Assembly: GCA_965219345.1 (NCBI GenBank) | Contig: OZ244732.1 | Span: forward strand, 480,001 to 544,000 | DNA length: 64,000 nucleotides | Reading direction: 5' to 3' | Source: Nitrosopumilus sp. | GTDB lineage: Archaea > Thermoproteota > Nitrososphaeria > Nitrososphaerales > Nitrosopumilaceae | In this document: in pieces, positions 1-64,000 of the stretch | Numbering within the stretch: the stretch's first letter is position 1 | Layout of the letters: every line of letters begins with the position of its first letter | The notes under the pieces: model-generated | The model's database searches: none | The model's input: only the letters and a program-made list of their open reading frames with translations | Told to the model about the DNA's origin: nothing | Translations under genes and position numbers: made by a program

Positions 1-2
1 AC

Positions 3-308
3 AAGAGAAATTATGATGACTTTAAGAAACAAATTCCAAATTCAGTAGTACCTCTTTTTGATTCAATCAGAGAATTTTGCTTCTCTTTGGGAGAAAATGT
101 AGTAGAGGATGTTAGAATGCATAGAGTAGTTTTTTGTAAATCAATGACATTCAGATGGTTTGCAGATGTAGAACCCAATAAAGAAGGAGTCATCATCAAA
201 GTTCAGAAAAACCGAAAAGAAGCTGTACAAATTATTCAGATAAAAAAAGACCAACAAATTTCAGAGTTTAGTCAGATGATTAAAGAGGCATTTGAAGGGA
301 TTCATTAA
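3..308 (+). CDS. Hypothetical protein, 5'-partial (frame open from the window start)
   Basis: Frame of ORF 87..308 has no stop back to position 3 (KRNYDDFKKQIPNSVVPLFDSIREFCFSLGENVVEDVRMHRVVF...). Confidence 0.6.
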   Translation, partial: KRNYDDFKKQIPNSVVPLFDSIREFCFSLGENVVEDVRMHRVVFCKSMTFRWFADVEPNKEGVIIKVQKNRKEAVQIIQIKKDQQISEFSQMIKEAFEGIH

Positions 309-583
309 TACAAAACATCAAATTTTGTAAATTCGCCAGAAAATTTTTCGTTACGTATCTCCACATCTTCAACTCTGGCATTAGCGGGTCCACCATGTGA
401 CCATTCAACAAGTCTACTAATTTTTTCTTCATCTCCTTCTAAAACAGCCTCAACACGACCGTCTTTGAGATTTTTAACCCATCCAAAAATATCATTTTTC
501 TTTGCCATCACTTTTAGTGCCTGACGAAAAAATACACCTTGTACTTTACCAGTTACAATTATTCTAATTCGTTGATTTGACAT
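305..583 (-). CDS. acyP: Acylphosphatase
   Basis: GKVQGVFFR and GWVKNLKDGRVE signature motifs, 92 aa. Confidence 0.95.
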   Translation of the reverse strand: MSNQRIRIIVTGKVQGVFFRQALKVMAKKNDIFGWVKNLKDGRVEAVLEGDEEKISRLVEWSHGGPANARVEDVEIRNEKFSGEFTKFDVLY

Positions 584-632
584 CCAAGTTTTATTTCAGT
601 GAGTTATTAATCAATTTTAGGTTAAAAGAAAA

Positions 633-1367
633 CTACTTTCTTTCTTTAATTCTAGCTCTACCAGTCTTTCTGGCAGCAATGCTACCTACCTTTGCGCCAG
701 GAGGTGCATCTCTTGAAACAGTTGAGCTTTGTCCGACGTGTTGATGACGGCCACCACCATGTGGGTGCACATAAGCGGCCTGAGCGACACCTCTAACGAT
801 TGGATATTTCTTTCCTTTAGCTCTGAAACTTCTCCATGTATTACCTGCACTCATCAATGGTCTTTCACCTGATCCTCCTCCAGCAAGAGTACCAATCATG
901 GCTCTGTTTTTTGGATTAAGAGTAGTAAATTTTCCGGAAGGAAGTTTAACAGTGACACCTTCATCACCATGAGAAAAAACAGTTGCATCAGTACCTGCAG
1001 ATTTCACTATGGCGCCACCATCTCCAAAGTGCTTTTCAATGTTACACACAATTGTTCCATCAGGAATGTTTTGAACACTGATGACGTTACCTTTTTCAAT
1101 TTTTGATTTTAATCCAAATTGTAAAGTTGTACCCACTTTAGTTCCGAGTACTGCAGGAACATATGAAACAGATCCGTCCTCAAATCTGATTTTAGCTAAT
1201 GGAGCCTCTCTTCCACGTTCATGAACCAGATCAATAATTTCACCGTCATGTTGTTCTGATAATGAAAAACGAGGATAATTTGCCTTGGATCCTACTTTTC
1301 CAGTAGCTGTAGATCTAAATTGATGTCCTCCACGGCCGCGTCGTCTAACTAATGGTCTCTTACCCAA
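633..1367 (-). CDS. rpl2: 50S ribosomal protein L2 (uL2), archaeal type
   Basis: MGKR..RRRGRG N-terminus; VRGVA..HPHGGG and PPGAKVGSIAARKTG motifs. Confidence 0.97.
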   Translation of the reverse strand: MGKRPLVRRRGRGGHQFRSTATGKVGSKANYPRFSLSEQHDGEIIDLVHERGREAPLAKIRFEDGSVSYVPAVLGTKVGTTLQFGLKSKIEKGNVISVQNIPDGTIVCNIEKHFGDGGAIVKSAGTDATVFSHGDEGVTVKLPSGKFTTLNPKNRAMIGTLAGGGSGERPLMSAGNTWRSFRAKGKKYPIVRGVAQAAYVHPHGGGRHQHVGQSSTVSRDAPPGAKVGSIAARKTGRARIKERK

Positions 1368-1471
1368 GTTGATCGTTTCCTATGCACAGATGATTTTAAG
1401 CTTGTGATTGTTCTTGGTTGTTTATGAAAATTACCACAAAGGTATAAAAATTAGAAAAATGGGTTTTCTGT

Positions 1472-3658
1472 ATGAGTCAAAATGCTCTTTCCCTCAAAGT
1501 ACTTGAAGCATACACAAGAGATGTTGGAAGAGGAGTGGCAAGAATTGATTATGATTCCATGGATACACTAAATGCCTCTACTGGAGATGTTATAGAGATT
1601 AAAGGAAAGAGAAGAACAGTTGCAAAATGTCTTCCATTATATCCATCCGATGAAGGAAAAGGAATTATCAGAATTGATGGACTCGGTAGAAATAATTCAG
1701 GAATTGCTATTGGAGATACAATTTCTGTAAGAAAGATAAAGGCAGTAGCTGCAGAAAAAATAGTGGTTGCACCATTAGAAGCAATTCCTCCAATTGATGA
1801 AAGATATCTTGCAGATGCCTTAGAAAGTGTTCCTTTGATTAAAGGAGATAATGTAATGGTTCCATATTTTGGTGGACGTTTAACTTTTCAAGTTATAGGA
1901 GTAACGCCAGCAGCTGATGCAGTTTTAGTTATTCAAAAAACTGTTTTTCACATTGCAGAAAAAGGGGAGACATTACGTGGAGTTCCACAAGTCACATATG
2001 AAGACATTGGAGGTTTAACAGATGAGATAAAAAAAGTTAGAGAAATGATTGAACTTCCATTAAGACACCCAGAAATTTTTGAAAAGTTAGGAATTGAAGC
2101 ACCAAAAGGCGTCTTATTGTATGGTCCACCCGGAACAGGTAAAACATTACTTGCAAAAGCAGTAGCAAATGAAAGTAATGCACACTTCATCAGTATTTCA
2201 GGTCCTGAAATTATGAGTAAGTTTTATGGAGAAAGTGAAGCAAGGCTAAGAGAAATTTTCAAAGAAGCAAGAGAAAAATCTCCATCAATAATTTTTGTTG
2301 ATGAAATTGACTCCATTGCACCAAAAAGGGAAGAAGTTACAGGCGAAGTTGAAAGAAGAGTTGTTTCTCAAATGCTATCATTAATGGACGGATTAGAGGC
2401 AAGAGGTAAAGTCATTGTCATTTCTGCAACAAATAGACCAAATGCAATTGATCCTGCACTTAGAAGACCAGGTAGATTTGATAGAGAAATCGAGATTAAA
2501 GTTCCAGACAAAAAAGGAAGAAAGGACATACTTTCGATTCACAGTAGAAATATGCCATTAACAGATGACGTCAATATAGAGAAACTTGCAGGAGTAAGCC
2601 ACGGATATGTTGGTGCAGATTTGGAATATCTTTGTAAAGAAGCTGCAATGAAATGTTTGAGAAGGTTGCTACCTATTCTTAATTTAGAAGAAGAAAAACT
2701 CCCTCCAGAGACATTGGATAAACTAGTTGTAAATCAGGAGGATTTTTCAAAAGCATTGGTTGAAGTAATTCCATCTGGAATGAGAGAAGTTTTCATTGAA
2801 AATCCAGATATCAAATGGGATCAAGTCGGAGGTTTAGATGAAGTCAAACGAGAGTTACAAGAAGCTGTTGAATGGCCAATGAAGTATCCGGGCCTTTATG
2901 ATAAACTAGGACACAAAATGCCAAGAGGCATCTTACTTCACGGTCCAAGTGGTACAGGTAAAACATTACTTGCAAAAGCAGTTGCTACAGAAAGTGAAGC
3001 AAACTTTGTTTCAGTAAGAGGTCCTGAACTTCTATCAAAATGGGTTGGTGAGTCTGAAAGAGGCATAAGGGAAATTTTCAAACGAGCACGTCAATCTGCT
3101 CCATGTGTTATATTCTTTGATGAGATTGACTCCATTGCACCAATCCGAGGAGCAGGAGGAGAAACTGCAGTAAGTGAAAGAGTTGTTAGTCAATTACTTA
3201 CAGAACTAGATGGAATGGAAAATATGCATGGTGTTGTAGTTTTGGCCGCAACAAACAGGGCAGATATGATCGATCCTGCATTGTTAAGGCCAGGAAGATT
3301 TGATAAGATTATCCAGATTCCACTTCCAGACAAAGAAAGCAGAAAGAGTATCTTGAAAATTACTACTGAAGAAATACCAACAATTACTGAAAAAGATAAT
3401 CTCGGAAGCGTTGATTTTGATAAACTTGCTGAACTAACTGATGGACTTAGTGGCGCAGACGTAGCAGCTATTGCAAATACTGCAGTTTCTTTAGTTATTC
3501 ATGAATTCTTAGACAAGCATCCAGATGTCAAAGATGTTGAGAAGCAGAGCATAGATGCCAAAGTAACTATGGAACACTTTGAAAGATCAGTAAAGAAAGT
3601 CAGGGAACAAAAAGAACTAAAGTTAGGCGAAAAACTAGTAGCTTCCTATTACAGGTAG
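1472..3658 (+). CDS. cdc48: CDC48/VAT family AAA+ ATPase
   Basis: N-domain [11 protein letters not shown]; two AAA modules with [20 protein letters not shown] Walker B and [11 protein letters not shown]. Confidence 0.97.
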
Positions 3659-3830
3659 TTTTAATAAAATACTAGGTTTTTAGTGCCTAATATAGCATAG
3701 TCCAAAATCCCATATGGAAATAGATGTAGAAGATGACATGACTGGTATTATTAATTGCATTAATACCACATAACTTCACAGACGTTATACGAAATCTTTT
3801 CTATATCCTGTGATGTATTGTTACTATTGG

Positions 3831-3954
3831 GCCTGAGAGTCGAAGGGTTACTGCCATGTACAAGGGCGTTTGACAGACTGACTCAAAGCGAGCGGAAAAC
3901 AAAATACCACACACAGATGATGATGGTGAATGGGAGCATTCCGCTTTATCAGGC
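3831..3954 (+). ncRNA. Putative IS110 bridge (guide) RNA
   Basis: Hand-folded stems GCCTGA/TCAGGC, GAGTC/GACTC, GCC/GGC, AGCGGAA/TTCCGCT and ACCA/TGGT give two stem-loops with large internal loops; loop sequences match the IS flanks and right end. Confidence 0.7.
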
Positions 3955-3969
3955 AATTTGATCAGAAAG

Positions 3970-3976
3970 GAGGTGA
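3970..3976 (+). promoter_or_regulatory. Shine-Dalgarno sequence of the IS110 transposase
   Basis: GAGGTGA (within AAAGGAGGTGA) just upstream of ATG 3981. Confidence 0.7.
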
Positions 3977-3980
3977 TAAC

Positions 3981-5048
3981 ATGATCAGCATAGGAATTGA
4001 CGTTCATAAGAAAAACTGCGTTGCAACAATAAAAAAAGATACTAGAAAAAAGCTAGAACAGTCAAGCTTTGAGAACATCACACATGGAATGATGGGTTTT
4101 ATCAAACACATCAAAAAGACATATGGTAAAGACATACAGGCTGCGTGTGAATCAACTGCCAACTATTGGATTAGACTGCATGACACATTAGAGGATAACG
4201 GCATTGACACCGTTCTTGCACACCCTGCAAAGACCAAATAATAGCACAGGCAAAACTCAAAAACGACAAGCTTGATTCAGACGTATTGGCGGACCTGCTA
4301 AGATCGGACATGATGGTGTATGAGTCATTTGTGCCAGAAAAATACTACCGGGATCTGCGGTCTGGCAAGAACAAGACTGAATCGTGTACAAAGTGTCTCA
4401 AAACACAAAAACATGATTTATGCAATACTTGCAAAATACGATTACACCCAACCGACAATAAAGACCTTCTCACAGAAAGGAACGGATGGCTGCATGAAAT
4501 CAATCTGACCGAAGTTGACAGGATGGCAATGGATGCATATCTTGAAAATATCAATATGAATCAAAAACAGACTGGCACATTTGAGACAAAAATTGCTACA
4601 ATTAGCAACGAGGATGAAAGAACAAGGTTAGTCATGACAATCCCTGGAATAAGCTGTGTCACGGCACTGACAATAATCTCAGAGATAGTTGACATTAACG
4701 GATTTGCAACAGCAGAGAAACTCGTCTCATGCGGGACTTGCACCATCGCACAGGGACTGGGAAAACACAAAAAGGAGGCGGAATAACAAAACGGGGTTCT
4801 GCATGGTTGCGCAATGCAATGGTAGAGGCTGCAAATACTACGATACGATTTGATCCAAGGATGGAATCATTTTACTTGAGAATTGCAAAAAGGAGAGGAA
4901 AACAAAAGGCAAGGATAGTAGCTGCTGCAAGGCAGATGCCTGAGATAATTGGTACATGCTAACAAACATGGAAGAATACCGCACACAGAATCATGAGCTG
5001 ACGCAAAGAAAGTACAAGAAGATGCAAGACAAATCAGAGATGTCCTGA
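3981..5048 (+). pseudogene. IS110-family DEDD transposase/recombinase, multiply frameshifted
   Basis: GIDVHK, CEST and KNDKLD (RuvC-like DEDD); TIPGI..TALTIISEI, AGLAP and ITKRGSAWLRNAMVEAA; pieces lie in different frames (shifts near 4238, 4360, 4480, 4730-4770, 4950). Confidence 0.92.
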
Positions 5049-5133
5049 TTCAGCAAAGCACACTGAGAATGGCCCGCAGTAGGATAAGAGACGATTTCGT
5101 ATGGGAGAACCCTTGACCGATATGATTATTTAT

Positions 5134-5145
5134 CCCCCCCCCCCC
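5134..5145 (+). repeat. Poly-C homopolymer (C12) between a TATA-like box and the likely start codon
   Basis: TTATTTAT (5126-5133) directly followed by 12 C; GTG at 5158. Confidence 0.85.
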
Positions 5146-5157
5146 GTATATCCTTTA

Positions 5158-7371
5158 GTGACATTAAAAGAGAGAGACGGCATTGCAGTAATCCTAATGA
5201 TTGCAGCGATAACAGCAATGACTGCAAGCAGCGTGACAGACAATGAATCAAACAAGGCAGCATACTATACATTTGCCGATACAACTGGCAGCAGAGACGA
5301 CATTCCTGCTCCTCCGTCCTTTGACGGCTCCTTCTCATTAAGTTCCCAAACCGAATTCCCGCAAGGCCTGGCCTTCTCTGGTAACGGAATGAAGATGTTT
5401 ATTGTAGACGATGAAAGCGATGACATAAACGGATACGCATTATCCACCGCCTTTGACGTATCGACTGCCGATTTCTTTGGAAACAGTGTAGTAAAGTTTC
5501 AGGACAAAAGCCCAACCGACGTGGCCTTCTCTGACGACGGAATGAAGATGTTTGTCTTAGGTGATAACGGCAATGCCGTATACCAGTACGCGCTATTCTC
5601 CAGCTTTGGCCTTGCACCTTTCAAAGAGTTTGTTGACTCCTTCTCAGTAGGTTCACAAGACACATCCCCGCAAGGCCTGGCCTTCTCTGGTAACGGAATG
5701 AAGATGTTTGTTGTCGGCACCCAAAATAATGCCGTATACCAGTACACATTAGCCACCGCCTTTGACGTATCGAATGTCACCGACGTATCGGATGTCTCCT
5801 ATGACATCGCCTTCTCAGTAAATTCACAAGACGGAAACCCGCAAGGCGTGGCCTTCTCTGACGACGGAATGAAGATGTTTATCGTAGGTGATGACAGCGA
5901 TGCCGTATACCAGTACACATTATCCACCGCCTTTGACGTATCGACTGCCGCCTACGATAACAAGTCATTTTCAGTGGCATCACAAGACACATCCCCGCAA
6001 GGCCTGGCCTTCTCTGGTAACGGAATGAAGATGTTTGTTGTCGGCACCCAGAATGATGCCGTATACCAGTACGCGCTATCAGAGTCATTTACGTTATCCC
6101 CACCGCCAGGATCAGATGCGTCTGGCCAGTCAGAAGATGCTATGGTGAATGTTCTTCCAACACTGAGATACGATGTCGGGTATGGTACGATTGCCCGTGA
6201 ACTGTCCCTAGTAACAGAGGATCGTGTTCATCCCACATATCATAATGCCATCAACCTTAGACAACCCGGCAGTGACAATCCCTGGATTGCCGTGTTTCCC
6301 GATCCCCTGACTACCGCAGAGGGCGGCAGTCTTGTGGCATCCGGAGATCCCATATTACCATACGACTATCATGATCTTGGCAATCAGGTACCTGCCATAA
6401 CCTGTGCTACGGATGACTTTGGCCACGACCCCACAATGCTTGCCGAATTTGACTACATCCCCAGTGCCACATATACGGGCACCGACACGTTTGACATTGT
6501 CATAAAAGAGTTCACCTATGCCGGTAATGCCGGGAATGCGACCTGTGTTGCTACCGGGGCAACCGAGACCATACCCGTAGAGATTACGGTAGGTGAAAAA
6601 CCAGCTGTAACGCTTAGGGATGACTTTACAAAGTTCTCCAACAGTTCCGGCGTAGTCGTGCTTGAGCGTATTGCAGACCTGACTGGTTTGCAACCTGCCG
6701 GTGATGGCTTCTTCGACTTCCAGGTTCCATTTCCCTCCTTTGATCCCCCTGTAAGTAATGCAATAGTTGGATTTGACCTTCCTGAGACGACAGATGACGG
6801 ATCAGCCATAACCTTCGACGAGGATACTGGAGACCATATCATCAGAGGCGTGTTTAGTGATGACTTCTTTTCATACGATACGACTGTCAGTCTGCCTTAC
6901 GGTACCGTTGTTGCAAACGGCACTATCGTAGAGTCCCTAAACGAGATTGCATCAAAAACAATTGACGTCACGCTGGATTCCTCCAACGCTGAGACTCCCA
7001 CATGCTCAGCTAGGGTATCCGGTGATCTGGACTTTGGCATTCTGGCATATGGCGATACTTCGGATGCAAAGCCACTTGCAATTAGTAATACTGGCACTGC
7101 CTATGTTGATGTGGAAGTATCTGCAACTGGCTGGCTGGACAGTGATGATATCACAATCATGGGTGTGGGGCAGACAAGGTACTCTGGTAGTCCAAACGAT
7201 GCATACGCGGATAGAACCCCAGTGTCTGAAACTGACGCTACTTTTGTAAGTAATTTGGAACCTAGCTATGGTACTTCCCAATATCTGCAGATTCAAATTG
7301 GTGACATCAGCCCGAACTTTACAGGCCAGCTGACGCAGACCATAACTACGACTGCAACCTGCAATAGCTAG
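5158..7371 (+). CDS. Secreted/surface protein with five beta-propeller-like repeats and a probable C-terminal Ig-like domain
   Basis: ORF track 5101..7371, but ATG 5101 lies in the IS end; GTG 5158 gives signal-like MTLKERDGIAVILMIAAITAMTA; repeats PQGLAFSGNGMKMF/VAFSDDGMKMF..VYQY.L.TAFDVST; acidic, Thr-rich. Confidence 0.8.
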   Translation: MTLKERDGIAVILMIAAITAMTASSVTDNESNKAAYYTFADTTGSRDDIPAPPSFDGSFSLSSQTEFPQGLAFSGNGMKMFIVDDESDDINGYALSTAFDVSTADFFGNSVVKFQDKSPTDVAFSDDGMKMFVLGDNGNAVYQYALFSSFGLAPFKEFVDSFSVGSQDTSPQGLAFSGNGMKMFVVGTQNNAVYQYTLATAFDVSNVTDVSDVSYDIAFSVNSQDGNPQGVAFSDDGMKMFIVGDDSDAVYQYTLSTAFDVSTAAYDNKSFSVASQDTSPQGLAFSGNGMKMFVVGTQNDAVYQYALSESFTLSPPPGSDASGQSEDAMVNVLPTLRYDVGYGTIARELSLVTEDRVHPTYHNAINLRQPGSDNPWIAVFPDPLTTAEGGSLVASGDPILPYDYHDLGNQVPAITCATDDFGHDPTMLAEFDYIPSATYTGTDTFDIVIKEFTYAGNAGNATCVATGATETIPVEITVGEKPAVTLRDDFTKFSNSSGVVVLERIADLTGLQPAGDGFFDFQVPFPSFDPPVSNAIVGFDLPETTDDGSAITFDEDTGDHIIRGVFSDDFFSYDTTVSLPYGTVVANGTIVESLNEIASKTIDVTLDSSNAETPTCSARVSGDLDFGILAYGDTSDAKPLAISNTGTAYVDVEVSATGWLDSDDITIMGVGQTRYSGSPNDAYADRTPVSETDATFVSNLEPSYGTSQYLQIQIGDISPNFTGQLTQTITTTATCNS
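5359..6075 (+). repeat. Intragenic near-identical repeats, alternating A-B-A-B-A
   Basis: CCGCAAGGCCTGGCCTTCTCTGGTAACGGAATGAAGATGTTT at ~5359, ~5668, ~5995; GTGGCCTTCTCTGACGACGGAATGAAGATGTTT at ~5521, ~5848. Confidence 0.9.
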
Positions 7372-7488
7372 CCCTTTTTCTTTTGTAAAAATCCGTCACT
7401 ATGAATTAAAAGAGATGCCGGCTGCGTAGCTATTGTCTTTGGTATCATAATGCATTGGCCTTCACTGCTACTACTACACAGTACAGTG

Positions 7489-7605
7489 ATGATATCTCCA
7501 TTGGATGAAAGACAGCAGCGGGGATTCCTGGCATCAAAGACCATTGGCTTGGACTTGCGTGGGATTTTGTAAGTGGAGAAAAGAATTGTCATAACAAAAT
7601 CCTAA
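7489..7605 (+). pseudogene. Possible ISAzo13-family transposase N-terminal remnant
   Basis: Reads MISPLDERQQRGFLASKTIGLDLRGIL*VEKRIVITKS, resembling the LDERQRRL..A.EA..LG.GGI N-terminal motif of ISAzo13 transposases; internal stop. Confidence 0.4.
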
Positions 7606-7843
7606 AATGGATAGATGGTGTTTCATCAAGTATTACATGTACATTCCATTGCAACGGAAATCGAAAAAGCTATTGATAAAATCATAGAAGACTTTGAAAC
7701 AAAGTATGGCAGGATCAGATGGTGTCAAGACATACCTTGATGAGATACCTTGATAATTGCCAAAACTTTTGAATCTCAAGAATGTTGATATTTTCACTGT
7801 TAAAGACACAGGATCTGATAACTTTGTGTGATCTGCTCAGGAT

Positions 7844-8068
7844 TCAAAAATCAAGATCTTGTACCAATTTTCGTCTTCTCTTTTTGTATTTCCTAATCTC
7901 ACTTTGAATTCTTTTCTTTGAATGCCCCAGATTTTTGAGAGCCAGAACCACATAGACAGGATTAGAATCTCTTTTGGCTTCTCTTTTGATAATTTCAGAA
8001 AATATGAAATTATAATCTAGTGGATCAGAACTGCCAAAGTTATTCATGCAGTATGTAAAGAGTAACAA
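7844..8068 (-). CDS. Small basic hypothetical protein, possibly a fragment of a frameshifted gene
   Basis: 74-aa ORF; an upstream frame reads as a hydrophobic segment ending at a T-run; no family recognised. Confidence 0.3.
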   Translation of the reverse strand: MLLFTYCMNNFGSSDPLDYNFIFSEIIKREAKRDSNPVYVVLALKNLGHSKKRIQSEIRKYKKRRRKLVQDLDF

Positions 8069-8244
8069 TAAAAAAAGATGCCAATTCCCATAATTGATGC
8101 CTTTTTACCTAAATAACCCAGGCGGAATTTGAGCTCAATTATGTCCAAAACTATTGTAGATTACGTACAAACAACCCATCATAGTCCAAATTGTCAAACA
8201 TAATTCTTATATCTTTAATAAAATAACAAACCTAATTCTCGTAA

Positions 8245-9534
8245 ATGTCAAAATATAGTGGATATGAGGGAAATTCATTAGAATTCCTAAAGACAAATCA
8301 AATTTCAGTGGGTGATTCTGTAAAAATATTGGCAGATATCACTTATTCAGGCATAATTATGCCAAGATATGAGCATAGTGATGATAAACATATTGTTTTG
8401 AAATTAAAGAGTGGATACAATATTGGTTTAGAAATTGAAAAAATTCAAAAAATAGAAAAAATCAAATCTGCTGAAAAAACTGTTCAACAAGAAGAAAAAT
8501 TAGAAAAAATTACAGGACTACCTAAAATTCTGTTATTATCAACCGGGGGAACAATTGCAAGTAAGATTGACTATAGGACAGGGGCAGTCACACCTGTATT
8601 AACAGTTGAAGAATTGAATTCATCTGTTCCAGAGCTTGCTAAACTTGCAAATATAGATACAGAGACCCTATTGTCAGAGTATTCTGAAAATATAATACCA
8701 GAACATTGGTTACAAATTGCTGAAAAAATTAATGAGTATTCTAAATCAGATTATTCAGGAATAATTATTGCACATGGTACAGATACAATGCACTATACAT
8801 CGTCCTTTCTTTCATTTGCACTTGCAGGATTTCCAATTCCAATTGTATTGGTTGGATCTCAGAGATCATCAGATCGTGCTTCATCAGATGCAGCATTAAA
8901 TCTAATTGGAGCAACAAAATTTATCACAGAAAGTCATACTAAAGGAGTTTTCATTGTTATGCATCAAGATGAAAATGATGACACTTTAGCATGTCATGCT
9001 GGAACAAGAGTAAGAAAAAATCATACAAGTAAAAGAGGAGCATTTCAAACAATTGGAGATAATCCAGCATTCATCATTGCAGAGAATCAAATTCAAAAAA
9101 ATATTTCTGAAGATTTTTTCAAAATTAGTGAATTTCAACCAAGAATTAAACTAGACACACATGTTGCCTTAGTAAAATATCATCCTGGATACGATCCCAA
9201 ATTATTAGATCAAATTATTGAGATGGGATATAGAGGAATAATTTTTGAAGGAACTGGATTAGGTCATATTGGAAATACAATGTATGAAAGCGTAAAAAAA
9301 GCAAATGAAAAAGGAATTTTTCTAGGCATGACTTCACAATGTATTGATGGTAGAGTTGGAATGACAGTATATGAAAGTGGACGAGATTTACTTGATTTAG
9401 GCATAATTCCATTAGAAAATATGGTTCCAGAAGTAGCTCTAGTAAAAGCAATGTGGGCAATGGGAAACTTCCAGGATGGAGAAGAAATAAAGAAAATTAT
9501 GCTTGAAAATATTGCATCGGAATTATCAGATTGA
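8245..9534 (+). CDS. gatD: Glu-tRNA(Gln) amidotransferase subunit D
   Basis: KLKSGYNIG N-domain; asparaginase motifs STGGTIAS, HGTDT, GSQRSSDR; adjacent to gatE. Confidence 0.96.
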   Translation: MSKYSGYEGNSLEFLKTNQISVGDSVKILADITYSGIIMPRYEHSDDKHIVLKLKSGYNIGLEIEKIQKIEKIKSAEKTVQQEEKLEKITGLPKILLLSTGGTIASKIDYRTGAVTPVLTVEELNSSVPELAKLANIDTETLLSEYSENIIPEHWLQIAEKINEYSKSDYSGIIIAHGTDTMHYTSSFLSFALAGFPIPIVLVGSQRSSDRASSDAALNLIGATKFITESHTKGVFIVMHQDENDDTLACHAGTRVRKNHTSKRGAFQTIGDNPAFIIAENQIQKNISEDFFKISEFQPRIKLDTHVALVKYHPGYDPKLLDQIIEMGYRGIIFEGTGLGHIGNTMYESVKKANEKGIFLGMTSQCIDGRVGMTVYESGRDLLDLGIIPLENMVPEVALVKAMWAMGNFQDGEEIKKIMLENIASELSD

Positions 9535-9544
9535 GAGAGGAGAA

Positions 9545-11452
9545 ATGTCAGAATTTTCTATAAATGATGTTGGAGTAAAAGTAGGACTTGAAATTCATCA
9601 ACAACTAGCAACTAACAAGAAGTTGTTTTGTAATTGTACTCCAATAGAATCAGATGAATATTTTATAAAATTTCAGAGAAAATTACGAGCGTCAAAAAGT
9701 GAATTGGGCGAGTTTGATCCTGCTGCACTGTTTGAAAAATCTAAATCAAAAACAATAATGTATTATGCTAATCCACAAAGTAGTTGTCTAGTAGAACAAG
9801 ACGAAGAACCGCCACATGAATTAGATGAGGATGCAAGGAAAATTTCATTGATTATTGCTTCTGCATTAAAATCTAATATTTTCAGTGAAATCTATCCTAT
9901 GAGAAAAACCGTTGTTGATGGTTCCAATACTACCGGATTCCAACGCACGATGTTAATTTCACAGGGAGGATTTTATGATGTAGAAGGAACAAAAATAGGA
10001 ATTCAATCAATTTGTCTTGAAGAAGATGCTGCTAAAATTCTTGGAGAAGAAGGCAAGATAAGAAAATATGGTTTAGAACGTTTAGGAGTACCTTTAGTAG
10101 AAATTGCAACAGAGCCTTTTGAAGTAAAACCTCATGAAATTAGAAAAATTGCGTTATCCTTAGGAAGAATTTTGAGAAGTACTAAAAAAGTGAAAAGAGG
10201 TCTGGGTTCAATTCGACAAGATGTTAATGTATCAATCAAAGAAGGAGGAGTAGTTATTGAAGTAAAAGGAGTACAACAACTAGATCAATTAGAAAAAATT
10301 GTAGAATATGAAGTAAAAAGACAGCATGGATTACTAAAAATATCAAAAGAATTACGAGAGAGAAATTGGATGTATGATAATAAAGAGAATAGGAAAGATA
10401 TTACAGAACTATTTTCAAAATGTAAATCAAAGATTATTCAAAATGCCATAAAGAAAAATCAGAAAATTTTTGCTGTATCTTTTAGAAATATGGTTGGAAT
10501 GTTTGGATATTCACCATATGAAGGCATAAGATTAGGGAAAGATGTAGCAGAATTAGTACGATTTTTTGGATTAGGCGGTGTTTTTCATTCAGATGAATTA
10601 CCTAATTATGGAATTGAAGAATCAGATCTGGAAAATCTAAAAGAATTTTTAAAAATTAATGAGAATGACGGATTTTTGATATTAGCCATACCTGAAGAAA
10701 AAATACACAGTATTGTTGACCAAATAATTTTGAGAATTGAACATATCAAAAATGAAGGCATACCAATAGATACACGATTAGCTACTCAAACAGGTGAAAC
10801 AAAATTTCTTAGACCTAGACCTGGTGCAGCAAGAATGTATCCTGAAACAGATATTCCTCCAATTCTAATCTCAAAAGAAGAATTAGAAGATGCAATGAAA
10901 AATATACCAAAATCATGGGATGAATCTATAAAAGAATTACAAACAAAATATGAAATTAATTCACAACTTGCAGAACAGATTTTTGATTCACAATATATAG
11001 AATTATTTGAAAATATTGTTGAGAAAACTAAAGTCAATCCTACATTTGTTGCATCAGTACTTTGTTCAACAATTACTAATTTAGAAAGAAGTGGATTAAA
11101 TTCTAATTTGTTACAAAATGAAGATATCATAAAATCATTTGAATTATTAGAAATGGGAAAAATTGCTAAAGAATCAATTGACATAATTTTTGAAAATATT
11201 ATGGCTGGAAAAGCCAAAACTACTGAAGAGGCAATGAAAAATACTGCAATTGAGGCTATAAATGAATCAGATTTGGAGAAAATTATTGAAGAAATTGTTG
11301 AAAAGAATCAAGAGATTATTAAAAATCAAAAAGAACGAGCTGTTGGACCATTAATGGGAATTGCCATGAAAGAATTAAGGGGAAAAGCCTCTGGTAAAAT
11401 GATAAACAAGCTTCTTTTGAAAAATATCAAGAAAAAGTTGGCAAATATCTAA
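9545..11452 (+). CDS. gatE: Glu-tRNA(Gln) amidotransferase subunit E
   Basis: KVGLEIHQQL, DGSNTTGFQRT, LEEDAA, RPRPGAARMYPETD; start set at ATG 9545. Confidence 0.96.
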   Translation: MSEFSINDVGVKVGLEIHQQLATNKKLFCNCTPIESDEYFIKFQRKLRASKSELGEFDPAALFEKSKSKTIMYYANPQSSCLVEQDEEPPHELDEDARKISLIIASALKSNIFSEIYPMRKTVVDGSNTTGFQRTMLISQGGFYDVEGTKIGIQSICLEEDAAKILGEEGKIRKYGLERLGVPLVEIATEPFEVKPHEIRKIALSLGRILRSTKKVKRGLGSIRQDVNVSIKEGGVVIEVKGVQQLDQLEKIVEYEVKRQHGLLKISKELRERNWMYDNKENRKDITELFSKCKSKIIQNAIKKNQKIFAVSFRNMVGMFGYSPYEGIRLGKDVAELVRFFGLGGVFHSDELPNYGIEESDLENLKEFLKINENDGFLILAIPEEKIHSIVDQIILRIEHIKNEGIPIDTRLATQTGETKFLRPRPGAARMYPETDIPPILISKEELEDAMKNIPKSWDESIKELQTKYEINSQLAEQIFDSQYIELFENIVEKTKVNPTFVASVLCSTITNLERSGLNSNLLQNEDIIKSFELLEMGKIAKESIDIIFENIMAGKAKTTEEAMKNTAIEAINESDLEKIIEEIVEKNQEIIKNQKERAVGPLMGIAMKELRGKASGKMINKLLLKNIKKKLANI

Positions 11453-11458
11453 TTATAA

Positions 11459-11543
11459 TGCGGGAAGTGGGATTTGAACCCACGAACTCCTAGAAGATAA
11501 GGATCTGAACCTTACGCCGTTGACCAGGCTGGGCGACTCCCGC
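11459..11543 (-). tRNA. tRNA-Leu (anticodon CAG)
   Basis: GCGGGAG acceptor stem, anticodon arm TAAGG-TTCAGAT-CCTTA, long variable arm, GTTCAAATC T-loop. Confidence 0.95.
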
Positions 11544-11620
11544 ATTGTGAATTTTTGTAATCTGGAATAAGTTTCTTTATTATACATGAAACAAATACAT
11601 CAAATTAATTAAGTGAGAAA

Positions 11621-11785
11621 ATGGAATTTAGAGAAATATATTGTACAAATTGTAAAAAAGTGCTTGGTCGTTATAATATTAAATTCTATGATGATACCAA
11701 AATTGAAGAAGCATTAAAAACAACTCACGTTACTCATGTAAGAAATGGGCATCGAGTAGACATTAGAAAATTTGTAAAAGACTAA
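11621..11785 (+). CDS. Small putative zinc-binding protein (54 aa), below the ORF-track cutoff
   Basis: MEFREIYCTNCKKVLGRY...HVTHVRNGHRVDIRK; CxxC plus C-terminal His residues. Confidence 0.7.
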   Translation: MEFREIYCTNCKKVLGRYNIKFYDDTKIEEALKTTHVTHVRNGHRVDIRKFVKD

Positions 11786-12321
11786 TTCAATTTTATTTTT
11801 TCCACTGCCTCTGAGAGATTAGAAATTCTATGAATTCCGTGTTCTGAAATATGTTTATTCCACGGTTGTGAATATAGAATTACTTTTTTGTTTTTCTGAA
11901 TAATTTTTAATGCATTAAGAGGTGAATCGTCAATAAACACATCATAATCAAGATCAGCCTTCATTGGTCCATCGATTACTGATACATAATTATCATATGA
12001 TATATTGTAATGATTAAGCCAATTTTTTACGAAAGAATTAGTGGAATGTTCTCTTGCAGTAACAATATCTACTTGGCCTATATTTGAAAGATTTTTTGTA
12101 ACGGATGATAAATTTTCTTCAGTAGGAGGTATGGAATTCCAATTTTTCCAACAAGAACTTAATTCAGCATAAAAATCATAGCGGTTGATCTGAAATTTCT
12201 CCCAAAAATCCCAATCAGTAATATCATGTTTAGAAATTTTTGGTCTGATTGTATTGCTGTAATTTAACCAAGATTTTATTACATCTGCAAGTACACCATC
12301 AACATCTAATGCAATTTTCAT
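11782..12321 (-). CDS. HAD-superfamily 5'(3')-deoxyribonucleotidase-like (NT5C) phosphatase
   Basis: IALDVDGVLAD, IVTAR, FIDDSP, PWN motifs. Confidence 0.85.
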   Translation of the reverse strand: MKIALDVDGVLADVIKSWLNYSNTIRPKISKHDITDWDFWEKFQINRYDFYAELSSCWKNWNSIPPTEENLSSVTKNLSNIGQVDIVTAREHSTNSFVKNWLNHYNISYDNYVSVIDGPMKADLDYDVFIDDSPLNALKIIQKNKKVILYSQPWNKHISEHGIHRISNLSEAVEKIKLN

Positions 12322-12331
12322 TTTTTACCAA

Positions 12332-13414
12332 TCAATCACTAGCTTTTTGAAATTCATCTAGAAGGTTTTTTTGATGCTTATTGAGTTTTTTAGGAATATT
12401 AATAACAATTCTAACATATTGATCCCCTTTACCTCTAGAATTGATATGTGGGACTCCTTTTCCTTTTAATTTGATTATAGTATTTGGTTGACTACCTGAA
12501 TCAACTTTGATTTTTTCTGTACCTTCTAAGGTTGGAACAACAATTTCGCAACCTAATGCAGCATCAATCATTGAAACATCGTGATCATAGAAAATATCTT
12601 TCCCATCTCTAGTGAATTTAGAATGGGGTTGTACTCTGACTCTGACAATTAAATCACCATTAGATCCGTCAGTAACTTCATTTCCTTCTTCTCGAACAGT
12701 ATAGTCGCCCAAATCAACACCGGGTGGAATTTCAAAAGTAACTTTTTTTGAACCTTTTTTGTTACCTTGTCCTTTACAGTCCCCACAAGGAGTTTCAATA
12801 ATAGAGCCTTGGCCTCTGCAACTAGAACATGGTGCAGTGGTTACAAATGAAGTAAATCCCATGTTACGTCTATGTTGTACTTGTCCTTGACCATTACATG
12901 TAACACATGTTTTCTTGTTTGTGCCAGGTTCGCAACCAGAACCATGACAAATATCACACTGAACTTGTTTTTGTAGATTAATTTCCATTTTTTTCCCATG
13001 AAGAACATCCTCCAATGTTACCGAAGTTTCATAAAGAATATCAGAACCCCGTTGTTGACCAAAACCAAATCCTCCTCCATGACTAAAGATTGATTCAAAA
13101 ATGGAATCGAATCCTCCGCCTCCACGACCAAATATATCACTAAAATCTCCACGTACACCCTGAAAAATATCTTCACTACTGTATCTACCATCTACACCCG
13201 CATGTCCATGTTGATCATAGAGTTGTCTTTTTTCAGTATTTGAAAGAACAGCGTATGCTTCAGAAATTTCTTTGAAATGTTCTGGAGCATCTGAAGATTT
13301 GTTACGGTCTGGATGGAATTTTAATGCTAATTTTCTATACTGATTTTTAATTTCATCTATAGAAGATGATTTAGATACGCCTAAAACCTCATAATAATCA
13401 CGTTTTGCAGACAT
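12332..13414 (-). CDS. dnaJ: Chaperone DnaJ
   Basis: J-domain HPD, G/F region, four CxxCxGxG repeats. Confidence 0.98.
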
Positions 13415-13462
13415 GAATCATTCCTTTGTTACAATTCTGTATAAATGATTGAATTTGAAAAA

Positions 13463-15571
13463 TTAGTTAGTTTTTGTTTCATCAGTTGAAGATGATTCGG
13501 TTGTTTGGTTATCTTCACTAGTACTTTGTTGTCCTTCTGCACTAGTACTTTGTTGTCCTTCTGCACTAGTACTTTGTTGTCCTTCTGCACTAGTACTTTG
13601 TTGTCCTTCTGCACTAGTACTTTGTTGTCCTTCTGCACTAGTACTTTGTTGTCCTTCTGCACTAGTACTTTGTTGTCCTTCTGCACTAGTACTTTGTTGT
13701 CCTTCTGCACCAGTACTTTGTTGTCCTTCTGCACCAGTACTTTGTTGTCCTTCTGCACCAGTACTTTGTTGTCCTTCTGCACCAGTACTTTGTTGTCCTT
13801 CTGCACTTGGAGGGGGTGAAGCATTTTTGTAAAGTTCGGTGGTTACTTCGTTGACTATGGATTGTAATGCTTCAAGTTTAGGCTTTAATTCATCAGACTC
13901 TTTATCTAAAACTTCTTTGACTTCTTTAACAGCATCGGTGATTTTGATTCCCTGTTCTTGGGAAATTTTATCCTTAAGATCATGATTAACTAATTTTTCA
14001 GTAGTGTAGATATAACTCTCTGCTTCATTTTTAAGATCAATTTTTTCTTTCTTCTTTTTGTCTTCATCAGAGAATTTTTCTGCATCTTCTTTTAATTTTT
14101 CAATTTCTTCTTTAGATAATTTTGACGAAGATTCAATAGTGATTTTTGCTTCCTTTTGTGTTCCAAGATCTTTTGCTGTGACATTAATTATTCCATTAGC
14201 ATCAATATCAAATTTCACTTCAATTTGAGGAACTCCTCTTGGAGCTGGTGGTAAATCAGTAAGATTAAAGCTTCCTAATGAAACATTGTCAGTTGCCATT
14301 GGTCGTTCACCTTGAACAACATGAATGGTTACAGCTGTTTGATTATCGGCCGCAGTTGTGAAAACTTTACTCTTGGAAGTTGGAATAGTCGTATTTCTTT
14401 CAATTAATGGTTCTCTAACTCCGCCCAGAGTTTCAATTCCTAATGTAAGCGGAGTAACATCAAGTAAAACTATATCACTAGTAACATCTCCAGCAATGAT
14501 TCCCGCCTGTATTGCAGCTCCCGTTGCTACTGCCTCCATAGGATCAACTCCTGATTCAGGATCTTTTCCAACAATTTCACCTACAATTTTTCTAACTAAT
14601 GGCATCCTTGTTGGTCCTCCGATCATCACGATTTTGTTGATGTCAGAGTGGGAAAGTTTGGCATCTTCAAATGCTTTTACTATTGATGGCTTGCATCGTT
14701 CAACAATTGGTGCAATTAACTCATCTAGTTTAGCTCTAGTGATTCTTAATTCAAGATTTTTTGCGCCTGTTGATGGATCTTGTGCAATAAAAGGCAAATT
14801 TACATCTGTTTCCATAACTGTGGATAATTCAATTTTGGCTTTTTCAGCAGCTTCTCTAATTCTTGTCGTTGCAGTTGTATCTTGTGAAAGATCAATGCCT
14901 TCTTTTTTCTTGAATTCATCAAGAATGTAATCAATTAGAACTTTGTCCATATCTGTACCACCTAATTGCGTGTCACCAGATGTACTTAGTACTTCAAAAA
15001 CACCTCCACCCATTTCCATTATTGTGACATCCAGAGTACCTCCACCAAAATCAAAGACAAGAATTTTCATGTCTTCTTTTGCTTTATCTAATCCAAATGC
15101 CAATGATGCTGCTGTTGGTTCATTGATGATTCTAACAACATCAAGGCCAGCAATAGTACCTGCATCTTTAGTTGCTTGGCGTTGATTATCATCAAAATAT
15201 GCTGGAACTGTAATTACTGCTTTTTCAACAGATTCACCAATAAATGCCTCAGCGTCTTTTTTGATTTTTTGAAGAATGAATGCAGAAACTTGTTGAGGTT
15301 TGTATTCTTTATCTTGAATTTTAAAAGTATGTTCAGATCCAATTTTTCTTTTAGCAGCAACAATAGTATTATCAGGATTTGTTACGGCTTGTCTTCGTGC
15401 TGGTTCACCAACTAAAAGCTCACCATCTTTAGAAAATGCTACAACAGATGGAAATGCTTTTCCTCCAACAGTAGCTCCCTCTGCAGCAGGAATAATTGTT
15501 GGTTTACCACCCATAACAACTGCAGCAGCAGAGTTACTCGTTCCTAAATCGATTCCAATTACTTTAGCCAT
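13463..15571 (-). CDS. dnaK: Chaperone DnaK (Hsp70) with expanded C-terminal repeat tail
   Basis: [33 protein letters not shown]. Confidence 0.99.
13517..13804. repeat. 24-bp tandem repeat x12 in dnaK, encoding AEGQQST[G/S]
   Basis: AC(T/C)AGTACTTTGTTGTCCTTCTGC units: 8 identical Ser-type plus 4 identical Gly-type. Confidence 0.98.
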
Positions 15572-15577
15572 ATTTTA

Positions 15578-16141
15578 TCATCCTTTTTTTGAAATTTCTA
15601 CTAGTGTAGGTCTTACGACCCTTTCATGAGAAATATATCCCTTCCTGATCTCTTTTGTAATTGTGTTATCATCTAAATCAGGATCAGTAATGATGGATAT
15701 TGCTTCATGAAAATTAGGATCAAAAATTTCGCCTAGTGAACCAATTGGGATAACATGATATTTTTTCAGTAATGAATCCATGTTTTTCAAAATAGAATCT
15801 AAGCCGGTAGTGTTGGTTTTACTTTCAGAAAAAACTTCTTTGGCTCTAATAAAATCATCATATATTTTTAAAAAATCTAAGACAAATTCATCAACTTTAG
15901 CATTAACACCATTTTCTATATCAGATTGTGTTTTTCGATTAAGATTCTGAAAGTCTGCTAAAACATGTTTTAATTTTTCTTCATGTTCCAATACTTTCTG
16001 TTTTTCTATCTCTAACAATTTTGATAATTCTTCAATACTTGTTTCTGTAGGTTTTGGTTCTTCAGAAAAATTATTAGATTCAGATTCGTTTTCAGATACT
16101 ACAGTACCAGAAATCTCGTCGGGGCCATTTTCAGATGACAA
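15578..16141 (-). CDS. grpE: Nucleotide exchange factor GrpE
   Basis: ADFQN, FDPNFHEA, KGY..HERVVRP; upstream of dnaK. Confidence 0.95.
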   Translation of the reverse strand: MSSENGPDEISGTVVSENESESNNFSEEPKPTETSIEELSKLLEIEKQKVLEHEEKLKHVLADFQNLNRKTQSDIENGVNAKVDEFVLDFLKIYDDFIRAKEVFSESKTNTTGLDSILKNMDSLLKKYHVIPIGSLGEIFDPNFHEAISIITDPDLDDNTITKEIRKGYISHERVVRPTLVEISKKG

Positions 16142-16177
16142 ATCAAAAAAAAATATTAATTTCGCTAATTTAAGTTA

Positions 16178-17317
16178 TTATTGAATAGTTTCGCATAGAG
16201 GATTAGCTTTGACAACAATTAGATTAGAATCTTGTTTGGTTTTTTCTATACGTTCAAAATCAGTTTTTGAACACGCTACAACAATTGTAGTTTTATCACT
16301 ATGAAAAAGATCATAGTTCGGATCTTCATAAGCTTCTACATCACCTATATAATCTCGTAATCTTGTGGTTAAATTCTGAAGCATCTCAATTTTATCTCCA
16401 CGCATAGCATGTTGATCAAGAGTCCAGGATAATGCAATTTTTGTTCTACTAGCTTTTAGATCATTTTTCTTTAATGTTATTCTAATTTCATCAATTAGTC
16501 TCTTGATATATCCATCAATTCCTTTTACACTTCCATTAATTAGATACATGAGGGTGTTTGCACCCTCAAATGAAGAACCTAGGGATTTTATATCAAATAG
16601 TCCTCCAACCATTTCATCAAGGAATATTTTCTGAAAATCATCTGATGATAGATCATTTTTGGTTATTTCATCTTGTGCATATTTACATACTTCTAAAACA
16701 CTACACAAACTAGAAAATCGAGATAGTATTTTGATGGCATGAAAGTGTTCTGATGATGAAATAGCAACAAATCTTTTCTCTTTTTTACTTATAGTAAGTA
16801 AATCAGATAGTTTAGAATCTTCTTTTCCATTAAAAGAACCAATAGTCTCTGGTTGTTTATTTTGATCTTCTAACGGATAATAAAAATATGAAATATTTTT
16901 TCCGACCTCAAGGCCTGTTACATGTTCCAGTAATGAAATATTTTCATTGTTGCCCCCAAATCCTGTTGGGAGAGTAAAAACAACTGAGCTGTTTTTCTTT
17001 AATGATTTTACTGCATCCTTAAATTTGGAATGAATTTCAGTTTTGGTGTCTTGTCCTGCTTTTCTAATTCTTGGAGTAAAGAAAAGATATTGAGTTTTAG
17101 AAATGGCCATATCAATTGGTTCCATAGCCAATAATGGTTCATCTTCTTTTAGAGAAGATACATTTGGGTAAGTTTTAGCTATTTCTGCCTTAAGTGAAAT
17201 TGCTGATGGAGTCGATTCATCTATAATGTAAACATCAGCTCCTTTGATTGCCATTTGAGATGCAATAGCATATCCTTCAGTACTAAGACCATAAACAACA
17301 ACTTTTACTCCCCCCAT
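16178..17317 (-). CDS. Divergent nucleotide-sugar (UDP-Glc/GDP-Man) dehydrogenase-like protein
   Basis: N-terminal Rossmann-like KVVVYGLSTEGY; length and layout of the family; canonical motifs degenerate. Confidence 0.55.
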   Translation of the reverse strand: MGGVKVVVYGLSTEGYAIASQMAIKGADVYIIDESTPSAISLKAEIAKTYPNVSSLKEDEPLLAMEPIDMAISKTQYLFFTPRIRKAGQDTKTEIHSKFKDAVKSLKKNSSVVFTLPTGFGGNNENISLLEHVTGLEVGKNISYFYYPLEDQNKQPETIGSFNGKEDSKLSDLLTISKKEKRFVAISSSEHFHAIKILSRFSSLCSVLEVCKYAQDEITKNDLSSDDFQKIFLDEMVGGLFDIKSLGSSFEGANTLMYLINGSVKGIDGYIKRLIDEIRITLKKNDLKASRTKIALSWTLDQHAMRGDKIEMLQNLTTRLRDYIGDVEAYEDPNYDLFHSDKTTIVVACSKTDFERIEKTKQDSNLIVVKANPLCETIQ

Positions 17318-17337
17318 TACACTTACGGCTGTTAATA

Positions 17338-17540
17338 GACTAAGAAAAACTTATTGAACTTGATATTATTATGGAAAATGCTTGAAAATTTGGAGATATT
17401 CCTACACAGCTATCATGCAGTAGGTTTCGCACTAGAACCCACTTGTATGGAAAATGCTTGAAAATTTGGAGATATTCCTACCCAAAACAATTATTATTTT
17501 CTTAATCAATAATTGAAAAATTTGGGAAAAAACATGATTT
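17338..17540 (+). pseudogene. Decayed 5' fragment (promoter plus start) of a DUF354 paralog
   Basis: ACTAAGAAA-ACTTATTGAACT and AAAATGCTTGAAAATTTGG...CCAAAACA.TTATT.TTTT match 17710-17800; frameshifted, stop-containing, truncated. Confidence 0.75.
17370..17481 (+). repeat. Exact 36-bp direct repeat x2 separated by a 40-bp unique insert
   Basis: TATGGAAAATGCTTGAAAATTTGGAGATATTCCTAC at 17370-17405 and 17446-17481. Confidence 0.95.
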
Positions 17541-17752
17541 AGCCATGAAACTTCCAATGACTAATACTTCTGAGAATCTTACCAAATTAGAATTAACTAA
17601 AACAGAAAATTATACAAATCTTCTATCCTAATTTTTTTAGTATTGTTTTTGATTCAGGATTAAAATCAAGCTTATTTTGACAATCATAAATGAATGAGAG
17701 CTTGGAATTACTAAGAAAGACTTATTGAACTAAGAAAATTATTGAAAAATGC

Positions 17753-18790
17753 TTGAAAATTTGGTTTGATGTACTTACTCCAAAACAGTTATTGTTTTTT
17801 GAACCCATGATAAAGCAATTATCAAAAAAAAATCAGATTTTGACTACTACAAGAAACTATAGAGAAGCATCAGAACTGGTAAAAATCAGAAAACTACACA
17901 TGAAAATTGTGGGAAAACATGGCGGAAATGAAAATTTAGGAAAATTATATGCTTCTGTTGAAAGAATGGAAAAATTGGTCAAGATAATTAATAAATTCAA
18001 GCCCAATTTGGCTATTAGTTTTTGTTCTCCTGATGCGTCAAGAGTAGCTTTTGGGTTAGGTATCAAGCATATTGGGTTTTCTAATGCACCACACTCAATT
18101 GCAGTTATGAAACTATCAGCACCACTTCTTACTAAGCTTTTGATTCCTAAACATATTCCCAAAAAAGAATTTGAAGGATTTGGAATAAACGTATCTAATA
18201 TTGTTCAGTATAATGCTATGGATGAATATGTAATTATAAAAAATAAATCTAAAAAATTACAACTACCAAGACTTCGCTTAAAGAAAAACAGAAACATACT
18301 TTTTAGAACCTATGAAACTCAGGCTTCATATGTAAAAAATCTTAAAAAATTTGATACTATTAATGCAATAAAAATGATTGCAAACAAATTTCGAAATTAT
18401 AATATTATTATTTTGGGCAGATATTCTGAACAAATTAAAAAATTAAACCAAGAATTAAAGGGAAATGTAATTGTTTTAGATAAAGTTGTAGATAGTGAAG
18501 CAATTTTATCAATCACAGATGTTTTTGTAGGTTCAGGAGGAACAATGACATCTGAAGCTGCTTTAAGAGGAATACCTACAATTTCTTATGATGGTGTTCC
18601 AAATTTGGATGAGAAGTATCTTGTTAAAAATGGTCTAGTAGTAAGATGTAAAGACTTCAAAAAAATCCCATTAGTAATTAAATCTGTATTAGAAAAAGAT
18701 GAAAAAAGTGTTAAAAATAAAGCTAAGAAATTTCTTGATGCAATGGAAGATCCTTATAGAAAACTAGAATTTGTAATTAAATCACTTTAG
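17753..18790 (+). CDS. DUF354 family GT-B glycosyltransferase-like protein
   Basis: MKIWFDVLTPKQLLFF, VGKHGG, GSGGTMTSEAALRGIPTIS. Confidence 0.85.
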   Translation: MKIWFDVLTPKQLLFFEPMIKQLSKKNQILTTTRNYREASELVKIRKLHMKIVGKHGGNENLGKLYASVERMEKLVKIINKFKPNLAISFCSPDASRVAFGLGIKHIGFSNAPHSIAVMKLSAPLLTKLLIPKHIPKKEFEGFGINVSNIVQYNAMDEYVIIKNKSKKLQLPRLRLKKNRNILFRTYETQASYVKNLKKFDTINAIKMIANKFRNYNIIILGRYSEQIKKLNQELKGNVIVLDKVVDSEAILSITDVFVGSGGTMTSEAALRGIPTISYDGVPNLDEKYLVKNGLVVRCKDFKKIPLVIKSVLEKDEKSVKNKAKKFLDAMEDPYRKLEFVIKSL

Positions 18791-18832
18791 AATAACATTT
18801 AAAGTAAATCAGAAGCAAATTTGGATATTAAC

Positions 18833-18905
18833 AGCCCGGTAGTGTAGCGGTCAAGCATAGGGGCCTTTGAAGCCCTTGACCCCAGTTCGAGTCTGGGCCG
18901 GGCTA
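18833..18905 (+). tRNA. tRNA-Gln (anticodon TTG)
   Basis: AGCCCGG/CCGGGCT acceptor (A1-U72, archaeal Gln type); anticodon loop CTTTGAA; TTCGAGT T-loop. Confidence 0.96.
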
Positions 18906-18920
18906 CTTTTAAAAAATTTT

Positions 18921-19661
18921 TTAAAAATCTAGTCTTGTTAATAATTTTGATGCAATAATAAAGAGAGTAGAAGCGATTCCCACAAGAACTATCATTTCAA
19001 TAATTACAAATTCCGTTATATTTCCAAAAATTCCTGCTCTAATTACATCTACAAGATAAGTTAATGGGTTTAGATAAAATGCGGTACGTAATGGCTCTGG
19101 GGCCCCATCAGCTGGATAAAATGCAGTACTAACAAAAGCAAAGAATAGAAAAACAGTATTAATGACAACATTAAATCCCTCACTGGAATGTAATCTGGTA
19201 GAAATTATTGATGCCAACGAACCGAACAATACAGAACCAGTAATTGCACCAAAAATAATAATTGGAATTGTAATTAATGAAAATTCTACAGATTCAAAAA
19301 ATACGGGGTAACCAACTATAGCTATCAAAGATGCGCTTACTAATCCAACTATTCCTATCGTGCAGATATTACTTAGAATATAATGACTTCTAGTGAATGG
19401 TCCAGACATAATTTGTTCAAACATACCATGTTTTCTATCATTCCAAATCAGAATACCAGAAATTAGTGTGCTATTCATGATGTTAAATCCAATCATACCC
19501 GAGGCTAAAAATGCTGGATAATCAAGATCTTTACCACCGAACGGAACTTCATTAATTAATGGTGCATATGCAAAGCCTGCAACAAAAATATAGATTAAAG
19601 GAAAAATTACCTGCCAAATTAAAAATCCGGGGTTAAGAGAAATTGTTAGATTTCTATTCAC
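18921..19661 (-). CDS. ABC-2 type transporter permease
   Basis: About six hydrophobic segments, FVSTAFYP, NPLTYLVDVIR; frame extends to ATA at 19682. Confidence 0.9.
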   Translation of the reverse strand: MNRNLTISLNPGFLIWQVIFPLIYIFVAGFAYAPLINEVPFGGKDLDYPAFLASGMIGFNIMNSTLISGILIWNDRKHGMFEQIMSGPFTRSHYILSNICTIGIVGLVSASLIAIVGYPVFFESVEFSLITIPIIIFGAITGSVLFGSLASIISTRLHSSEGFNVVINTVFLFFAFVSTAFYPADGAPEPLRTAFYLNPLTYLVDVIRAGIFGNITEFVIIEMIVLVGIASTLFIIASKLLTRLDF

Positions 19662-19665
19662 TAAT

Positions 19666-20604
19666 CTAATTATTGGATGTATTTTCTCTCACCATTTTCA
19701 AGAATATCTCTTCAAGATTTGTTGGAACAGCTGATAGATCTTCAATCTCTATAGAGCTATCATTAAGTATTTTCAATACTTGTAACAATATTAATTCTGA
19801 TTGCTCCGAATGAATAACTAAGTTAGTTCCAGTATCAAAATCAATTTTACAGTCTGGAATTCCAGATAACAATGAAGAGATTTCAGGTTTTTTTTCTAAA
19901 AGATGAATTTTGATAGTTTTTTCTTTTCCAAATCTAGATTTTAATGCATCAGGAGAATCAACAGTAATTATTTTTCCTTTATCAATAATTGCTACTTGAT
20001 CACAAAGATATTCTGCTTCAGTTAGAATATGTGTTGTGTAGAAAATTGTTAATCCAGCTTTTACTTTATTTTTTAGATAATCCAATAGTTTTCTTCTAGC
20101 ATTTGGATCCAATCCTGCTGTTGGTTCATCTAAAAATAAGAGATCCATATTATGCATAAACTCACGTGCAACTTGGACTCTTCTTCGTTGACCAATTGAA
20201 AGATCTTCATTTCTTTTTTTACGAATTTGAACTAGATCAAAATCTTTCAAAAGTTGTTCCATTCTTTTTTTGCGTTCTGCTCTTGGAACATTCCACATCA
20301 TTCCATATTTATCCAAGGATTTTTCCACAGATAAGGTAGGCTCATAGCTTGGTTGTTGTAAAACAACTCCTATTTTATGACGAACTAAAAGAGGATTTTT
20401 GATAGCATTGATACCCAAAATTGAAAGAGAGCCGCTTGAGGGAGGAATAAGAGTAGTAAGAAGTTTGATAGTAGTTGATTTTCCGGCACCATTTGGGCCT
20501 AAAAATCCAAAAACTTGGCCTGATTTAACCGATAATGCAAGATCGTCTACAGCTTTCATTGAACCATATGATTTTGACAAATGATTAACACTAATGCATG
20601 ACAT
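19666..20604 (-). CDS. ABC transporter ATP-binding protein (DrrA-like exporter)
   Basis: GPNGAGKST, LSIGQ signature, LDEPTAGLD, TTH. Confidence 0.95.
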   Translation of the reverse strand: MSCISVNHLSKSYGSMKAVDDLALSVKSGQVFGFLGPNGAGKSTTIKLLTTLIPPSSGSLSILGINAIKNPLLVRHKIGVVLQQPSYEPTLSVEKSLDKYGMMWNVPRAERKKRMEQLLKDFDLVQIRKKRNEDLSIGQRRRVQVAREFMHNMDLLFLDEPTAGLDPNARRKLLDYLKNKVKAGLTIFYTTHILTEAEYLCDQVAIIDKGKIITVDSPDALKSRFGKEKTIKIHLLEKKPEISSLLSGIPDCKIDFDTGTNLVIHSEQSELILLQVLKILNDSSIEIEDLSAVPTNLEEIFLKMVRENTSNN

Positions 20605-20752
20605 AACACAACTGCGATCATCCCACTAATTTAGTTAATGAGTTAATTTAAGATGGTTTTAGGAAGTTCTGATACAGCGATCATTTTTTGGAAGAGTAAT
20701 TTTAACAAACTAATGAAATTTTTATTAATAGAACAAGTTTATCAACAATGAT

Positions 20753-22150
20753 TTGTCGGAATTTGAAAATCTCATCAATAAGTTACTTGAACAAAAACCT
20801 GAATTAAATAAAGAAGGTATTGAAGAACAGATCAAGCAAAAGAAAGAAAAAATTGGTGCAGGATACTTGACGGATCAAGGAGCATTATTTCTGATCGCAT
20901 CTGATTATGGCATTACTTTATCAGAACCACTAAAAGTTGAAATGGAATTGAAGGATCTATATTCAGGAGCAAAAGAAATTTCTTTAGAAACAAGAGTTTT
21001 GAATCTTTCACCAGCAAAACAATTTTCAAGAAAAGATGGTTCTCCATTTTATCTTAGAACTATGACAGTATACGATGCAAACACTACAGCAAGTGTAAAG
21101 TTATGGGATGAAAAAGCAAATTTGCCTGGAATTGAAAATTTGAAACCAGGGGATTTAATTAAAATTATCAAAGCATATGTTAAATCTGATCTTGATGGTT
21201 CGCCAACAATAAACATTGGATCTGGTTCAAATATTGAAACTGCAGATACAGAAAGTGAGATTCCAACTATTGATTTCATTACAAAAGATATTAGCGAACT
21301 AGAAGAAGGTCAAAAAGATCTTGTAATTTCTGGAATAACTGATGGGGTAATCAGCGGAATGGAATTTACAAATTCTCGTGGAAAACCTGGAACAGCTCTA
21401 AGAATGAGGCTAAAAGGAAAAGATGGTAATGCAATGAGGGTTGTTCTATGGGGAAAAGATGAATCATCTATTCCAAATATGATTTCTCAATCAGCTAAAG
21501 TAAGACTACTTGGAGTTAAAGTAAGATCAGGTAATCAAGGATTAGAGATTCATGGTAATGATGCAACCATAATTGAGATTGAAGGGGGAAAAGAAATAGA
21601 ACCAATAATTGCAAGAGTTCTTACAATATCAGAAATAGATAATGGTAAAAAAATGGTTTTAGCTGTTGATAATAAGAAGAACATGTACAACATCAGTGAT
21701 TTTGCAAACTCTACTAGTGTTTGTGTAGAAGGAGATGTAATAGAATGCATGCCATCAAAAGTATATGGTAATTCAATTACACTTGATGAAAGTTCTTTTG
21801 TAAGAAAATTAGATAATGATGAATCTATTCCATCATTATCTCAACTTAGAACAAAAATTAATGATGTTAAAGTGGATGGAAATTATTGTATTGAATCCAT
21901 AATATTGAAAGTTCCTGAAAGACGTGAAGTTCAAACCAAATCTGGAGAATCAATAGCATTATCAGAAATGTTTGTTGAAGACGATACAGGTCAGATTTGG
22001 GTGAAGGGTTGGAGAAATCAAGCAAGGATAATTGACAAATGTGAGTTAGGGGAAATAGTATCAATCACAGGACTAAATGCTAGAGCAGGGCTTGAAGGCA
22101 GAATAGAGCTATTTCTAACAGCGTTTTCTAAGATTACAAAGAAAAATTAA
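20753..22150 (+). CDS. rpa: Replication protein A / multi-OB-fold ssDNA-binding protein
   Basis: N-terminal GAGYLTDQGALFLIA; repeated OB folds (F.RKDG, VKLWD, EDDTGQIWVKGW). Confidence 0.85.
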   Translation: MSEFENLINKLLEQKPELNKEGIEEQIKQKKEKIGAGYLTDQGALFLIASDYGITLSEPLKVEMELKDLYSGAKEISLETRVLNLSPAKQFSRKDGSPFYLRTMTVYDANTTASVKLWDEKANLPGIENLKPGDLIKIIKAYVKSDLDGSPTINIGSGSNIETADTESEIPTIDFITKDISELEEGQKDLVISGITDGVISGMEFTNSRGKPGTALRMRLKGKDGNAMRVVLWGKDESSIPNMISQSAKVRLLGVKVRSGNQGLEIHGNDATIIEIEGGKEIEPIIARVLTISEIDNGKKMVLAVDNKKNMYNISDFANSTSVCVEGDVIECMPSKVYGNSITLDESSFVRKLDNDESIPSLSQLRTKINDVKVDGNYCIESIILKVPERREVQTKSGESIALSEMFVEDDTGQIWVKGWRNQARIIDKCELGEIVSITGLNARAGLEGRIELFLTAFSKITKKN

Positions 22151-24882
22151 GAATCCCAAAAACCTCTTGTTACAACATATTGCCTTTCAGCTTCATAGAT
22201 TTGCTTGAATAGATATTCTTCATCTACCATATTTCTCAATATTCTTGCAGCAGTATCTGCTCCTACTCCGTAACCAGACAATACAGTAATGGCAGTTTTG
22301 CCAAAATTTTCTATTAAAGAGGAAACTTTCCACGCACGCTTAAACTTGTGTTTTTCATCTGAAGATAATTTTTTTCCTGTGTGTTTTTTTTGAATGATTT
22401 TTTTCAAATCATAATCAGAATAGAAAGTTGCAGTGATTTGTCTGGCCTTACAATATGGACATATCAAGGTACTTTTAACTTCATTAGTTTCTACTACGCG
22501 TTCCCACTTTCCACATCTTGCGCAAATTAAACGATGTTTAGTCTTTGCAAGTCTTGTTTTAACAAGATCAATGATTCCTTTATCAAGATTTGCTGGAGCT
22601 GCATAGTATTTTGCGGTATGATCCAAAATTGGTTCTGCTAATTTTGAGAATTTGTCTACTTCTAACCATTTAACAGAAATTTCATTTTTACATATTTTAT
22701 CAAGTATTGTTTCAGAATTTTTTAGATCATATTTATCATGAAATAATTCTCTTAGCGCTTCATGTACAAGTGAAGTTTTTGAATAACGCTCGTATAAAAA
22801 TCTGGCAGATTTTCTCTCATAAATTGCTCCACGTCCTACTATTCCAAATTTTTTTGCAACACACCATGTTCGCCAGTTAACATTATGAGTTCCGGTTAAA
22901 GAAGCAGTAACCATTGAATAAAGATCATAATCGTCATTTAGAACTTCAAGGAAAAGTTTTTCAGAAATTCTTGATCTAGAAGATAAAACAATTCGATAAC
23001 CATCAGAGCGGGAATCAACAATAGACCCCAATAGAGAAGACAGCATGGAAGAAAATAATGTTGATAGTGTAGAATTAATTTTTGTCCCAAAACATGAATG
23101 GATTACAATTGAACCTTGTGATTTACTTGATTCAACAACAATATGATTTTCATCAGGAATTTGATCAAAATTTAATTTTTCAATTGTTTTATTGGTTAGT
23201 TTTAGTAAGCCATTTTTTACTCTGGCACGAAAAATTCCTACCTTTCTTGCAGTATTATAATCAATTGGGATATTTTCACCTTCCCAATAAGGAACAGTAA
23301 TTCCTCCGCCTCTAAAAGGTTCAACATTTACAGTAAATGATTTTTCATCAACGTTTAGTATTCTCCATTGTGAGCCTTTTAGTACAAAGATATTTCCAGA
23401 ATCTCCAAAATCACCTACAAATCTTTGATCTAATGATCCAATAATTTTTTTCCCTACACTATCAAATACTTTGAATTTGAGAATATCTGGTATCGTCGAA
23501 AGGTTCTCAAAATAATACTTGAAAGCACGACCTTTCTTCCAAAAAGTCATTTTTGCTCTATCAAAAAAAATCAGATAGTTTGAATCAAGCAGATCCAATA
23601 CGTCAATAAGATCTTCTAGCTGTAAATTGCGAAATGGATATGCTTTTGTTACAAGTTCAAATGTTTTCTCGACTGAAATTTCTCCAATCTGCATTGATAA
23701 TCCAACTAAATGATGAGCTAAAACATCAAGAGAACTATCATGGATTTTTTGCTCTTCAATTGAACCTTCTTGAACACGTTCAAGGATAGCTCTCGCTTCA
23801 AATTCATCATCTGAATTATTTGTTATAATAAGTCCCTTAGCTGATTTATCTAAATTATGTCTACTTCTTCCTATTCTTTGAATTAATTTTGATACTTGCC
23901 TGGGAGAACCATAATGAATTACCAATTCAACTGAACTAATATCTAATCCTAATTCTAGTGAAGATGTACAGACGACAATCCCATGTTTTCCTTCTCGTAA
24001 GGTAAGCTCAGTTTCTTCTCTAACCTCTTTGGATAAAGAACCATGATGTAGTTCAACTTCTATAGGGGACTTTTCTTTCAAAATGGTAGCTAAAAATTCT
24101 GCTTCACCTCTAGTATTAGTAAATAGGAGTATTGGGGAATCTAAGTCAAGTTCTGAGACATATTCAATAATTTTCTCTGCAACGTCAGAAATTGTTCCAT
24201 CAACATACTTTACTTCTACATCATACTTTCTTAGTGATTTATCTCTAATAATCTGACATTTTCTTTTAGTGCCTACAACAAATTTGCCTGCTTCTTCAAA
24301 ATTTCCAACGGTAGCGGATAATCCTATTTTTGTGAGAGGATATTTTGAATTTAATTCTAATCTTTCAATACTTAAGGATAGTTGAGAACCTCTTTCACTA
24401 GATAGTATCTCATGAACTTCATCAATTACAATCCATTCTAAATCAGATAATGCATTTAGCATTTTAATTTGTGTTAATAGTATAACTAGAGTTTCAGGTG
24501 TTGTAATTAGAATGTCTGGAGGATTATCTCGGATTTTTCTTCTGTCTTTTTGAGAAGTATCTCCATGTCTGATTTCAATAGATAATTCATTACCATATGC
24601 ATATTTTGTAATTCTACGAAATACATCACGGTTTAATGCCCGTAAAGGAGTGATGTAGAGAACCTTGATTTTTCCATTCTTTTTTGAATTTTTTAATAGA
24701 GAGAAAATTGGAATTACAGAACATTCGGTTTTTCCTGAACCTGTAGGAGCAATTACGAGACAATCTTTTTTTTGCAAAATAACTGGTGAAGCATTTTTCT
24801 GAATTTCAGTTAGTTTGGAAAATCCGAATTTCTCAAATATGGAATCAAGAATTTGATTCATCTGTTGACTTTGATCTTTCAT
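22147..24882 (-). CDS. lhr: Lhr-like SF2 DEAD/DEAH helicase
   Basis: APTGSGKT, DEVHE, SAT, HHGSLS, TSSLELGLD, QRIGRS; C-terminal CxxC..CPxC. Confidence 0.92.
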   Translation of the reverse strand: MKDQSQQMNQILDSIFEKFGFSKLTEIQKNASPVILQKKDCLVIAPTGSGKTECSVIPIFSLLKNSKKNGKIKVLYITPLRALNRDVFRRITKYAYGNELSIEIRHGDTSQKDRRKIRDNPPDILITTPETLVILLTQIKMLNALSDLEWIVIDEVHEILSSERGSQLSLSIERLELNSKYPLTKIGLSATVGNFEEAGKFVVGTKRKCQIIRDKSLRKYDVEVKYVDGTISDVAEKIIEYVSELDLDSPILLFTNTRGEAEFLATILKEKSPIEVELHHGSLSKEVREETELTLREGKHGIVVCTSSLELGLDISSVELVIHYGSPRQVSKLIQRIGRSRHNLDKSAKGLIITNNSDDEFEARAILERVQEGSIEEQKIHDSSLDVLAHHLVGLSMQIGEISVEKTFELVTKAYPFRNLQLEDLIDVLDLLDSNYLIFFDRAKMTFWKKGRAFKYYFENLSTIPDILKFKVFDSVGKKIIGSLDQRFVGDFGDSGNIFVLKGSQWRILNVDEKSFTVNVEPFRGGGITVPYWEGENIPIDYNTARKVGIFRARVKNGLLKLTNKTIEKLNFDQIPDENHIVVESSKSQGSIVIHSCFGTKINSTLSTLFSSMLSSLLGSIVDSRSDGYRIVLSSRSRISEKLFLEVLNDDYDLYSMVTASLTGTHNVNWRTWCVAKKFGIVGRGAIYERKSARFLYERYSKTSLVHEALRELFHDKYDLKNSETILDKICKNEISVKWLEVDKFSKLAEPILDHTAKYYAAPANLDKGIIDLVKTRLAKTKHRLICARCGKWERVVETNEVKSTLICPYCKARQITATFYSDYDLKKIIQKKHTGKKLSSDEKHKFKRAWKVSSLIENFGKTAITVLSGYGVGADTAARILRNMVDEEYLFKQIYEAERQYVVTRGFWDS

Positions 24883-24958
24883 AAACCATTACACCAACTA
24901 AACCAAGTGCAAGCAAAACTACAGTAATTATTGGAATAGAGTCAAAAATTCCTGCCAT
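24845..24958 (-). CDS. Small single-pass membrane protein (37 aa), below the ORF-track cutoff
   Basis: MAGIFDSIPIITVVLLALGLVGVMVYERSKSTDESNS fills the gap between the RadB-like gene and lhr. Confidence 0.55.
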   Translation of the reverse strand: MAGIFDSIPIITVVLLALGLVGVMVYERSKSTDESNS

Positions 24959-24980
24959 TAGTAATCTTCATAGTTGACCA

Positions 24981-25640
24981 TTAAATATCTTCAGTATAAT
25001 TACACAATCCTGAAACATGTATTTTGTAAAAAAAGTATTCTTTATTTAGTGCCCAGTAAATTTTTCCTCTAAAATTTGTTGAGTTTTTAGAAAGTTGAAT
25101 TTTGATATGAGTAAAAGGATCAATAGCGCTCCTCATATTTTCAACTTCTTTATCTTCTATGTTTCTAATCATGTTAGTAACAATAATAGGAATTTTTTTT
25201 GTAATTGCAAATTTTGATAACTCATACATGTATTTTATAAATAATGAATTTTTTTCAAAAATAGATTTATCTCCTTTATACTCATAAGAAAATAAATCAG
25301 TTACATTATCAATTACAATTAAAGAAAAATCATTGCTTTCAAAATTTTTTATGGATTTTATTTGTTCTAAAGTGTTTGTTATTCTGGAAACTGTAATTTG
25401 TTCAAGAAAATTAATCTGTTCTTCAGATTGTTTTTGAATTTCCAATATTCGTTCAGGTCTAAATCCGCCTGTTGTATCTAAGTACAGAACATGGCCACCA
25501 TTTTTGATTGAATTTATTGATAATTGTAGTAATAGCTGAGTTTTGCCTGTTCCATTTCCACCAAAAATATCTACAATCACACCGTTAGGAATTCCTCCTG
25601 ACAAGAAATCGTCCAATTTTTGTAAACCAGTAGAGATCAT
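24981..25640 (-). CDS. RadB-like RecA/Rad51 paralog
   Basis: ISTG...LD..L.GGIP, GGNGTGKTQ, YLDTTGGFRPERI, LIVID; lacks the RadA N-domain. Confidence 0.85.
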   Translation of the reverse strand: MISTGLQKLDDFLSGGIPNGVIVDIFGGNGTGKTQLLLQLSINSIKNGGHVLYLDTTGGFRPERILEIQKQSEEQINFLEQITVSRITNTLEQIKSIKNFESNDFSLIVIDNVTDLFSYEYKGDKSIFEKNSLFIKYMYELSKFAITKKIPIIVTNMIRNIEDKEVENMRSAIDPFTHIKIQLSKNSTNFRGKIYWALNKEYFFYKIHVSGLCNYTEDI

Positions 25641-25748
25641 TTGTATAATTATTAGAAAAAGAAGAAAAAATTTAAAGAATTTGAATTTTTACAAAGGAGG
25701 TAAGGCTTTTATTCCAGAGAACAAGGTTGCAAAATAAGTGAATAATTA

Positions 25749-25994
25749 GTGTCACAAACAACTAGTGCAAAAAGACCTTTAACAGTTCTTCAAAAAAGTA
25801 CCAAAAAGAAAGTTACTATAAGACTGAAAAATGAAGTTGAGTACAAAGGAAAAATGGATAATGTCGATTCATACATGAATTTGATTATGACTGATGCTGA
25901 AGAAGTACATGATGGTAAAACAGTTGCAAATTATGGAAGAGTTATTGTAAGAGGCAATAATGTGTTATTTATCAAACTAGAAAACGAACTCTAG
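25749..25994 (+). CDS. Sm/Lsm RNA-binding protein
   Basis: VDSYMNLIM and IVRGNNV Sm motifs. Confidence 0.93.
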
Positions 25995-26005
25995 TTAGTG
26001 ATTTT

Positions 26006-27172
26006 ATGACCAATAATTTTCTATTTACATCAGAGTCAGTAACAGAAGGGCATCCAGACAAAGTATGTGATAACATTTCTGATTCATTCTTGGATGAATA
26101 TCTCAAACAAGACCCAGATTCAAGAGTAGCAGTAGAAACAATGGTTACTACAGATTTTGTAGCAGTGTCTGGGGAGGTTACATCTAAAGCAGATTTTGAT
26201 CAAAAAGCTCAGGAAGAATTAGTTAGAAAAACAATTAGGGAAATTGGATATGATAACAAAGACTTAATGTTTGATGCAGATACTTGTCAAGTTAATTTAA
26301 GATTACATTCACAAAGTCCGGATATCAGTCAAGGCATAACAGCTACTGAAGAGAAAGAACAAGGTGCTGGTGATCAAGGATTAATGTTCGGTTATGCAAC
26401 AAATGAAACTGAAGAATTAATGCCTATGCCAATTTTACTTGCACACAAACTTATTCAAAAATTATCAGAAGTCAGGAAAAACAAAACTTTACCATGGGTT
26501 AGACCAGATGGTAAATCACAAGTATCTGTAAGATATGAAGATGATAAACCAACAAAGATTGAAACAGTTGTAATTGCAACACAACATGCACCAGAGATTT
26601 CTCAAGAGGAGATTTCAAGAGAAATTATTGATAAAGTAATCAAACCAGTTTTAGGAAATCTTTGGAATGATGAAATTAAAATTCACATAAATCCTACGGG
26701 AAAATTTGTAATTGGTGGTCCACATGGTGATGCCGGTTTAACAGGAAGAAAAATTATTGTTGATACTTATGGTGGATTTGGAAGACATGGAGGTGGAGCT
26801 TTCTCAGGTAAGGATCCTTCTAAAGTTGATAGATCTGCATGCTATATGTGCAGATATATTGCAAAAAATCTTGTTGCAGCAGGCTTTGCTGACAGGTGTG
26901 AAGTGCAACTTGCATATGCAATAGGAGTAGCTGAACCAGTATCACTTTATGTGAATGCATTTGGAACAAACAAAATTCCAGAAAATCAGATTATAGATCT
27001 GGTTAGAAAGAATTTTGATATGAAGCCATTAGAAATAATCTCACAGTTAGATTTGAAGAGGCCAATTTATAAAAAAACTGCATCATATGGTCATTTTGGA
27101 AGAAATGAGCCGGAATTTACTTGGGAAAAAACAGACAAAGCTGAAATATTAAAGCAATCTGCCGGACTTTAG
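26006..27172 (+). CDS. metK: S-adenosylmethionine synthetase (bacterial/eukaryal type)
   Basis: [35 protein letters not shown]. Confidence 0.98.
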
Positions 27173-28018
27173 CAATTCCACAACTGACTGAAATTTCATT
27201 TCAGTAATTTTTCTTAATTTATTATGATTTCCTTTAAAACTACCAATTAGAATATTGAGATCATCAACACCAAAATCAGATTTTGAATTATTAATTGCGG
27301 CACGATAAACATCTTCTAGATTAATTTTTTTTATGCTTGTTTTAGTTCCTTTAGAAAAAAGTTTAACATATTGTTCAAAAGTAATGTAGTCTGGACCAAC
27401 AAGATCAATAATTTTATTTCTAAATTTTGTTTCAATAACTGATTTAAGAAAAACTTTTGCTACATCATTAATGTAAATTGGTTGAATTGAATAAGTTCCA
27501 GATCCTGGAATCTCAATTTTTCCCTTCTTAATTTGTTTTTTCAAGTATTTTGTAAACAGATCATCTTTGCCAATAATATATGAAGGTCTAAAAATTGTAT
27601 AATTTAGCCCAGAATTTACAATTAGTCTCTCTGCTTTATATTTAGAAATAAAATATCCTGATGATGTATTTGATGAGACGCCAAGACCGCTTATAAAAAC
27701 AAATTTGTTGATTTTTGCTTTTTTACTTAAATTTACAATATGTTTTGTAAATTCAATATTTACCATTTTATAATCAGCATTGATTGATTGTTTTCCAATC
27801 CCAACAAGATGAATTAATGCATCTGAGTTTTGAATTTTTGGACTAATACTATTTTCATCATAATTTTTTGAAACAATTTTCAGTTCATTTTTAAATTGTT
27901 TAAAGTCATTTCGTGATATTGAAATTAATTTAATGTTTTTTTCAGATAAATACTTTCTGAGATTTCTTGCAACAAATCCGCTTGCTCCAGTAATTACTAT
28001 CTGACTACCTTGAACCAC
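27149..28018 (-). CDS. NAD-dependent epimerase/dehydratase (atypical SDR)
   Basis: [20 protein letters not shown]. Confidence 0.88.
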
Positions 28019-28097
28019 GAGAATTTCAAGTTATTTTTAATTTTAAATCTATTTAGAAGATTTTGAATATTAAGCAAACAAGAATTAATACACTAAA

Positions 28098-29201
28098 ATG
28101 AATACAACAGATGTGGAAGAAGAAAAGACAAGCCTGAGAACAGGTTATACAACTGGAAGCTCAGCAACTGCTGCGGCAAAATCTGCATTTTTATCAATTA
28201 TTAATCAACAAAAAACAGAAAATGTGGATATTCGATTACCTAAAGGAACCTTTATTCAAATTCCAGTACATTCTTGTGAATTTGAATCTAACAAAGCAAA
28301 ATGCTCTGTAATTAAAGATGGGGGAGATGATCCTGATGTCACTCATGGTGCAGAGATCATAGTTGAACTGTCATTTACAGAGAAGGTAAATGAGATTGAC
28401 ATTGATGGTGGAGAAGGAATAGGAATAGTAACTAAGCCTGGTTTAGGTTTGGAGATTAACAAGCCTGCAATTAATCCAGTTCCTAAAAAAATGATTGTTG
28501 AAAACTTGAGAGAAGTTGGAGAAAAAATTCTTGAAAAAAAAGGAATCAGAGTTGTGATTTCAGTTCCAAAAGGAAGAGAACTAGGACCTAAAACAGATAA
28601 TCCAAGATTAGGAATACAGAATGGAATTTCAATTTTGGGAACCAGTGGGATTGTTATTCCATTTTCTACAGCATCCTATGCAGCATCAATTAGACAAAAT
28701 TTGGATGTAGCAATTGCAATGGGAAATGATACTGTAGTACTAACAACAGGTGGAAGAAGTGAAGATTTTGCAAAGAAAATAGTTGATTTGCCGGAACATT
28801 GTTTTGTGCAGATGGGTGATTTTTCAGGATATACAGTTCAACAGTGTGGTAAAAAAAATATCAAAAAAGCATATGTTGTTGGTTTCATTGGGAAACTCGC
28901 AAAGATGGCTGCAGGAGTAAAACAAACTCATGTCAAAGGTTCAAAAGTAGACATGAATTTTCTAGCAGAGTTAGCAAGAAAATCAAATGCGGAAGAAATG
29001 GTAATTGAGAGTATTAAAAAAGCAAATACAGCAAGACATGTGTCTGAAATAATTCAAGAAAATAATGTTAAAGGATTTTTTGAGTTAATTTGTAGTGAGA
29101 CGTATAAGCATATGAGAAAACATAGTGAGGAAAAAGTTCCAATTGATGTAATATTATTTGATTTTGAAGGAAATATTCTGGCTAGAAAATCAGAAGAGTA
29201 A
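28098..29201 (+). CDS. cbiD: Cobalt-precorrin-5B C1-methyltransferase
   Basis: LRTGYTTGSSATAA, KDGGDDPDVTHG, NPRLGI..GISILGTSGIV. Confidence 0.96.
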   Translation: MNTTDVEEEKTSLRTGYTTGSSATAAAKSAFLSIINQQKTENVDIRLPKGTFIQIPVHSCEFESNKAKCSVIKDGGDDPDVTHGAEIIVELSFTEKVNEIDIDGGEGIGIVTKPGLGLEINKPAINPVPKKMIVENLREVGEKILEKKGIRVVISVPKGRELGPKTDNPRLGIQNGISILGTSGIVIPFSTASYAASIRQNLDVAIAMGNDTVVLTTGGRSEDFAKKIVDLPEHCFVQMGDFSGYTVQQCGKKNIKKAYVVGFIGKLAKMAAGVKQTHVKGSKVDMNFLAELARKSNAEEMVIESIKKANTARHVSEIIQENNVKGFFELICSETYKHMRKHSEEKVPIDVILFDFEGNILARKSEE

Positions 29202-29226
29202 GGTATTTTATGAAATTTAGAAAGTT

Positions 29227-30285
29227 TTGATTATGGAAAAAACTGCAGTACTTGCAATAACCAAAAATGGAGTCAATATTGGACAAAATCTAAAAGAATT
29301 GTTTCCTGACATGAGTATTTTTGCGCCTGTTAAATTATCAAATGAGAACAGTGGAATAACATGGTATTCAGAGCCTACATCAGAAAAAATTGTTGAACTT
29401 TTTAAAAATAATGATGCACTAGTATGCCTGTTTTCTTTAGGTGCAGTAATTAGATTAATAGCACCACATTTGAAAGACAAAAAAATAGATCCAGCTGTAA
29501 TTGTAATTGATGATAAAACAAATTTTGTAATTAGTGTATTGTCAGGCCATATTGGTGGGGCCAATAAGTTAACTCAAGAGATTGCAGAAAAATTAGGGGC
29601 TTTACCAGTAATAACTACTGCAGCTGATGTTAACAAAACTATAGCAGTAGATCTAGTAGGAAGAGAATTTAATTGGAAAATTGATGATGAATCTACTGTA
29701 ACTAAAATTAGTGCACATATGATAAATGAAGAACCCATTGGCGTGTTTCAGGAAGTAGGCAAAAAAGATTGGCATAAAGAATTACCAAGAAATGTCTCAA
29801 TTTATGATAGTTTGGAAGACTTGAATAAATCAAGTTCTAAAGCGTATCTCATAATTTCTGATAGAATTATTGATGGGGATTTTGTTAAGGAATCTGTAAT
29901 ATATCGTCCTCCAAGTTTGGTAATTGGTGTTGGGTTACATGGGGATACTTCAAAAGAAACAATCAAAAAAGGAATTGAATATTGTTTGGAAAAATTTAAG
30001 CTTAGTTCAAAATCCATTGCAAAACTAGTATCAATAAAAAAACCAGAAGATGTTCAAGGTCTTATAGACATTGGAAAGGAAATGGGAATTTCTATAGAAT
30101 ATGTAAACAGAGAAAATTTAGCTAAGATTTCTGCTCCAAATCCTTCAGAAACTGTAAAAGCATTTGAGGGAACTGCAAGTGTATCTGAAGCTGCTGCCAT
30201 CAAAGTTTCTGGAGGAGAATTAATTGTAGAAAAGCAAAAATTTCCACCAAATTTGACTATAGCTATTGCGAGGATTGTGAATTGA
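29227..30285 (+). CDS. cbiG: Cobalt-precorrin-5A hydrolase
   Basis: DPAVIVID, SVLSGHIGGAN, VITTAAD, SVSEAAA. Confidence 0.94.
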   Translation: MIMEKTAVLAITKNGVNIGQNLKELFPDMSIFAPVKLSNENSGITWYSEPTSEKIVELFKNNDALVCLFSLGAVIRLIAPHLKDKKIDPAVIVIDDKTNFVISVLSGHIGGANKLTQEIAEKLGALPVITTAADVNKTIAVDLVGREFNWKIDDESTVTKISAHMINEEPIGVFQEVGKKDWHKELPRNVSIYDSLEDLNKSSSKAYLIISDRIIDGDFVKESVIYRPPSLVIGVGLHGDTSKETIKKGIEYCLEKFKLSSKSIAKLVSIKKPEDVQGLIDIGKEMGISIEYVNRENLAKISAPNPSETVKAFEGTASVSEAAAIKVSGGELIVEKQKFPPNLTIAIARIVN

Positions 30286-31034
30286 AGCGTGGATTATTGC
30301 TGATTGATAGAGGTAGCAGAGAAAGAGAGGCATCTGAAGAATTAGAGATTATTTGTGAGAGAATTAAGGTAAAAACAGACTATGTATTCACAGATTTTTG
30401 TTTTTTAGAGGTGATACCACCATATATTGAGGCTGGAATTACTAAATGTCTCAAAGAAGATATTGATTCATTAACAATAGTTCCTTACTTTTTGTACCCA
30501 GGTAAAAAAGTAAAAAATGCAGTTACTGATGTAATGAAGTTCCAAAAAGACACTAAAGTGAAATTTGTTGTTACAAAGCAAATGAGTATGCACAAAACTT
30601 TGGTAGATGTAGTTGAAAATAGAATATCTACAACACTAAAAGAAAATCAAGTAACTCTTCCAAAAAAAGATGTGGACGTAATGATTATTGGACATGGTAG
30701 TAAAGATCCTAATGCGCAAATGTCACTTAACTACGTAGTAAATGAACTAAAAGATTCCTACAGAAATGTGAGTCGGTGTTGGTTAGAAATTGAACAACCA
30801 GATATTTTTGAAGGAATAAAAAAATGTGAAAAAGATAATCCTAAAATTCTAATAATTGTTTTTTATTTCTTACATGAAGGAGCACATGTAAAAACTGACA
30901 TTAATAATGATTTAACACCAGCGATTGAAAATTCTAGTCTGAAAAAGACATACATTACAAAACATTTGGGAACAGATGAAAAAATGATAGATTTGATAAT
31001 AGAAAGAGCAAAAGAGGTAGAAAATGCAAACTGA
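30282..31034 (+). CDS. cbiX: Sirohydrochlorin cobaltochelatase (two-domain CbiX)
   Basis: Duplicated GSR/GHGSKD..LE..P..PYFL/FYFLHEGAH domains within the cbi operon. Confidence 0.88.
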   Translation: MKRGLLLIDRGSREREASEELEIICERIKVKTDYVFTDFCFLEVIPPYIEAGITKCLKEDIDSLTIVPYFLYPGKKVKNAVTDVMKFQKDTKVKFVVTKQMSMHKTLVDVVENRISTTLKENQVTLPKKDVDVMIIGHGSKDPNAQMSLNYVVNELKDSYRNVSRCWLEIEQPDIFEGIKKCEKDNPKILIIVFYFLHEGAHVKTDINNDLTPAIENSSLKKTYITKHLGTDEKMIDLIIERAKEVENAN

Positions 31035-31665
31035 AAAAGGTCAATCAATTGAAGATGCAAGTATGCAAATGATTGAAGATGAAATCGGCACACATCAATA
31101 TAATGAAAAACAATGGCCTATTGTTAGAAGAGTTATTCATTCTACAGCAGATTTTGATTTTGCAGGTAAAAATAAGATAATTTTTCACAAAGATGCTATT
31201 GAGAGTAGCATGAATGCTTTAAGAAATGGTTGTAGTATTGTGGTTGATGTTAATGGAGTGATTGGTGGTTTGAATAAACAAAATCCTAAGGATTTTGGAA
31301 ATAACATAGTTTGTAATATTTCAAATCCAGAAATTATGGAATTGGCAAAAAAGGAAGGAAAAACACGCTCTCAAGTCTCTATGAGAGCGGCCGTGTCTGA
31401 CATTAATGGAGGAGTTGTAGTCATTGGAAATGCGCCTACTGCACTTCTGGAAGTAATTCGGATGATAAAAGAAGGCACTGTCAAGCCTGCGCTAATTATT
31501 GGAATCCCAGTAGGATTCATCTCTGCTGCAGAATCAAAAGATGAATTATCTAAGTTGGAGGAGGTGCCATTTATCACTAACATAGGTAGAAAGGGAGGTA
31601 GTTCATCGGCATCTGCAATAATTAATGCAATCTTCAAATTAATTAGAGCAGAATCATCTTCTTGA
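31024..31665 (+). CDS. cbiC: Cobalt-precorrin-8 methylmutase
   Basis: RRVIHSTADFD, IGNAPTAL, GIPVGFISAAESK, GRKGGS. Confidence 0.96.
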   Translation: MQTEKGQSIEDASMQMIEDEIGTHQYNEKQWPIVRRVIHSTADFDFAGKNKIIFHKDAIESSMNALRNGCSIVVDVNGVIGGLNKQNPKDFGNNIVCNISNPEIMELAKKEGKTRSQVSMRAAVSDINGGVVVIGNAPTALLEVIRMIKEGTVKPALIIGIPVGFISAAESKDELSKLEEVPFITNIGRKGGSSSASAIINAIFKLIRAESSS

Positions 31666-33027
31666 ATATTTTAGGCAATTTTTAACAAAAATTTGGGCAT
31701 AGTTTGAGCTATCAAAATAGAGATGACCATACGAAGCAAGTGTATTATATTGCATCATTCCATCCTGATGGTTTTTGATGCCTTCACCAATTTTCAAGTC
31801 ATAAGCAAATTTAGAATCAGAAGAGACTGAATCTAACTGTGAATAATGAAATTCATGACCTTGAATATTATGTAATTTTTCTGATATGATAGTTTTGGCA
31901 GTAATCTTACCTTTTGTATAATTAAGTCTCATTTTCTTTGTCATTTTAGTTTCAGCATCAAATAGACCAACCATTTTGTGTTTTTTGTTATGATTAACAA
32001 TAGATTTTGTAAGATACATTAATCCACCACATTCAGCATAAATTGGAAGGTTATCTTCAGCCAATTTCTTAATAGTTTTTTTCATAGTTTGATTTTTTCC
32101 AAGTAAATTGCCTATAACTTCAGGAAAGCCACCACCAATGTAAATTCCATCACATTTTGGAATTTTTTTATCTTTAACAGGACTAAAAAATTTTAGAGAA
32201 GCTCCTTCACGTTGTAATGATTCCAGATTATCTTGGTAGTAGAAATTAAATGAAGTGTCAAGAGCAACTGCAATCGTAGTTTTTGTTTTTTTATGAACAG
32301 GTTTTGATTTTTTTGGAAGTTCAATAGGATTTTTCAAAATTTTAACAATTTGATGAATATCTAGAGATTCTGAAATTATTTTTGAAATTTTTTCAATCTT
32401 ATTTTTTAGAGTTTTGTTATCTAATGTCGAAATTAATCCAAGATGTCGTGATTCTAGATTTAGTAGTGGGTTTTTTGGAATTACACCAATAACTGGAATT
32501 TTAGTTTTTTTCAATGCACTTTTGCATAGAATTTCATGCTTTTTGCTACCAATTTTGTTGAGAATAATTCCAGAAATTCTTGAATTTCTATGAAATTTTT
32601 GAAAACCTAGAGCAGTAGCTGCAATAGAACGAGCAGTTTTGCTTGCATCTAAAACTAAGAGTACTGGAGATTTTGTTATAGAAGCTACATGATGAGTGCT
32701 TGCATAATTAGAATCTCCATTAAAACCATCATAGTAACCCATTACACCTTCAATTACAGATACATCAGACTTTGAATTAGAAATAAAACTATTCAAAAGT
32801 TGATTCTTTCCCATCAACCAAACATCTAAGTTGTATGTTTCACGTTTTGAAATACTTGATAGGTAACTAGGATCAATATAATCAGGGCCTACCTTAAATG
32901 GTTGGACTGAATAACCTTGTTTTTGCAAGGCATGAATAATAGAACAAGTAATGGATGTTTTGCCAACCCCACTTGTAGCGCCTGTTAGTATGATTCTTGG
33001 AATTTTCAATTGCATGATTAGAATCAT
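31654..33027 (-). CDS. cbiA: Cobyrinate a,c-diamide synthase
   Basis: SGVGKT, FKVGPDYIDP, IEGVMG, GGGFPE, AECGGLMYL, GHEFHYS. Confidence 0.95.
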   Translation of the reverse strand: MILIMQLKIPRIILTGATSGVGKTSITCSIIHALQKQGYSVQPFKVGPDYIDPSYLSSISKRETYNLDVWLMGKNQLLNSFISNSKSDVSVIEGVMGYYDGFNGDSNYASTHHVASITKSPVLLVLDASKTARSIAATALGFQKFHRNSRISGIILNKIGSKKHEILCKSALKKTKIPVIGVIPKNPLLNLESRHLGLISTLDNKTLKNKIEKISKIISESLDIHQIVKILKNPIELPKKSKPVHKKTKTTIAVALDTSFNFYYQDNLESLQREGASLKFFSPVKDKKIPKCDGIYIGGGFPEVIGNLLGKNQTMKKTIKKLAEDNLPIYAECGGLMYLTKSIVNHNKKHKMVGLFDAETKMTKKMRLNYTKGKITAKTIISEKLHNIQGHEFHYSQLDSVSSDSKFAYDLKIGEGIKNHQDGMMQYNTLASYGHLYFDSSNYAQIFVKNCLKYSRR

Positions 33028-33097
33028 TTTTTTATTTAAATTGGTTTATTTTTGAGAAATGCTCAATGTTTTTAGTGAGATTAATTGAATACCAGCT

Positions 33098-33631
33098 ATG
33101 GAAAGAGATGGTTTAACCATTGTTTATACCGGGAAAGGTAAAGGAAAGACAACAGCAGCATTAGGAATTGCGTTAAGAGCCACAGGTTGTAAAAAGAAGA
33201 TTTGTATGATTCAGTTCATTAAGGGTTCATGGCATTATGGTGAAATGGATTCATCCAAAAGACTTGAGCCTGAATTTGAAATGATTGCTGTAGGTAAAGG
33301 ATTTGTAGGAATAATAGACGATAAAAGCTCAAAGGAAGATCATAAAAAAATTGCAAAAGAGGCAATTAGAATTAGTAACGAAAAGATTCATTCAGGAAAC
33401 TACGATATTGTCATTTTAGATGAAATTAACTATGCTGTCAATCTTGAACTAATTTCAGTTGATGATGTTCTAAATTTAATCAAATTAAAACCTCCAGGGA
33501 TGGATTTAGTGCTAACAGGAAATTATGCCAAAGACGAAGTAATTGAAATATCTGATCTAGTTACAGAGATGAGAGAGATAAAGCATCCATTTCAACGTGG
33601 TATTAAAGCTAAGAAAGGAATTGATTTCTAA
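33098..33631 (+). CDS. cobO: Cob(I)yrinate diamide adenosyltransferase (BtuR/CobO type)
   Basis: YTGKGKGKTTAALG, QFIKG, LDEI, KHPF..GI.A.KGIDF. Confidence 0.95.
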   Translation: MERDGLTIVYTGKGKGKTTAALGIALRATGCKKKICMIQFIKGSWHYGEMDSSKRLEPEFEMIAVGKGFVGIIDDKSSKEDHKKIAKEAIRISNEKIHSGNYDIVILDEINYAVNLELISVDDVLNLIKLKPPGMDLVLTGNYAKDEVIEISDLVTEMREIKHPFQRGIKAKKGIDF

Positions 33632-33671
33632 CCAGCAACATTAATTTACACACTCATGGGTTTTAGAAGAA

Positions 33672-34469
33672 ATGTCTATCGAAATTCAAGAGATGCCTGA
33701 ACAAGGAGAGATTGTTCTTGCTACGGTTACTAAAGTAATGGATCATGGGTCTTATGTGACATTAGATGAATATGACAATATACAAGGATTTTTACATATT
33801 TCAGAGATTGCTCCAGGTTGGATTAGATCAATAAACAGATTTGTCAAAGATGGGGAGAAAAAAGTTCTACTTGTAAAGAAAGTAAATCTTAAACGAGGAG
33901 ACATTGATCTGTCATTAAAACAAATCTCTAAAGATCAAAAAAAACAAAAACTAAAGGAAGTTAAAAAATTCGAAAAAGGTAAAACGTTATTACAAAATGT
34001 TAAAGAAAAAGCAAAGTTATCAGATAAAGAAGTTGAAAAGTTAGAAGACAGTATTTATTCAAAATTTGATTCAGTTTATGATGCATTTATAGAAATTGGA
34101 AGAAATGGGATTGAGTCTGTTAATGAGCTCAAACTTGCAAAAAAAACTGCAGATGCAATTGAGGGAATTTGCTCTAAAATAAAACTTCCATCCGTTGAAA
34201 TTAGAGGAATTATGGAAATTACAAATGAAAAATCAGATGGGGTAGAAATTATTAAAAAAATCTTAATAGATATACTAAAAAAAAATTCTACTATTGATAT
34301 TACATATTTGGGAGCGCCAAAATATAGACTATCAATTACTTCAGATAATTTCAAATCAGCTGAAAAATTACTAAAGCCAATCATTGCTGAAATTCAAACT
34401 AACATCGAAAAGAAAAAAGGATCATTCAAATTTACTAGAGAAGAGTCAAAGAAAACCAGAGAAAATTAA
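33672..34469 (+). CDS. eif2a: Translation initiation factor 2 alpha subunit
   Basis: S1 domain LDEY..GFLHISEIA, IDLSLK, GAPKYR; followed by nop10. Confidence 0.95.
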   Translation: MSIEIQEMPEQGEIVLATVTKVMDHGSYVTLDEYDNIQGFLHISEIAPGWIRSINRFVKDGEKKVLLVKKVNLKRGDIDLSLKQISKDQKKQKLKEVKKFEKGKTLLQNVKEKAKLSDKEVEKLEDSIYSKFDSVYDAFIEIGRNGIESVNELKLAKKTADAIEGICSKIKLPSVEIRGIMEITNEKSDGVEIIKKILIDILKKNSTIDITYLGAPKYRLSITSDNFKSAEKLLKPIIAEIQTNIEKKKGSFKFTREESKKTREN

Positions 34470-34470
34470 A

Positions 34471-34626
34471 ATGAGATTTCAATTAAGAAAATGTTCAAAA
34501 TGTAATCATTATACACTAAAAGAAAAATGTCCTAAATGTAACGAAGAAACAATTTCTGTACATCCGGCTAAATTTTCGCCTGATGACAAATACATGAGAT
34601 ACAGATTAGCTGAGAGATATAACTAG
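34471..34626 (+). CDS. nop10: H/ACA RNP protein Nop10
   Basis: LRKCSKC..YTLKEKCPKC...HPAKFSPDDKYMRYR. Confidence 0.94.
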   Translation: MRFQLRKCSKCNHYTLKEKCPKCNEETISVHPAKFSPDDKYMRYRLAERYN

Positions 34627-34650
34627 GATTTTAGGAAGTCAAGTTGGAAA

Positions 34651-35106
34651 TTACGGAGAATATTTTCCTTCTAGTCTAGTTTCTGCAATTATATGATTCT
34701 TCATAGCTTTTTCTATTTGCTTTTTAGTTGAGTCTTTATCAACATCCAATTTTTGATCTAATGCATATAGTTTGAAGATGTATGTATGTTCTTTATCTGG
34801 AGGAGCTGGTCCGCCATAACCAATTTCTCCAAAATCAGTTTCGCCTTGAAGACAATTTGATGGAATAGAATTTTCTTTAAATTCTACAACATTAGGTTCA
34901 ATATTCCACAAAACCCAATGTACCCAAACTTTTCCAACAGCACCCATAGCATCAGGATCATCCATTATAAGAGCTAGAGACGATGTATTTTCAGGAACAC
35001 CACTAATCTTTAGAGGAGGACTTTGATTTCCATTTTTATAACCATATTTTCTAGGTATCACTTGCCCACTATCAAATGCATCACTTTCTAAAATAAAATT
35101 ACTCAT
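34651..35106 (-). CDS. YbhB/YbcL family (PEBP-like) protein
   Basis: DDPDA, WVHWVLWNI, YGGPAPP..H.Y.F.LYALD. Confidence 0.93.
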   Translation of the reverse strand: MSNFILESDAFDSGQVIPRKYGYKNGNQSPPLKISGVPENTSSLALIMDDPDAMGAVGKVWVHWVLWNIEPNVVEFKENSIPSNCLQGETDFGEIGYGGPAPPDKEHTYIFKLYALDQKLDVDKDSTKKQIEKAMKNHIIAETRLEGKYSP

Positions 35107-35140
35107 ATTAGAATTTAGAAATGCTCAAAGTTAAATTTTT

Positions 35141-35509
35141 CTAAGATTCTAAAACTATTTTATCATTTGAAAAAGACATAATAGAACTTCCAAGATTCTT
35201 GATCTGTTTTTTTAGTTCTTTATCCATTGTGGCAACAATTACTTTGTTGTTTAAAACATAACCAAGTAACTCTTTATCAGCAAATGTACCAAGGATAGGG
35301 ATTGTTTTGAAATTTTTTATGTGATTAAGAGTTGATTGAATATCTTGATTTTTTTCTGGGTTTTTTGCTAATTCGGATAACTCATTTTTTACAACCTGTG
35401 GTACAACAAAAGTGATTTGGCCAATTTCTACATCAAGATTATCAATATTTTTGATTCTTCTAGTTGCCAGATGAATTAGAAAATTTGTGTCACAGATTAC
35501 TTCAACCAA
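35141..35509 (-). CDS. PIN-domain protein (Fcf1/Utp24-like)
   Basis: ICDTNFL, VKNEL, VATMDKELK; downstream of aIF2 gamma, a known archaeal arrangement. Confidence 0.88.
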   Translation of the reverse strand: MVEVICDTNFLIHLATRRIKNIDNLDVEIGQITFVVPQVVKNELSELAKNPEKNQDIQSTLNHIKNFKTIPILGTFADKELLGYVLNNKVIVATMDKELKKQIKNLGSSIMSFSNDKIVLES

Positions 35510-36764
35510 CTATTCCTGCACCAATCAGTCTCCATCTTTCAGCAATTCTCCTACTAATTGCCACATTTCCGCCTTCAAAGATGCAGGCAGGTCTCCTAAG
35601 TTCAATCTCAATACTTTTGGATTTTATTTTGTTAACCTTACCCAATACAGGAGCAGTTCCAATATTTAGTCGAAGTAGTTCACCTGATTGAATTGGTTGG
35701 ACTTTAACATCCTCAGTAATTCCTACTGCAGAATCAAATAGATTCACTTCTAGTTTTAATTGTGAGAAATTTTCAGGAAGTGTATCAGGTTTTCCAATAA
35801 CTGACCCGATAAATGAATCACTTCTAGTCATAGAAGGATCTAATTTTGTTCCAATGGCAACCAAGCCACCTGGCTTTACTGATTTAACAATTCCTGCGGC
35901 TGTTCCTAGAGAAATAATTTCTGTCACTAAAGGTTCGTAAGACTTTTTTTTCTCATTCATAACACCAGGTTTAATTTCAATTTCATCACCAACATTGAAA
36001 ACTCCTTGGGTTAGGCTTCCACCAATGACACCTCCTTTAATATTTTTTAATTTCGTACCAGGTTTGTTTACATCAAAAGAACGTAAAACATGCATAACAG
36101 TATCTTTTTTTTCATCTCTTTCAGGTGTTTTGATTGTTGATTCTATAGAGCTAATTAATGCATTAGTATTCAATCCAGATTGTGCAGAAATAGGAATAAT
36201 AGGTGAGTTTGCAGCATGAGTTCCTTTGACAAATTTTGTTATATCTTGATAGTTTGCTAATACTTCTTTGTAAGAGAGTAGATCAACTTTGTTTTGGACT
36301 ACAACTATTTGTTTAATTCCAAGAGTTTGGAGGGCTAAAAGATGTTCTTTTGTTTGTGGTTTAGGAACTTTCTCATTTGCAGCAACCAATAGTAAAGCAC
36401 CATCCATCAAGGCAGAACCTGAAAGCATATTTGCCATCAAACTTTCGTGTCCAGGACTATCCACAAAACTTACAACTCTAGATAATTCACTTTTCTTTCC
36501 ACAATTATTGCATTTTGGGGTTGTAGAATATCCTAAAGATTCCTCACAACTTTTGCATTTGTAGAATGCAGCATCAGAGTATCCCACACGAATAGTAATT
36601 CCACGTTTTAGTTCTTGGCTATGTACACTTGTCCATGAACCAGTTAATGCCTGAATAAGAGTAGTTTTGCCGTGATCTACATGACCAGCAGTTCCAATGT
36701 TAACACATGGTTGATACCCATATTTTTTAATGTACCAATCAGGAAGTGTTTCTCTCCAATGCAT
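35502..36764 (-). CDS. eif2g: Translation initiation factor 2 gamma subunit
   Basis: GHVDHGKTT, RGITI, zinc knuckle, DSPGH, NKVD, WRLIG. Confidence 0.97.
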   Translation of the reverse strand: MHWRETLPDWYIKKYGYQPCVNIGTAGHVDHGKTTLIQALTGSWTSVHSQELKRGITIRVGYSDAAFYKCKSCEESLGYSTTPKCNNCGKKSELSRVVSFVDSPGHESLMANMLSGSALMDGALLLVAANEKVPKPQTKEHLLALQTLGIKQIVVVQNKVDLLSYKEVLANYQDITKFVKGTHAANSPIIPISAQSGLNTNALISSIESTIKTPERDEKKDTVMHVLRSFDVNKPGTKLKNIKGGVIGGSLTQGVFNVGDEIEIKPGVMNEKKKSYEPLVTEIISLGTAAGIVKSVKPGGLVAIGTKLDPSMTRSDSFIGSVIGKPDTLPENFSQLKLEVNLFDSAVGITEDVKVQPIQSGELLRLNIGTAPVLGKVNKIKSKSIEIELRRPACIFEGGNVAISRRIAERWRLIGAGIVG

Positions 36765-36795
36765 GAGTCAAAATGTAGAATTGGTATATGTTAAG

Positions 36796-37206
36796 TTATT
36801 CTTTTTTATCTTCAGTTTTTTCTTCTGTGGACTCTGTTGCATCTTCAGTTGGTGTTTCAACTGGTAATTCTCCATCAAATTTACAATTTACTTGATAGAT
36901 TTCTTCTGATACTGTATTTCCACGCATTAATTTTCTTACTCTTTGTCCAGTCTCTGCAGCTTGCAAACCTACTCCTTTAGAAAGTAAAACATATTTTCTT
37001 ATTGCACCATGAATATCATTTCTCATAGGAACACCAGATTTGTCACTTCCTCCAGTGAGTTTTAATTTTCCATTTAGCCCTACAATTGCTGCATCAGTTT
37101 CATTACCTAGTTGTAATCCTAGTATGGGATTTGCATCGCTGTCTTTAAGTTCCTTTGAAACAGATTTTCCCTTAATATCTGAGATTGTAAGTTTGAAGTT
37201 AGCCAA
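36796..37206 (-). CDS. rps6e: 30S ribosomal protein S6e
   Basis: LTGGSDKSGVPM, RKLMRGN; start set at TTG 37206. Confidence 0.95.
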   Translation of the reverse strand: MANFKLTISDIKGKSVSKELKDSDANPILGLQLGNETDAAIVGLNGKLKLTGGSDKSGVPMRNDIHGAIRKYVLLSKGVGLQAAETGQRVRKLMRGNTVSEEIYQVNCKFDGELPVETPTEDATESTEEKTEDKKE

Positions 37207-37279
37207 GTATTCCAAAAAAAGTTGAACGACTAATTAACCTTTGGACATTATTTTTAAATCAAGATTCACAAAGACGGAC

Positions 37280-37402
37280 ATGGTAAAAGACATTAGATGC
37301 CCAAAATGTGATAACAGGATGGTAGATATACAAGCTTGTCATATGTTTTGTCCCAACTGTGGATCCCATTTAGATTGCTCAGATAAAGGAAATTATTGGT
37401 AA
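37280..37402 (+). CDS. Small CPxCG-type zinc-finger protein (40 aa)
   Basis: MVKDIRCPKCDNRMVDIQACHMFCPNCGSHLDCSDKGNYW. Confidence 0.75.
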   Translation: MVKDIRCPKCDNRMVDIQACHMFCPNCGSHLDCSDKGNYW

Positions 37403-37576
37403 TTAGATTCCAGGTCTATCTGGAATATAGTCAGATACCATATTCATTGCATGATCTTTCATAATTTCAAGATAGGTATCGTAGTCTGCTTCAAAGTTGC
37501 AGTGAGGGCATTTTACCTTTGTAATTTCGTCATCTAAAATTGCGACTTTTTCGCACTCTGGGCATCTTGCATCCAT
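37403..37576 (-). CDS. Small zinc-ribbon protein (57 aa)
   Basis: MDARCPECEK...VKCPHCNFEADYDTYLEIMKD...PDRPGI. Confidence 0.78.
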   Translation of the reverse strand: MDARCPECEKVAILDDEITKVKCPHCNFEADYDTYLEIMKDHAMNMVSDYIPDRPGI

Positions 37577-37628
37577 GTTTTAGTTTCCCAATCAAGATAT
37601 TTAATCATAATTATTGAATATGTCCTAA

Positions 37629-37702
37629 GCGGAGTTAGTTTAGTCTGGTATAACGTCAGCTTCCCAAGCTGAAGGCCGCGGGTTCAAATCCCGCACTCCG
37701 CA
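37629..37702 (+). tRNA. tRNA-Gly (anticodon CCC)
   Basis: GCGGAGT/ACTCCGC acceptor; TCAGC-TTCCCAA-GCTGA anticodon arm; TTCAAAT T-loop. Confidence 0.96.
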
Positions 37703-38671
37703 TCATAGTTCTCTAATTGCTTGTTCTATTACTCCTCTATCTGGAGCTCGTGGAAGATATTTCAAATAACTTTTGAGATCTTCTTTTGCGTCAGAATTTT
37801 TGTTTTGTTTTTCTCGAAGATAAGCACGGTTTTTGTAAATTTTAGCAGATCTTTTTGGATCAATTTCAATAGCTTTGGTATAATAACTCTCTGCCTTTTC
37901 AAATTGATTTGTTTTAAGATAAAAATTTCCCAAGCCGTTACAAGTTAGATATGATCTGTTATTGATTTCTAGGCATTTTTCATAAAACTTGACACATTCA
38001 GAAGAATTTTGTTCATTCATCATCGCACCCAATAAATATAGAGCAGTTGAGTTGTTTGGATTAAGTTCTATGGCTTGCTTTAATGATTCAAGTGTTTCGG
38101 AAGAATTCTTTAAAATATTTGATCTTTCGGAGACAAAACACAGCCTATTTGATTTGTCAGTAGAATCATTTTCAAGTCGTACAGAAGATAAGACTTTTGA
38201 TGGGGCCAACGTTATCAATAATCTTCCCTCTTCTGACCATTCCTTATCAAAGATATCCTGTGGGATAGCTCCTTCTTGTTGTTCTCCTTCTTGATTACCT
38301 TTCTGAATATAATGAAGAATTATCTTTTCTTCATCATTATAACCGGTAATGACGGAAGCATGTTGTGTAATTTCTGGAATTCCTGGAAGAATAACAATTG
38401 GAGGTATTCCAGAATCAACAATTTTTTTTAATTCAGATAAAGATGAATTTACTATTTTGCATGTTAAACCATGTCTTTCTGCGGATTCTATTCCTTCAAT
38501 TAGAATACTACCATTAAATCCTGAATATTTCTTTGTAGTTTCTATGGATTCGGCTATAGGTAGTTCAATATTCCAATATTTTGATACCACGTTAATGGGT
38601 AATGGAAGACAAATATTTTCTTCATCAATAAGAGGTAAAAATAATTCATGGTCTTCTTGTTCCATTAACAA
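37703..38671 (-). CDS. Peptidase C39-like domain plus TPR repeat protein
   Basis: N-terminal NICLP (Cys) and QHASVITGY (His); C-terminal TPR motifs (AIELNPN, YTKAIEIDP). Confidence 0.8.
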   Translation of the reverse strand: MLMEQEDHELFLPLIDEENICLPLPINVVSKYWNIELPIAESIETTKKYSGFNGSILIEGIESAERHGLTCKIVNSSLSELKKIVDSGIPPIVILPGIPEITQHASVITGYNDEEKIILHYIQKGNQEGEQQEGAIPQDIFDKEWSEEGRLLITLAPSKVLSSVRLENDSTDKSNRLCFVSERSNILKNSSETLESLKQAIELNPNNSTALYLLGAMMNEQNSSECVKFYEKCLEINNRSYLTCNGLGNFYLKTNQFEKAESYYTKAIEIDPKRSAKIYKNRAYLREKQNKNSDAKEDLKSYLKYLPRAPDRGVIEQAIREL

Positions 38672-38699
38672 AAGAAATTTTGAGAGTTATTAAAATCAA

Positions 38700-39242
38700 T
38701 CAGAGGGAACAGAATTTTTCAATCAAATCGTGACCATCTTGACTCATTTCTGGATGAAATTGAGTTCCAAAAATTAGCTTTTTTTCATATTGGATGATTT
38801 CATATTTACAATACTTTGATTCTGCAAGTGGAATTAATGTACTAGGTAGTTTAGATATCTCAAACCCATGACTTTCAAAGACATCTAAAGAGTCACTAGA
38901 GATTGGGTTTGCTTTGAAAATTTTGATCGTTTCATTTCCTTTGTGAAGTGATAAAGTCTTTCTAATTGTTCCTCCTAAAGTAAGAGCTAAGATTTCTGCA
39001 CCATAACAAATTCCAAGTAATTTTGTATTATTTTTAATTGAACAAGTAATAATTTTGGAATTGATTTCATTAATCTTTTTTTCATTTTTTCTTCTTCCAG
39101 ATAAAATTATGGAATCATAATTTTCAAGTGAGATTAATTCTAAAAGTTGAGGAGTTTGTTCTTTGAATAAAATATTTTTTTCGTTTAGAAAATCAGTTAA
39201 GTTTTTTGTATAGATAGAACCGTTATCAACAACAAGGAGCAA
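38700..39242 (-). CDS. Class I glutamine amidotransferase (GMP synthase subunit A-like)
   Basis: VVDNGS, IILSG, LLGICYG, GTQFHPE. Confidence 0.88.
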   Translation of the reverse strand: MLLVVDNGSIYTKNLTDFLNEKNILFKEQTPQLLELISLENYDSIILSGRRKNEKKINEINSKIITCSIKNNTKLLGICYGAEILALTLGGTIRKTLSLHKGNETIKIFKANPISSDSLDVFESHGFEISKLPSTLIPLAESKYCKYEIIQYEKKLIFGTQFHPEMSQDGHDLIEKFCSL

Positions 39243-42095
39243 TTAGTTGCCTACCTCAATTGAAACATAATGCATCTCAGTGATTTCATCTTTGACAAAT
39301 ACTGTTCCAATATTGAGATTAGTTTCTTCTTGCCACATGAATACTCTATCACTGCGTGGCTTTACAAAGTCATCAATAAATCTGGATAGGAATTCTTCAG
39401 TACCTGCACGATCATTTTCAGTAAAGAAGAATAGTTGTCCTTCATTAAATGAAAGTGGAACTTGAACAGATGTTGGTTCAGCAATTGTAATCTCATTTAC
39501 TTCAAAAACGGATTTTATGATATCAATTCTGTCATTTCTAACTAGTTCAACAGAATCATCATCCATAGTTGCGGTTGGTGCCACACCAGAAACTTTCTTC
39601 AAGTATGCTTCAAATGCTTGTTCTTGGGTTTCGCCTAGACCAACAAAGTATTCTCCATTAAATGCTGCCCCAACTGCTGCAATAGTACCTATTTGGGCAA
39701 CCACTCCACCAGCACCGGCAGTGTATACTGTGATAAAGTATACGTCATGATCACCTACACGATACAAGATGTTATCACCAATTCTTGGATTTCGCAAGAG
39801 TGTCTTTAGTTGAGCAAAGTCTGGGTCTCTATCAAGTGCCTCTCTAACTGCGGTAGGACCAATCAACTTAGTTGTAGAATTTAGTGGGACTTCAAAGAAC
39901 TGCAAGTTCCCTAGATTAGAAAGATCATTTTCAACTATCATATATCCTGCAAGGTTTCTGCCCTGAGAGCCTCTTAATTCCAATGAGAGTAATCCTACAA
40001 ATTCAGTTTGTTCAAAACCAAGTGGTTTTGCTTCAACATAGTAAGTATCAAGACCTCGTGGAATTTCATAGAATTCGTTTGCTTGAATAAATGTCTCAAC
40101 ATTAGTTACATGGTAAATATTGTACATCTCTGTTTTCCAATTAAACAGTTCAACAGGATATCGGATTTGTTCTTCTAACCAAACTGGCATTGGTATAAAT
40201 CGTTCAGAGTATTGATCAGAAAATATTTCTGAGAAGAAATCATCTCCAGTCTTAATTAGTTGAATATTACCATCGTATGTATCTACAAGTGCATAACCTA
40301 CCAAACGTAAGTAGGGATTTCCAACAGACCAAGGAACATCGTTGGTATCAAATCCAATAATTAATGGAATTAGCCAATAGGAATTTGTTCCGTCAGTAAC
40401 AGGAATTGAGTCTAATTCTTTTCCAAACAAATTATAGAGGAAGTAAGGATACAGGATTTCCATTCTTTCGTGAACGTCTTTGTATCTCATAATATGGACT
40501 GGTTCAGCTGGAAATGAAAGCAAAAAGTTTGGCTCAAAGGTCCAACTTAGTGGTGGCGAAACATCCAATCCACCTAAACCTGAATAGAGCGCTCCTCCAA
40601 GCTCAGCACTTTCCGAGCCTCTCGAAATAGGATAACCAGACCAGGTTTGCTCAAATAGTCCACCCTCACCATAGTAAATTTCTCTTTGTTTGAAAAATTC
40701 ACTGCTATCAACAATCTGACCATCAGTTGCTTCAAGAGTAAGGAATCCGTTTGGGACATGAGTATAGACAAGATGCTCGTTATACCATCTGTTTTCAGCG
40801 CTTACAGATGTTGGTAGAATTGGCTTCATAGAAGCAGTCCAATACAAAGTATTGTTAAAGCGAAGAATATCATTATCTTCAAAGTCAACATATGGAATAA
40901 GTCCAATTTCAGGCTTTAGTTTGGCAAGAGCCCCTTCCCAATCCCAAACTCGAATTACGTCAAGAACATCACTGTTTTGTTGTACATAATTACTGATATT
41001 ATCAGGAGAAACAGATGTTAGTTGTACATCATGAACAGTTTCTTGTACATTGTTTAATTCACCAAGATATTGATTTACTCCAATTTGTTGAGCTGTGTAT
41101 GGTCCTAAATATTCAATCTTCTTTGCATCAGCAATACTGTTGTTAACAGAAAAAACTCCTGCTACAATAATTGCGATTGCAATAATTGTTAAAATTCTAA
41201 TGTATACATCTCTCTTAAACATATGAGTTAGAACACGTGCTCGAATTCTATCAACTGCTGAAAATGCAATTAGTGCAAAACCTATGACAAGTATGCCACC
41301 AATCAAATACCTTGAATTATAATCTATTTGATCTGTAAAGAAGAGATTAAAGCCTGCCCAGAGGATACCAATACCAATTACTCCTTCAAGAGTTGAAACA
41401 TAGTTTAGATATCGAGGTTTTCCTTCATTAGAGTCATGAATAAACAAAGTTGCAATATGAATAATTTTATGAATCCCTACATACAAAACTAAACGTAGGC
41501 CAATTGCTGCAAGTAATGGTGGAATCAATATCACAAGAGCAGGGATCATTGGAACAACATTTTCAACTGCATAATTTTGATCAGTTTCAGGAGTTACAAA
41601 TGGTAGAGAAAATAAATTTGGTAGATGTTCAATTCCAAGAGTATTTCCATCAATAAAGGAAACTGCTGCAAATCCAAACATAATATTTGCAAAGAATGTT
41701 CCAAAAAGCAAAATCTTGGTAATTTGCCAGATAACAAATTGTGGAGGAGTTATCTTGTAGTCTCTAAAATTTGGTATATCACTTGCGATAGGTTGTTGTC
41801 CTCCTCTACCAAGAAATCCAATTGCTGTACTGATGGCATACCAGAAAATTGAAGATCTACCGGCAATATTTACACGTACAAGGGCAATTGCAGATAGAAT
41901 AATTGTAGAGACAATGGTGTAAAAGAGAGGTTTGGTGAATTGTTCGCCAAATTCAGTGAAATTCATTGATAAAACCACTGCCTGATTTCCAACTAGAGCA
42001 AAAATTACAACTCCTATTATGGCAACAATGCCTAATCTGATGAATTTTCCAGCATCAGGAGGTGGAGTCTGTTTGTCAGTAGAGGCGCTATACAA
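39243..42095 (-). CDS. UPF0182 family membrane protein
   Basis: Many TM segments followed by IRVWD, WYNEHLVYTH, IYYGE, VDTYDG, RYPVELF. Confidence 0.88.
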   Translation of the reverse strand: MYSASTDKQTPPPDAGKFIRLGIVAIIGVVIFALVGNQAVVLSMNFTEFGEQFTKPLFYTIVSTIILSAIALVRVNIAGRSSIFWYAISTAIGFLGRGGQQPIASDIPNFRDYKITPPQFVIWQITKILLFGTFFANIMFGFAAVSFIDGNTLGIEHLPNLFSLPFVTPETDQNYAVENVVPMIPALVILIPPLLAAIGLRLVLYVGIHKIIHIATLFIHDSNEGKPRYLNYVSTLEGVIGIGILWAGFNLFFTDQIDYNSRYLIGGILVIGFALIAFSAVDRIRARVLTHMFKRDVYIRILTIIAIAIIVAGVFSVNNSIADAKKIEYLGPYTAQQIGVNQYLGELNNVQETVHDVQLTSVSPDNISNYVQQNSDVLDVIRVWDWEGALAKLKPEIGLIPYVDFEDNDILRFNNTLYWTASMKPILPTSVSAENRWYNEHLVYTHVPNGFLTLEATDGQIVDSSEFFKQREIYYGEGGLFEQTWSGYPISRGSESAELGGALYSGLGGLDVSPPLSWTFEPNFLLSFPAEPVHIMRYKDVHERMEILYPYFLYNLFGKELDSIPVTDGTNSYWLIPLIIGFDTNDVPWSVGNPYLRLVGYALVDTYDGNIQLIKTGDDFFSEIFSDQYSERFIPMPVWLEEQIRYPVELFNWKTEMYNIYHVTNVETFIQANEFYEIPRGLDTYYVEAKPLGFEQTEFVGLLSLELRGSQGRNLAGYMIVENDLSNLGNLQFFEVPLNSTTKLIGPTAVREALDRDPDFAQLKTLLRNPRIGDNILYRVGDHDVYFITVYTAGAGGVVAQIGTIAAVGAAFNGEYFVGLGETQEQAFEAYLKKVSGVAPTATMDDDSVELVRNDRIDIIKSVFEVNEITIAEPTSVQVPLSFNEGQLFFFTENDRAGTEEFLSRFIDDFVKPRSDRVFMWQEETNLNIGTVFVKDEITEMHYVSIEVGN

Positions 42096-42142
42096 AACTA
42101 AATTTTGTTGTGATTTGGTAAATTAATGTCTTACCAGCAAAA

Positions 42143-43264
42143 TCAAGCTATTGTTGCTAGTTTTTTGCAAATCATATAGACTGCTGCAAATATTGGGAGA
42201 GTAACTTTTTCGTTGATAAATGGGCCAAATTTTTTGTTTTTAAGGCAGAATTCTATTGGACAGTTTGCAAAAACTTCGACGGATTCATCACTTAGAAAAG
42301 ATGCTTCAGAATATGGATCAAATTTAGTTAAATTTTTACAAGGAATTTTTGTGAGACCACTCTTGCTGTTAATAGAACCAGGTAGCCTAAAGATCCTATG
42401 AATATCCATAGTAACACTGGGATCAATTTTTACTCCAATATTTTCTGAGACATCATCAAGAGTTTTTTGGAAAGAAGAATAGCCATTTACAAGTAACTCT
42501 GAAATAATTTTTGAGCGTTTTGATTTAGAACTAAACACTTGTTTGGAAAATCTTCCTCTCCATCCCTTTTCATTAAAATCTGGAAAAGATGAGCGATTTG
42601 GTTTGGATTCCTTCATTCCAAATGTTTCAGGAATAATTCCGTTTAACATAATGTAATCTGCAAGTTCTGATCTTTCTCTAGAACCAATTTGTTGAAATTG
42701 TGAACCATACACATAAACATGAAATCCTTCATTTCCAGAAAAATAGACATGGATATTTTCTTGAGTTATTGCCAGATCATCAATTAGAATTTCAGATAGT
42801 TTAGCTACTTCAGTTTTTGAGGAATCAATACAATTTTTGCAGGGAAGAGATTTTTTTTCTATTTTTCTTGAATTACATTTTAAACAGTGTTCAGAATTTT
42901 TTGAAACTTCATTACATTCATTACATATTGATACTGTATGATTTTCTCTGCAAGGTAAATTAAGATCTTTTGCATCTATATCAAAAATCAGATCTGCTTC
43001 TTTCCAGTCTTTTTCGTTCATTGGTAAATTAGGAAATGAATAATATGCATTTGAACAATAAACATCAGATGGAATATTTTGCATGAATAAGAGGTGTAAT
43101 TCCTTATCATCTTTGATTGAGATGTGACGAGTCATTCCAGAATTGAATTTTTGATAGCCAAATTCTCTTTCAAATGTACGTTCAGGTACTCTGATTAGAT
43201 CAAAATGCTCAAAATAGTATTTTTTGAATGAATCTTCTAGGAATTTAACGTCAGTTTGTTGCAT
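42143..43264 (-). CDS. priS: DNA primase small (catalytic) subunit
   Basis: REFG, DLIFDID, FSGNEGFH, IDPSVTMDIHRIFRLPGS. Confidence 0.96.
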   Translation of the reverse strand: MQQTDVKFLEDSFKKYYFEHFDLIRVPERTFEREFGYQKFNSGMTRHISIKDDKELHLLFMQNIPSDVYCSNAYYSFPNLPMNEKDWKEADLIFDIDAKDLNLPCRENHTVSICNECNEVSKNSEHCLKCNSRKIEKKSLPCKNCIDSSKTEVAKLSEILIDDLAITQENIHVYFSGNEGFHVYVYGSQFQQIGSRERSELADYIMLNGIIPETFGMKESKPNRSSFPDFNEKGWRGRFSKQVFSSKSKRSKIISELLVNGYSSFQKTLDDVSENIGVKIDPSVTMDIHRIFRLPGSINSKSGLTKIPCKNLTKFDPYSEASFLSDESVEVFANCPIEFCLKNKKFGPFINEKVTLPIFAAVYMICKKLATIA

Positions 43265-44289
43265 TACTTTCTCTTCTTTCCAAATTGTAGTGGATTAATG
43301 ATATTATCACATTCTGGCGTAGCAAAACAGAGATCTTGTGTTTTTAGTTTCTTACAAGAAGGGCAAATGTATTTTGTACCACTTCCAGAAGTTCCAGCCA
43401 GATGATTTAGTTGGTAAAGTGTAACTCGTTCATTATAATCAGGAGCATTTTTGAACAATGGTGCAATTTGTTCTACTGATTGACCTTTTGATAGTAAAAA
43501 AGCTGCCAACATGAATCTTCCAGAGTGTGGAAGGTTTTCACCTTTTTCAAGCTCTTCAATTGCATGTTTAATACATGGAGGATGTTCTCCAGTAGTTACT
43601 GTAAAAGTTATAAATTTTTTTGACAGTAAAGCAAGTTTGTTTACATAATCTTCAAAACCAGAAATCATTGAAGGTGTTTTTGCATTAATAATTTTTGAAT
43701 TGATGTACGTTCCTAATTCTTTTCTTATCAATCTGACTGTTTCATGTGGAGTAAGAAAGACTTGTCCATTTTCCACATGTCTATTGATTAGTTTCCATTC
43801 TCTTTCATGAAAATTGATCGAATGTTTCAGATAATCATATACTGGAATGACAAAATAACTATCAAGTTGCTCGACTTGAACTGAAAAGAGATCATCAATT
43901 ATTCTAATTGCTAGTTCTTTTTTTGACTCGCCAGAAATATTTGCTAGATCTTTTTCAAGATATTTTTCTGCACGTCTTGCTTCTGCAAGTGCAAATCTCT
44001 TGATTAGAGTATGCATGCCACTTAGTTTCAATAGTACTATAGCTAAAAGAAACGAGAAAACCTCCCTGGGTAAAGCTGCCTCTTTTGAGACCTGATCTCC
44101 AATTAGATCAGATTTGTAGATCTTTCCATCCGCAGCAACCTGAATTCGTTCAAATGCCTTGTCAACTAGTTGTTTTAGATCAGGATCACTTCCAAACTGT
44201 TCAAGCGTAAATCCCTTATCTTTGAGATACTGACCAGCATCTGCTAAGAATGGATACTTTGCAATTTCGTCTTGTCCTAGTGCTAACAT
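43264..44289 (-). CDS. priL: DNA primase large subunit
   Basis: PPCI, LPHSGRF, YQLNH, Y..PSC..L....LC Fe-S domain; coupled to priS. Confidence 0.95.
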   Translation of the reverse strand: MLALGQDEIAKYPFLADAGQYLKDKGFTLEQFGSDPDLKQLVDKAFERIQVAADGKIYKSDLIGDQVSKEAALPREVFSFLLAIVLLKLSGMHTLIKRFALAEARRAEKYLEKDLANISGESKKELAIRIIDDLFSVQVEQLDSYFVIPVYDYLKHSINFHEREWKLINRHVENGQVFLTPHETVRLIRKELGTYINSKIINAKTPSMISGFEDYVNKLALLSKKFITFTVTTGEHPPCIKHAIEELEKGENLPHSGRFMLAAFLLSKGQSVEQIAPLFKNAPDYNERVTLYQLNHLAGTSGSGTKYICPSCKKLKTQDLCFATPECDNIINPLQFGKKRK

Positions 44290-44374
44290 GATAGTAATTT
44301 ACCTAGTTTACTTAAAAATCTGGTTTTAAAATTTGGACGCTAGTTTAAATTATGTTTTGAGAAAGTGATCAAAT

Positions 44375-45214
44375 ATGCAGATCGGCTGTCATGTCTCAAT
44401 AGCAGGATCAATTGACAAGGCAGTTGATAATGCTGTTAAAAGAGAATGTTCTGCTTTTCAAATATTTACAAGAAACCCAAGAGGATGGCACGCAAAAGAA
44501 CTCACCAAAGAAGATATTACTAATTTTAAATCTAAATTAAAAGCAAGTAAAATTGACAGATTTGCAACTTGTGCACATATGCCATATTTGCCAAACCTTG
44601 CCACTCCGAAAGAAGATGGATTTGAAAAATCTTTGAAAACTTTGATAAATGAAATTGAAAGATGTGCACAATTAGGAATTCCATACCTTGTAACACATCT
44701 TGGTAGTCATTTGGGAACAGGTGATGAGGCCGGAATTAAGAAACTGGTAAAAGGCTTGACAATAGCAGGAGAAACAAAAAATGATGTAACAATTCTATTA
44801 GAGAATACTGCAGGTCAGAAGAACTCTGTTGGTTCTAATTTTAAACAGCTGGGAGAAATTTTTAATCAATTAAAGCCCACAAAAAAATTTGGTGTTTGTT
44901 TTGATTCTTGTCATGCATTTGTTGCAGGATATGATTTGAGAACTGAAGAAAAAGTTAAGGAAACTTTTGATGAATTTGATAAATATGTAGGAATAGAAAA
45001 TTTGAAAATTCTCCACCTAAATGATGCTAAAGGAGATATTGGTTGTAATCTTGATAGACACTATCATCTAGGATTAGGTGGAATTGGAGAAAAAGGCATT
45101 GCTGCTGTCGTAAAGTTTGCCAACAAGAAAAAAATTCCTATAATTTTAGAGACTCCAATAGATGATGACAGAGATGACTTTGAGAACATCAGAAAGGCAA
45201 AGGAATTTGCGTAG
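44375..45214 (+). CDS. nfo: Endonuclease IV (AP endonuclease)
   Basis: GCHVSIAG, HMPYLPNL, LENTAG, DSCH, HLND, DRH, ILETP. Confidence 0.96.
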   Translation: MQIGCHVSIAGSIDKAVDNAVKRECSAFQIFTRNPRGWHAKELTKEDITNFKSKLKASKIDRFATCAHMPYLPNLATPKEDGFEKSLKTLINEIERCAQLGIPYLVTHLGSHLGTGDEAGIKKLVKGLTIAGETKNDVTILLENTAGQKNSVGSNFKQLGEIFNQLKPTKKFGVCFDSCHAFVAGYDLRTEEKVKETFDEFDKYVGIENLKILHLNDAKGDIGCNLDRHYHLGLGGIGEKGIAAVVKFANKKKIPIILETPIDDDRDDFENIRKAKEFA

Positions 45215-45245
45215 AGATTTATTCAATGACTGAGGCAATCTAATA

Positions 45246-46703
45246 ATGGATTATGAAGCAGTTATGAAATTGGCACTTGAGCGTGGATTTTACTTTCCTA
45301 GCTGTGAGGTTTATGCAGACGCACAAGCTGGATTCTGGGAGTATGGACCATCCGGAGTCAGTTTGAAAAATAAATTTCTTGAATTATGGAGAAGAGAACT
45401 TATCAGAAGAGATGGGATGATTGAGATTGATGGTTCTCAAATTATGTCAAAATCAGTTTTTGAGGCATCAGGTCATTTGAGTAACTTTGCTGATCCAATA
45501 ATAAAATGTACAAAATGTAATTCAACATTTAGAGCAGATAGAACAATTTTAGATGTTGCACAGATTGAGATTTCTGAAAGTGCAGAGTTAGATGAATTTG
45601 ATAATGCCATTTCACAAAATAACATAAAGTGTCCAAAATGCAAAGGAGACTTTGAAAAGACAAAGAAGTTCAACATGATGTTCAGAGTTGGCATTGGACC
45701 AGAAGGGGAAGAAGCATACCTTAGACCTGAGACATGTCAATCAATCTTTGTTGATTTCCCCAGACTCTTTAAGACTATGCGAGGAAAACTTCCTTTGAGA
45801 ATTGCCCAAGTTGGAAAAAGTTTTAGAAATGAGATCTCACCAAGACAGAGTCTTCTTCGACTACGTGAATTTTACCAAGCAGAGATAGAGATATTTTGTA
45901 ATCCTTCAAGACTAGGTGAGGTTGAAAAGTTTGCAGAGATTCAAGATACCATAATCAGAGTACAGACAGATTCTGAACCAGTTGCTATGACTTGTAAAGA
46001 AGCAATAGAGTCTGGAGCTGTTCCAAACAAGTTTGTGGCATATTATTTGGGAATCTTGACTGAATTTTATGAAAAGACGGGTATTGATATTTCAAAAAGT
46101 AGATTTAGGAAGTTAGGAGACAAAGAAAAGGCATTCTATGCAGAAGTTGCATTTGACTTTGAAGTAGAAACTACAATTGGATGGCTTGAGCTTGTAGCAT
46201 GTAACTATAGATCAGATTATGACTTATCCAGCCATGCAAGCAAGAGTAAAGAGAAATTTGAAGTAATGGATAACGATGAGAAGGTTCTACCACATGTCTT
46301 TGAGATCTCAATGGGAATTGATAGGAGTCTTTATACAATTTTGGAGCATTCATTAAAAAATGACGAAGAACATGAGAGGGTAGTTTTATCATTAAAACCA
46401 TATTTGTCACCAATTCATGTAGGCATTCTTTCATTAGTCAAAAAAGATGGATTAAAAGAGAAAACAGATGAGATTTTTCTAAACATCAAAAGAAAGTTTG
46501 ACGCATTTTTGGATCATTCAGGCGCAATAGGCAGAAGATATAGAAGACTGGATGAGGTTGGTGCACCATTTGCAGTTACAGTTGATCATCAGACATTAGA
46601 AGATAATACTGTAACAATTAGAAAGAGAGATTCTATGGAACAAAGCAGAATAAGTGTATCTGAAATAGATTCAGTTCTTTCTGAATCGGTTGCATTTCCC
46701 TAA
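45246..46703 (+). CDS. glyS: Glycine--tRNA ligase (alpha2 type)
   Basis: YLRPETCQ, FRNEISPR..L.RLREF, GIDR, IGRRYRRLDEVG. Confidence 0.97.
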   Translation: MDYEAVMKLALERGFYFPSCEVYADAQAGFWEYGPSGVSLKNKFLELWRRELIRRDGMIEIDGSQIMSKSVFEASGHLSNFADPIIKCTKCNSTFRADRTILDVAQIEISESAELDEFDNAISQNNIKCPKCKGDFEKTKKFNMMFRVGIGPEGEEAYLRPETCQSIFVDFPRLFKTMRGKLPLRIAQVGKSFRNEISPRQSLLRLREFYQAEIEIFCNPSRLGEVEKFAEIQDTIIRVQTDSEPVAMTCKEAIESGAVPNKFVAYYLGILTEFYEKTGIDISKSRFRKLGDKEKAFYAEVAFDFEVETTIGWLELVACNYRSDYDLSSHASKSKEKFEVMDNDEKVLPHVFEISMGIDRSLYTILEHSLKNDEEHERVVLSLKPYLSPIHVGILSLVKKDGLKEKTDEIFLNIKRKFDAFLDHSGAIGRRYRRLDEVGAPFAVTVDHQTLEDNTVTIRKRDSMEQSRISVSEIDSVLSESVAFP

Positions 46704-46793
46704 GTATTTGTCTAGTCTGAATAGACAGTGATCATTTCAGAATGTATATTGTGTTTAACTTTAACAGTCATGTCCATGACTCCTGACATACAG

Positions 46794-47153
46794 TCAAGTT
46801 ATTCTATCAAGAATTGCAACAGTATTCCAATTTGAATTATAAACAACAGGAACATGTTTAGCTAAAGTAACAGAATCAGATATTGCAACAGAATCTTTTG
46901 ATGTATCTTTATCAAAAATTATAGCTTGAATTTTTTCATTATTTTTTTCTAAAACAACATCATCAGAAATTTCTAATGCTCCAGTTTTTTGTGTAGAATA
47001 AAGTGTAGTGTATTGTAAATCATTTACTTCATTTGAAAAAGTATATCCACTTGCAAGCTGTAAGCTAGCTTGTAGCATTGATACAACAGACAATGATAAA
47101 ACAAGAATTGCAAAAATTGCAAGATTTCTTGTTTCAAACATTTTACATTTCAT
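46794..47153 (-). pseudogene. Signal-peptide-bearing ORF, probably the truncated N-terminus of a larger surface protein
   Basis: RNLAIFAILVLSLSVVSML signal-like segment; ISDDV/ISDSV motifs; ends at 119 aa between glyS and its displaced 3' copy. Confidence 0.5.
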
Positions 47154-47428
47154 ACAAAATATTCAATTTTTTTTTTGCATTAAGCTGAGGGGAATATTTG
47201 AAACAGATCGAGTACCAATACGGTAATTTTGTATGCAATAATAACCATATTGGAACTAACACATTTTTATCTTATTTTATGAATATCATATATTTTCTTG
47301 TAAAAAATGAATGTTATTTAGAAAAAAATTGCATCATGATATAGATTGAAATTAAATTTTGGAATGTTTAATCACATACTTCAACTGAATTAATGTAAAA
47401 AAATATTCAGAACTAAATCGTTATGTAG

Positions 47429-47510
47429 TTTGCAGTTACAGTTGATCACAAATATTAGAAGATAATGTATTAACGACAATTAAAAGAATAGAGTCCATAA
47501 AACAAAAGAT
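47429..47510 (+). repeat. Degenerate direct-repeat copy of the glyS 3' coding region (att-like scar)
   Basis: TTTGCAGTTACAGTTGATCA identical at 46569-46588 and 47429-47448, continuing with ATTAGAAGATAAT and ACAATTA. Confidence 0.85.
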
Positions 47511-47577
47511 GTTATTTTAAAATTGAAAACAATATTTTTTGTTACTAATTATTTTTAAGTTAAAATATTATTTCAAA

Positions 47578-48228
47578 CTAAGAGATGTTCTTAGACTTGT
47601 AATATTTACAACTTTTTTTAATTTTACATACATCACACATTGGTGTAATTGGTTTGCAAATATTCTGACCAAACATAACAAAAGTATCATTTATGTCAAG
47701 CCAATATTTTTTTTTAATTTTTTTCATTAATTCTAGTTCTGTGTCTTCTGGATTTTTTGTATCTACTAACCCTAATCTGTTTGAGATCCTATGAACATGA
47801 ATGTCAACTGGAATAGCTGGTTTATCATATGCATAAACTAGAACACAGTTAGCTGTCTTTCGTCCAACTCCCGGTAGCTGAACCAAAGTCTCCAAGTCAT
47901 CTGGAACTTTTCCTTTATACTTTGTATCAATTATCTTTGCAACCTCGATAATTCTTTTAGATTTTACATGATAGAAGCCTATTGATTTAATTATTTTCTC
48001 GACATCTTTTATCTTTGCGTTAGCAAGTTCGTTTGGATTTTTGTACTTTGAGAATAATACTTTGACTATTTTTGTTGTAGTTTCATCTTTAGTTCTTGCA
48101 GAAAGTATGGTTCCAATTAGTATACTAAACGGACCTGTTTCAGCTTCATGAAGCTCATTGAGTGCTGTCATTCTAGGCGGTTTTATAGAATTCATTGTAT
48201 CTATCATACCACAAAGAATTTTTTTCAT
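47578..48228 (-). CDS. nth: Endonuclease III
   Basis: ILSART.D, LPGVGRKTA HhH, VDIHV.RI, C-terminal CKPITPMCDVCKIKKSC Fe-S motif. Confidence 0.96.
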   Translation of the reverse strand: MKKILCGMIDTMNSIKPPRMTALNELHEAETGPFSILIGTILSARTKDETTTKIVKVLFSKYKNPNELANAKIKDVEKIIKSIGFYHVKSKRIIEVAKIIDTKYKGKVPDDLETLVQLPGVGRKTANCVLVYAYDKPAIPVDIHVHRISNRLGLVDTKNPEDTELELMKKIKKKYWLDINDTFVMFGQNICKPITPMCDVCKIKKSCKYYKSKNIS

Positions 48229-48283
48229 TTCAATCTGAAAAACTACGTACAAGTATTATAACTGTGATAAGTAAGAATTTTCA

Positions 48284-49438
48284 TTGGAGCTTACAAGAGA
48301 AGAAGAATCTGCACTAAAGGGGGAACAAGGAGAAATTATGCAGATAGCATATAGAATTTTAGTTGCAACTGGTGAAGCAACAGATGCTGAGAAACTAATA
48401 CCAATAGACTGGGCCCATCTTTCTGGTGTAAACTATAACACTATTGGAGATGCAGGAGAAGAGTTTCTATCAGGTATCAGTAAAGATGCGAGAGTTAAAG
48501 TCAAAACAACTCTGAATCCAATGGGATTTGATATTGATAATGTATCAAATTATGGATTGGAGGAAAATTTTATCTCAAAACAACTATCAATTAAAAATTC
48601 ATATGAAACAATGGGAGTTACTCCTTCATTTTCATGTATTCCATATGAAATTTTTAATATCCCAAAAGATGGAACGCAAGTTGCGTTTGCTGAAAGCAAT
48701 GCTGCAATTCATGCAAATTCGTATGATAATCTAAAAACAAACAAGGAAAGTTCGTTTAGTGCACTTGCTAGTGCAATTACTGGCAAAAGTCCTTACGCTT
48801 CATTACGAAAAGAAGATTCTCCAAATATTACAATTAGAATGAAAGTAAAAAATCCAACTGAATTGACATATGGAATGCTTGGATTTTTTGCTGGTAAAGT
48901 TGGAGACACCTCTGTAAACGTCTCTGGTCTTGGAGAGATGGATAAACGACAATGCAAAGCAATGTGTGGTGGAATGGGGACATCAGGAACTTGTGCAAAG
49001 TTTCTTTTTGGAGAAGGAAATTCTGACTGTGAAAAAGTAGATTTTGATGAAAAAGAGATGCAAAATGTACATGATGAGCTAAATACTGCTGAGAAAGGTG
49101 ATTTGATCACACTTGGTAGTCCTCAATTAGGATTAGAAGAGATCTCTGATTTGGCTGGCAAACTAAAGGGTCGCTCTTTTAAGAATAGATGTATGATATT
49201 TTGTCCTAGAACTGTAAAGGAACAAGCAAGAAAAATTGGATACGCCAATGAACTTGAACATGCAGGATGTGAAATCCTTTCTGACTGTTGCACTTGTCTT
49301 ACTCCATTAATTAACAAAGATGACGTTGATGCAGTCACCACAAATAGTATCAAGGGTGCATTCTATCTTAAGAATTCTACGGGTGTAGATGTTAATCTGA
49401 AATCATTATCACAAATTGTTGAAGACGAGACAAGATGA
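48284..49438 (+). CDS. Aconitase X catalytic subunit (DUF521), probable phosphomevalonate dehydratase large subunit
   Basis: AHLSGVNY, TTLNP, SCIPY, AFAESNA, LGSPQ, TNSIKG; paired with DUF126. Confidence 0.88.
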   Translation: MELTREEESALKGEQGEIMQIAYRILVATGEATDAEKLIPIDWAHLSGVNYNTIGDAGEEFLSGISKDARVKVKTTLNPMGFDIDNVSNYGLEENFISKQLSIKNSYETMGVTPSFSCIPYEIFNIPKDGTQVAFAESNAAIHANSYDNLKTNKESSFSALASAITGKSPYASLRKEDSPNITIRMKVKNPTELTYGMLGFFAGKVGDTSVNVSGLGEMDKRQCKAMCGGMGTSGTCAKFLFGEGNSDCEKVDFDEKEMQNVHDELNTAEKGDLITLGSPQLGLEEISDLAGKLKGRSFKNRCMIFCPRTVKEQARKIGYANELEHAGCEILSDCCTCLTPLINKDDVDAVTTNSIKGAFYLKNSTGVDVNLKSLSQIVEDETR

Positions 49439-49824
49439 TGAAGATTCTAGTTTCAGGAAAAGTACAAGGTATTGTTTTAAAATCTGAAAGCCCAATCAAT
49501 TTTTTAGGTACAGTTGATAAAAAAACTGGAGTTATTAGCGACAAGAATCATGATCTTTTTGAAAAGTCAATCAAAGATAGCATTCTTGTTTTTCCTTCAG
49601 GGGTTGGTAGTAGTGTTGGAGCGTATACAATTTATTCAATCAAATCAAACAATACTGCACCTCGTGCAATGATTTGTCAAAAAGTAGATCTTACAGTGGT
49701 TACTGGGTGTGCATTGGCAAATATTCCATTGATTATTATTTCTGATGAAGAATTTTTTTCTATCAAGAATGGAATGAAGATCTCACTTGATACAGACTCT
49801 TCTAATCCAATTCATTATCAGTAA
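49435..49824 (+). CDS. Aconitase X swivel subunit (DUF126), probable phosphomevalonate dehydratase small subunit
   Basis: PINFLG.VD..TG, ILVFPSGVGSSVG. Confidence 0.88.
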   Translation: MMKILVSGKVQGIVLKSESPINFLGTVDKKTGVISDKNHDLFEKSIKDSILVFPSGVGSSVGAYTIYSIKSNNTAPRAMICQKVDLTVVTGCALANIPLIIISDEEFFSIKNGMKISLDTDSSNPIHYQ

Positions 49825-51754
49825 AATTTTCTTTATGTGAATCCCCAATGCCTGTTTCTTTAATCTGACTTTGACCAGCAGGTAAAACACGAACAAAGTC
49901 ATCTAAACTTATTTTCTTTGTAATTTCTTCATAAATTTTTGAAAATTCCACTCTTATTTTTTTGGCAGTGTCTACCATCTCTGATCCATGTGGTTCAATT
50001 ATTGCATAACAGATGGAATTTTTCTTAATAGTCTCGTGTGGGCCACATGTCAAGACATAATCATCCTCTTGAGGAATTATTCCTACAGCTAATTTGAGAT
50101 TTGTAGAATTGATAAAATTTCGCTGTCCTTCTATTGTAAAAGAACCTTTGGGAAGAAACTCTCCACTTGGTGCAGATTTTTTTACCTGTTCTGGATTAAC
50201 CCAAAAAGCACTTACTCCATACATTCCCTCTCTCCATGCACGACTAAAACAAACTGTAGCATGTGCAACTTCATTCATACTAGTAACTGGTGCATTTTTT
50301 GCATCTTTTAAAATAAAAAATGGTGATCCGTGAATATCTCCATGAAATATTTTATCGTCTTTTCCTAAATGTTTTCTAACTACAGCTGAATTTGATGCTG
50401 CATCTCTTCCACCAATTACAAGTAATCCATCAGATGTAAAGAACCACCTATATCTTTCATACCAGTTTTTCTTTCTAATTTCTGAAACTAGAATTAAATC
50501 CTTTTCAGATTCAGTTTTGTTCTGAAATTTTTCCAGCTTTTTCTTTGTTTTAGCTTTAATCTCTTCAATTGAAGTAATCGCATGAGATTGTTTTTTTGCT
50601 TCATCAAATAGAACTGACGCAATTGATTGGAGCGAAGCTTCAGTATTTATCTTGATTTTCTCATCTTGAATAACAATTAATGAAATTCCTTTTTCACTGA
50701 CTAATTTTGCATTATGACTAGCCAAAGTCTCCTGTGCAGTGACATCTTCTAATGATATTATACCGTTTGAAACCATCTCAAAAAGAGAATTTGCAACATT
50801 TGTAATGTTCTTTGATCTTTCCTTGACTGTTTCAATTGCCTTTTCTTGCTCAGAAATTTGGGTTTGTAATTCCTTGATTTTTTTATCAGAACTACTTGAT
50901 TGAATTGATTTTCCTTCTTCAACCAAGTCTTCTGTGAATACTGTATCTAGTCCTTCGATGAAACTATTGACATTTGTTATCTCTCCTTCTAATTCTCCTA
51001 ATCTTAATGGTAAAACTTCAGTTTTTTCATTTTTTACAATAATTGCATTATGTTTTCCTGATGAAACATCTGAAACAATCTTTTTTGTAGTTTCAAAAAT
51101 TTTCTTTATTTCTTCATGAGTTAACAGGTTTCCAGTCTTTTTTGAATCAATACATGCATTTTCAAAAATTCCCTCAACATATTTTTTTGGTAGCCCCAAA
51201 GTTCGTCCAAACCACTTTCCAGCAACCAAATCTGTTGTTTTTAGATCATCAAAATCTGATTCTGACATGTTAAAAATATCTAATCCACTTTTTGGGGGTT
51301 GCATATACTCTAGCCCAACGCGTAGCTTTCTATGCCTTACATCTATAGAATGCTGTAATGCAAGAATCTTCATATCATTATTGCAGAGTAAAATGTTACC
51401 ATCTCCAAAAAATTCACCAACCAAAACAAACTCTTTTCCAAATCCTTCAAAAGTAAAATATGCTATTCTTTCTGAACCGATCTGTTCTATTTTTTTTAAT
51501 TTTAGTCTAAGAAGATCACTTCTTAATCTTTTGAGTAATCTGTTTGGTTCCATCTGATCAATTTTCACTTTGGTTATCCAAACACCAAATGTTGAGATCA
51601 TCATGAAGAGATCACTTTTTTCAGTGTGATGAAGTTTGAAGAGAAGACTGTCTTTTGTAATTCCGTAAATATTGCTAACATAGTAGTCTTGAGCTTGTTT
51701 TGAAATCTGATCTACCAAATACCGTAATTCTATTCCTGCTAGTGTCATAACCAT
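49802..51754 (-). CDS. rqcH: Ribosome quality-control factor Rqc2/RqcH (NFACT family)
   Basis: EFFGDGNILL, WYERYRWF, GGRDAASN, HGDIHGSP, SGEFLPKGSF.I.G. Confidence 0.92.
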   Translation of the reverse strand: MVMTLAGIELRYLVDQISKQAQDYYVSNIYGITKDSLLFKLHHTEKSDLFMMISTFGVWITKVKIDQMEPNRLLKRLRSDLLRLKLKKIEQIGSERIAYFTFEGFGKEFVLVGEFFGDGNILLCNNDMKILALQHSIDVRHRKLRVGLEYMQPPKSGLDIFNMSESDFDDLKTTDLVAGKWFGRTLGLPKKYVEGIFENACIDSKKTGNLLTHEEIKKIFETTKKIVSDVSSGKHNAIIVKNEKTEVLPLRLGELEGEITNVNSFIEGLDTVFTEDLVEEGKSIQSSSSDKKIKELQTQISEQEKAIETVKERSKNITNVANSLFEMVSNGIISLEDVTAQETLASHNAKLVSEKGISLIVIQDEKIKINTEASLQSIASVLFDEAKKQSHAITSIEEIKAKTKKKLEKFQNKTESEKDLILVSEIRKKNWYERYRWFFTSDGLLVIGGRDAASNSAVVRKHLGKDDKIFHGDIHGSPFFILKDAKNAPVTSMNEVAHATVCFSRAWREGMYGVSAFWVNPEQVKKSAPSGEFLPKGSFTIEGQRNFINSTNLKLAVGIIPQEDDYVLTCGPHETIKKNSICYAIIEPHGSEMVDTAKKIRVEFSKIYEEITKKISLDDFVRVLPAGQSQIKETGIGDSHKENFTDNELD

Positions 51755-51850
51755 GTATTTTGTGTCTAAAATTATACTCTTGCTATAGTATGCTTAATCT
51801 GTGACCAAAGGTATTAAACATGGACTGCTTGAGACACGCTAGAAATTTAC

Positions 51851-52339
51851 TTGGCAAAATTCAAAAAGAAAAAATCTAAACCTATCTTTGAACCTGATGA
51901 TTCTAAGAAAGAATCTGTTAAGGAAGAATCAGTTGGTATTCCTGAAACAGAAAAATCAGAGCCTATTCCAGAAACCCCTTCAGTGGATCCCCCAATAAGT
52001 GAAGCTGCTAGGAGTGAGAAAGATAGGAAATTAAATAAATTATTTTGGATGCGAATTAGTTTAGCTATTATCGCAGGTACTGCAGCAACTTTCATCTTTG
52101 AAGATATTGAAGGTGAAGATAGAAGATGGGCTTCAATTGCATTTATGATAATAGTATTTTTTGGTTCAATTATAGTTGCAAAAGGAATGAAAATGCAATT
52201 ACCATCATCAGACAGAAAAAAAATTGTTACACAAGCTCTGGGAAGTTATGTCTTTCTATACTTATTCATTTGGATTTTAACTTATACAATTGTTAATTCA
52301 GGAAGTGTGTCAAGTGGAATTCCTACTCCGTTTTCCTAA
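51851..52339 (+). CDS. Three-TM membrane protein (possibly archaeal EMC6-like)
   Basis: Charged N-terminus then three hydrophobic helices (LFWMRISLAIIAG..., YVFLYLFIWILTY). Confidence 0.65.
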   Translation: MAKFKKKKSKPIFEPDDSKKESVKEESVGIPETEKSEPIPETPSVDPPISEAARSEKDRKLNKLFWMRISLAIIAGTAATFIFEDIEGEDRRWASIAFMIIVFFGSIIVAKGMKMQLPSSDRKKIVTQALGSYVFLYLFIWILTYTIVNSGSVSSGIPTPFS

Positions 52340-52361
52340 TTTAGTTAAGGAAAGAATGTAA

Positions 52362-52952
52362 ATGTGGAATTATAAAACACCTGGAATTCCTGATGAATAT
52401 TTTGAACGAACAGAAAATGTTCCAATCACAAAAGAAGAAGTAAGAACTATTCAAATTAGTAAGGGAAGACTAAAACCTGGACAAACTGTTTATGATATTG
52501 GCTGTGGAAGTGGTTCAATTTCTATTGAAGCAGCACTACAAGTAGAATCATCTGGTAAAGTATTGGCCATTGACTATGATGAAAATGCTATAGAACTAAC
52601 CAAAAAGAATATGTACAAATTTGACCTTTCAAATATTTCTGTAATTCATGGTAATGCTAAAGAAAAGATATTAGAACTTGAAGAAGCTGATGCAATATTC
52701 ATTGGAGGAACTGGTGGAGATACACAAGAAATAGTTGAGCTGTCTCAGAATAAACTAAAATCAGGAGGTAGAATTGTAATTGGTACAATATTGATTGAAA
52801 CACTTTATTCAGTATTACAAATTCTAGATAAATTACAGTTTGAGTCTGTCGATATTACGCAGGTAACCATATCTAAGAGTAGAAAAACTAGTACAGGAAC
52901 TATGATGCTTGCAAGAAATCCTGTAACCATTGTTTCCGCTACTAAAGCCTAA
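52362..52952 (+). CDS. cbiT: Cobalt-precorrin-6B C15-methyltransferase (decarboxylating)
   Basis: PGIPDE.F, PITKEEVR, DIGCGSGS, FIGG, ARNPV. Confidence 0.95.
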   Translation: MWNYKTPGIPDEYFERTENVPITKEEVRTIQISKGRLKPGQTVYDIGCGSGSISIEAALQVESSGKVLAIDYDENAIELTKKNMYKFDLSNISVIHGNAKEKILELEEADAIFIGGTGGDTQEIVELSQNKLKSGGRIVIGTILIETLYSVLQILDKLQFESVDITQVTISKSRKTSTGTMMLARNPVTIVSATKA

Positions 52953-52988
52953 CCTAGATTTTTAATTGGGATATTAGGCACACATTTC

Positions 52989-53711
52989 ATGACTGGATTA
53001 ATTGGGATTGGAGTAGGTCCTGGGGATCCTGATTTACTTACAGTCAAGGCAGTAAAAGCAATCCAAAATGCCGATATTATCATGTGTCCTGCTTCTAAAG
53101 AAGATAGACCAAGCATTGCTCTATCTGTAATAGAACCTATAATTGACAAATCAAAAAGTCAAGAAATCATAAAGTTAATTTTTCCAATGACTAAAGATAA
53201 AGATATTCTGGAAGCATCTTGGAAAAGAAATGCCATAATAATGGCTGAAACTGTTTTGAAAGGAAAAAATGTTGTGTATATTACAGTAGGTGATCCATAT
53301 CTCTATAGTACTTGGATATACATGCACAGAGATTTAAAAGAAAAATATCCTGATATGGATATTAGTGTAGTTCCAGGAATTGTTTCAATATTTTCCTTTG
53401 CTTCAAAAGTTGGTATTAGTGTTGCAGAGGGTGCAGAAAAAGTTGCAATTATTCCATCTTGTTATGATCTATCTAGTGTAAAAGAGATTGCAAAGCATTC
53501 CGAATCAATGATATTTCTTAAAGATGGTAGATACTTTGATCAAGTAATTGAGGTTCTAAAAGAATCTGGATTCCCTGATAATTCTCTTTTTGCAATTGGA
53601 CAAGACTTAGGGACAGAAAATGAAATTATACGAACAATGACTTTGGGCGAAGTGAATGATTCATCATTAACTACAAAATATTTTTCAATTTTGGTGGTAA
53701 AACGTGTCTGA
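52989..53711 (+). CDS. cbiL: Cobalt-precorrin-2 C20-methyltransferase
   Basis: GVGPGDPDLLTVKA, FPM, GDPYLYST, YFS. Confidence 0.93.
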   Translation: MTGLIGIGVGPGDPDLLTVKAVKAIQNADIIMCPASKEDRPSIALSVIEPIIDKSKSQEIIKLIFPMTKDKDILEASWKRNAIIMAETVLKGKNVVYITVGDPYLYSTWIYMHRDLKEKYPDMDISVVPGIVSIFSFASKVGISVAEGAEKVAIIPSCYDLSSVKEIAKHSESMIFLKDGRYFDQVIEVLKESGFPDNSLFAIGQDLGTENEIIRTMTLGEVNDSSLTTKYFSILVVKRV

Positions 53712-54468
53712 TGTATTTTTTGTTGGATGTGGTCCAGGAGATCCTGAGCTAATTACAATTAAAGCAAAAAAACTAATTCAAAAAGCAGATGTTGTTGTTT
53801 TTTCTGGATCTTTAATTCCAAACCCTATATTGAAATTATGTAAAAAAGGAAAGTTACATGATGCAGCAAAACTAGTTAGAGAAGAAATTTTTGATTTGTT
53901 ATACAAAAATGCAAAAAAAGGTAAATTAGTAGTTAGACTTCATGATGGAGATCCTTCAATTTATGGTGCAATTAAAGAGCAGATTGATAATCTAGAGAAA
54001 AAAGGGATCAAATCAACTGTTGTGCCTGGTGTTACTGCATTTTTAGCCTCAGCTGCCGCACTTGGGACTCAATTAACACTTCCAGGAGTAACTCAAACGA
54101 TAATCGTAACTAGAGCAGAATCCAGAACTAAAGTTCCAAAACGCGAAAAAATTTCTGAACTTGCTAAACATAAAGCAACATTGATTTTTTATCTTAGCAT
54201 TCATTTGATATCAAATTTAGTAACAGAAGCAATTGCAGGTGGATACAAAAAATCAACACCAGTAGCCGTAGTGTATAGAGCAAGCTGGAAAGATCAAAAA
54301 ATTATCAAAGGAACACTTGGAGATATTGCAAAAAAAACTAAAGAAGAAAAGATTACTAGAACTGCAATAGTGATAATTAGTGATGTAATAAATCCTAAAT
54401 CATACGAATACTCTAAACTATATGACAAAAAATTTAGTCATGGATATAGAAAAGCTAAAGTCAAATAG
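53704..54468 (+). CDS. cbiF: Cobalt-precorrin-4 C11-methyltransferase
   Basis: GPGDPELITIK, RLHDGDPSIYGA, QTIIVTR, SKLYD..FSH. Confidence 0.95.
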   Translation: MSDVFFVGCGPGDPELITIKAKKLIQKADVVVFSGSLIPNPILKLCKKGKLHDAAKLVREEIFDLLYKNAKKGKLVVRLHDGDPSIYGAIKEQIDNLEKKGIKSTVVPGVTAFLASAAALGTQLTLPGVTQTIIVTRAESRTKVPKREKISELAKHKATLIFYLSIHLISNLVTEAIAGGYKKSTPVAVVYRASWKDQKIIKGTLGDIAKKTKEEKITRTAIVIISDVINPKSYEYSKLYDKKFSHGYRKAKVK

Positions 54469-55225
54469 ACAAAGAACTAACTTTGTTTTTAATACCTAAC
54501 TTGTTTAATTTTTGTTGAAATGTTTTCACATCTCCTGATGTAAAAATTTTTAATGAATTTCTTTCTGACTGTTTATTTTTAATTTTTGTATAAATTTTCT
54601 GTGCAATAATATTTCCTGGATCAATAAATTGTATATGTGGATATTCATTTTCTAATAATAATTTTAAAAATGGTAAATGAGTACTGGAAAGTGTAACTGT
54701 ATCAATATACTGCTTAGATAAAATTGGTTGTAAAGTTTTTTTTATAATTTTTTTACAATATTTTTTATCTGTGAGAAATTTTCCTGACTCTACTAATTCT
54801 ACAAGATTAGAACCAGTAATCTTAAAAATTCTAAAAGATTTTGGAAAATTATTTTTTTTAATGTATTCTGTTAGACCTTTACTATTTATTGCAGCTTTTG
54901 TTGCAAGAATCCCAATTTGTTTTGACTTTGAAATTTTTCGAGCATAACTCAAAGGTGGTTTTACATCAATTATTTTTCTTGTTGCTAAATTTAGCATTAG
55001 ACTAGGCGTGTTAGATGCAACAACTATGATGTCAGGCGTAAACCTTTCCTGTAATAGTTTGATTGATTTCTGTATGATTTTATGTAATTGAGCCTGTGAT
55101 TTTTTTCCGTAAGGATAGTTTTGCTGGTCCGCAAAATAGATAATCTCAGCCTTGGATATTTTTTGAATTGCACGAATTATGGATAATGAACCTAATCCAG
55201 AATCAAAAACTGCAATTTTGACCAC
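54461..55225 (-). CDS. Glutamate racemase (MurI)-like protein with Ser at both catalytic Cys positions
   Basis: IAVFDSGLGSL, YFAD...PYG.K, VASNT, LVELVE.G, LSSTHLP; start set at GTG 55225. Confidence 0.85.
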   Translation of the reverse strand: MVKIAVFDSGLGSLSIIRAIQKISKAEIIYFADQQNYPYGKKSQAQLHKIIQKSIKLLQERFTPDIIVVASNTPSLMLNLATRKIIDVKPPLSYARKISKSKQIGILATKAAINSKGLTEYIKKNNFPKSFRIFKITGSNLVELVESGKFLTDKKYCKKIIKKTLQPILSKQYIDTVTLSSTHLPFLKLLLENEYPHIQFIDPGNIIAQKIYTKIKNKQSERNSLKIFTSGDVKTFQQKLNKLGIKNKVSSLSI

Positions 55226-55330
55226 AAAATTACAGGTACAAATCACACATTTAGTTTGTTAGCTAAATTTAGTCAAAAGCCGATCTAAATTTACACCTCT
55301 CATTAAGAATTAACTCCAAAAGTAGCAGGC

Positions 55331-55987
55331 ATGCCAAACTTCGACAAGACTTGGGCTCGACAAGAGACCCAAAGCGTAACTGGCAAACTCCGTGAAGCAG
55401 TAAAGCCTCAAGGTGCATTGAAGCCACGAATTCAGACTGCGGTAAACAAACTACAAGTCCAAATCACAAAAATGGACTCTATGTTAAGTAAACTGCAAGA
55501 AAGAGATGCTCAACTCTTTCAGAGAGTCGTAACTGCAATGCAACAACACGATACTAGCACAAGTAGAGTTTTGTCCAACGAATTAGCTGAAATTCGTAAA
55601 GTTACAAAGATGCTCGGCAACGCAAGAATGTCATTAGAACAAGTTCAACTAAGACTGACAACTATTCATGATCTTGGTGATGCTATGGTAGCAATTGGAC
55701 CAGCGATGTCTACAATGAAGGGATTGAAGTCATCATTAGGAAGATTCATGCCAGAAGCAGACTCAGAATTGAATGCAATGTCTCAGACACTTAATGGACT
55801 TATGATGGACTCACTTGCAGGAGACTCATTTAACATGGAGTCCGATGCTTCAAGTGAAGAAACAGAAAAGATTCTACAAGAAGCATCTGCAGTAGCTGAG
55901 CAACAGATAGGAGAGAAATTCCCATCTGTGCCATATTCAACTGGACTTTCGTCTCAAACTTCTACTTCTACTTCTACATTTGAGTAG
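55331..55987 (+). CDS. ESCRT-III (Snf7/CdvB paralog)
   Basis: Coiled-coil; ANELAEIRK-like SNELAEIRK, LEQVQLRL.T..DLGD, ILQEAS..AE..FP. Confidence 0.88.
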   Translation: MPNFDKTWARQETQSVTGKLREAVKPQGALKPRIQTAVNKLQVQITKMDSMLSKLQERDAQLFQRVVTAMQQHDTSTSRVLSNELAEIRKVTKMLGNARMSLEQVQLRLTTIHDLGDAMVAIGPAMSTMKGLKSSLGRFMPEADSELNAMSQTLNGLMMDSLAGDSFNMESDASSEETEKILQEASAVAEQQIGEKFPSVPYSTGLSSQTSTSTSTFE

Positions 55988-56036
55988 CTAGTAAGTAGAG
56001 ACGTAAGCCATTCTTTTTATTTTAATTTCTAAAAAA

Positions 56037-57212
56037 CTAACCCAATAGCTTTTCTTTGAAGGTGTATTTTTTGTTTAAAACAAAATTTCCAAAAGCTGCA
56101 GTCATTACTGCCAAAATCAAGGCCAGTGGATAAGACATCTCATTGCTATCTACAAGGAAATATACCATTCCTAGTTGTATTAGTGCACCTAACGAACTAA
56201 ACATTGCAAACTTTCCATACTGCGAAATTGTCTTTTTAACTCTGAAATCTCTATCGCCAAACGTCCATGTCTTGTTTAAAACAAAGTTAGTAGTAATTGA
56301 TGCAATAATTCCTATAACATTTGCATGTAAATACCATAACTCAGAAACTCCTCCAGTAAGTAGTAATGAAATCAGATAATTTACAATGAATCCTGAAGCG
56401 CCTACTGTGTAGAATCTTCCAGCCTTGTAAAGGAACTTTACTGATGAACGCTTTTCTTGTTTTTCTAGTTGTTTACCATATCTATACAACTTCCAAACTG
56501 ATCTGTAATAATCAAAAATAGTTTTGATACTTAGTTTGCTAGAACCAAGTTCTCGGTCCTGAAAAGTATATGGAATCTCTTTAATGTTAACATCTTTTGT
56601 TTTAACTAAAATTTCTAAAAGAAACTTGTAACCTATTGCATCAATGTTTAATCCTTTGATAATATTTCGTTTGAACGCAAAAAATCCTGACATTGGATCC
56701 TTTGTATCTATTCCTAATCCTTTTTTTGCAATCAAAGTTGCAAACTTGCTCATAGTTTTTCTTTTTAATGACCAACCTTGAACTTTTCCGCCGTTGATGT
56801 ATCGTGATGCTACTGCAATATCGAATTGATATTTTTTTATTGATTCAATTAGTTTTGGAATAATTTGTGGTGGATGAGAAAAATCACTGTCCATCACTAC
56901 AATTGTATCACCTGTTGCATGCTGAATTCCTTTTAGAATTGCAGAACCTAAACCATTTTTTGCCGTTCTATGAACAATATCAATGGTATAGTCTGCCATT
57001 CTTTTGAAATCTTTTAGATATTCTTCAACAATTTTACCTGTTCCGTCTGGGGAATTATCATCTACAACTATGGCTTCTGTTCGTAAATTTTTTGGTAAAT
57101 TGCTTCCAATTGATTTTAGAATTTGAATGATATTCTGAGATTCATTGTACGTTGGAATAATTATAGAGACTTGGGCACTATTTCCAATAGAGTATATCTC
57201 AGATGATGACAT
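56037..57212 (-). CDS. GT2 dolichol-phosphate mannosyltransferase-like enzyme fused to a GtrA domain
   Basis: IIPTYNE, VDDNSPDGT, MDSDFSHPP, DPMSGFF; C-terminal 4-TM NFVLNK.WTF. Confidence 0.92.
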   Translation of the reverse strand: MSSSEIYSIGNSAQVSIIIPTYNESQNIIQILKSIGSNLPKNLRTEAIVVDDNSPDGTGKIVEEYLKDFKRMADYTIDIVHRTAKNGLGSAILKGIQHATGDTIVVMDSDFSHPPQIIPKLIESIKKYQFDIAVASRYINGGKVQGWSLKRKTMSKFATLIAKKGLGIDTKDPMSGFFAFKRNIIKGLNIDAIGYKFLLEILVKTKDVNIKEIPYTFQDRELGSSKLSIKTIFDYYRSVWKLYRYGKQLEKQEKRSSVKFLYKAGRFYTVGASGFIVNYLISLLLTGGVSELWYLHANVIGIIASITTNFVLNKTWTFGDRDFRVKKTISQYGKFAMFSSLGALIQLGMVYFLVDSNEMSYPLALILAVMTAAFGNFVLNKKYTFKEKLLG

Positions 57213-57507
57213 GTCATTTTACCAAAAATATACGTGGTTATTAATTTTTTAATCAAACTTTTTAGTAGATGCTGTAAGATTGACTCTGTTTTAAGAATGG
57301 ACTCTCAAAGCCAAGTAGAATAGAATGAATCTACATCTTTTCTCGGAAATGAAAGAGACGACTTTGTCAAATATCGAGATAAAATGGTATGTCTCTAAAT
57401 AGCTGATCGCATCTCAAACGAGAATGTCAAAATGTGTAACTAAAGTTTGTTACAATTTCACGTATGGTTTAAGTATCATTCAAGTAACATCATAATTTAG
57501 GATCGGC

Positions 57508-57828
57508 ATAGGAATTGGGAAGTATACTGTTGTAGTATTATCTATTGTATTACTATTAGGTAATCTTGGACTTGTACAAAGTGCTCAAGCACATCCTCCT
57601 GATGCCAGTTTTGAGCTTTTTTTTAAAGACCCTTCTCATGTAACTGGATTTGATCTTCTAATAAAACATCTTGGTACTGATATTATTGCTTTTGTTGTTT
57701 CATCATCAGAACCTTTTGGAATACCATTAACTATACTTCCAGCACCCTTTGCATATGAGGTTACAATTAGTATAGATTATTGGGTAACACCTTGGGTAGA
57801 AACTTCTATGCCAGAAGGAAATCAGTAA
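57508..57828 (+). pseudogene. 106-codon open frame with a signal peptide but an ATA start (non-canonical start or pseudogene)
   Basis: (I/M)GIGKYTVVVLSIVLLLGNLGLVQSAQA-HPPDASF...; TATA-like TTTAAGTA about 33 nt upstream; in-frame stop at 57493. Confidence 0.5.
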
Positions 57829-57852
57829 TGTATAGTCAGAATATTTACAAAT

Positions 57853-58524
57853 CTAATGACGTTTCTTAGTTAGAATCAATGCCCCAACTATAACGAAAAG
57901 ACCTACTGCAAGAAAGAACGGATACAAAGCAAAGATGTTCTCTGCAGGATCGCCGGAAAGAAATTCTACAATCATAGTTCCTGAATTTACTGCAGGGGGA
58001 TCAGTAGAGCCCTCCATTCCATGAACAGAGTAAGAATCAAATGCAAATACATCAATGTCCAGATTGGTAACTACAATTCTTGCCCCATTGTTTACAGTCA
58101 GTCCTGCTCTGTCAGTGTAAGATATGATTAGTTTTGCATCTGGATACCAACCTCTATCCAGATCTCTAAAAACTACAATGTACCCCTCTTTTGGAGTTTT
58201 AACTGCAACCCACAACTTGTTGTCAGGTTGTGAACCCATTCCAACTTCGATAAATTCTGTTCCTGAAGGATCTTGATTATATATTCTAAGAGCAGCATTT
58301 CCATCTGGGTTTGCATAGAGTAGATTGTTATCAATTGTTACTTGCCAGCTAGTACTATGAACATCATCAAGTGAAATGATTGGTGCATCTCGTAAAACCG
58401 TATTAAATTCCTCTGCAGAGATTTCTAGAGTATCAATAATTACTGAGGGATTATTCACATCTTGAGCAAATGCCGGAGTGGTAAAAAATCCTGCAAGCAA
58501 GACAATTGCAAATAGATACTTCAG
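57853..58524 (-). CDS. Secreted, C-terminally membrane-anchored hypothetical protein
   Basis: Signal peptide (L/M)KYLFAIVLLAGFFTTPAFA; C-terminal TM plus KKRH; likely start CTG 58524 (ORF track 58563). Confidence 0.75.
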   Translation of the reverse strand: MKYLFAIVLLAGFFTTPAFAQDVNNPSVIIDTLEISAEEFNTVLRDAPIISLDDVHSTSWQVTIDNNLLYANPDGNAALRIYNQDPSGTEFIEVGMGSQPDNKLWVAVKTPKEGYIVVFRDLDRGWYPDAKLIISYTDRAGLTVNNGARIVVTNLDIDVFAFDSYSVHGMEGSTDPPAVNSGTMIVEFLSGDPAENIFALYPFFLAVGLFVIVGALILTKKRH

Positions 58525-58552
58525 ACTCGTTCGAATTTGATTGAATAAATAT

Positions 58553-59695
58553 CTAATCAACAAAAGGCTTTGGATGATCCAAGATTACTTGAGCTACTTC
58601 AGGTCTTAGAATAAATTCAGAGGGGGATTGGCCGTTTTGAATCATCTCTCTTAGTTTAGTTCCACTAATCTGCTCTTTTGCATCATCTTCATGTGGACAT
58701 GCCTTTGGGGTTGTGTATGTAAGACATTTCTTACAATAGAAGAATGGTGGAAAGAATACTGGAGAAATTTCTAATTCTGGATAGTCATCAAAGATTTTTT
58801 GTGCTGCAAATGGATCATAAAATTTTCCAACACCTGCATGGTCTCTTCCAATAATGATATGTGTGCAACCATAGTTCTGTCTCATAATTGCATGATGGAT
58901 CGCCTCTTTTGGTCCAGCATACTTCATCTCAGTGTGTAGAGTTCCAAGTTGACATCTATTTTCTGGATAGTATAATTTTATCATGGTTTCATAACATTGT
59001 ACAATTACCTCATCAACAAAGTCACCAGACTTTTTCTTTCCAATAATTGGATTAACAAACACTCCATCACGTGTTGTAATTGCTGTTTTTTGTAGCATTT
59101 CGTGTGCTACGTGTGGAGGATTTCTAGTTTGAAATGCACAGATTTTCTTCCATCCTGCTTGCGCAAATGCCTCTCTTGTTTGGTTAGGAGTTAGTCTATG
59201 TTTTCTGATCTCAGTATCTTCTGGTCTTTGAATATAGTCAATCTTCCCACCTACCAGATAATCCTTCATTGACATTGTCTTTGAAACACCTGGGTGAGCA
59301 GAGTCATTTGTTCCATAGACTCCTTGTACAGTCTTTTCTTTATCAAAAGAATATGTTTCTTCAACATGTAATACAGCAACACCAACTCCTTGAGGATTTT
59401 GTAGTAGTACATCTCCTGTTGCTTTCATTTTAGAAGCTGTTTGCTCATCAACATCAAGTACAATTGGAATAGTCCAAGCTAGATCATTTGCTAATCTGCC
59501 TCGTAAAACAACGCTTTCAAAGTCTTTTTGTCCCAAGAATCCCTCTAGAGGACTAAAAATTCCATCTGCTATATTTTCAACATCATTTGCGAGATCCTCA
59601 CTAATTGTAATTGAGAATAGTCCAGTAGGATCAACTTTGGTAATTCTGTTAACTAAAACCCCACCGTGTGGTTTAATTGAATTATTTTCTGACAT
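58553..59695 (-). CDS. sat: Sulfate adenylyltransferase (ATP sulfurylase)
   Basis: [42 protein letters not shown]. Confidence 0.97.
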
Positions 59696-59705
59696 GCAAA
59701 ATCCT

Positions 59706-60434
59706 CTACTTATGGTCTATATGAAGGCCACACTCTTTGTTTCCGCCTTCTTCCCACCACCATCTTCCCGCTCGAAGATCTTCTCCAGGTTTAATGGGTC
59801 TTGTACAAGGCTCACAACCAACACTTGGATAACCTTTGGCAAGAAGACTGTTCTGTGGTAGATTATTCTTTTTGATATATTCTTGAATTTGTTCCCAAGT
59901 CCAATCCATTATCGGATTAATCTTTAGAATATCACCATGTCCATGGTCGAGTTGAAATATTGTAGCATTTTCTCTAGTTTTAGTCTGATCATGTCTTAAT
60001 CCAGTAATCCAACCATCCAATGTACTCAACATCTTATTGATTGGGTGTACTTTGCGAATTTCACAGCACAGTTTTCTATTCTCTACACTTTCATAGAAGA
60101 GATTAACTCCCTTTTCTCTAACCATATCTTCAACTTCTTTGGCATCAGGGAATAGTACTTCAATTGAAATATTGTATTTTTTTCTTACAACATCCATTAT
60201 GTCATAGGTTTCTTGTGGTAGTCTTCCAGTATCTAATGTAAAGAATCTAAATTTCGGATTAATCTTTATCATAATGTCTATAATTACTGAATCTTCTGCG
60301 CCAAAACTTGATGCTTTTGCAACTTTAGGATGAAGGTTATCTGAAGCCCATTGAAGCGTCTCTTCAGCGGTCTTTATTCTTGAGTTAAGATAATCTACTT
60401 GTTCTTGTGTGAATTTTGTCATATTTTCATTCAA
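59706..60434 (-). CDS. cysH: APS/PAPS reductase (Fe-S motifs suggest APS reductase)
   Basis: [43 protein letters not shown]. Confidence 0.95.
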
Positions 60435-60506
60435 AGTATTTGTTTTATATTGATTACCCGAAGTTTTGTCCTAAATTATAAACAAGTAGATTTCAAAATA
60501 GAAAAG

Positions 60507-61622
60507 ATGGATGAAATATCATACGTTGTAGTTTTCCCAAACATATTTTCAAAAAATAAAATTTCACATTTAATTACAAATATCAAAAAAATTCTCAAAA
60601 TTAAAGATCAGCAGTTCAAATCGGTAAAACGTGATGGTGATGTAATTTTAGTTGATGCAAACGATCCTGTATTTGCATCATCTGCTATCAATCTACTTTT
60701 TGGTATTGAAAAAATTGCAATCGCAAGGCAAATAAAAAATAATTTTCAGGATATTGTTTCAGAGATTACATCTATAGGCGGAAATCTTCTCTTAAAGGGT
60801 GAGAAATTTCTAGTAAAAGTTGAAGGAACATCAAAAGGATTTCTTACAAAAGATATTGAGATTGCATCAACATCAAATATAATAGAAAAAAAATCAAATC
60901 TTGGAGCTCATCCTGGAACAGAAGAAAATTATGATAAATTGTTGTATACATATCTAACAAAAAATAACGCATACATCTGTATTTTCTCAGATAAAGGTAC
61001 GGGAGGAATTCCATATCAATCACAAAATCAGAAAGTAATTTGTGCAGTATATGATGAGATATCTGCAGTTTCTTGCTTTGAGACAATAAAGCAAGGTTAT
61101 GATACTAAGATCATAGTTTGTTATAGACAAAAATCAGAATTGGTAAATCTAGCTAAAATAATTAATCAAATAATTCCAAGACTAGTACAAGATAAAATTG
61201 AATTAGAATTCTTTCAACTAAAAATAAAACCAAATGGAATTAAAAATTATTTGATTTATGTAAATTCGATATTAGAGATAATGCTACAACATTCAAACAA
61301 CTATGTATCACTGGCTTTATCACCACTAGTATTTTCTACAGACTTTATTGAAAAATCATTAAAAGAAGTATTTGAAAAGGAGAAAATTCCAATAATTCCA
61401 CTTGCTGGAGTAGACACTAATCTGTTTAATGAAGCAAAAGAGATAGGATTAGAAAGAAATATCAAAAAATTAGAAAAAATAATCACAGTCAGTTCAGCTG
61501 AAATTCCAATTTTTTCAAAAAAAGAAGTAGAGTTTGCGCTTAAAACAAAGAAAAAGATTTCAGTTCAGGTAGGACCTAACAATGTTCATGATATTTTGGA
61601 TTCCCTAGAGGAGAATCACTGA
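60507..61622 (+). CDS. ThiI-like THUMP-domain protein with degenerate PP-loop
   Basis: LFGI, THUMP-like region, GTGGIP linker; SGGxDS replaced by VYDEIS; start set at ATG 60507. Confidence 0.7.
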   Translation: MDEISYVVVFPNIFSKNKISHLITNIKKILKIKDQQFKSVKRDGDVILVDANDPVFASSAINLLFGIEKIAIARQIKNNFQDIVSEITSIGGNLLLKGEKFLVKVEGTSKGFLTKDIEIASTSNIIEKKSNLGAHPGTEENYDKLLYTYLTKNNAYICIFSDKGTGGIPYQSQNQKVICAVYDEISAVSCFETIKQGYDTKIIVCYRQKSELVNLAKIINQIIPRLVQDKIELEFFQLKIKPNGIKNYLIYVNSILEIMLQHSNNYVSLALSPLVFSTDFIEKSLKEVFEKEKIPIIPLAGVDTNLFNEAKEIGLERNIKKLEKIITVSSAEIPIFSKKEVEFALKTKKKISVQVGPNNVHDILDSLEENH

Positions 61623-61652
61623 GAATTTAAACGGCACATTTGATTTCATATT

Positions 61653-62888
61653 GTGCTCAAAATAGGAGAATTCATCTATCCATGGGGAAGTGGTCATTAT
61701 TCCCGAATGATGAGGCTAAATGAGGTTTTAGGAGATTATATTAAAGAAAAATTTGAGGTTCATTTTTCAAGTAAAGATCATGTTTATGAGAAATTATTAA
61801 AAAAATTTCCAGATGAGAAAGAGAAAATTCATGAAATTTTAATGCCAACGCCAATTGATGGAAAATTTGGTCCAAGTGTTTCAATGTCATTGATGAACTT
61901 GCTATTACCAATTTCAAGAAACCCTCCATTAGTAAGACAAATTGCAAACTATTTGAGAGAAGAAAGAAAACTGTACGATAACGAAAAATTTGATCTCGTG
62001 ATCAATGATGGAGATATGGGTTCAAATATTTTGGCAAATAATAGAAACATTCCAAGTTTGTTTATAACAAATCAGTTCAGACCTAAGCTATACAATTCAA
62101 GATCATATCTTTATCCATCGTTAATTTTTATTGCAAAACAAATTACTAAAGCATCAAAAATTCTCGTTGCTGATTCACCACCACCATATACTATGTGTGA
62201 ATATAATCTAAATTTCATTAAAGAGGCAGAAGAAAAAGTAATCTATGTAGGACATTTTACAAATAATAAGCAATTCAAAAAAGAAGACAGATCAGATCTT
62301 GAAAAATTAGTTGAGAATAATGAATTTGGTTACTGGATGAGAACTGGAAACAAATCAACTAATGATGGGACTGGTCAGAGATATGAAGAAGTATTTACTA
62401 AAGATGAAATGATAAATGAAAAAAGAATCATTTCACATGCAAGAAATGATCCAAACATTGATTCTGTAATTGGAAAAGATGGTAGGAGATATTCAATCTC
62501 AGAGGCTTTGGATAAAAAAATAGAATGGATACAAATCGATATTGGTTTTCTTTCAGAACAAGAAAAAGATACGATCCTAAATTTATGTAAATATGCAGTT
62601 GTTAATGGTTCTCATACTGTAATGGGTGAAATTATGGGTGGAAAATCAAAGCCAATAATTGGAATTCCAATTTATGATGAGCATACAAATAACATCAGAT
62701 GGGCAGAAGAGAAGAATTTGGGCGTATTAGCTACAAAAACAAATCAAGTAACCAAGGCAATATCCAAAATTAAAGAGAATTATGAGGAATTTGAAGAAAA
62801 TTTGAGTGAATTTTCAAAGAATTTTGTTCCTAATGGAGCAGAAAATTCAGCAAAGACAGTGGCTCAGACTCTAGAAGAAAAGAGATAA
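61653..62888 (+). CDS. GT-B glycosyltransferase (MurG/GT28-like)
   Basis: WGSGHYSR, DLVINDG, YVG, NGSHTVMGE..KP.IGIP..EH..N. Confidence 0.8.
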   Translation: MLKIGEFIYPWGSGHYSRMMRLNEVLGDYIKEKFEVHFSSKDHVYEKLLKKFPDEKEKIHEILMPTPIDGKFGPSVSMSLMNLLLPISRNPPLVRQIANYLREERKLYDNEKFDLVINDGDMGSNILANNRNIPSLFITNQFRPKLYNSRSYLYPSLIFIAKQITKASKILVADSPPPYTMCEYNLNFIKEAEEKVIYVGHFTNNKQFKKEDRSDLEKLVENNEFGYWMRTGNKSTNDGTGQRYEEVFTKDEMINEKRIISHARNDPNIDSVIGKDGRRYSISEALDKKIEWIQIDIGFLSEQEKDTILNLCKYAVVNGSHTVMGEIMGGKSKPIIGIPIYDEHTNNIRWAEEKNLGVLATKTNQVTKAISKIKENYEEFEENLSEFSKNFVPNGAENSAKTVAQTLEEKR

Positions 62889-62910
62889 TACATTATTTTG
62901 AGAATTTTAC

Positions 62911-62982
62911 TCATCTGGCACGCGGGATTTCGATGGGCGAACGGACCGCAAGGGATGATGAAAAAATCCGCGTGTCAGATGA
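62911..62982 (+). ncRNA. Candidate structured non-coding RNA (long hairpin, GNRA loop, C-box-like motif)
   Basis: TCATCTGGCACGCGG(G)ATTT pairs with AAATCCGCGTGTCAGATGA including a G-U pair; inner CC-GCAA-GG; ATGATGA; GC-rich in an AT-rich intergenic region. Confidence 0.6.
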
Positions 62983-63041
62983 ATATCGATCAATTAAGAA
63001 TGTGGGAACGCTTTTATGGAAAAAATTAAGCCAAATCATCA

Positions 63042-63350
63042 GTGCCTAACTGCCCAGAATGTACATCAAGAGAGAAAAAGAAGATTCAATCAAAATACGA
63101 AGCTGACACTCCAGAAGAAGATAGAGGTAGAGACGATTTATACAAATTGTTTGATGAGATTGAAATTCCAATGAAAATGGATCCTGCCACAAAGCATTTC
63201 ATTTGTAAAAGATGTGGATTATACGCGACAAGAGAACAGATATCAGATATCAGATACAAACTTAATCAAAAAGAGAAAACACGTGAAGACAAACATGATG
63301 ACTATCTTGATTGGTGGTCAAAAAGTAAAAAAGAAAAACAAGAAATTTAG
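63042..63350 (+). CDS. Zinc-ribbon hypothetical protein
   Basis: CPEC...CKRCG, YLDWW. Confidence 0.75.
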   Translation: MPNCPECTSREKKKIQSKYEADTPEEDRGRDDLYKLFDEIEIPMKMDPATKHFICKRCGLYATREQISDIRYKLNQKEKTREDKHDDYLDWWSKSKKEKQEI

Positions 63351-63364
63351 AGTGATTTTAGTAT

Positions 63365-63763
63365 ATGGTAAAAAAGAAAGATGATATTCCAGATTGGGTT
63401 TCTGATGAAATTCAAAATGCAAAATTTGAGAAACCAGAAGAAATGAAAAAAACTGGATACATTCTTGAATTTTATGATGCAGATAACAAAATGGATGTAC
63501 AGTTGTATGATCCTGTAGAAGATGGAAGACATATAGTTACAATGGATTTGCAAAAAAAAATTAAAATTAAAGAGTTAGAGAAAGGAACTGTTTATGAGTT
63601 TATTTTTGATCAACACAAAGCACCACTTAGCAAAAAAGTTTCAGAATTTCTAGAACAAGAAAAAGAAATTGATATGAATGCAATTTACCAATTTGAATTA
63701 AAGTCACTTGAATTGTTAGATGTAGGCTCTAGTGAGACTGTAGATGATGATTCAGAAGAATAA
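63365..63763 (+). CDS. Acidic hypothetical protein
   Basis: 132-aa ORF co-oriented with the upstream gene, host-like codon usage. Confidence 0.7.
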   Translation: MVKKKDDIPDWVSDEIQNAKFEKPEEMKKTGYILEFYDADNKMDVQLYDPVEDGRHIVTMDLQKKIKIKELEKGTVYEFIFDQHKAPLSKKVSEFLEQEKEIDMNAIYQFELKSLELLDVGSSETVDDDSEE

Positions 63764-63765
63764 AG

Positions 63766-64000
63766 CTAGTCTTGTTTTGTAGAATCTAACTGCTTTTTGA
63801 AAGATTTTCCTAAAATTGGATTTATGAAATATGGAAATGTATTTTTCATCCATACTGCACCACGTACTACAGATGGAACTATGATTTCCAGTCTTGAAGA
63901 ATTTGCTGCTTTCAAGATAGTTTTTGCTACTGTTTTAGAACTAAGTGATGTTGGTGAGTATTTTGGCATTTTTTCAAACGAAGGATGATCAAAAAAGTCA
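63766..64000 (-). CDS. C-terminal part of a short-chain dehydrogenase/reductase (5'-partial)
   Basis: ..FFDHPSFEKMPKYSPTSLSSKTVAKTILKA...EIIVP..; frame open to the window end. Confidence 0.6.
   Translation of the reverse strand, partial: DFFDHPSFEKMPKYSPTSLSSKTVAKTILKAANSSRLEIIVPSVVRGAVWMKNTFPYFINPILGKSFKKQLDSTKQD

Follow-up and report, generated by a model that had tools for sequence, protein, structure and literature searches.

Two-loop guide-RNA systems of the kind considered here are known from bacteria (PMC11208160, PMC11187229). The bridge RNA of IS621, an element of the IS110 group, was described by Durrant et al. 2024 (PMC11208160), and structures are available (8wt6-8wt9); by the guide rule given in that report, the 5' strands of the loops pair with the bottom DNA strand and the 3' strands with the top strand. 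The seekRNAs of IS1111-type elements (ISEc11, ISKpn4, ISPa11; IS4321/IS5075) were described by Siddiquee et al. 2024 (PMC11187229), who noted rare exceptions to the downstream RNA layout of this group, e.g., ISMtsp17, and characterized ISHvo10 and ISAcp5 as diverged elements with long non-coding regions on both sides. The subterminal inverted repeats of the IS1111 group range from 7 to 17 bp (PMC11208160). Recombinases of the IS110 family have also been published for archaea, and the diversity of bridge RNAs has been surveyed in earlier work.

The window, i.e., the whole stretch of DNA analyzed, comprised 64,000 nucleotides of Nitrosopumilus sp. (GCA_965219345.1, contig OZ244732.1, 480,001-544,000 of the forward strand), and all positions given here and in the preliminary description of this DNA are window positions. 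The segment 3782-5107 is very probably an inactive archaeal IS110-family (DEDD) element whose left end encodes a bridge/seek RNA. The preliminary description had read this locus as an RNA-guided IS110-type system, and the comparative analysis supported that reading, as the structure covaries and the loops track flanks and ends over about 25 homologous copies in genomes of related archaea. The element has several features in common with IS621: a DEDD plus Tnp recombinase; an RNA that is encoded by the left end ahead of the recombinase gene and in which the target loop precedes the donor loop; four guides running from distal positions to a 2-nt CT core, the 3' target guide being followed by a handshake dinucleotide; and precise insertion with no duplication past the core. 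The mechanism itself is already known and the window copy is a relic; on comparative evidence, RNA-guided bridge recombination extends to a family in archaea related to Nitrosopumilus.

Boundaries of the element and decay of its recombinase gene

The insertion sequence is a decayed copy of 1326 bp (3782-5107, forward strand). Its start and end points were identical in two further full-length copies of the same genome (G000:C1:1485227-1486579(-) and 70885-72244(-)) and in three right-end fragments, so that the limits drawn in the preliminary description proved exact. The coordinates and strings of that description were likewise all present in the sequence: TTCACAG at 3775-3781, ACGTTAT at 3782-3788, AACCCTT at 5108-5114, and ATGGGAG at both 3930-3936 and 5101-5107. 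The non-coding ends measure 199 nt on the left and 107 nt on the right. They carry a left subterminal inverted repeat, ATACGAAATC (3787-3796), which pairs with the right repeat, GATTTCGTAT (5093-5102), without a mismatch in 10 positions; the repeat length is 10/10 bp in the window element and 6-10 bp in its relatives.

The dinucleotide AG, proposed earlier as a 2-nt core (CT on the bottom strand), behaved accordingly. It was found at both junctions in all three full copies, the second copy in the window element being its last 2 bp (5106-5107), and it was present once in uninterrupted sites, which read TTGACAGAACC four times and TTCACAGAACC six times elsewhere in the genome. The empty site reconstructed in the preliminary description, TTCACAGAACCCTT, has its counterpart in a paralogous unoccupied site that reads TTCACATAACCCTT. 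A search with the left flank in 20 genomes of the same genus yielded no orthologous empty allele; conservation was confined to the CDC48 coding part (3300-3671), and the nearest genome (89% identity) had another gene downstream of this part. The case for the empty site therefore rests on paralogous and repeat-family sites. A scan of the window with a degenerate empty-site pattern gave no additional match, and the sequencing-run contigs X1, X2, X5 and X6 gave only short contigs and sister-copy-like variants. A contig joint in X1 (3746->5135) was most likely derived from the paralogous locus, and the argument does not draw on these contigs; a related-locus search of the genome contigs returned two loci only.

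The DEDD recombinase pseudogene (PF01548 + PF02371) occupies 3981-5000 on the forward strand. Relative to an intact homolog, it is spread over three reading frames and contains an in-frame stop (4239-4241), which agrees with the earlier view that this transposase copy is dead. PF01548 and PF02371 scored above the cut-off, in pieces in the window copy and within one 358-codon frame in copy C2, and the NCBIfam model NF033542 ('IS110 family RNA-guided transposase') scored 191.7-223.6 bits against a 140-bit cut-off. In the alignment of the intact homolog from genome G014 with IS621, the IGID, CES/EAT and D..D positions and the serine coincided, these being the putative catalytic acidic residues and SG-motif serine. 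In the window copy, the segment with the serine has shifted into another frame. The preliminary description had proposed a search for intact copies in this and related genomes; apparently intact multi-copy relatives were indeed found in related genomes (e.g., G014, G061 and G065). The recombinase genes of all three copies in the Nitrosopumilus genome itself were damaged, and the system is therefore probably inactive there.

Fold and covariation of the left-end RNA

The bridge-RNA gene comprises 135 nt (3828-3962, forward strand; 114.3 bits and E 5e-27 with the covariance model R1) and lies upstream of the recombinase start at 3981. An outer stem, GCCTGA/TCAGGC (3831-3836/3949-3954), encloses two hairpins. 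In model R1, the target loop is closed by helices at 3837-3842/3879-3884 and 3852-3856/3864-3868, and the donor loop by helices at 3892-3896/3940-3944 and 3905-3909/3924-3928. The outer stem around two hairpins with internal loops, as proposed previously, was recovered in the minimum-free-energy fold of 3782-3985. The leader from the element start to the RNA measured 46 nt in most copies examined, and a T/A-rich box was present at the same leader position in nearly all of them. In the window, this box reads TTTTCTATAT (3797-3806, forward strand), lies about 22-31 nt upstream of the R1 start, and is a putative archaeal TATA element.

The MAFFT alignment of homologous RNA regions (A1) contained 19 rows and did not place the long hairpin insert of the G065/G145-type rows correctly; the model R1 was for this reason built from 13 of the 19 rows, leaving out five G065/G145 rows and G173. 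Every one of these dropped rows was recovered in a cmsearch with R1, which gave 31 matches in 51 sources, some of them from copies outside model building. No match to R1 was found at the ISHvo10 locus, the Rhizobium locus or about 20 more distant archaeal IS110 loci.

The homologous copies revealed the stem covariation that the preliminary description had named as a check. RNAalifold recovered four of the five helices, with compensatory changes in 9 of 20 predicted pairs, and paired cells amounted to 89.3% on the R1 alignment. Changes on both sides of a pair were counted on an alignment that was fitted to R1 and is thus biased towards the structure; they occurred in 19 of 29 base pairs, compared with 10.9 +/- 1.7 in shuffles, none of 500 shuffles reaching 19. 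When the partners were slid as a control, both-side changes were seen in only 2-9 pairs.

Target and donor guides

The 5' guide of the target loop, AAGGGTTAC (3843-3851, forward strand), begins with AAGGGTT (3843-3849), the reverse complement of the right flank at 5108-5114; it stops short of the core in the window copy, reading AC where most relatives have CT. The 3' guide, TTTGACAGAC (3869-3878, forward strand), corresponds to the left flank followed by the AG core and the first two bases of the element, a handshake-like AC. Its segment TTGACAG (3870-3876) matches the left flank of the window element at 6/7 positions; with the flanks of both other full-length copies (GTTGACAG), the agreement is 7/7.

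The expected co-variation of loop 1 with the insertion flanks was borne out, guides generally favoring the flanks of their own copy. The 3' target guide matched its own left flank at a mean of 4.34/6 positions (n=29), with at least 5/6 in 18 of 29 copies; mismatched pairings of guide and flank gave a mean of 1.85/6 and at least 5/6 in 10 of 794. For the 5' target guide, the longest run against its own right flank was at least 5 in 11 of 19 copies, compared with 5 of 330 mismatched pairings. For four copies (L034, L066, L067 and L043), the left end was set by the near-constant 46-nt spacing and not by the subterminal repeat. Copies within one genome carried differing guides that each fitted their own flank, as in the two G083 copies and several G065 copies. 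As to the handshake, the two post-core bases of the 3' target guide agreed with the opening dinucleotide of the element in 12 of 17 copies and with the right flank in 2 of 17.

Some copies did not fit their own guides. The left flank matched at 2/6 in L059 (with a run of 3 on the right), L069, L046 and L071, and at 1/6 in L007; the left end of L071 is uncertain, and this copy was scored as a miss. The sites of L059 and L007 match the guide of another copy, that of L059 agreeing with a sibling copy's guide at 9/9 positions. If the putative promoter is internal to the element, the RNA could be made from integrated copies, so that sibling or defective copies might be mobilizable in trans.

The 3' guide of the donor loop, AATGGGAGCAT (3929-3939, forward strand), contains ATGGGAG, i.e., the right end plus core at 5101-5107, and this guide was identical to the right end in all copies whose right end was located. 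The 5' donor guide, AAACAAAA (3897-3904, forward strand), is a weak complement of bases 2-7 of the left end; at 4/6 positions, it is the poorly matching fourth guide already recognized in the preliminary description.

The weak fourth guide bears on the suggestion that the RNA is real and that loop 1 alone guides, the recombinase reading the element ends through the 10-bp subterminal repeats and loop 2 being a protein-binding scaffold. The 5' donor guide fits the left end at just 4/6 in the window copy, C2, L030 and L046; hardly any variation is seen in the 3' donor guide (AATGGGAG) or in the right end, which leaves no covariation signal there; the subterminal repeat is long; and a short seekRNA with target matches alone suffices for ISEc11, as reported by Siddiquee et al. 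(PMC11187229). We nevertheless consider this suggestion improbable, because the 5' donor guide co-varied with the left end: its mean match to its own left end was 4.53/6 (n=17), with at least 5 in 9 of 17 copies, compared with a mean of 3.03/6 and at least 5 in 18 of 250 mismatched pairings. Matched changes were also observed within genome G065, where the left end ATGCT occurred with the guide ATAGCA and ATGCC with ATGGCA, and the variant right end ATGGAAG of L043 was paired with the guide GATGGAAG.

An alternative in which the region belongs to the transposase mRNA as a common 5' leader or a regulatory structure, with matches that arise by chance or as a by-product of site-specific protein recognition, appears very unlikely. 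The fold energy of 3782-3985 was unremarkable (z = -0.57, 59 of 200 shuffles being equally stable), the matches in the window are 7 nt each, and the RNA region matched no Rfam family at E up to 10 except for three chance snoRNA/lncRNA matches; in the whole window, only three tRNAs reached an Rfam gathering score. Against such a leader, a first-order Markov simulation (20000 sequences of the 135-nt RNA region) gave both exact 7-mers 7 times and all three matches twice, a joint chance of about 1e-4. Moreover, guides and flanks change together in many independent copies, and the matches keep their position in internal loops closed by covarying helices. A functional RNA from the opposite strand, which would have a core reading CT as in IS621, is hardly credible: three conserved G-U pairs (in 27, 24 and 20 sequences) would become A-C mismatches, the donor loop would come first with guides running from the core outwards, unlike IS621, and the T/A-rich box lies upstream in the sense direction in nearly all copies examined.

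Layout relative to IS621 and IS1111-type elements and choice of target

For the preferred reading, a bridge/seek RNA transcribed in the sense of the recombinase gene, the folded RNA would present an outer stem around two internal loops. Loop 1 would act as the target reader. Its 3' strand, identical to the left flank and core (AG, with the first two element bases), would consequently pair with the bottom strand, and its 5' strand is the complement of the top strand at the right flank. Loop 2 would read the donor, i.e., the two element ends as they are joined in the excised circle; the 3' strand of this loop corresponds to the right end plus core and its 5' strand complements the left end. Transcription (from the internal TATA-like box), binding of the RNA by the protein and the mechanism of strand exchange are inferred.

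This arrangement agrees with the earlier proposal that the guides read the bottom strand: seen from the recombinase gene, the core reads AG, and the guides come in the opposite order to those of IS621, for which the order was read directly. Two E. coli copies of IS621 showed a CT core in the recombinase sense and 5' strands with the same sequence as the left flank and the right end, whereas the 5' strands of the window element complement the right flank and the left end. A candidate empty site of IS621 (hit H43) was found not to be a simple one. Upon flipping the DNA of the window element to a CT core, the IS621 geometry is obtained, including the post-exchange handshake dinucleotide; compared with IS621, the RNA and recombinase genes are therefore inverted relative to the recombination site. 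Further differences concern the subterminal repeat (2-3 bp in IS621, 10 bp here), the promoter (a sigma-70 promoter formed at the circle junction in IS621, a putative internal TATA-like box here) and the recombinase, as the intact homolog matched the IS621 structure 8wt6 at E 2e-13, a distant relationship.

The reversed order is shared with the IS1111-type seekRNAs, in which the top-strand complement lies 5' of the bottom-strand match (PMC11187229), and the 10-bp subterminal repeats fall within the range of 7-17 bp. In contrast, the RNA lies downstream of the recombinase gene in IS1111-type elements and upstream in the window element. Since the reversed guide order is known from IS1111-type seekRNAs, as described in PMC11187229, the present arrangement represents a variation in layout rather than a novel principle. 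The layout or the family may already be included in the supplements of Durrant (Supplementary Table 5, Extended Data Fig. 10c) or Siddiquee (Supplementary Fig. 2) or among the 86 models of a 2026 preprint. One tentative view, which we would not call probable, is that this is a third IS110-family layout, with the RNA upstream as in IS621, IS1111-like polarity, guides and repeats, and an internal archaeal TATA-type promoter. If so, where the RNA gene lies and which polarity the site has would be traits that evolve independently of each other. Features by which the literature tells the IS110 and IS1111 groups apart occur side by side in this layout, which bears on the movement of the RNA gene between element ends in evolution and on the handshake rule under inverted cargo.

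The recombinase relationships were examined in a small tree of 33 rows with few references. The RNA-bearing family formed one clade (support 92/99) within an unresolved group containing ISHvo10, ISSso6/ISEc45 and other archaeal clades, apart from IS4321+ISPsy16 and from IS621; the IS621 and Acidiphilium rows were on long branches. The best relative in the plasmid collection was an unnamed Rhizobium IS110-family gene (35.3% identity). ISHvo10 of Haloferax volcanii and an Acidiphilium IS110-family element were among the better-scoring named relatives (31.4% and 29.8% identity, respectively); ISHvo10 differs from the window family in having no R1 match at its locus, and its placement in the tree was unresolved. 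IS4321, which did not group with the recombinase of the window family, also differs in its ends in R751, the left being about 75 nt and the right about 280 nt, compared with 199/107 nt here; flank and element of IS4321 are not cleanly separable because both R751 copies lie in the same kind of target.

Besides a usable covariance model, the analysis provided orthologs that appear to be intact and recently active and whose guides have been reprogrammed in nature, e.g., the multi-copy elements of G014, G061 and G065.

The natural target of the element is a site 4 bp inside the outer terminal-inverted-repeat tip of IS6-like transposons. In the window, the left target half, ATAACTTCACAG (3770-3781, forward strand), is the inner part of such a tip and ends with the core AG at 3780-3781, and the right half, AACCCTT (5108-5114, forward strand), begins with AACC (5108-5111), the outermost 4 bp of the targeted inverted repeat. 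The targeted IS6-like transposons carry methylase or restriction-modification cargo. The bacterial IS4321/IS5075 elements likewise insert into the inverted-repeat tip of a different transposon, which by analogy suggests that targeting of transposon inverted-repeat tips may be a recurrent strategy. On the tentative third-layout view, the family would ecologically be a 'repeat-tip hunter' breaking up the ends of IS6-like transposons with methylase and MmeI-type cargo, and RNA-guided conflict would take place between archaeal mobile elements.

Boundaries, copies and relatives of the element

The window, located at G000:C1:480001-544000 of its genome, contained a decayed IS110-family insertion sequence whose recombinase matched both PF01548 and PF02371. 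A search of this genome with window 3700-5200 as the query revealed 18 matches. Two full copies were present on the minus strand, C2 (G000:C1:1485227-1486579) and C3 (G000:C1:70885-72244), with 98% and 97% identity to the window element, respectively; the same search found the 5'-truncated copy C4 (G000:C1:92456-93089) and, besides C4, there were two short right-end fragments. All copies in the genome shared the ends ACGTTAT...TATGGGAG. The window copy was flanked by TTCACAG on the left and AACCCTT on the right, whereas C2 and C3 were both preceded by GTTGACAG and followed by AACCCGA and AACCAAC, respectively; the right flanks of the right-end fragments were AACCCAA, AACCTGT and AACCTAT. A paralogous locus without the element (C1:1582555-1582679) read ...ATAACTTCACATAACCCTTGATCG, and the uninterrupted strings TTGACAGAACC and TTCACAGAACC occurred four times (0.76 expected) and six times in the genome. 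From the shared ends and the empty sites, the element therefore spans 3782-5107. Empty sites contained a single AG dinucleotide and occupied sites had one at each junction, in agreement with the empty site and AG core reconstructed in the preliminary description.

A gene for a CDC48-type double AAA ATPase (1472-3658) lay directly upstream. Of the 20 genomes of the same genus that were searched, 18 retained its 3' part (3300-3671) at 69-89% identity and a 19th had a short fragment of it; the target-holding spacer downstream was not conserved among them.

The host is archaeal: on its 16S gene, the archaeal model reached 1455 bits and the bacterial one 1091 bits. Among named records, only two Nitrosopumilus MAGs were found with a related recombinase. 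The C2 protein had matches (E <= 1e-10) in 39 of 201 same-family genomes, G000 counted, and in 11 of 27 genera; several of these genomes contained multi-copy, open-frame elements of 38-57% identity. We collected 22 relative loci, with ends set by within-genome comparison of copies, and upstream of every recombinase the adjoining 230 nt had the same architecture.

Structure of the bridge RNA and agreement of its guides with flanks and ends

All strings and coordinates of the preliminary description were present in the sequence, and the minimum-free-energy fold of 3782-3985 recovered the outer stem and the two hairpins with large internal loops proposed there, at an ordinary fold energy (z = -0.57). 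When the 135-nt RNA region was simulated 20000 times with a first-order Markov model, both exact 7-mer matches of the loops arose together in 7 runs and all three matches in 2. RNAalifold predicted both closing helices of each loop from 13 diverse sequences, with compensatory changes in 9 of 20 predicted pairs.

A covariance model, R1 (3828-3962; outer stem, target loop 1 and donor loop 2), was built with the outer stem added by hand. It gave 31 matches in 51 sources, types outside the building set included, and zero matches to ISHvo10, a Rhizobium element and more distant archaeal IS110 loci. Within the alignment fitted to this model, 89.3% of cells were paired and 19 of 29 pairs changed on both sides, the stem covariation that had been named as a check; shuffled controls gave 10.9 +/- 1.7 such pairs (0/500 reached the observed value) and slid-partner controls gave 2-9. 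Because three G-U pairs were conserved, the sense strand is the RNA strand. Of 151 sampled genomes of the phylum, R1 matched four: G000 itself and three of the 19 further genomes from its family. None of the 131 genomes from other families gave a match. In a tree of 33 rows, the RNA-bearing recombinases formed one clade (support 92/99), with their group assignment left unsettled. Nearly all 46-nt leaders examined contained a T/A-rich box (TTATAA, TTATAG, TTTTCTATAT and similar) approximately 22-31 nt before the R1 start, which would suit a putative archaeal TATA element.

For most of the copies examined, R1 started 46 nt inside the element, and for a few the distance was 43-49 nt; with this near-constant spacing, the left junction could be placed without recourse to loop 1. 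As anticipated, loop 1 co-varied with the flanks. Across 29 distinct copy/flank pairs, its 3' strand agreed with the six bases before the core at a mean of 4.34/6 and at 5/6 or more in 18, compared with a mean of 1.85 and 10/794 for mismatched pairings; the misses were L059, L069, L046 and L071 (2/6), L007 (1/6), and L035 and L064 (3/6). For the 5' strand, the comparison sequence was AG joined to the right flank, reverse-complemented, with shifts of +/-1 in register allowed; the longest run was at least 5 in 11/19 own pairings versus 5/330 mismatched ones, and when G-U pairs were allowed, runs of at least 7 were found in 10/19. This guide ends in CT in most relatives, so that it covers the core, and in AC in the window's subfamily. 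The two bases past the core in the 3' strand equalled the first two bases of the element in 12/17 copies and those of the right flank in 2/17. The two G083 copies, with guides TTCTTGAG and TTTACCAG, sat behind TTCCTGAG and CTTACCAG, and G065 copies had at least four different guides; these sequences show natural retargeting inside single genomes.

Wherever the right end was located, it and the core together were identical to the 3' strand of loop 2, AATGGGAG; a variant right end, ATGGAAG, was paired with a matching guide. The 5' strand agreed with left-end bases 2-7 at a mean of 4.53/6 (n=17; at least 5 in 9/17), compared with 3.03 in controls (at least 5 in 18/250). The window copy reached 4/6, consistent with the earlier caution that the fourth guide is weak.

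Guide order relative to IS621 and IS1111-type elements

In IS621, a bacterial bridge-RNA element, it is the left flank that the left target guide recognises (PMC11208160). We read its geometry directly from two E. coli copies: in the recombinase sense, both ends carried a CT core, loop 1 had a 5' strand, ATCGGGCCT, resembling the left flank followed by CT and a 3' strand complementary to CT and the right flank, and the 5' strand of loop 2 was identical to the right end. The guide order of the archaeal family was exactly reversed in this sense, but became canonical (IS621-like) once the DNA was flipped to a CT core, which upholds the proposal that the guides read the bottom strand. After the flip, the long donor arm lay on the RNA-gene side, and the 3' target guide was followed, as in IS621, by a dinucleotide that would pair with the donor once strands had been exchanged; PMC13626964 sets out this handshake rule for IS621.

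Siddiquee et al. (PMC11187229) report this reversal, with the complement of the top strand coming first, for IS1111-type seekRNAs, whose RNA lies downstream of the transposase; they also note that the non-coding region is, rarely, located elsewhere. Our element also has a subterminal inverted repeat of 10 bp, a feature by which the IS1111 group is distinguished. With this guide order and repeat, and its RNA upstream of the recombinase, the element therefore mixes features of the IS110/IS621 and IS1111 groups.

Bridge and seek RNAs have been in print since 2024; bioRxiv 10.1101/2024.06.21.599552 covers 662 archaeal IS110 recombinases, and a 2026 preprint models 86 clusters of bridge RNAs drawn from intergenic DNA of bacteria and archaea. 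In the literature text searched, neither a bridge RNA of the Nitrosopumilus type nor an upstream RNA with IS1111-type order was described. The new part would be this bridge-RNA variant, the RNA-guided IS110 system itself being already known. The system is well supported as sequence biology, with predicted biochemistry.

Target repeats, misfit copies and the recombinase gene

The flank motif ...ATAAC(T/G)T(C/T/G)ACAGAACC recurred at 61 places in the genome within 3 mismatches of a 16-mer, frequently in inverted pairs that faced outwards and were spaced 0.1-4.5 kb, and at least two pairs (1007879/1010705 and 1847202/1851756) were flanked by 8-bp direct duplications. Four repeat-bounded IS6-like units with inverted repeats of ~30 bp (L091-L094; G000:C1 1007879-1010720, 1033406-1036785, 1847202-1851771 and 745195-749172) each encoded a DDE_Tnp_IS240 transposase, a domain with 19 matches in the genome, plus a DNA methylase or MmeI-type enzyme. 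The IS110-family element was inserted 4 bp inside the outer tip of such a repeat. We also observed a MITE-like derivative of ~650 bp (905045/905665) and a shorter repeat pair ~120 bp apart (1169890/1169994).

C3 (70885) and C4 (93089) face outwards ~22 kb apart on G000:C1, and their right flanks continue AACAATTG and CAATTGTT, which are mutual reverse complements over the 8 bases beyond the tip. This is the pattern expected had both tips of one unit been hit, and it suggests insertion at the two ends of a large repeat-bounded unit of ~22 kb; none of the 19 domain matches placed an IS240-type gene inside it.

The flanks of the misfit L059 (G014) disagreed with its own target guides and matched the guide ATAGACAGA of a sibling subtype (L104/L105, G014) at 9/9. 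Its left end belongs to the sibling subtype and its RNA to the other; either recombination or mobilisation in trans probably produced this copy. The relic left end L007 (G000:C1:1762481-1762589; 80% identity to the window element) sits behind TTTGACAG, a window-type target, yet its own 3' guide is CCTTGTAG; this could reflect mobilisation in trans or drift at a later stage. In L032 (G061), a partial left end and target loop (1309-1402) lie directly upstream of a full copy (1404-1533), which starts right behind the guide-coding DNA of the resident copy (GACCGGCAG). The arrangement fits a guide gene that would have been self-targeted, followed by recombination between nested copies.

The transposase of the window copy is dead, as first described: relative to an intact homolog it spans three frames, with a stop at 4239-4241. 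The C3 gene was split in the same way. C2 retained a single 358-codon frame, but ~40 codons past YYRDLR were unlike homologs and resembled them only in another frame (LARTRLNRVQSVSKHKNMIYAILAKYDY vs LVRTRSGCKRDGARHRNKIHAILARYDY), which indicates two compensating frameshifts. No clearly intact copy was left among those in G000, and the system is probably inactive in this genome.

Nearly all family members examined had GGAGGTGA (3966-3977 in the window) or a close variant 5-20 nt before the recombinase start, which looks like a strong Shine-Dalgarno-like site. At the other end, the ATG (5101-5103) of a 756-codon ORF (5101-7371) comes from the right end of the insertion sequence. This ORF belongs to a paralogous family, and its 5' region recurs at 8 other genome places. 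Just past its probable start is a run of 12 C (5134-5145), which may be a slippage or phase-variation tract; one paralog has 11 C.
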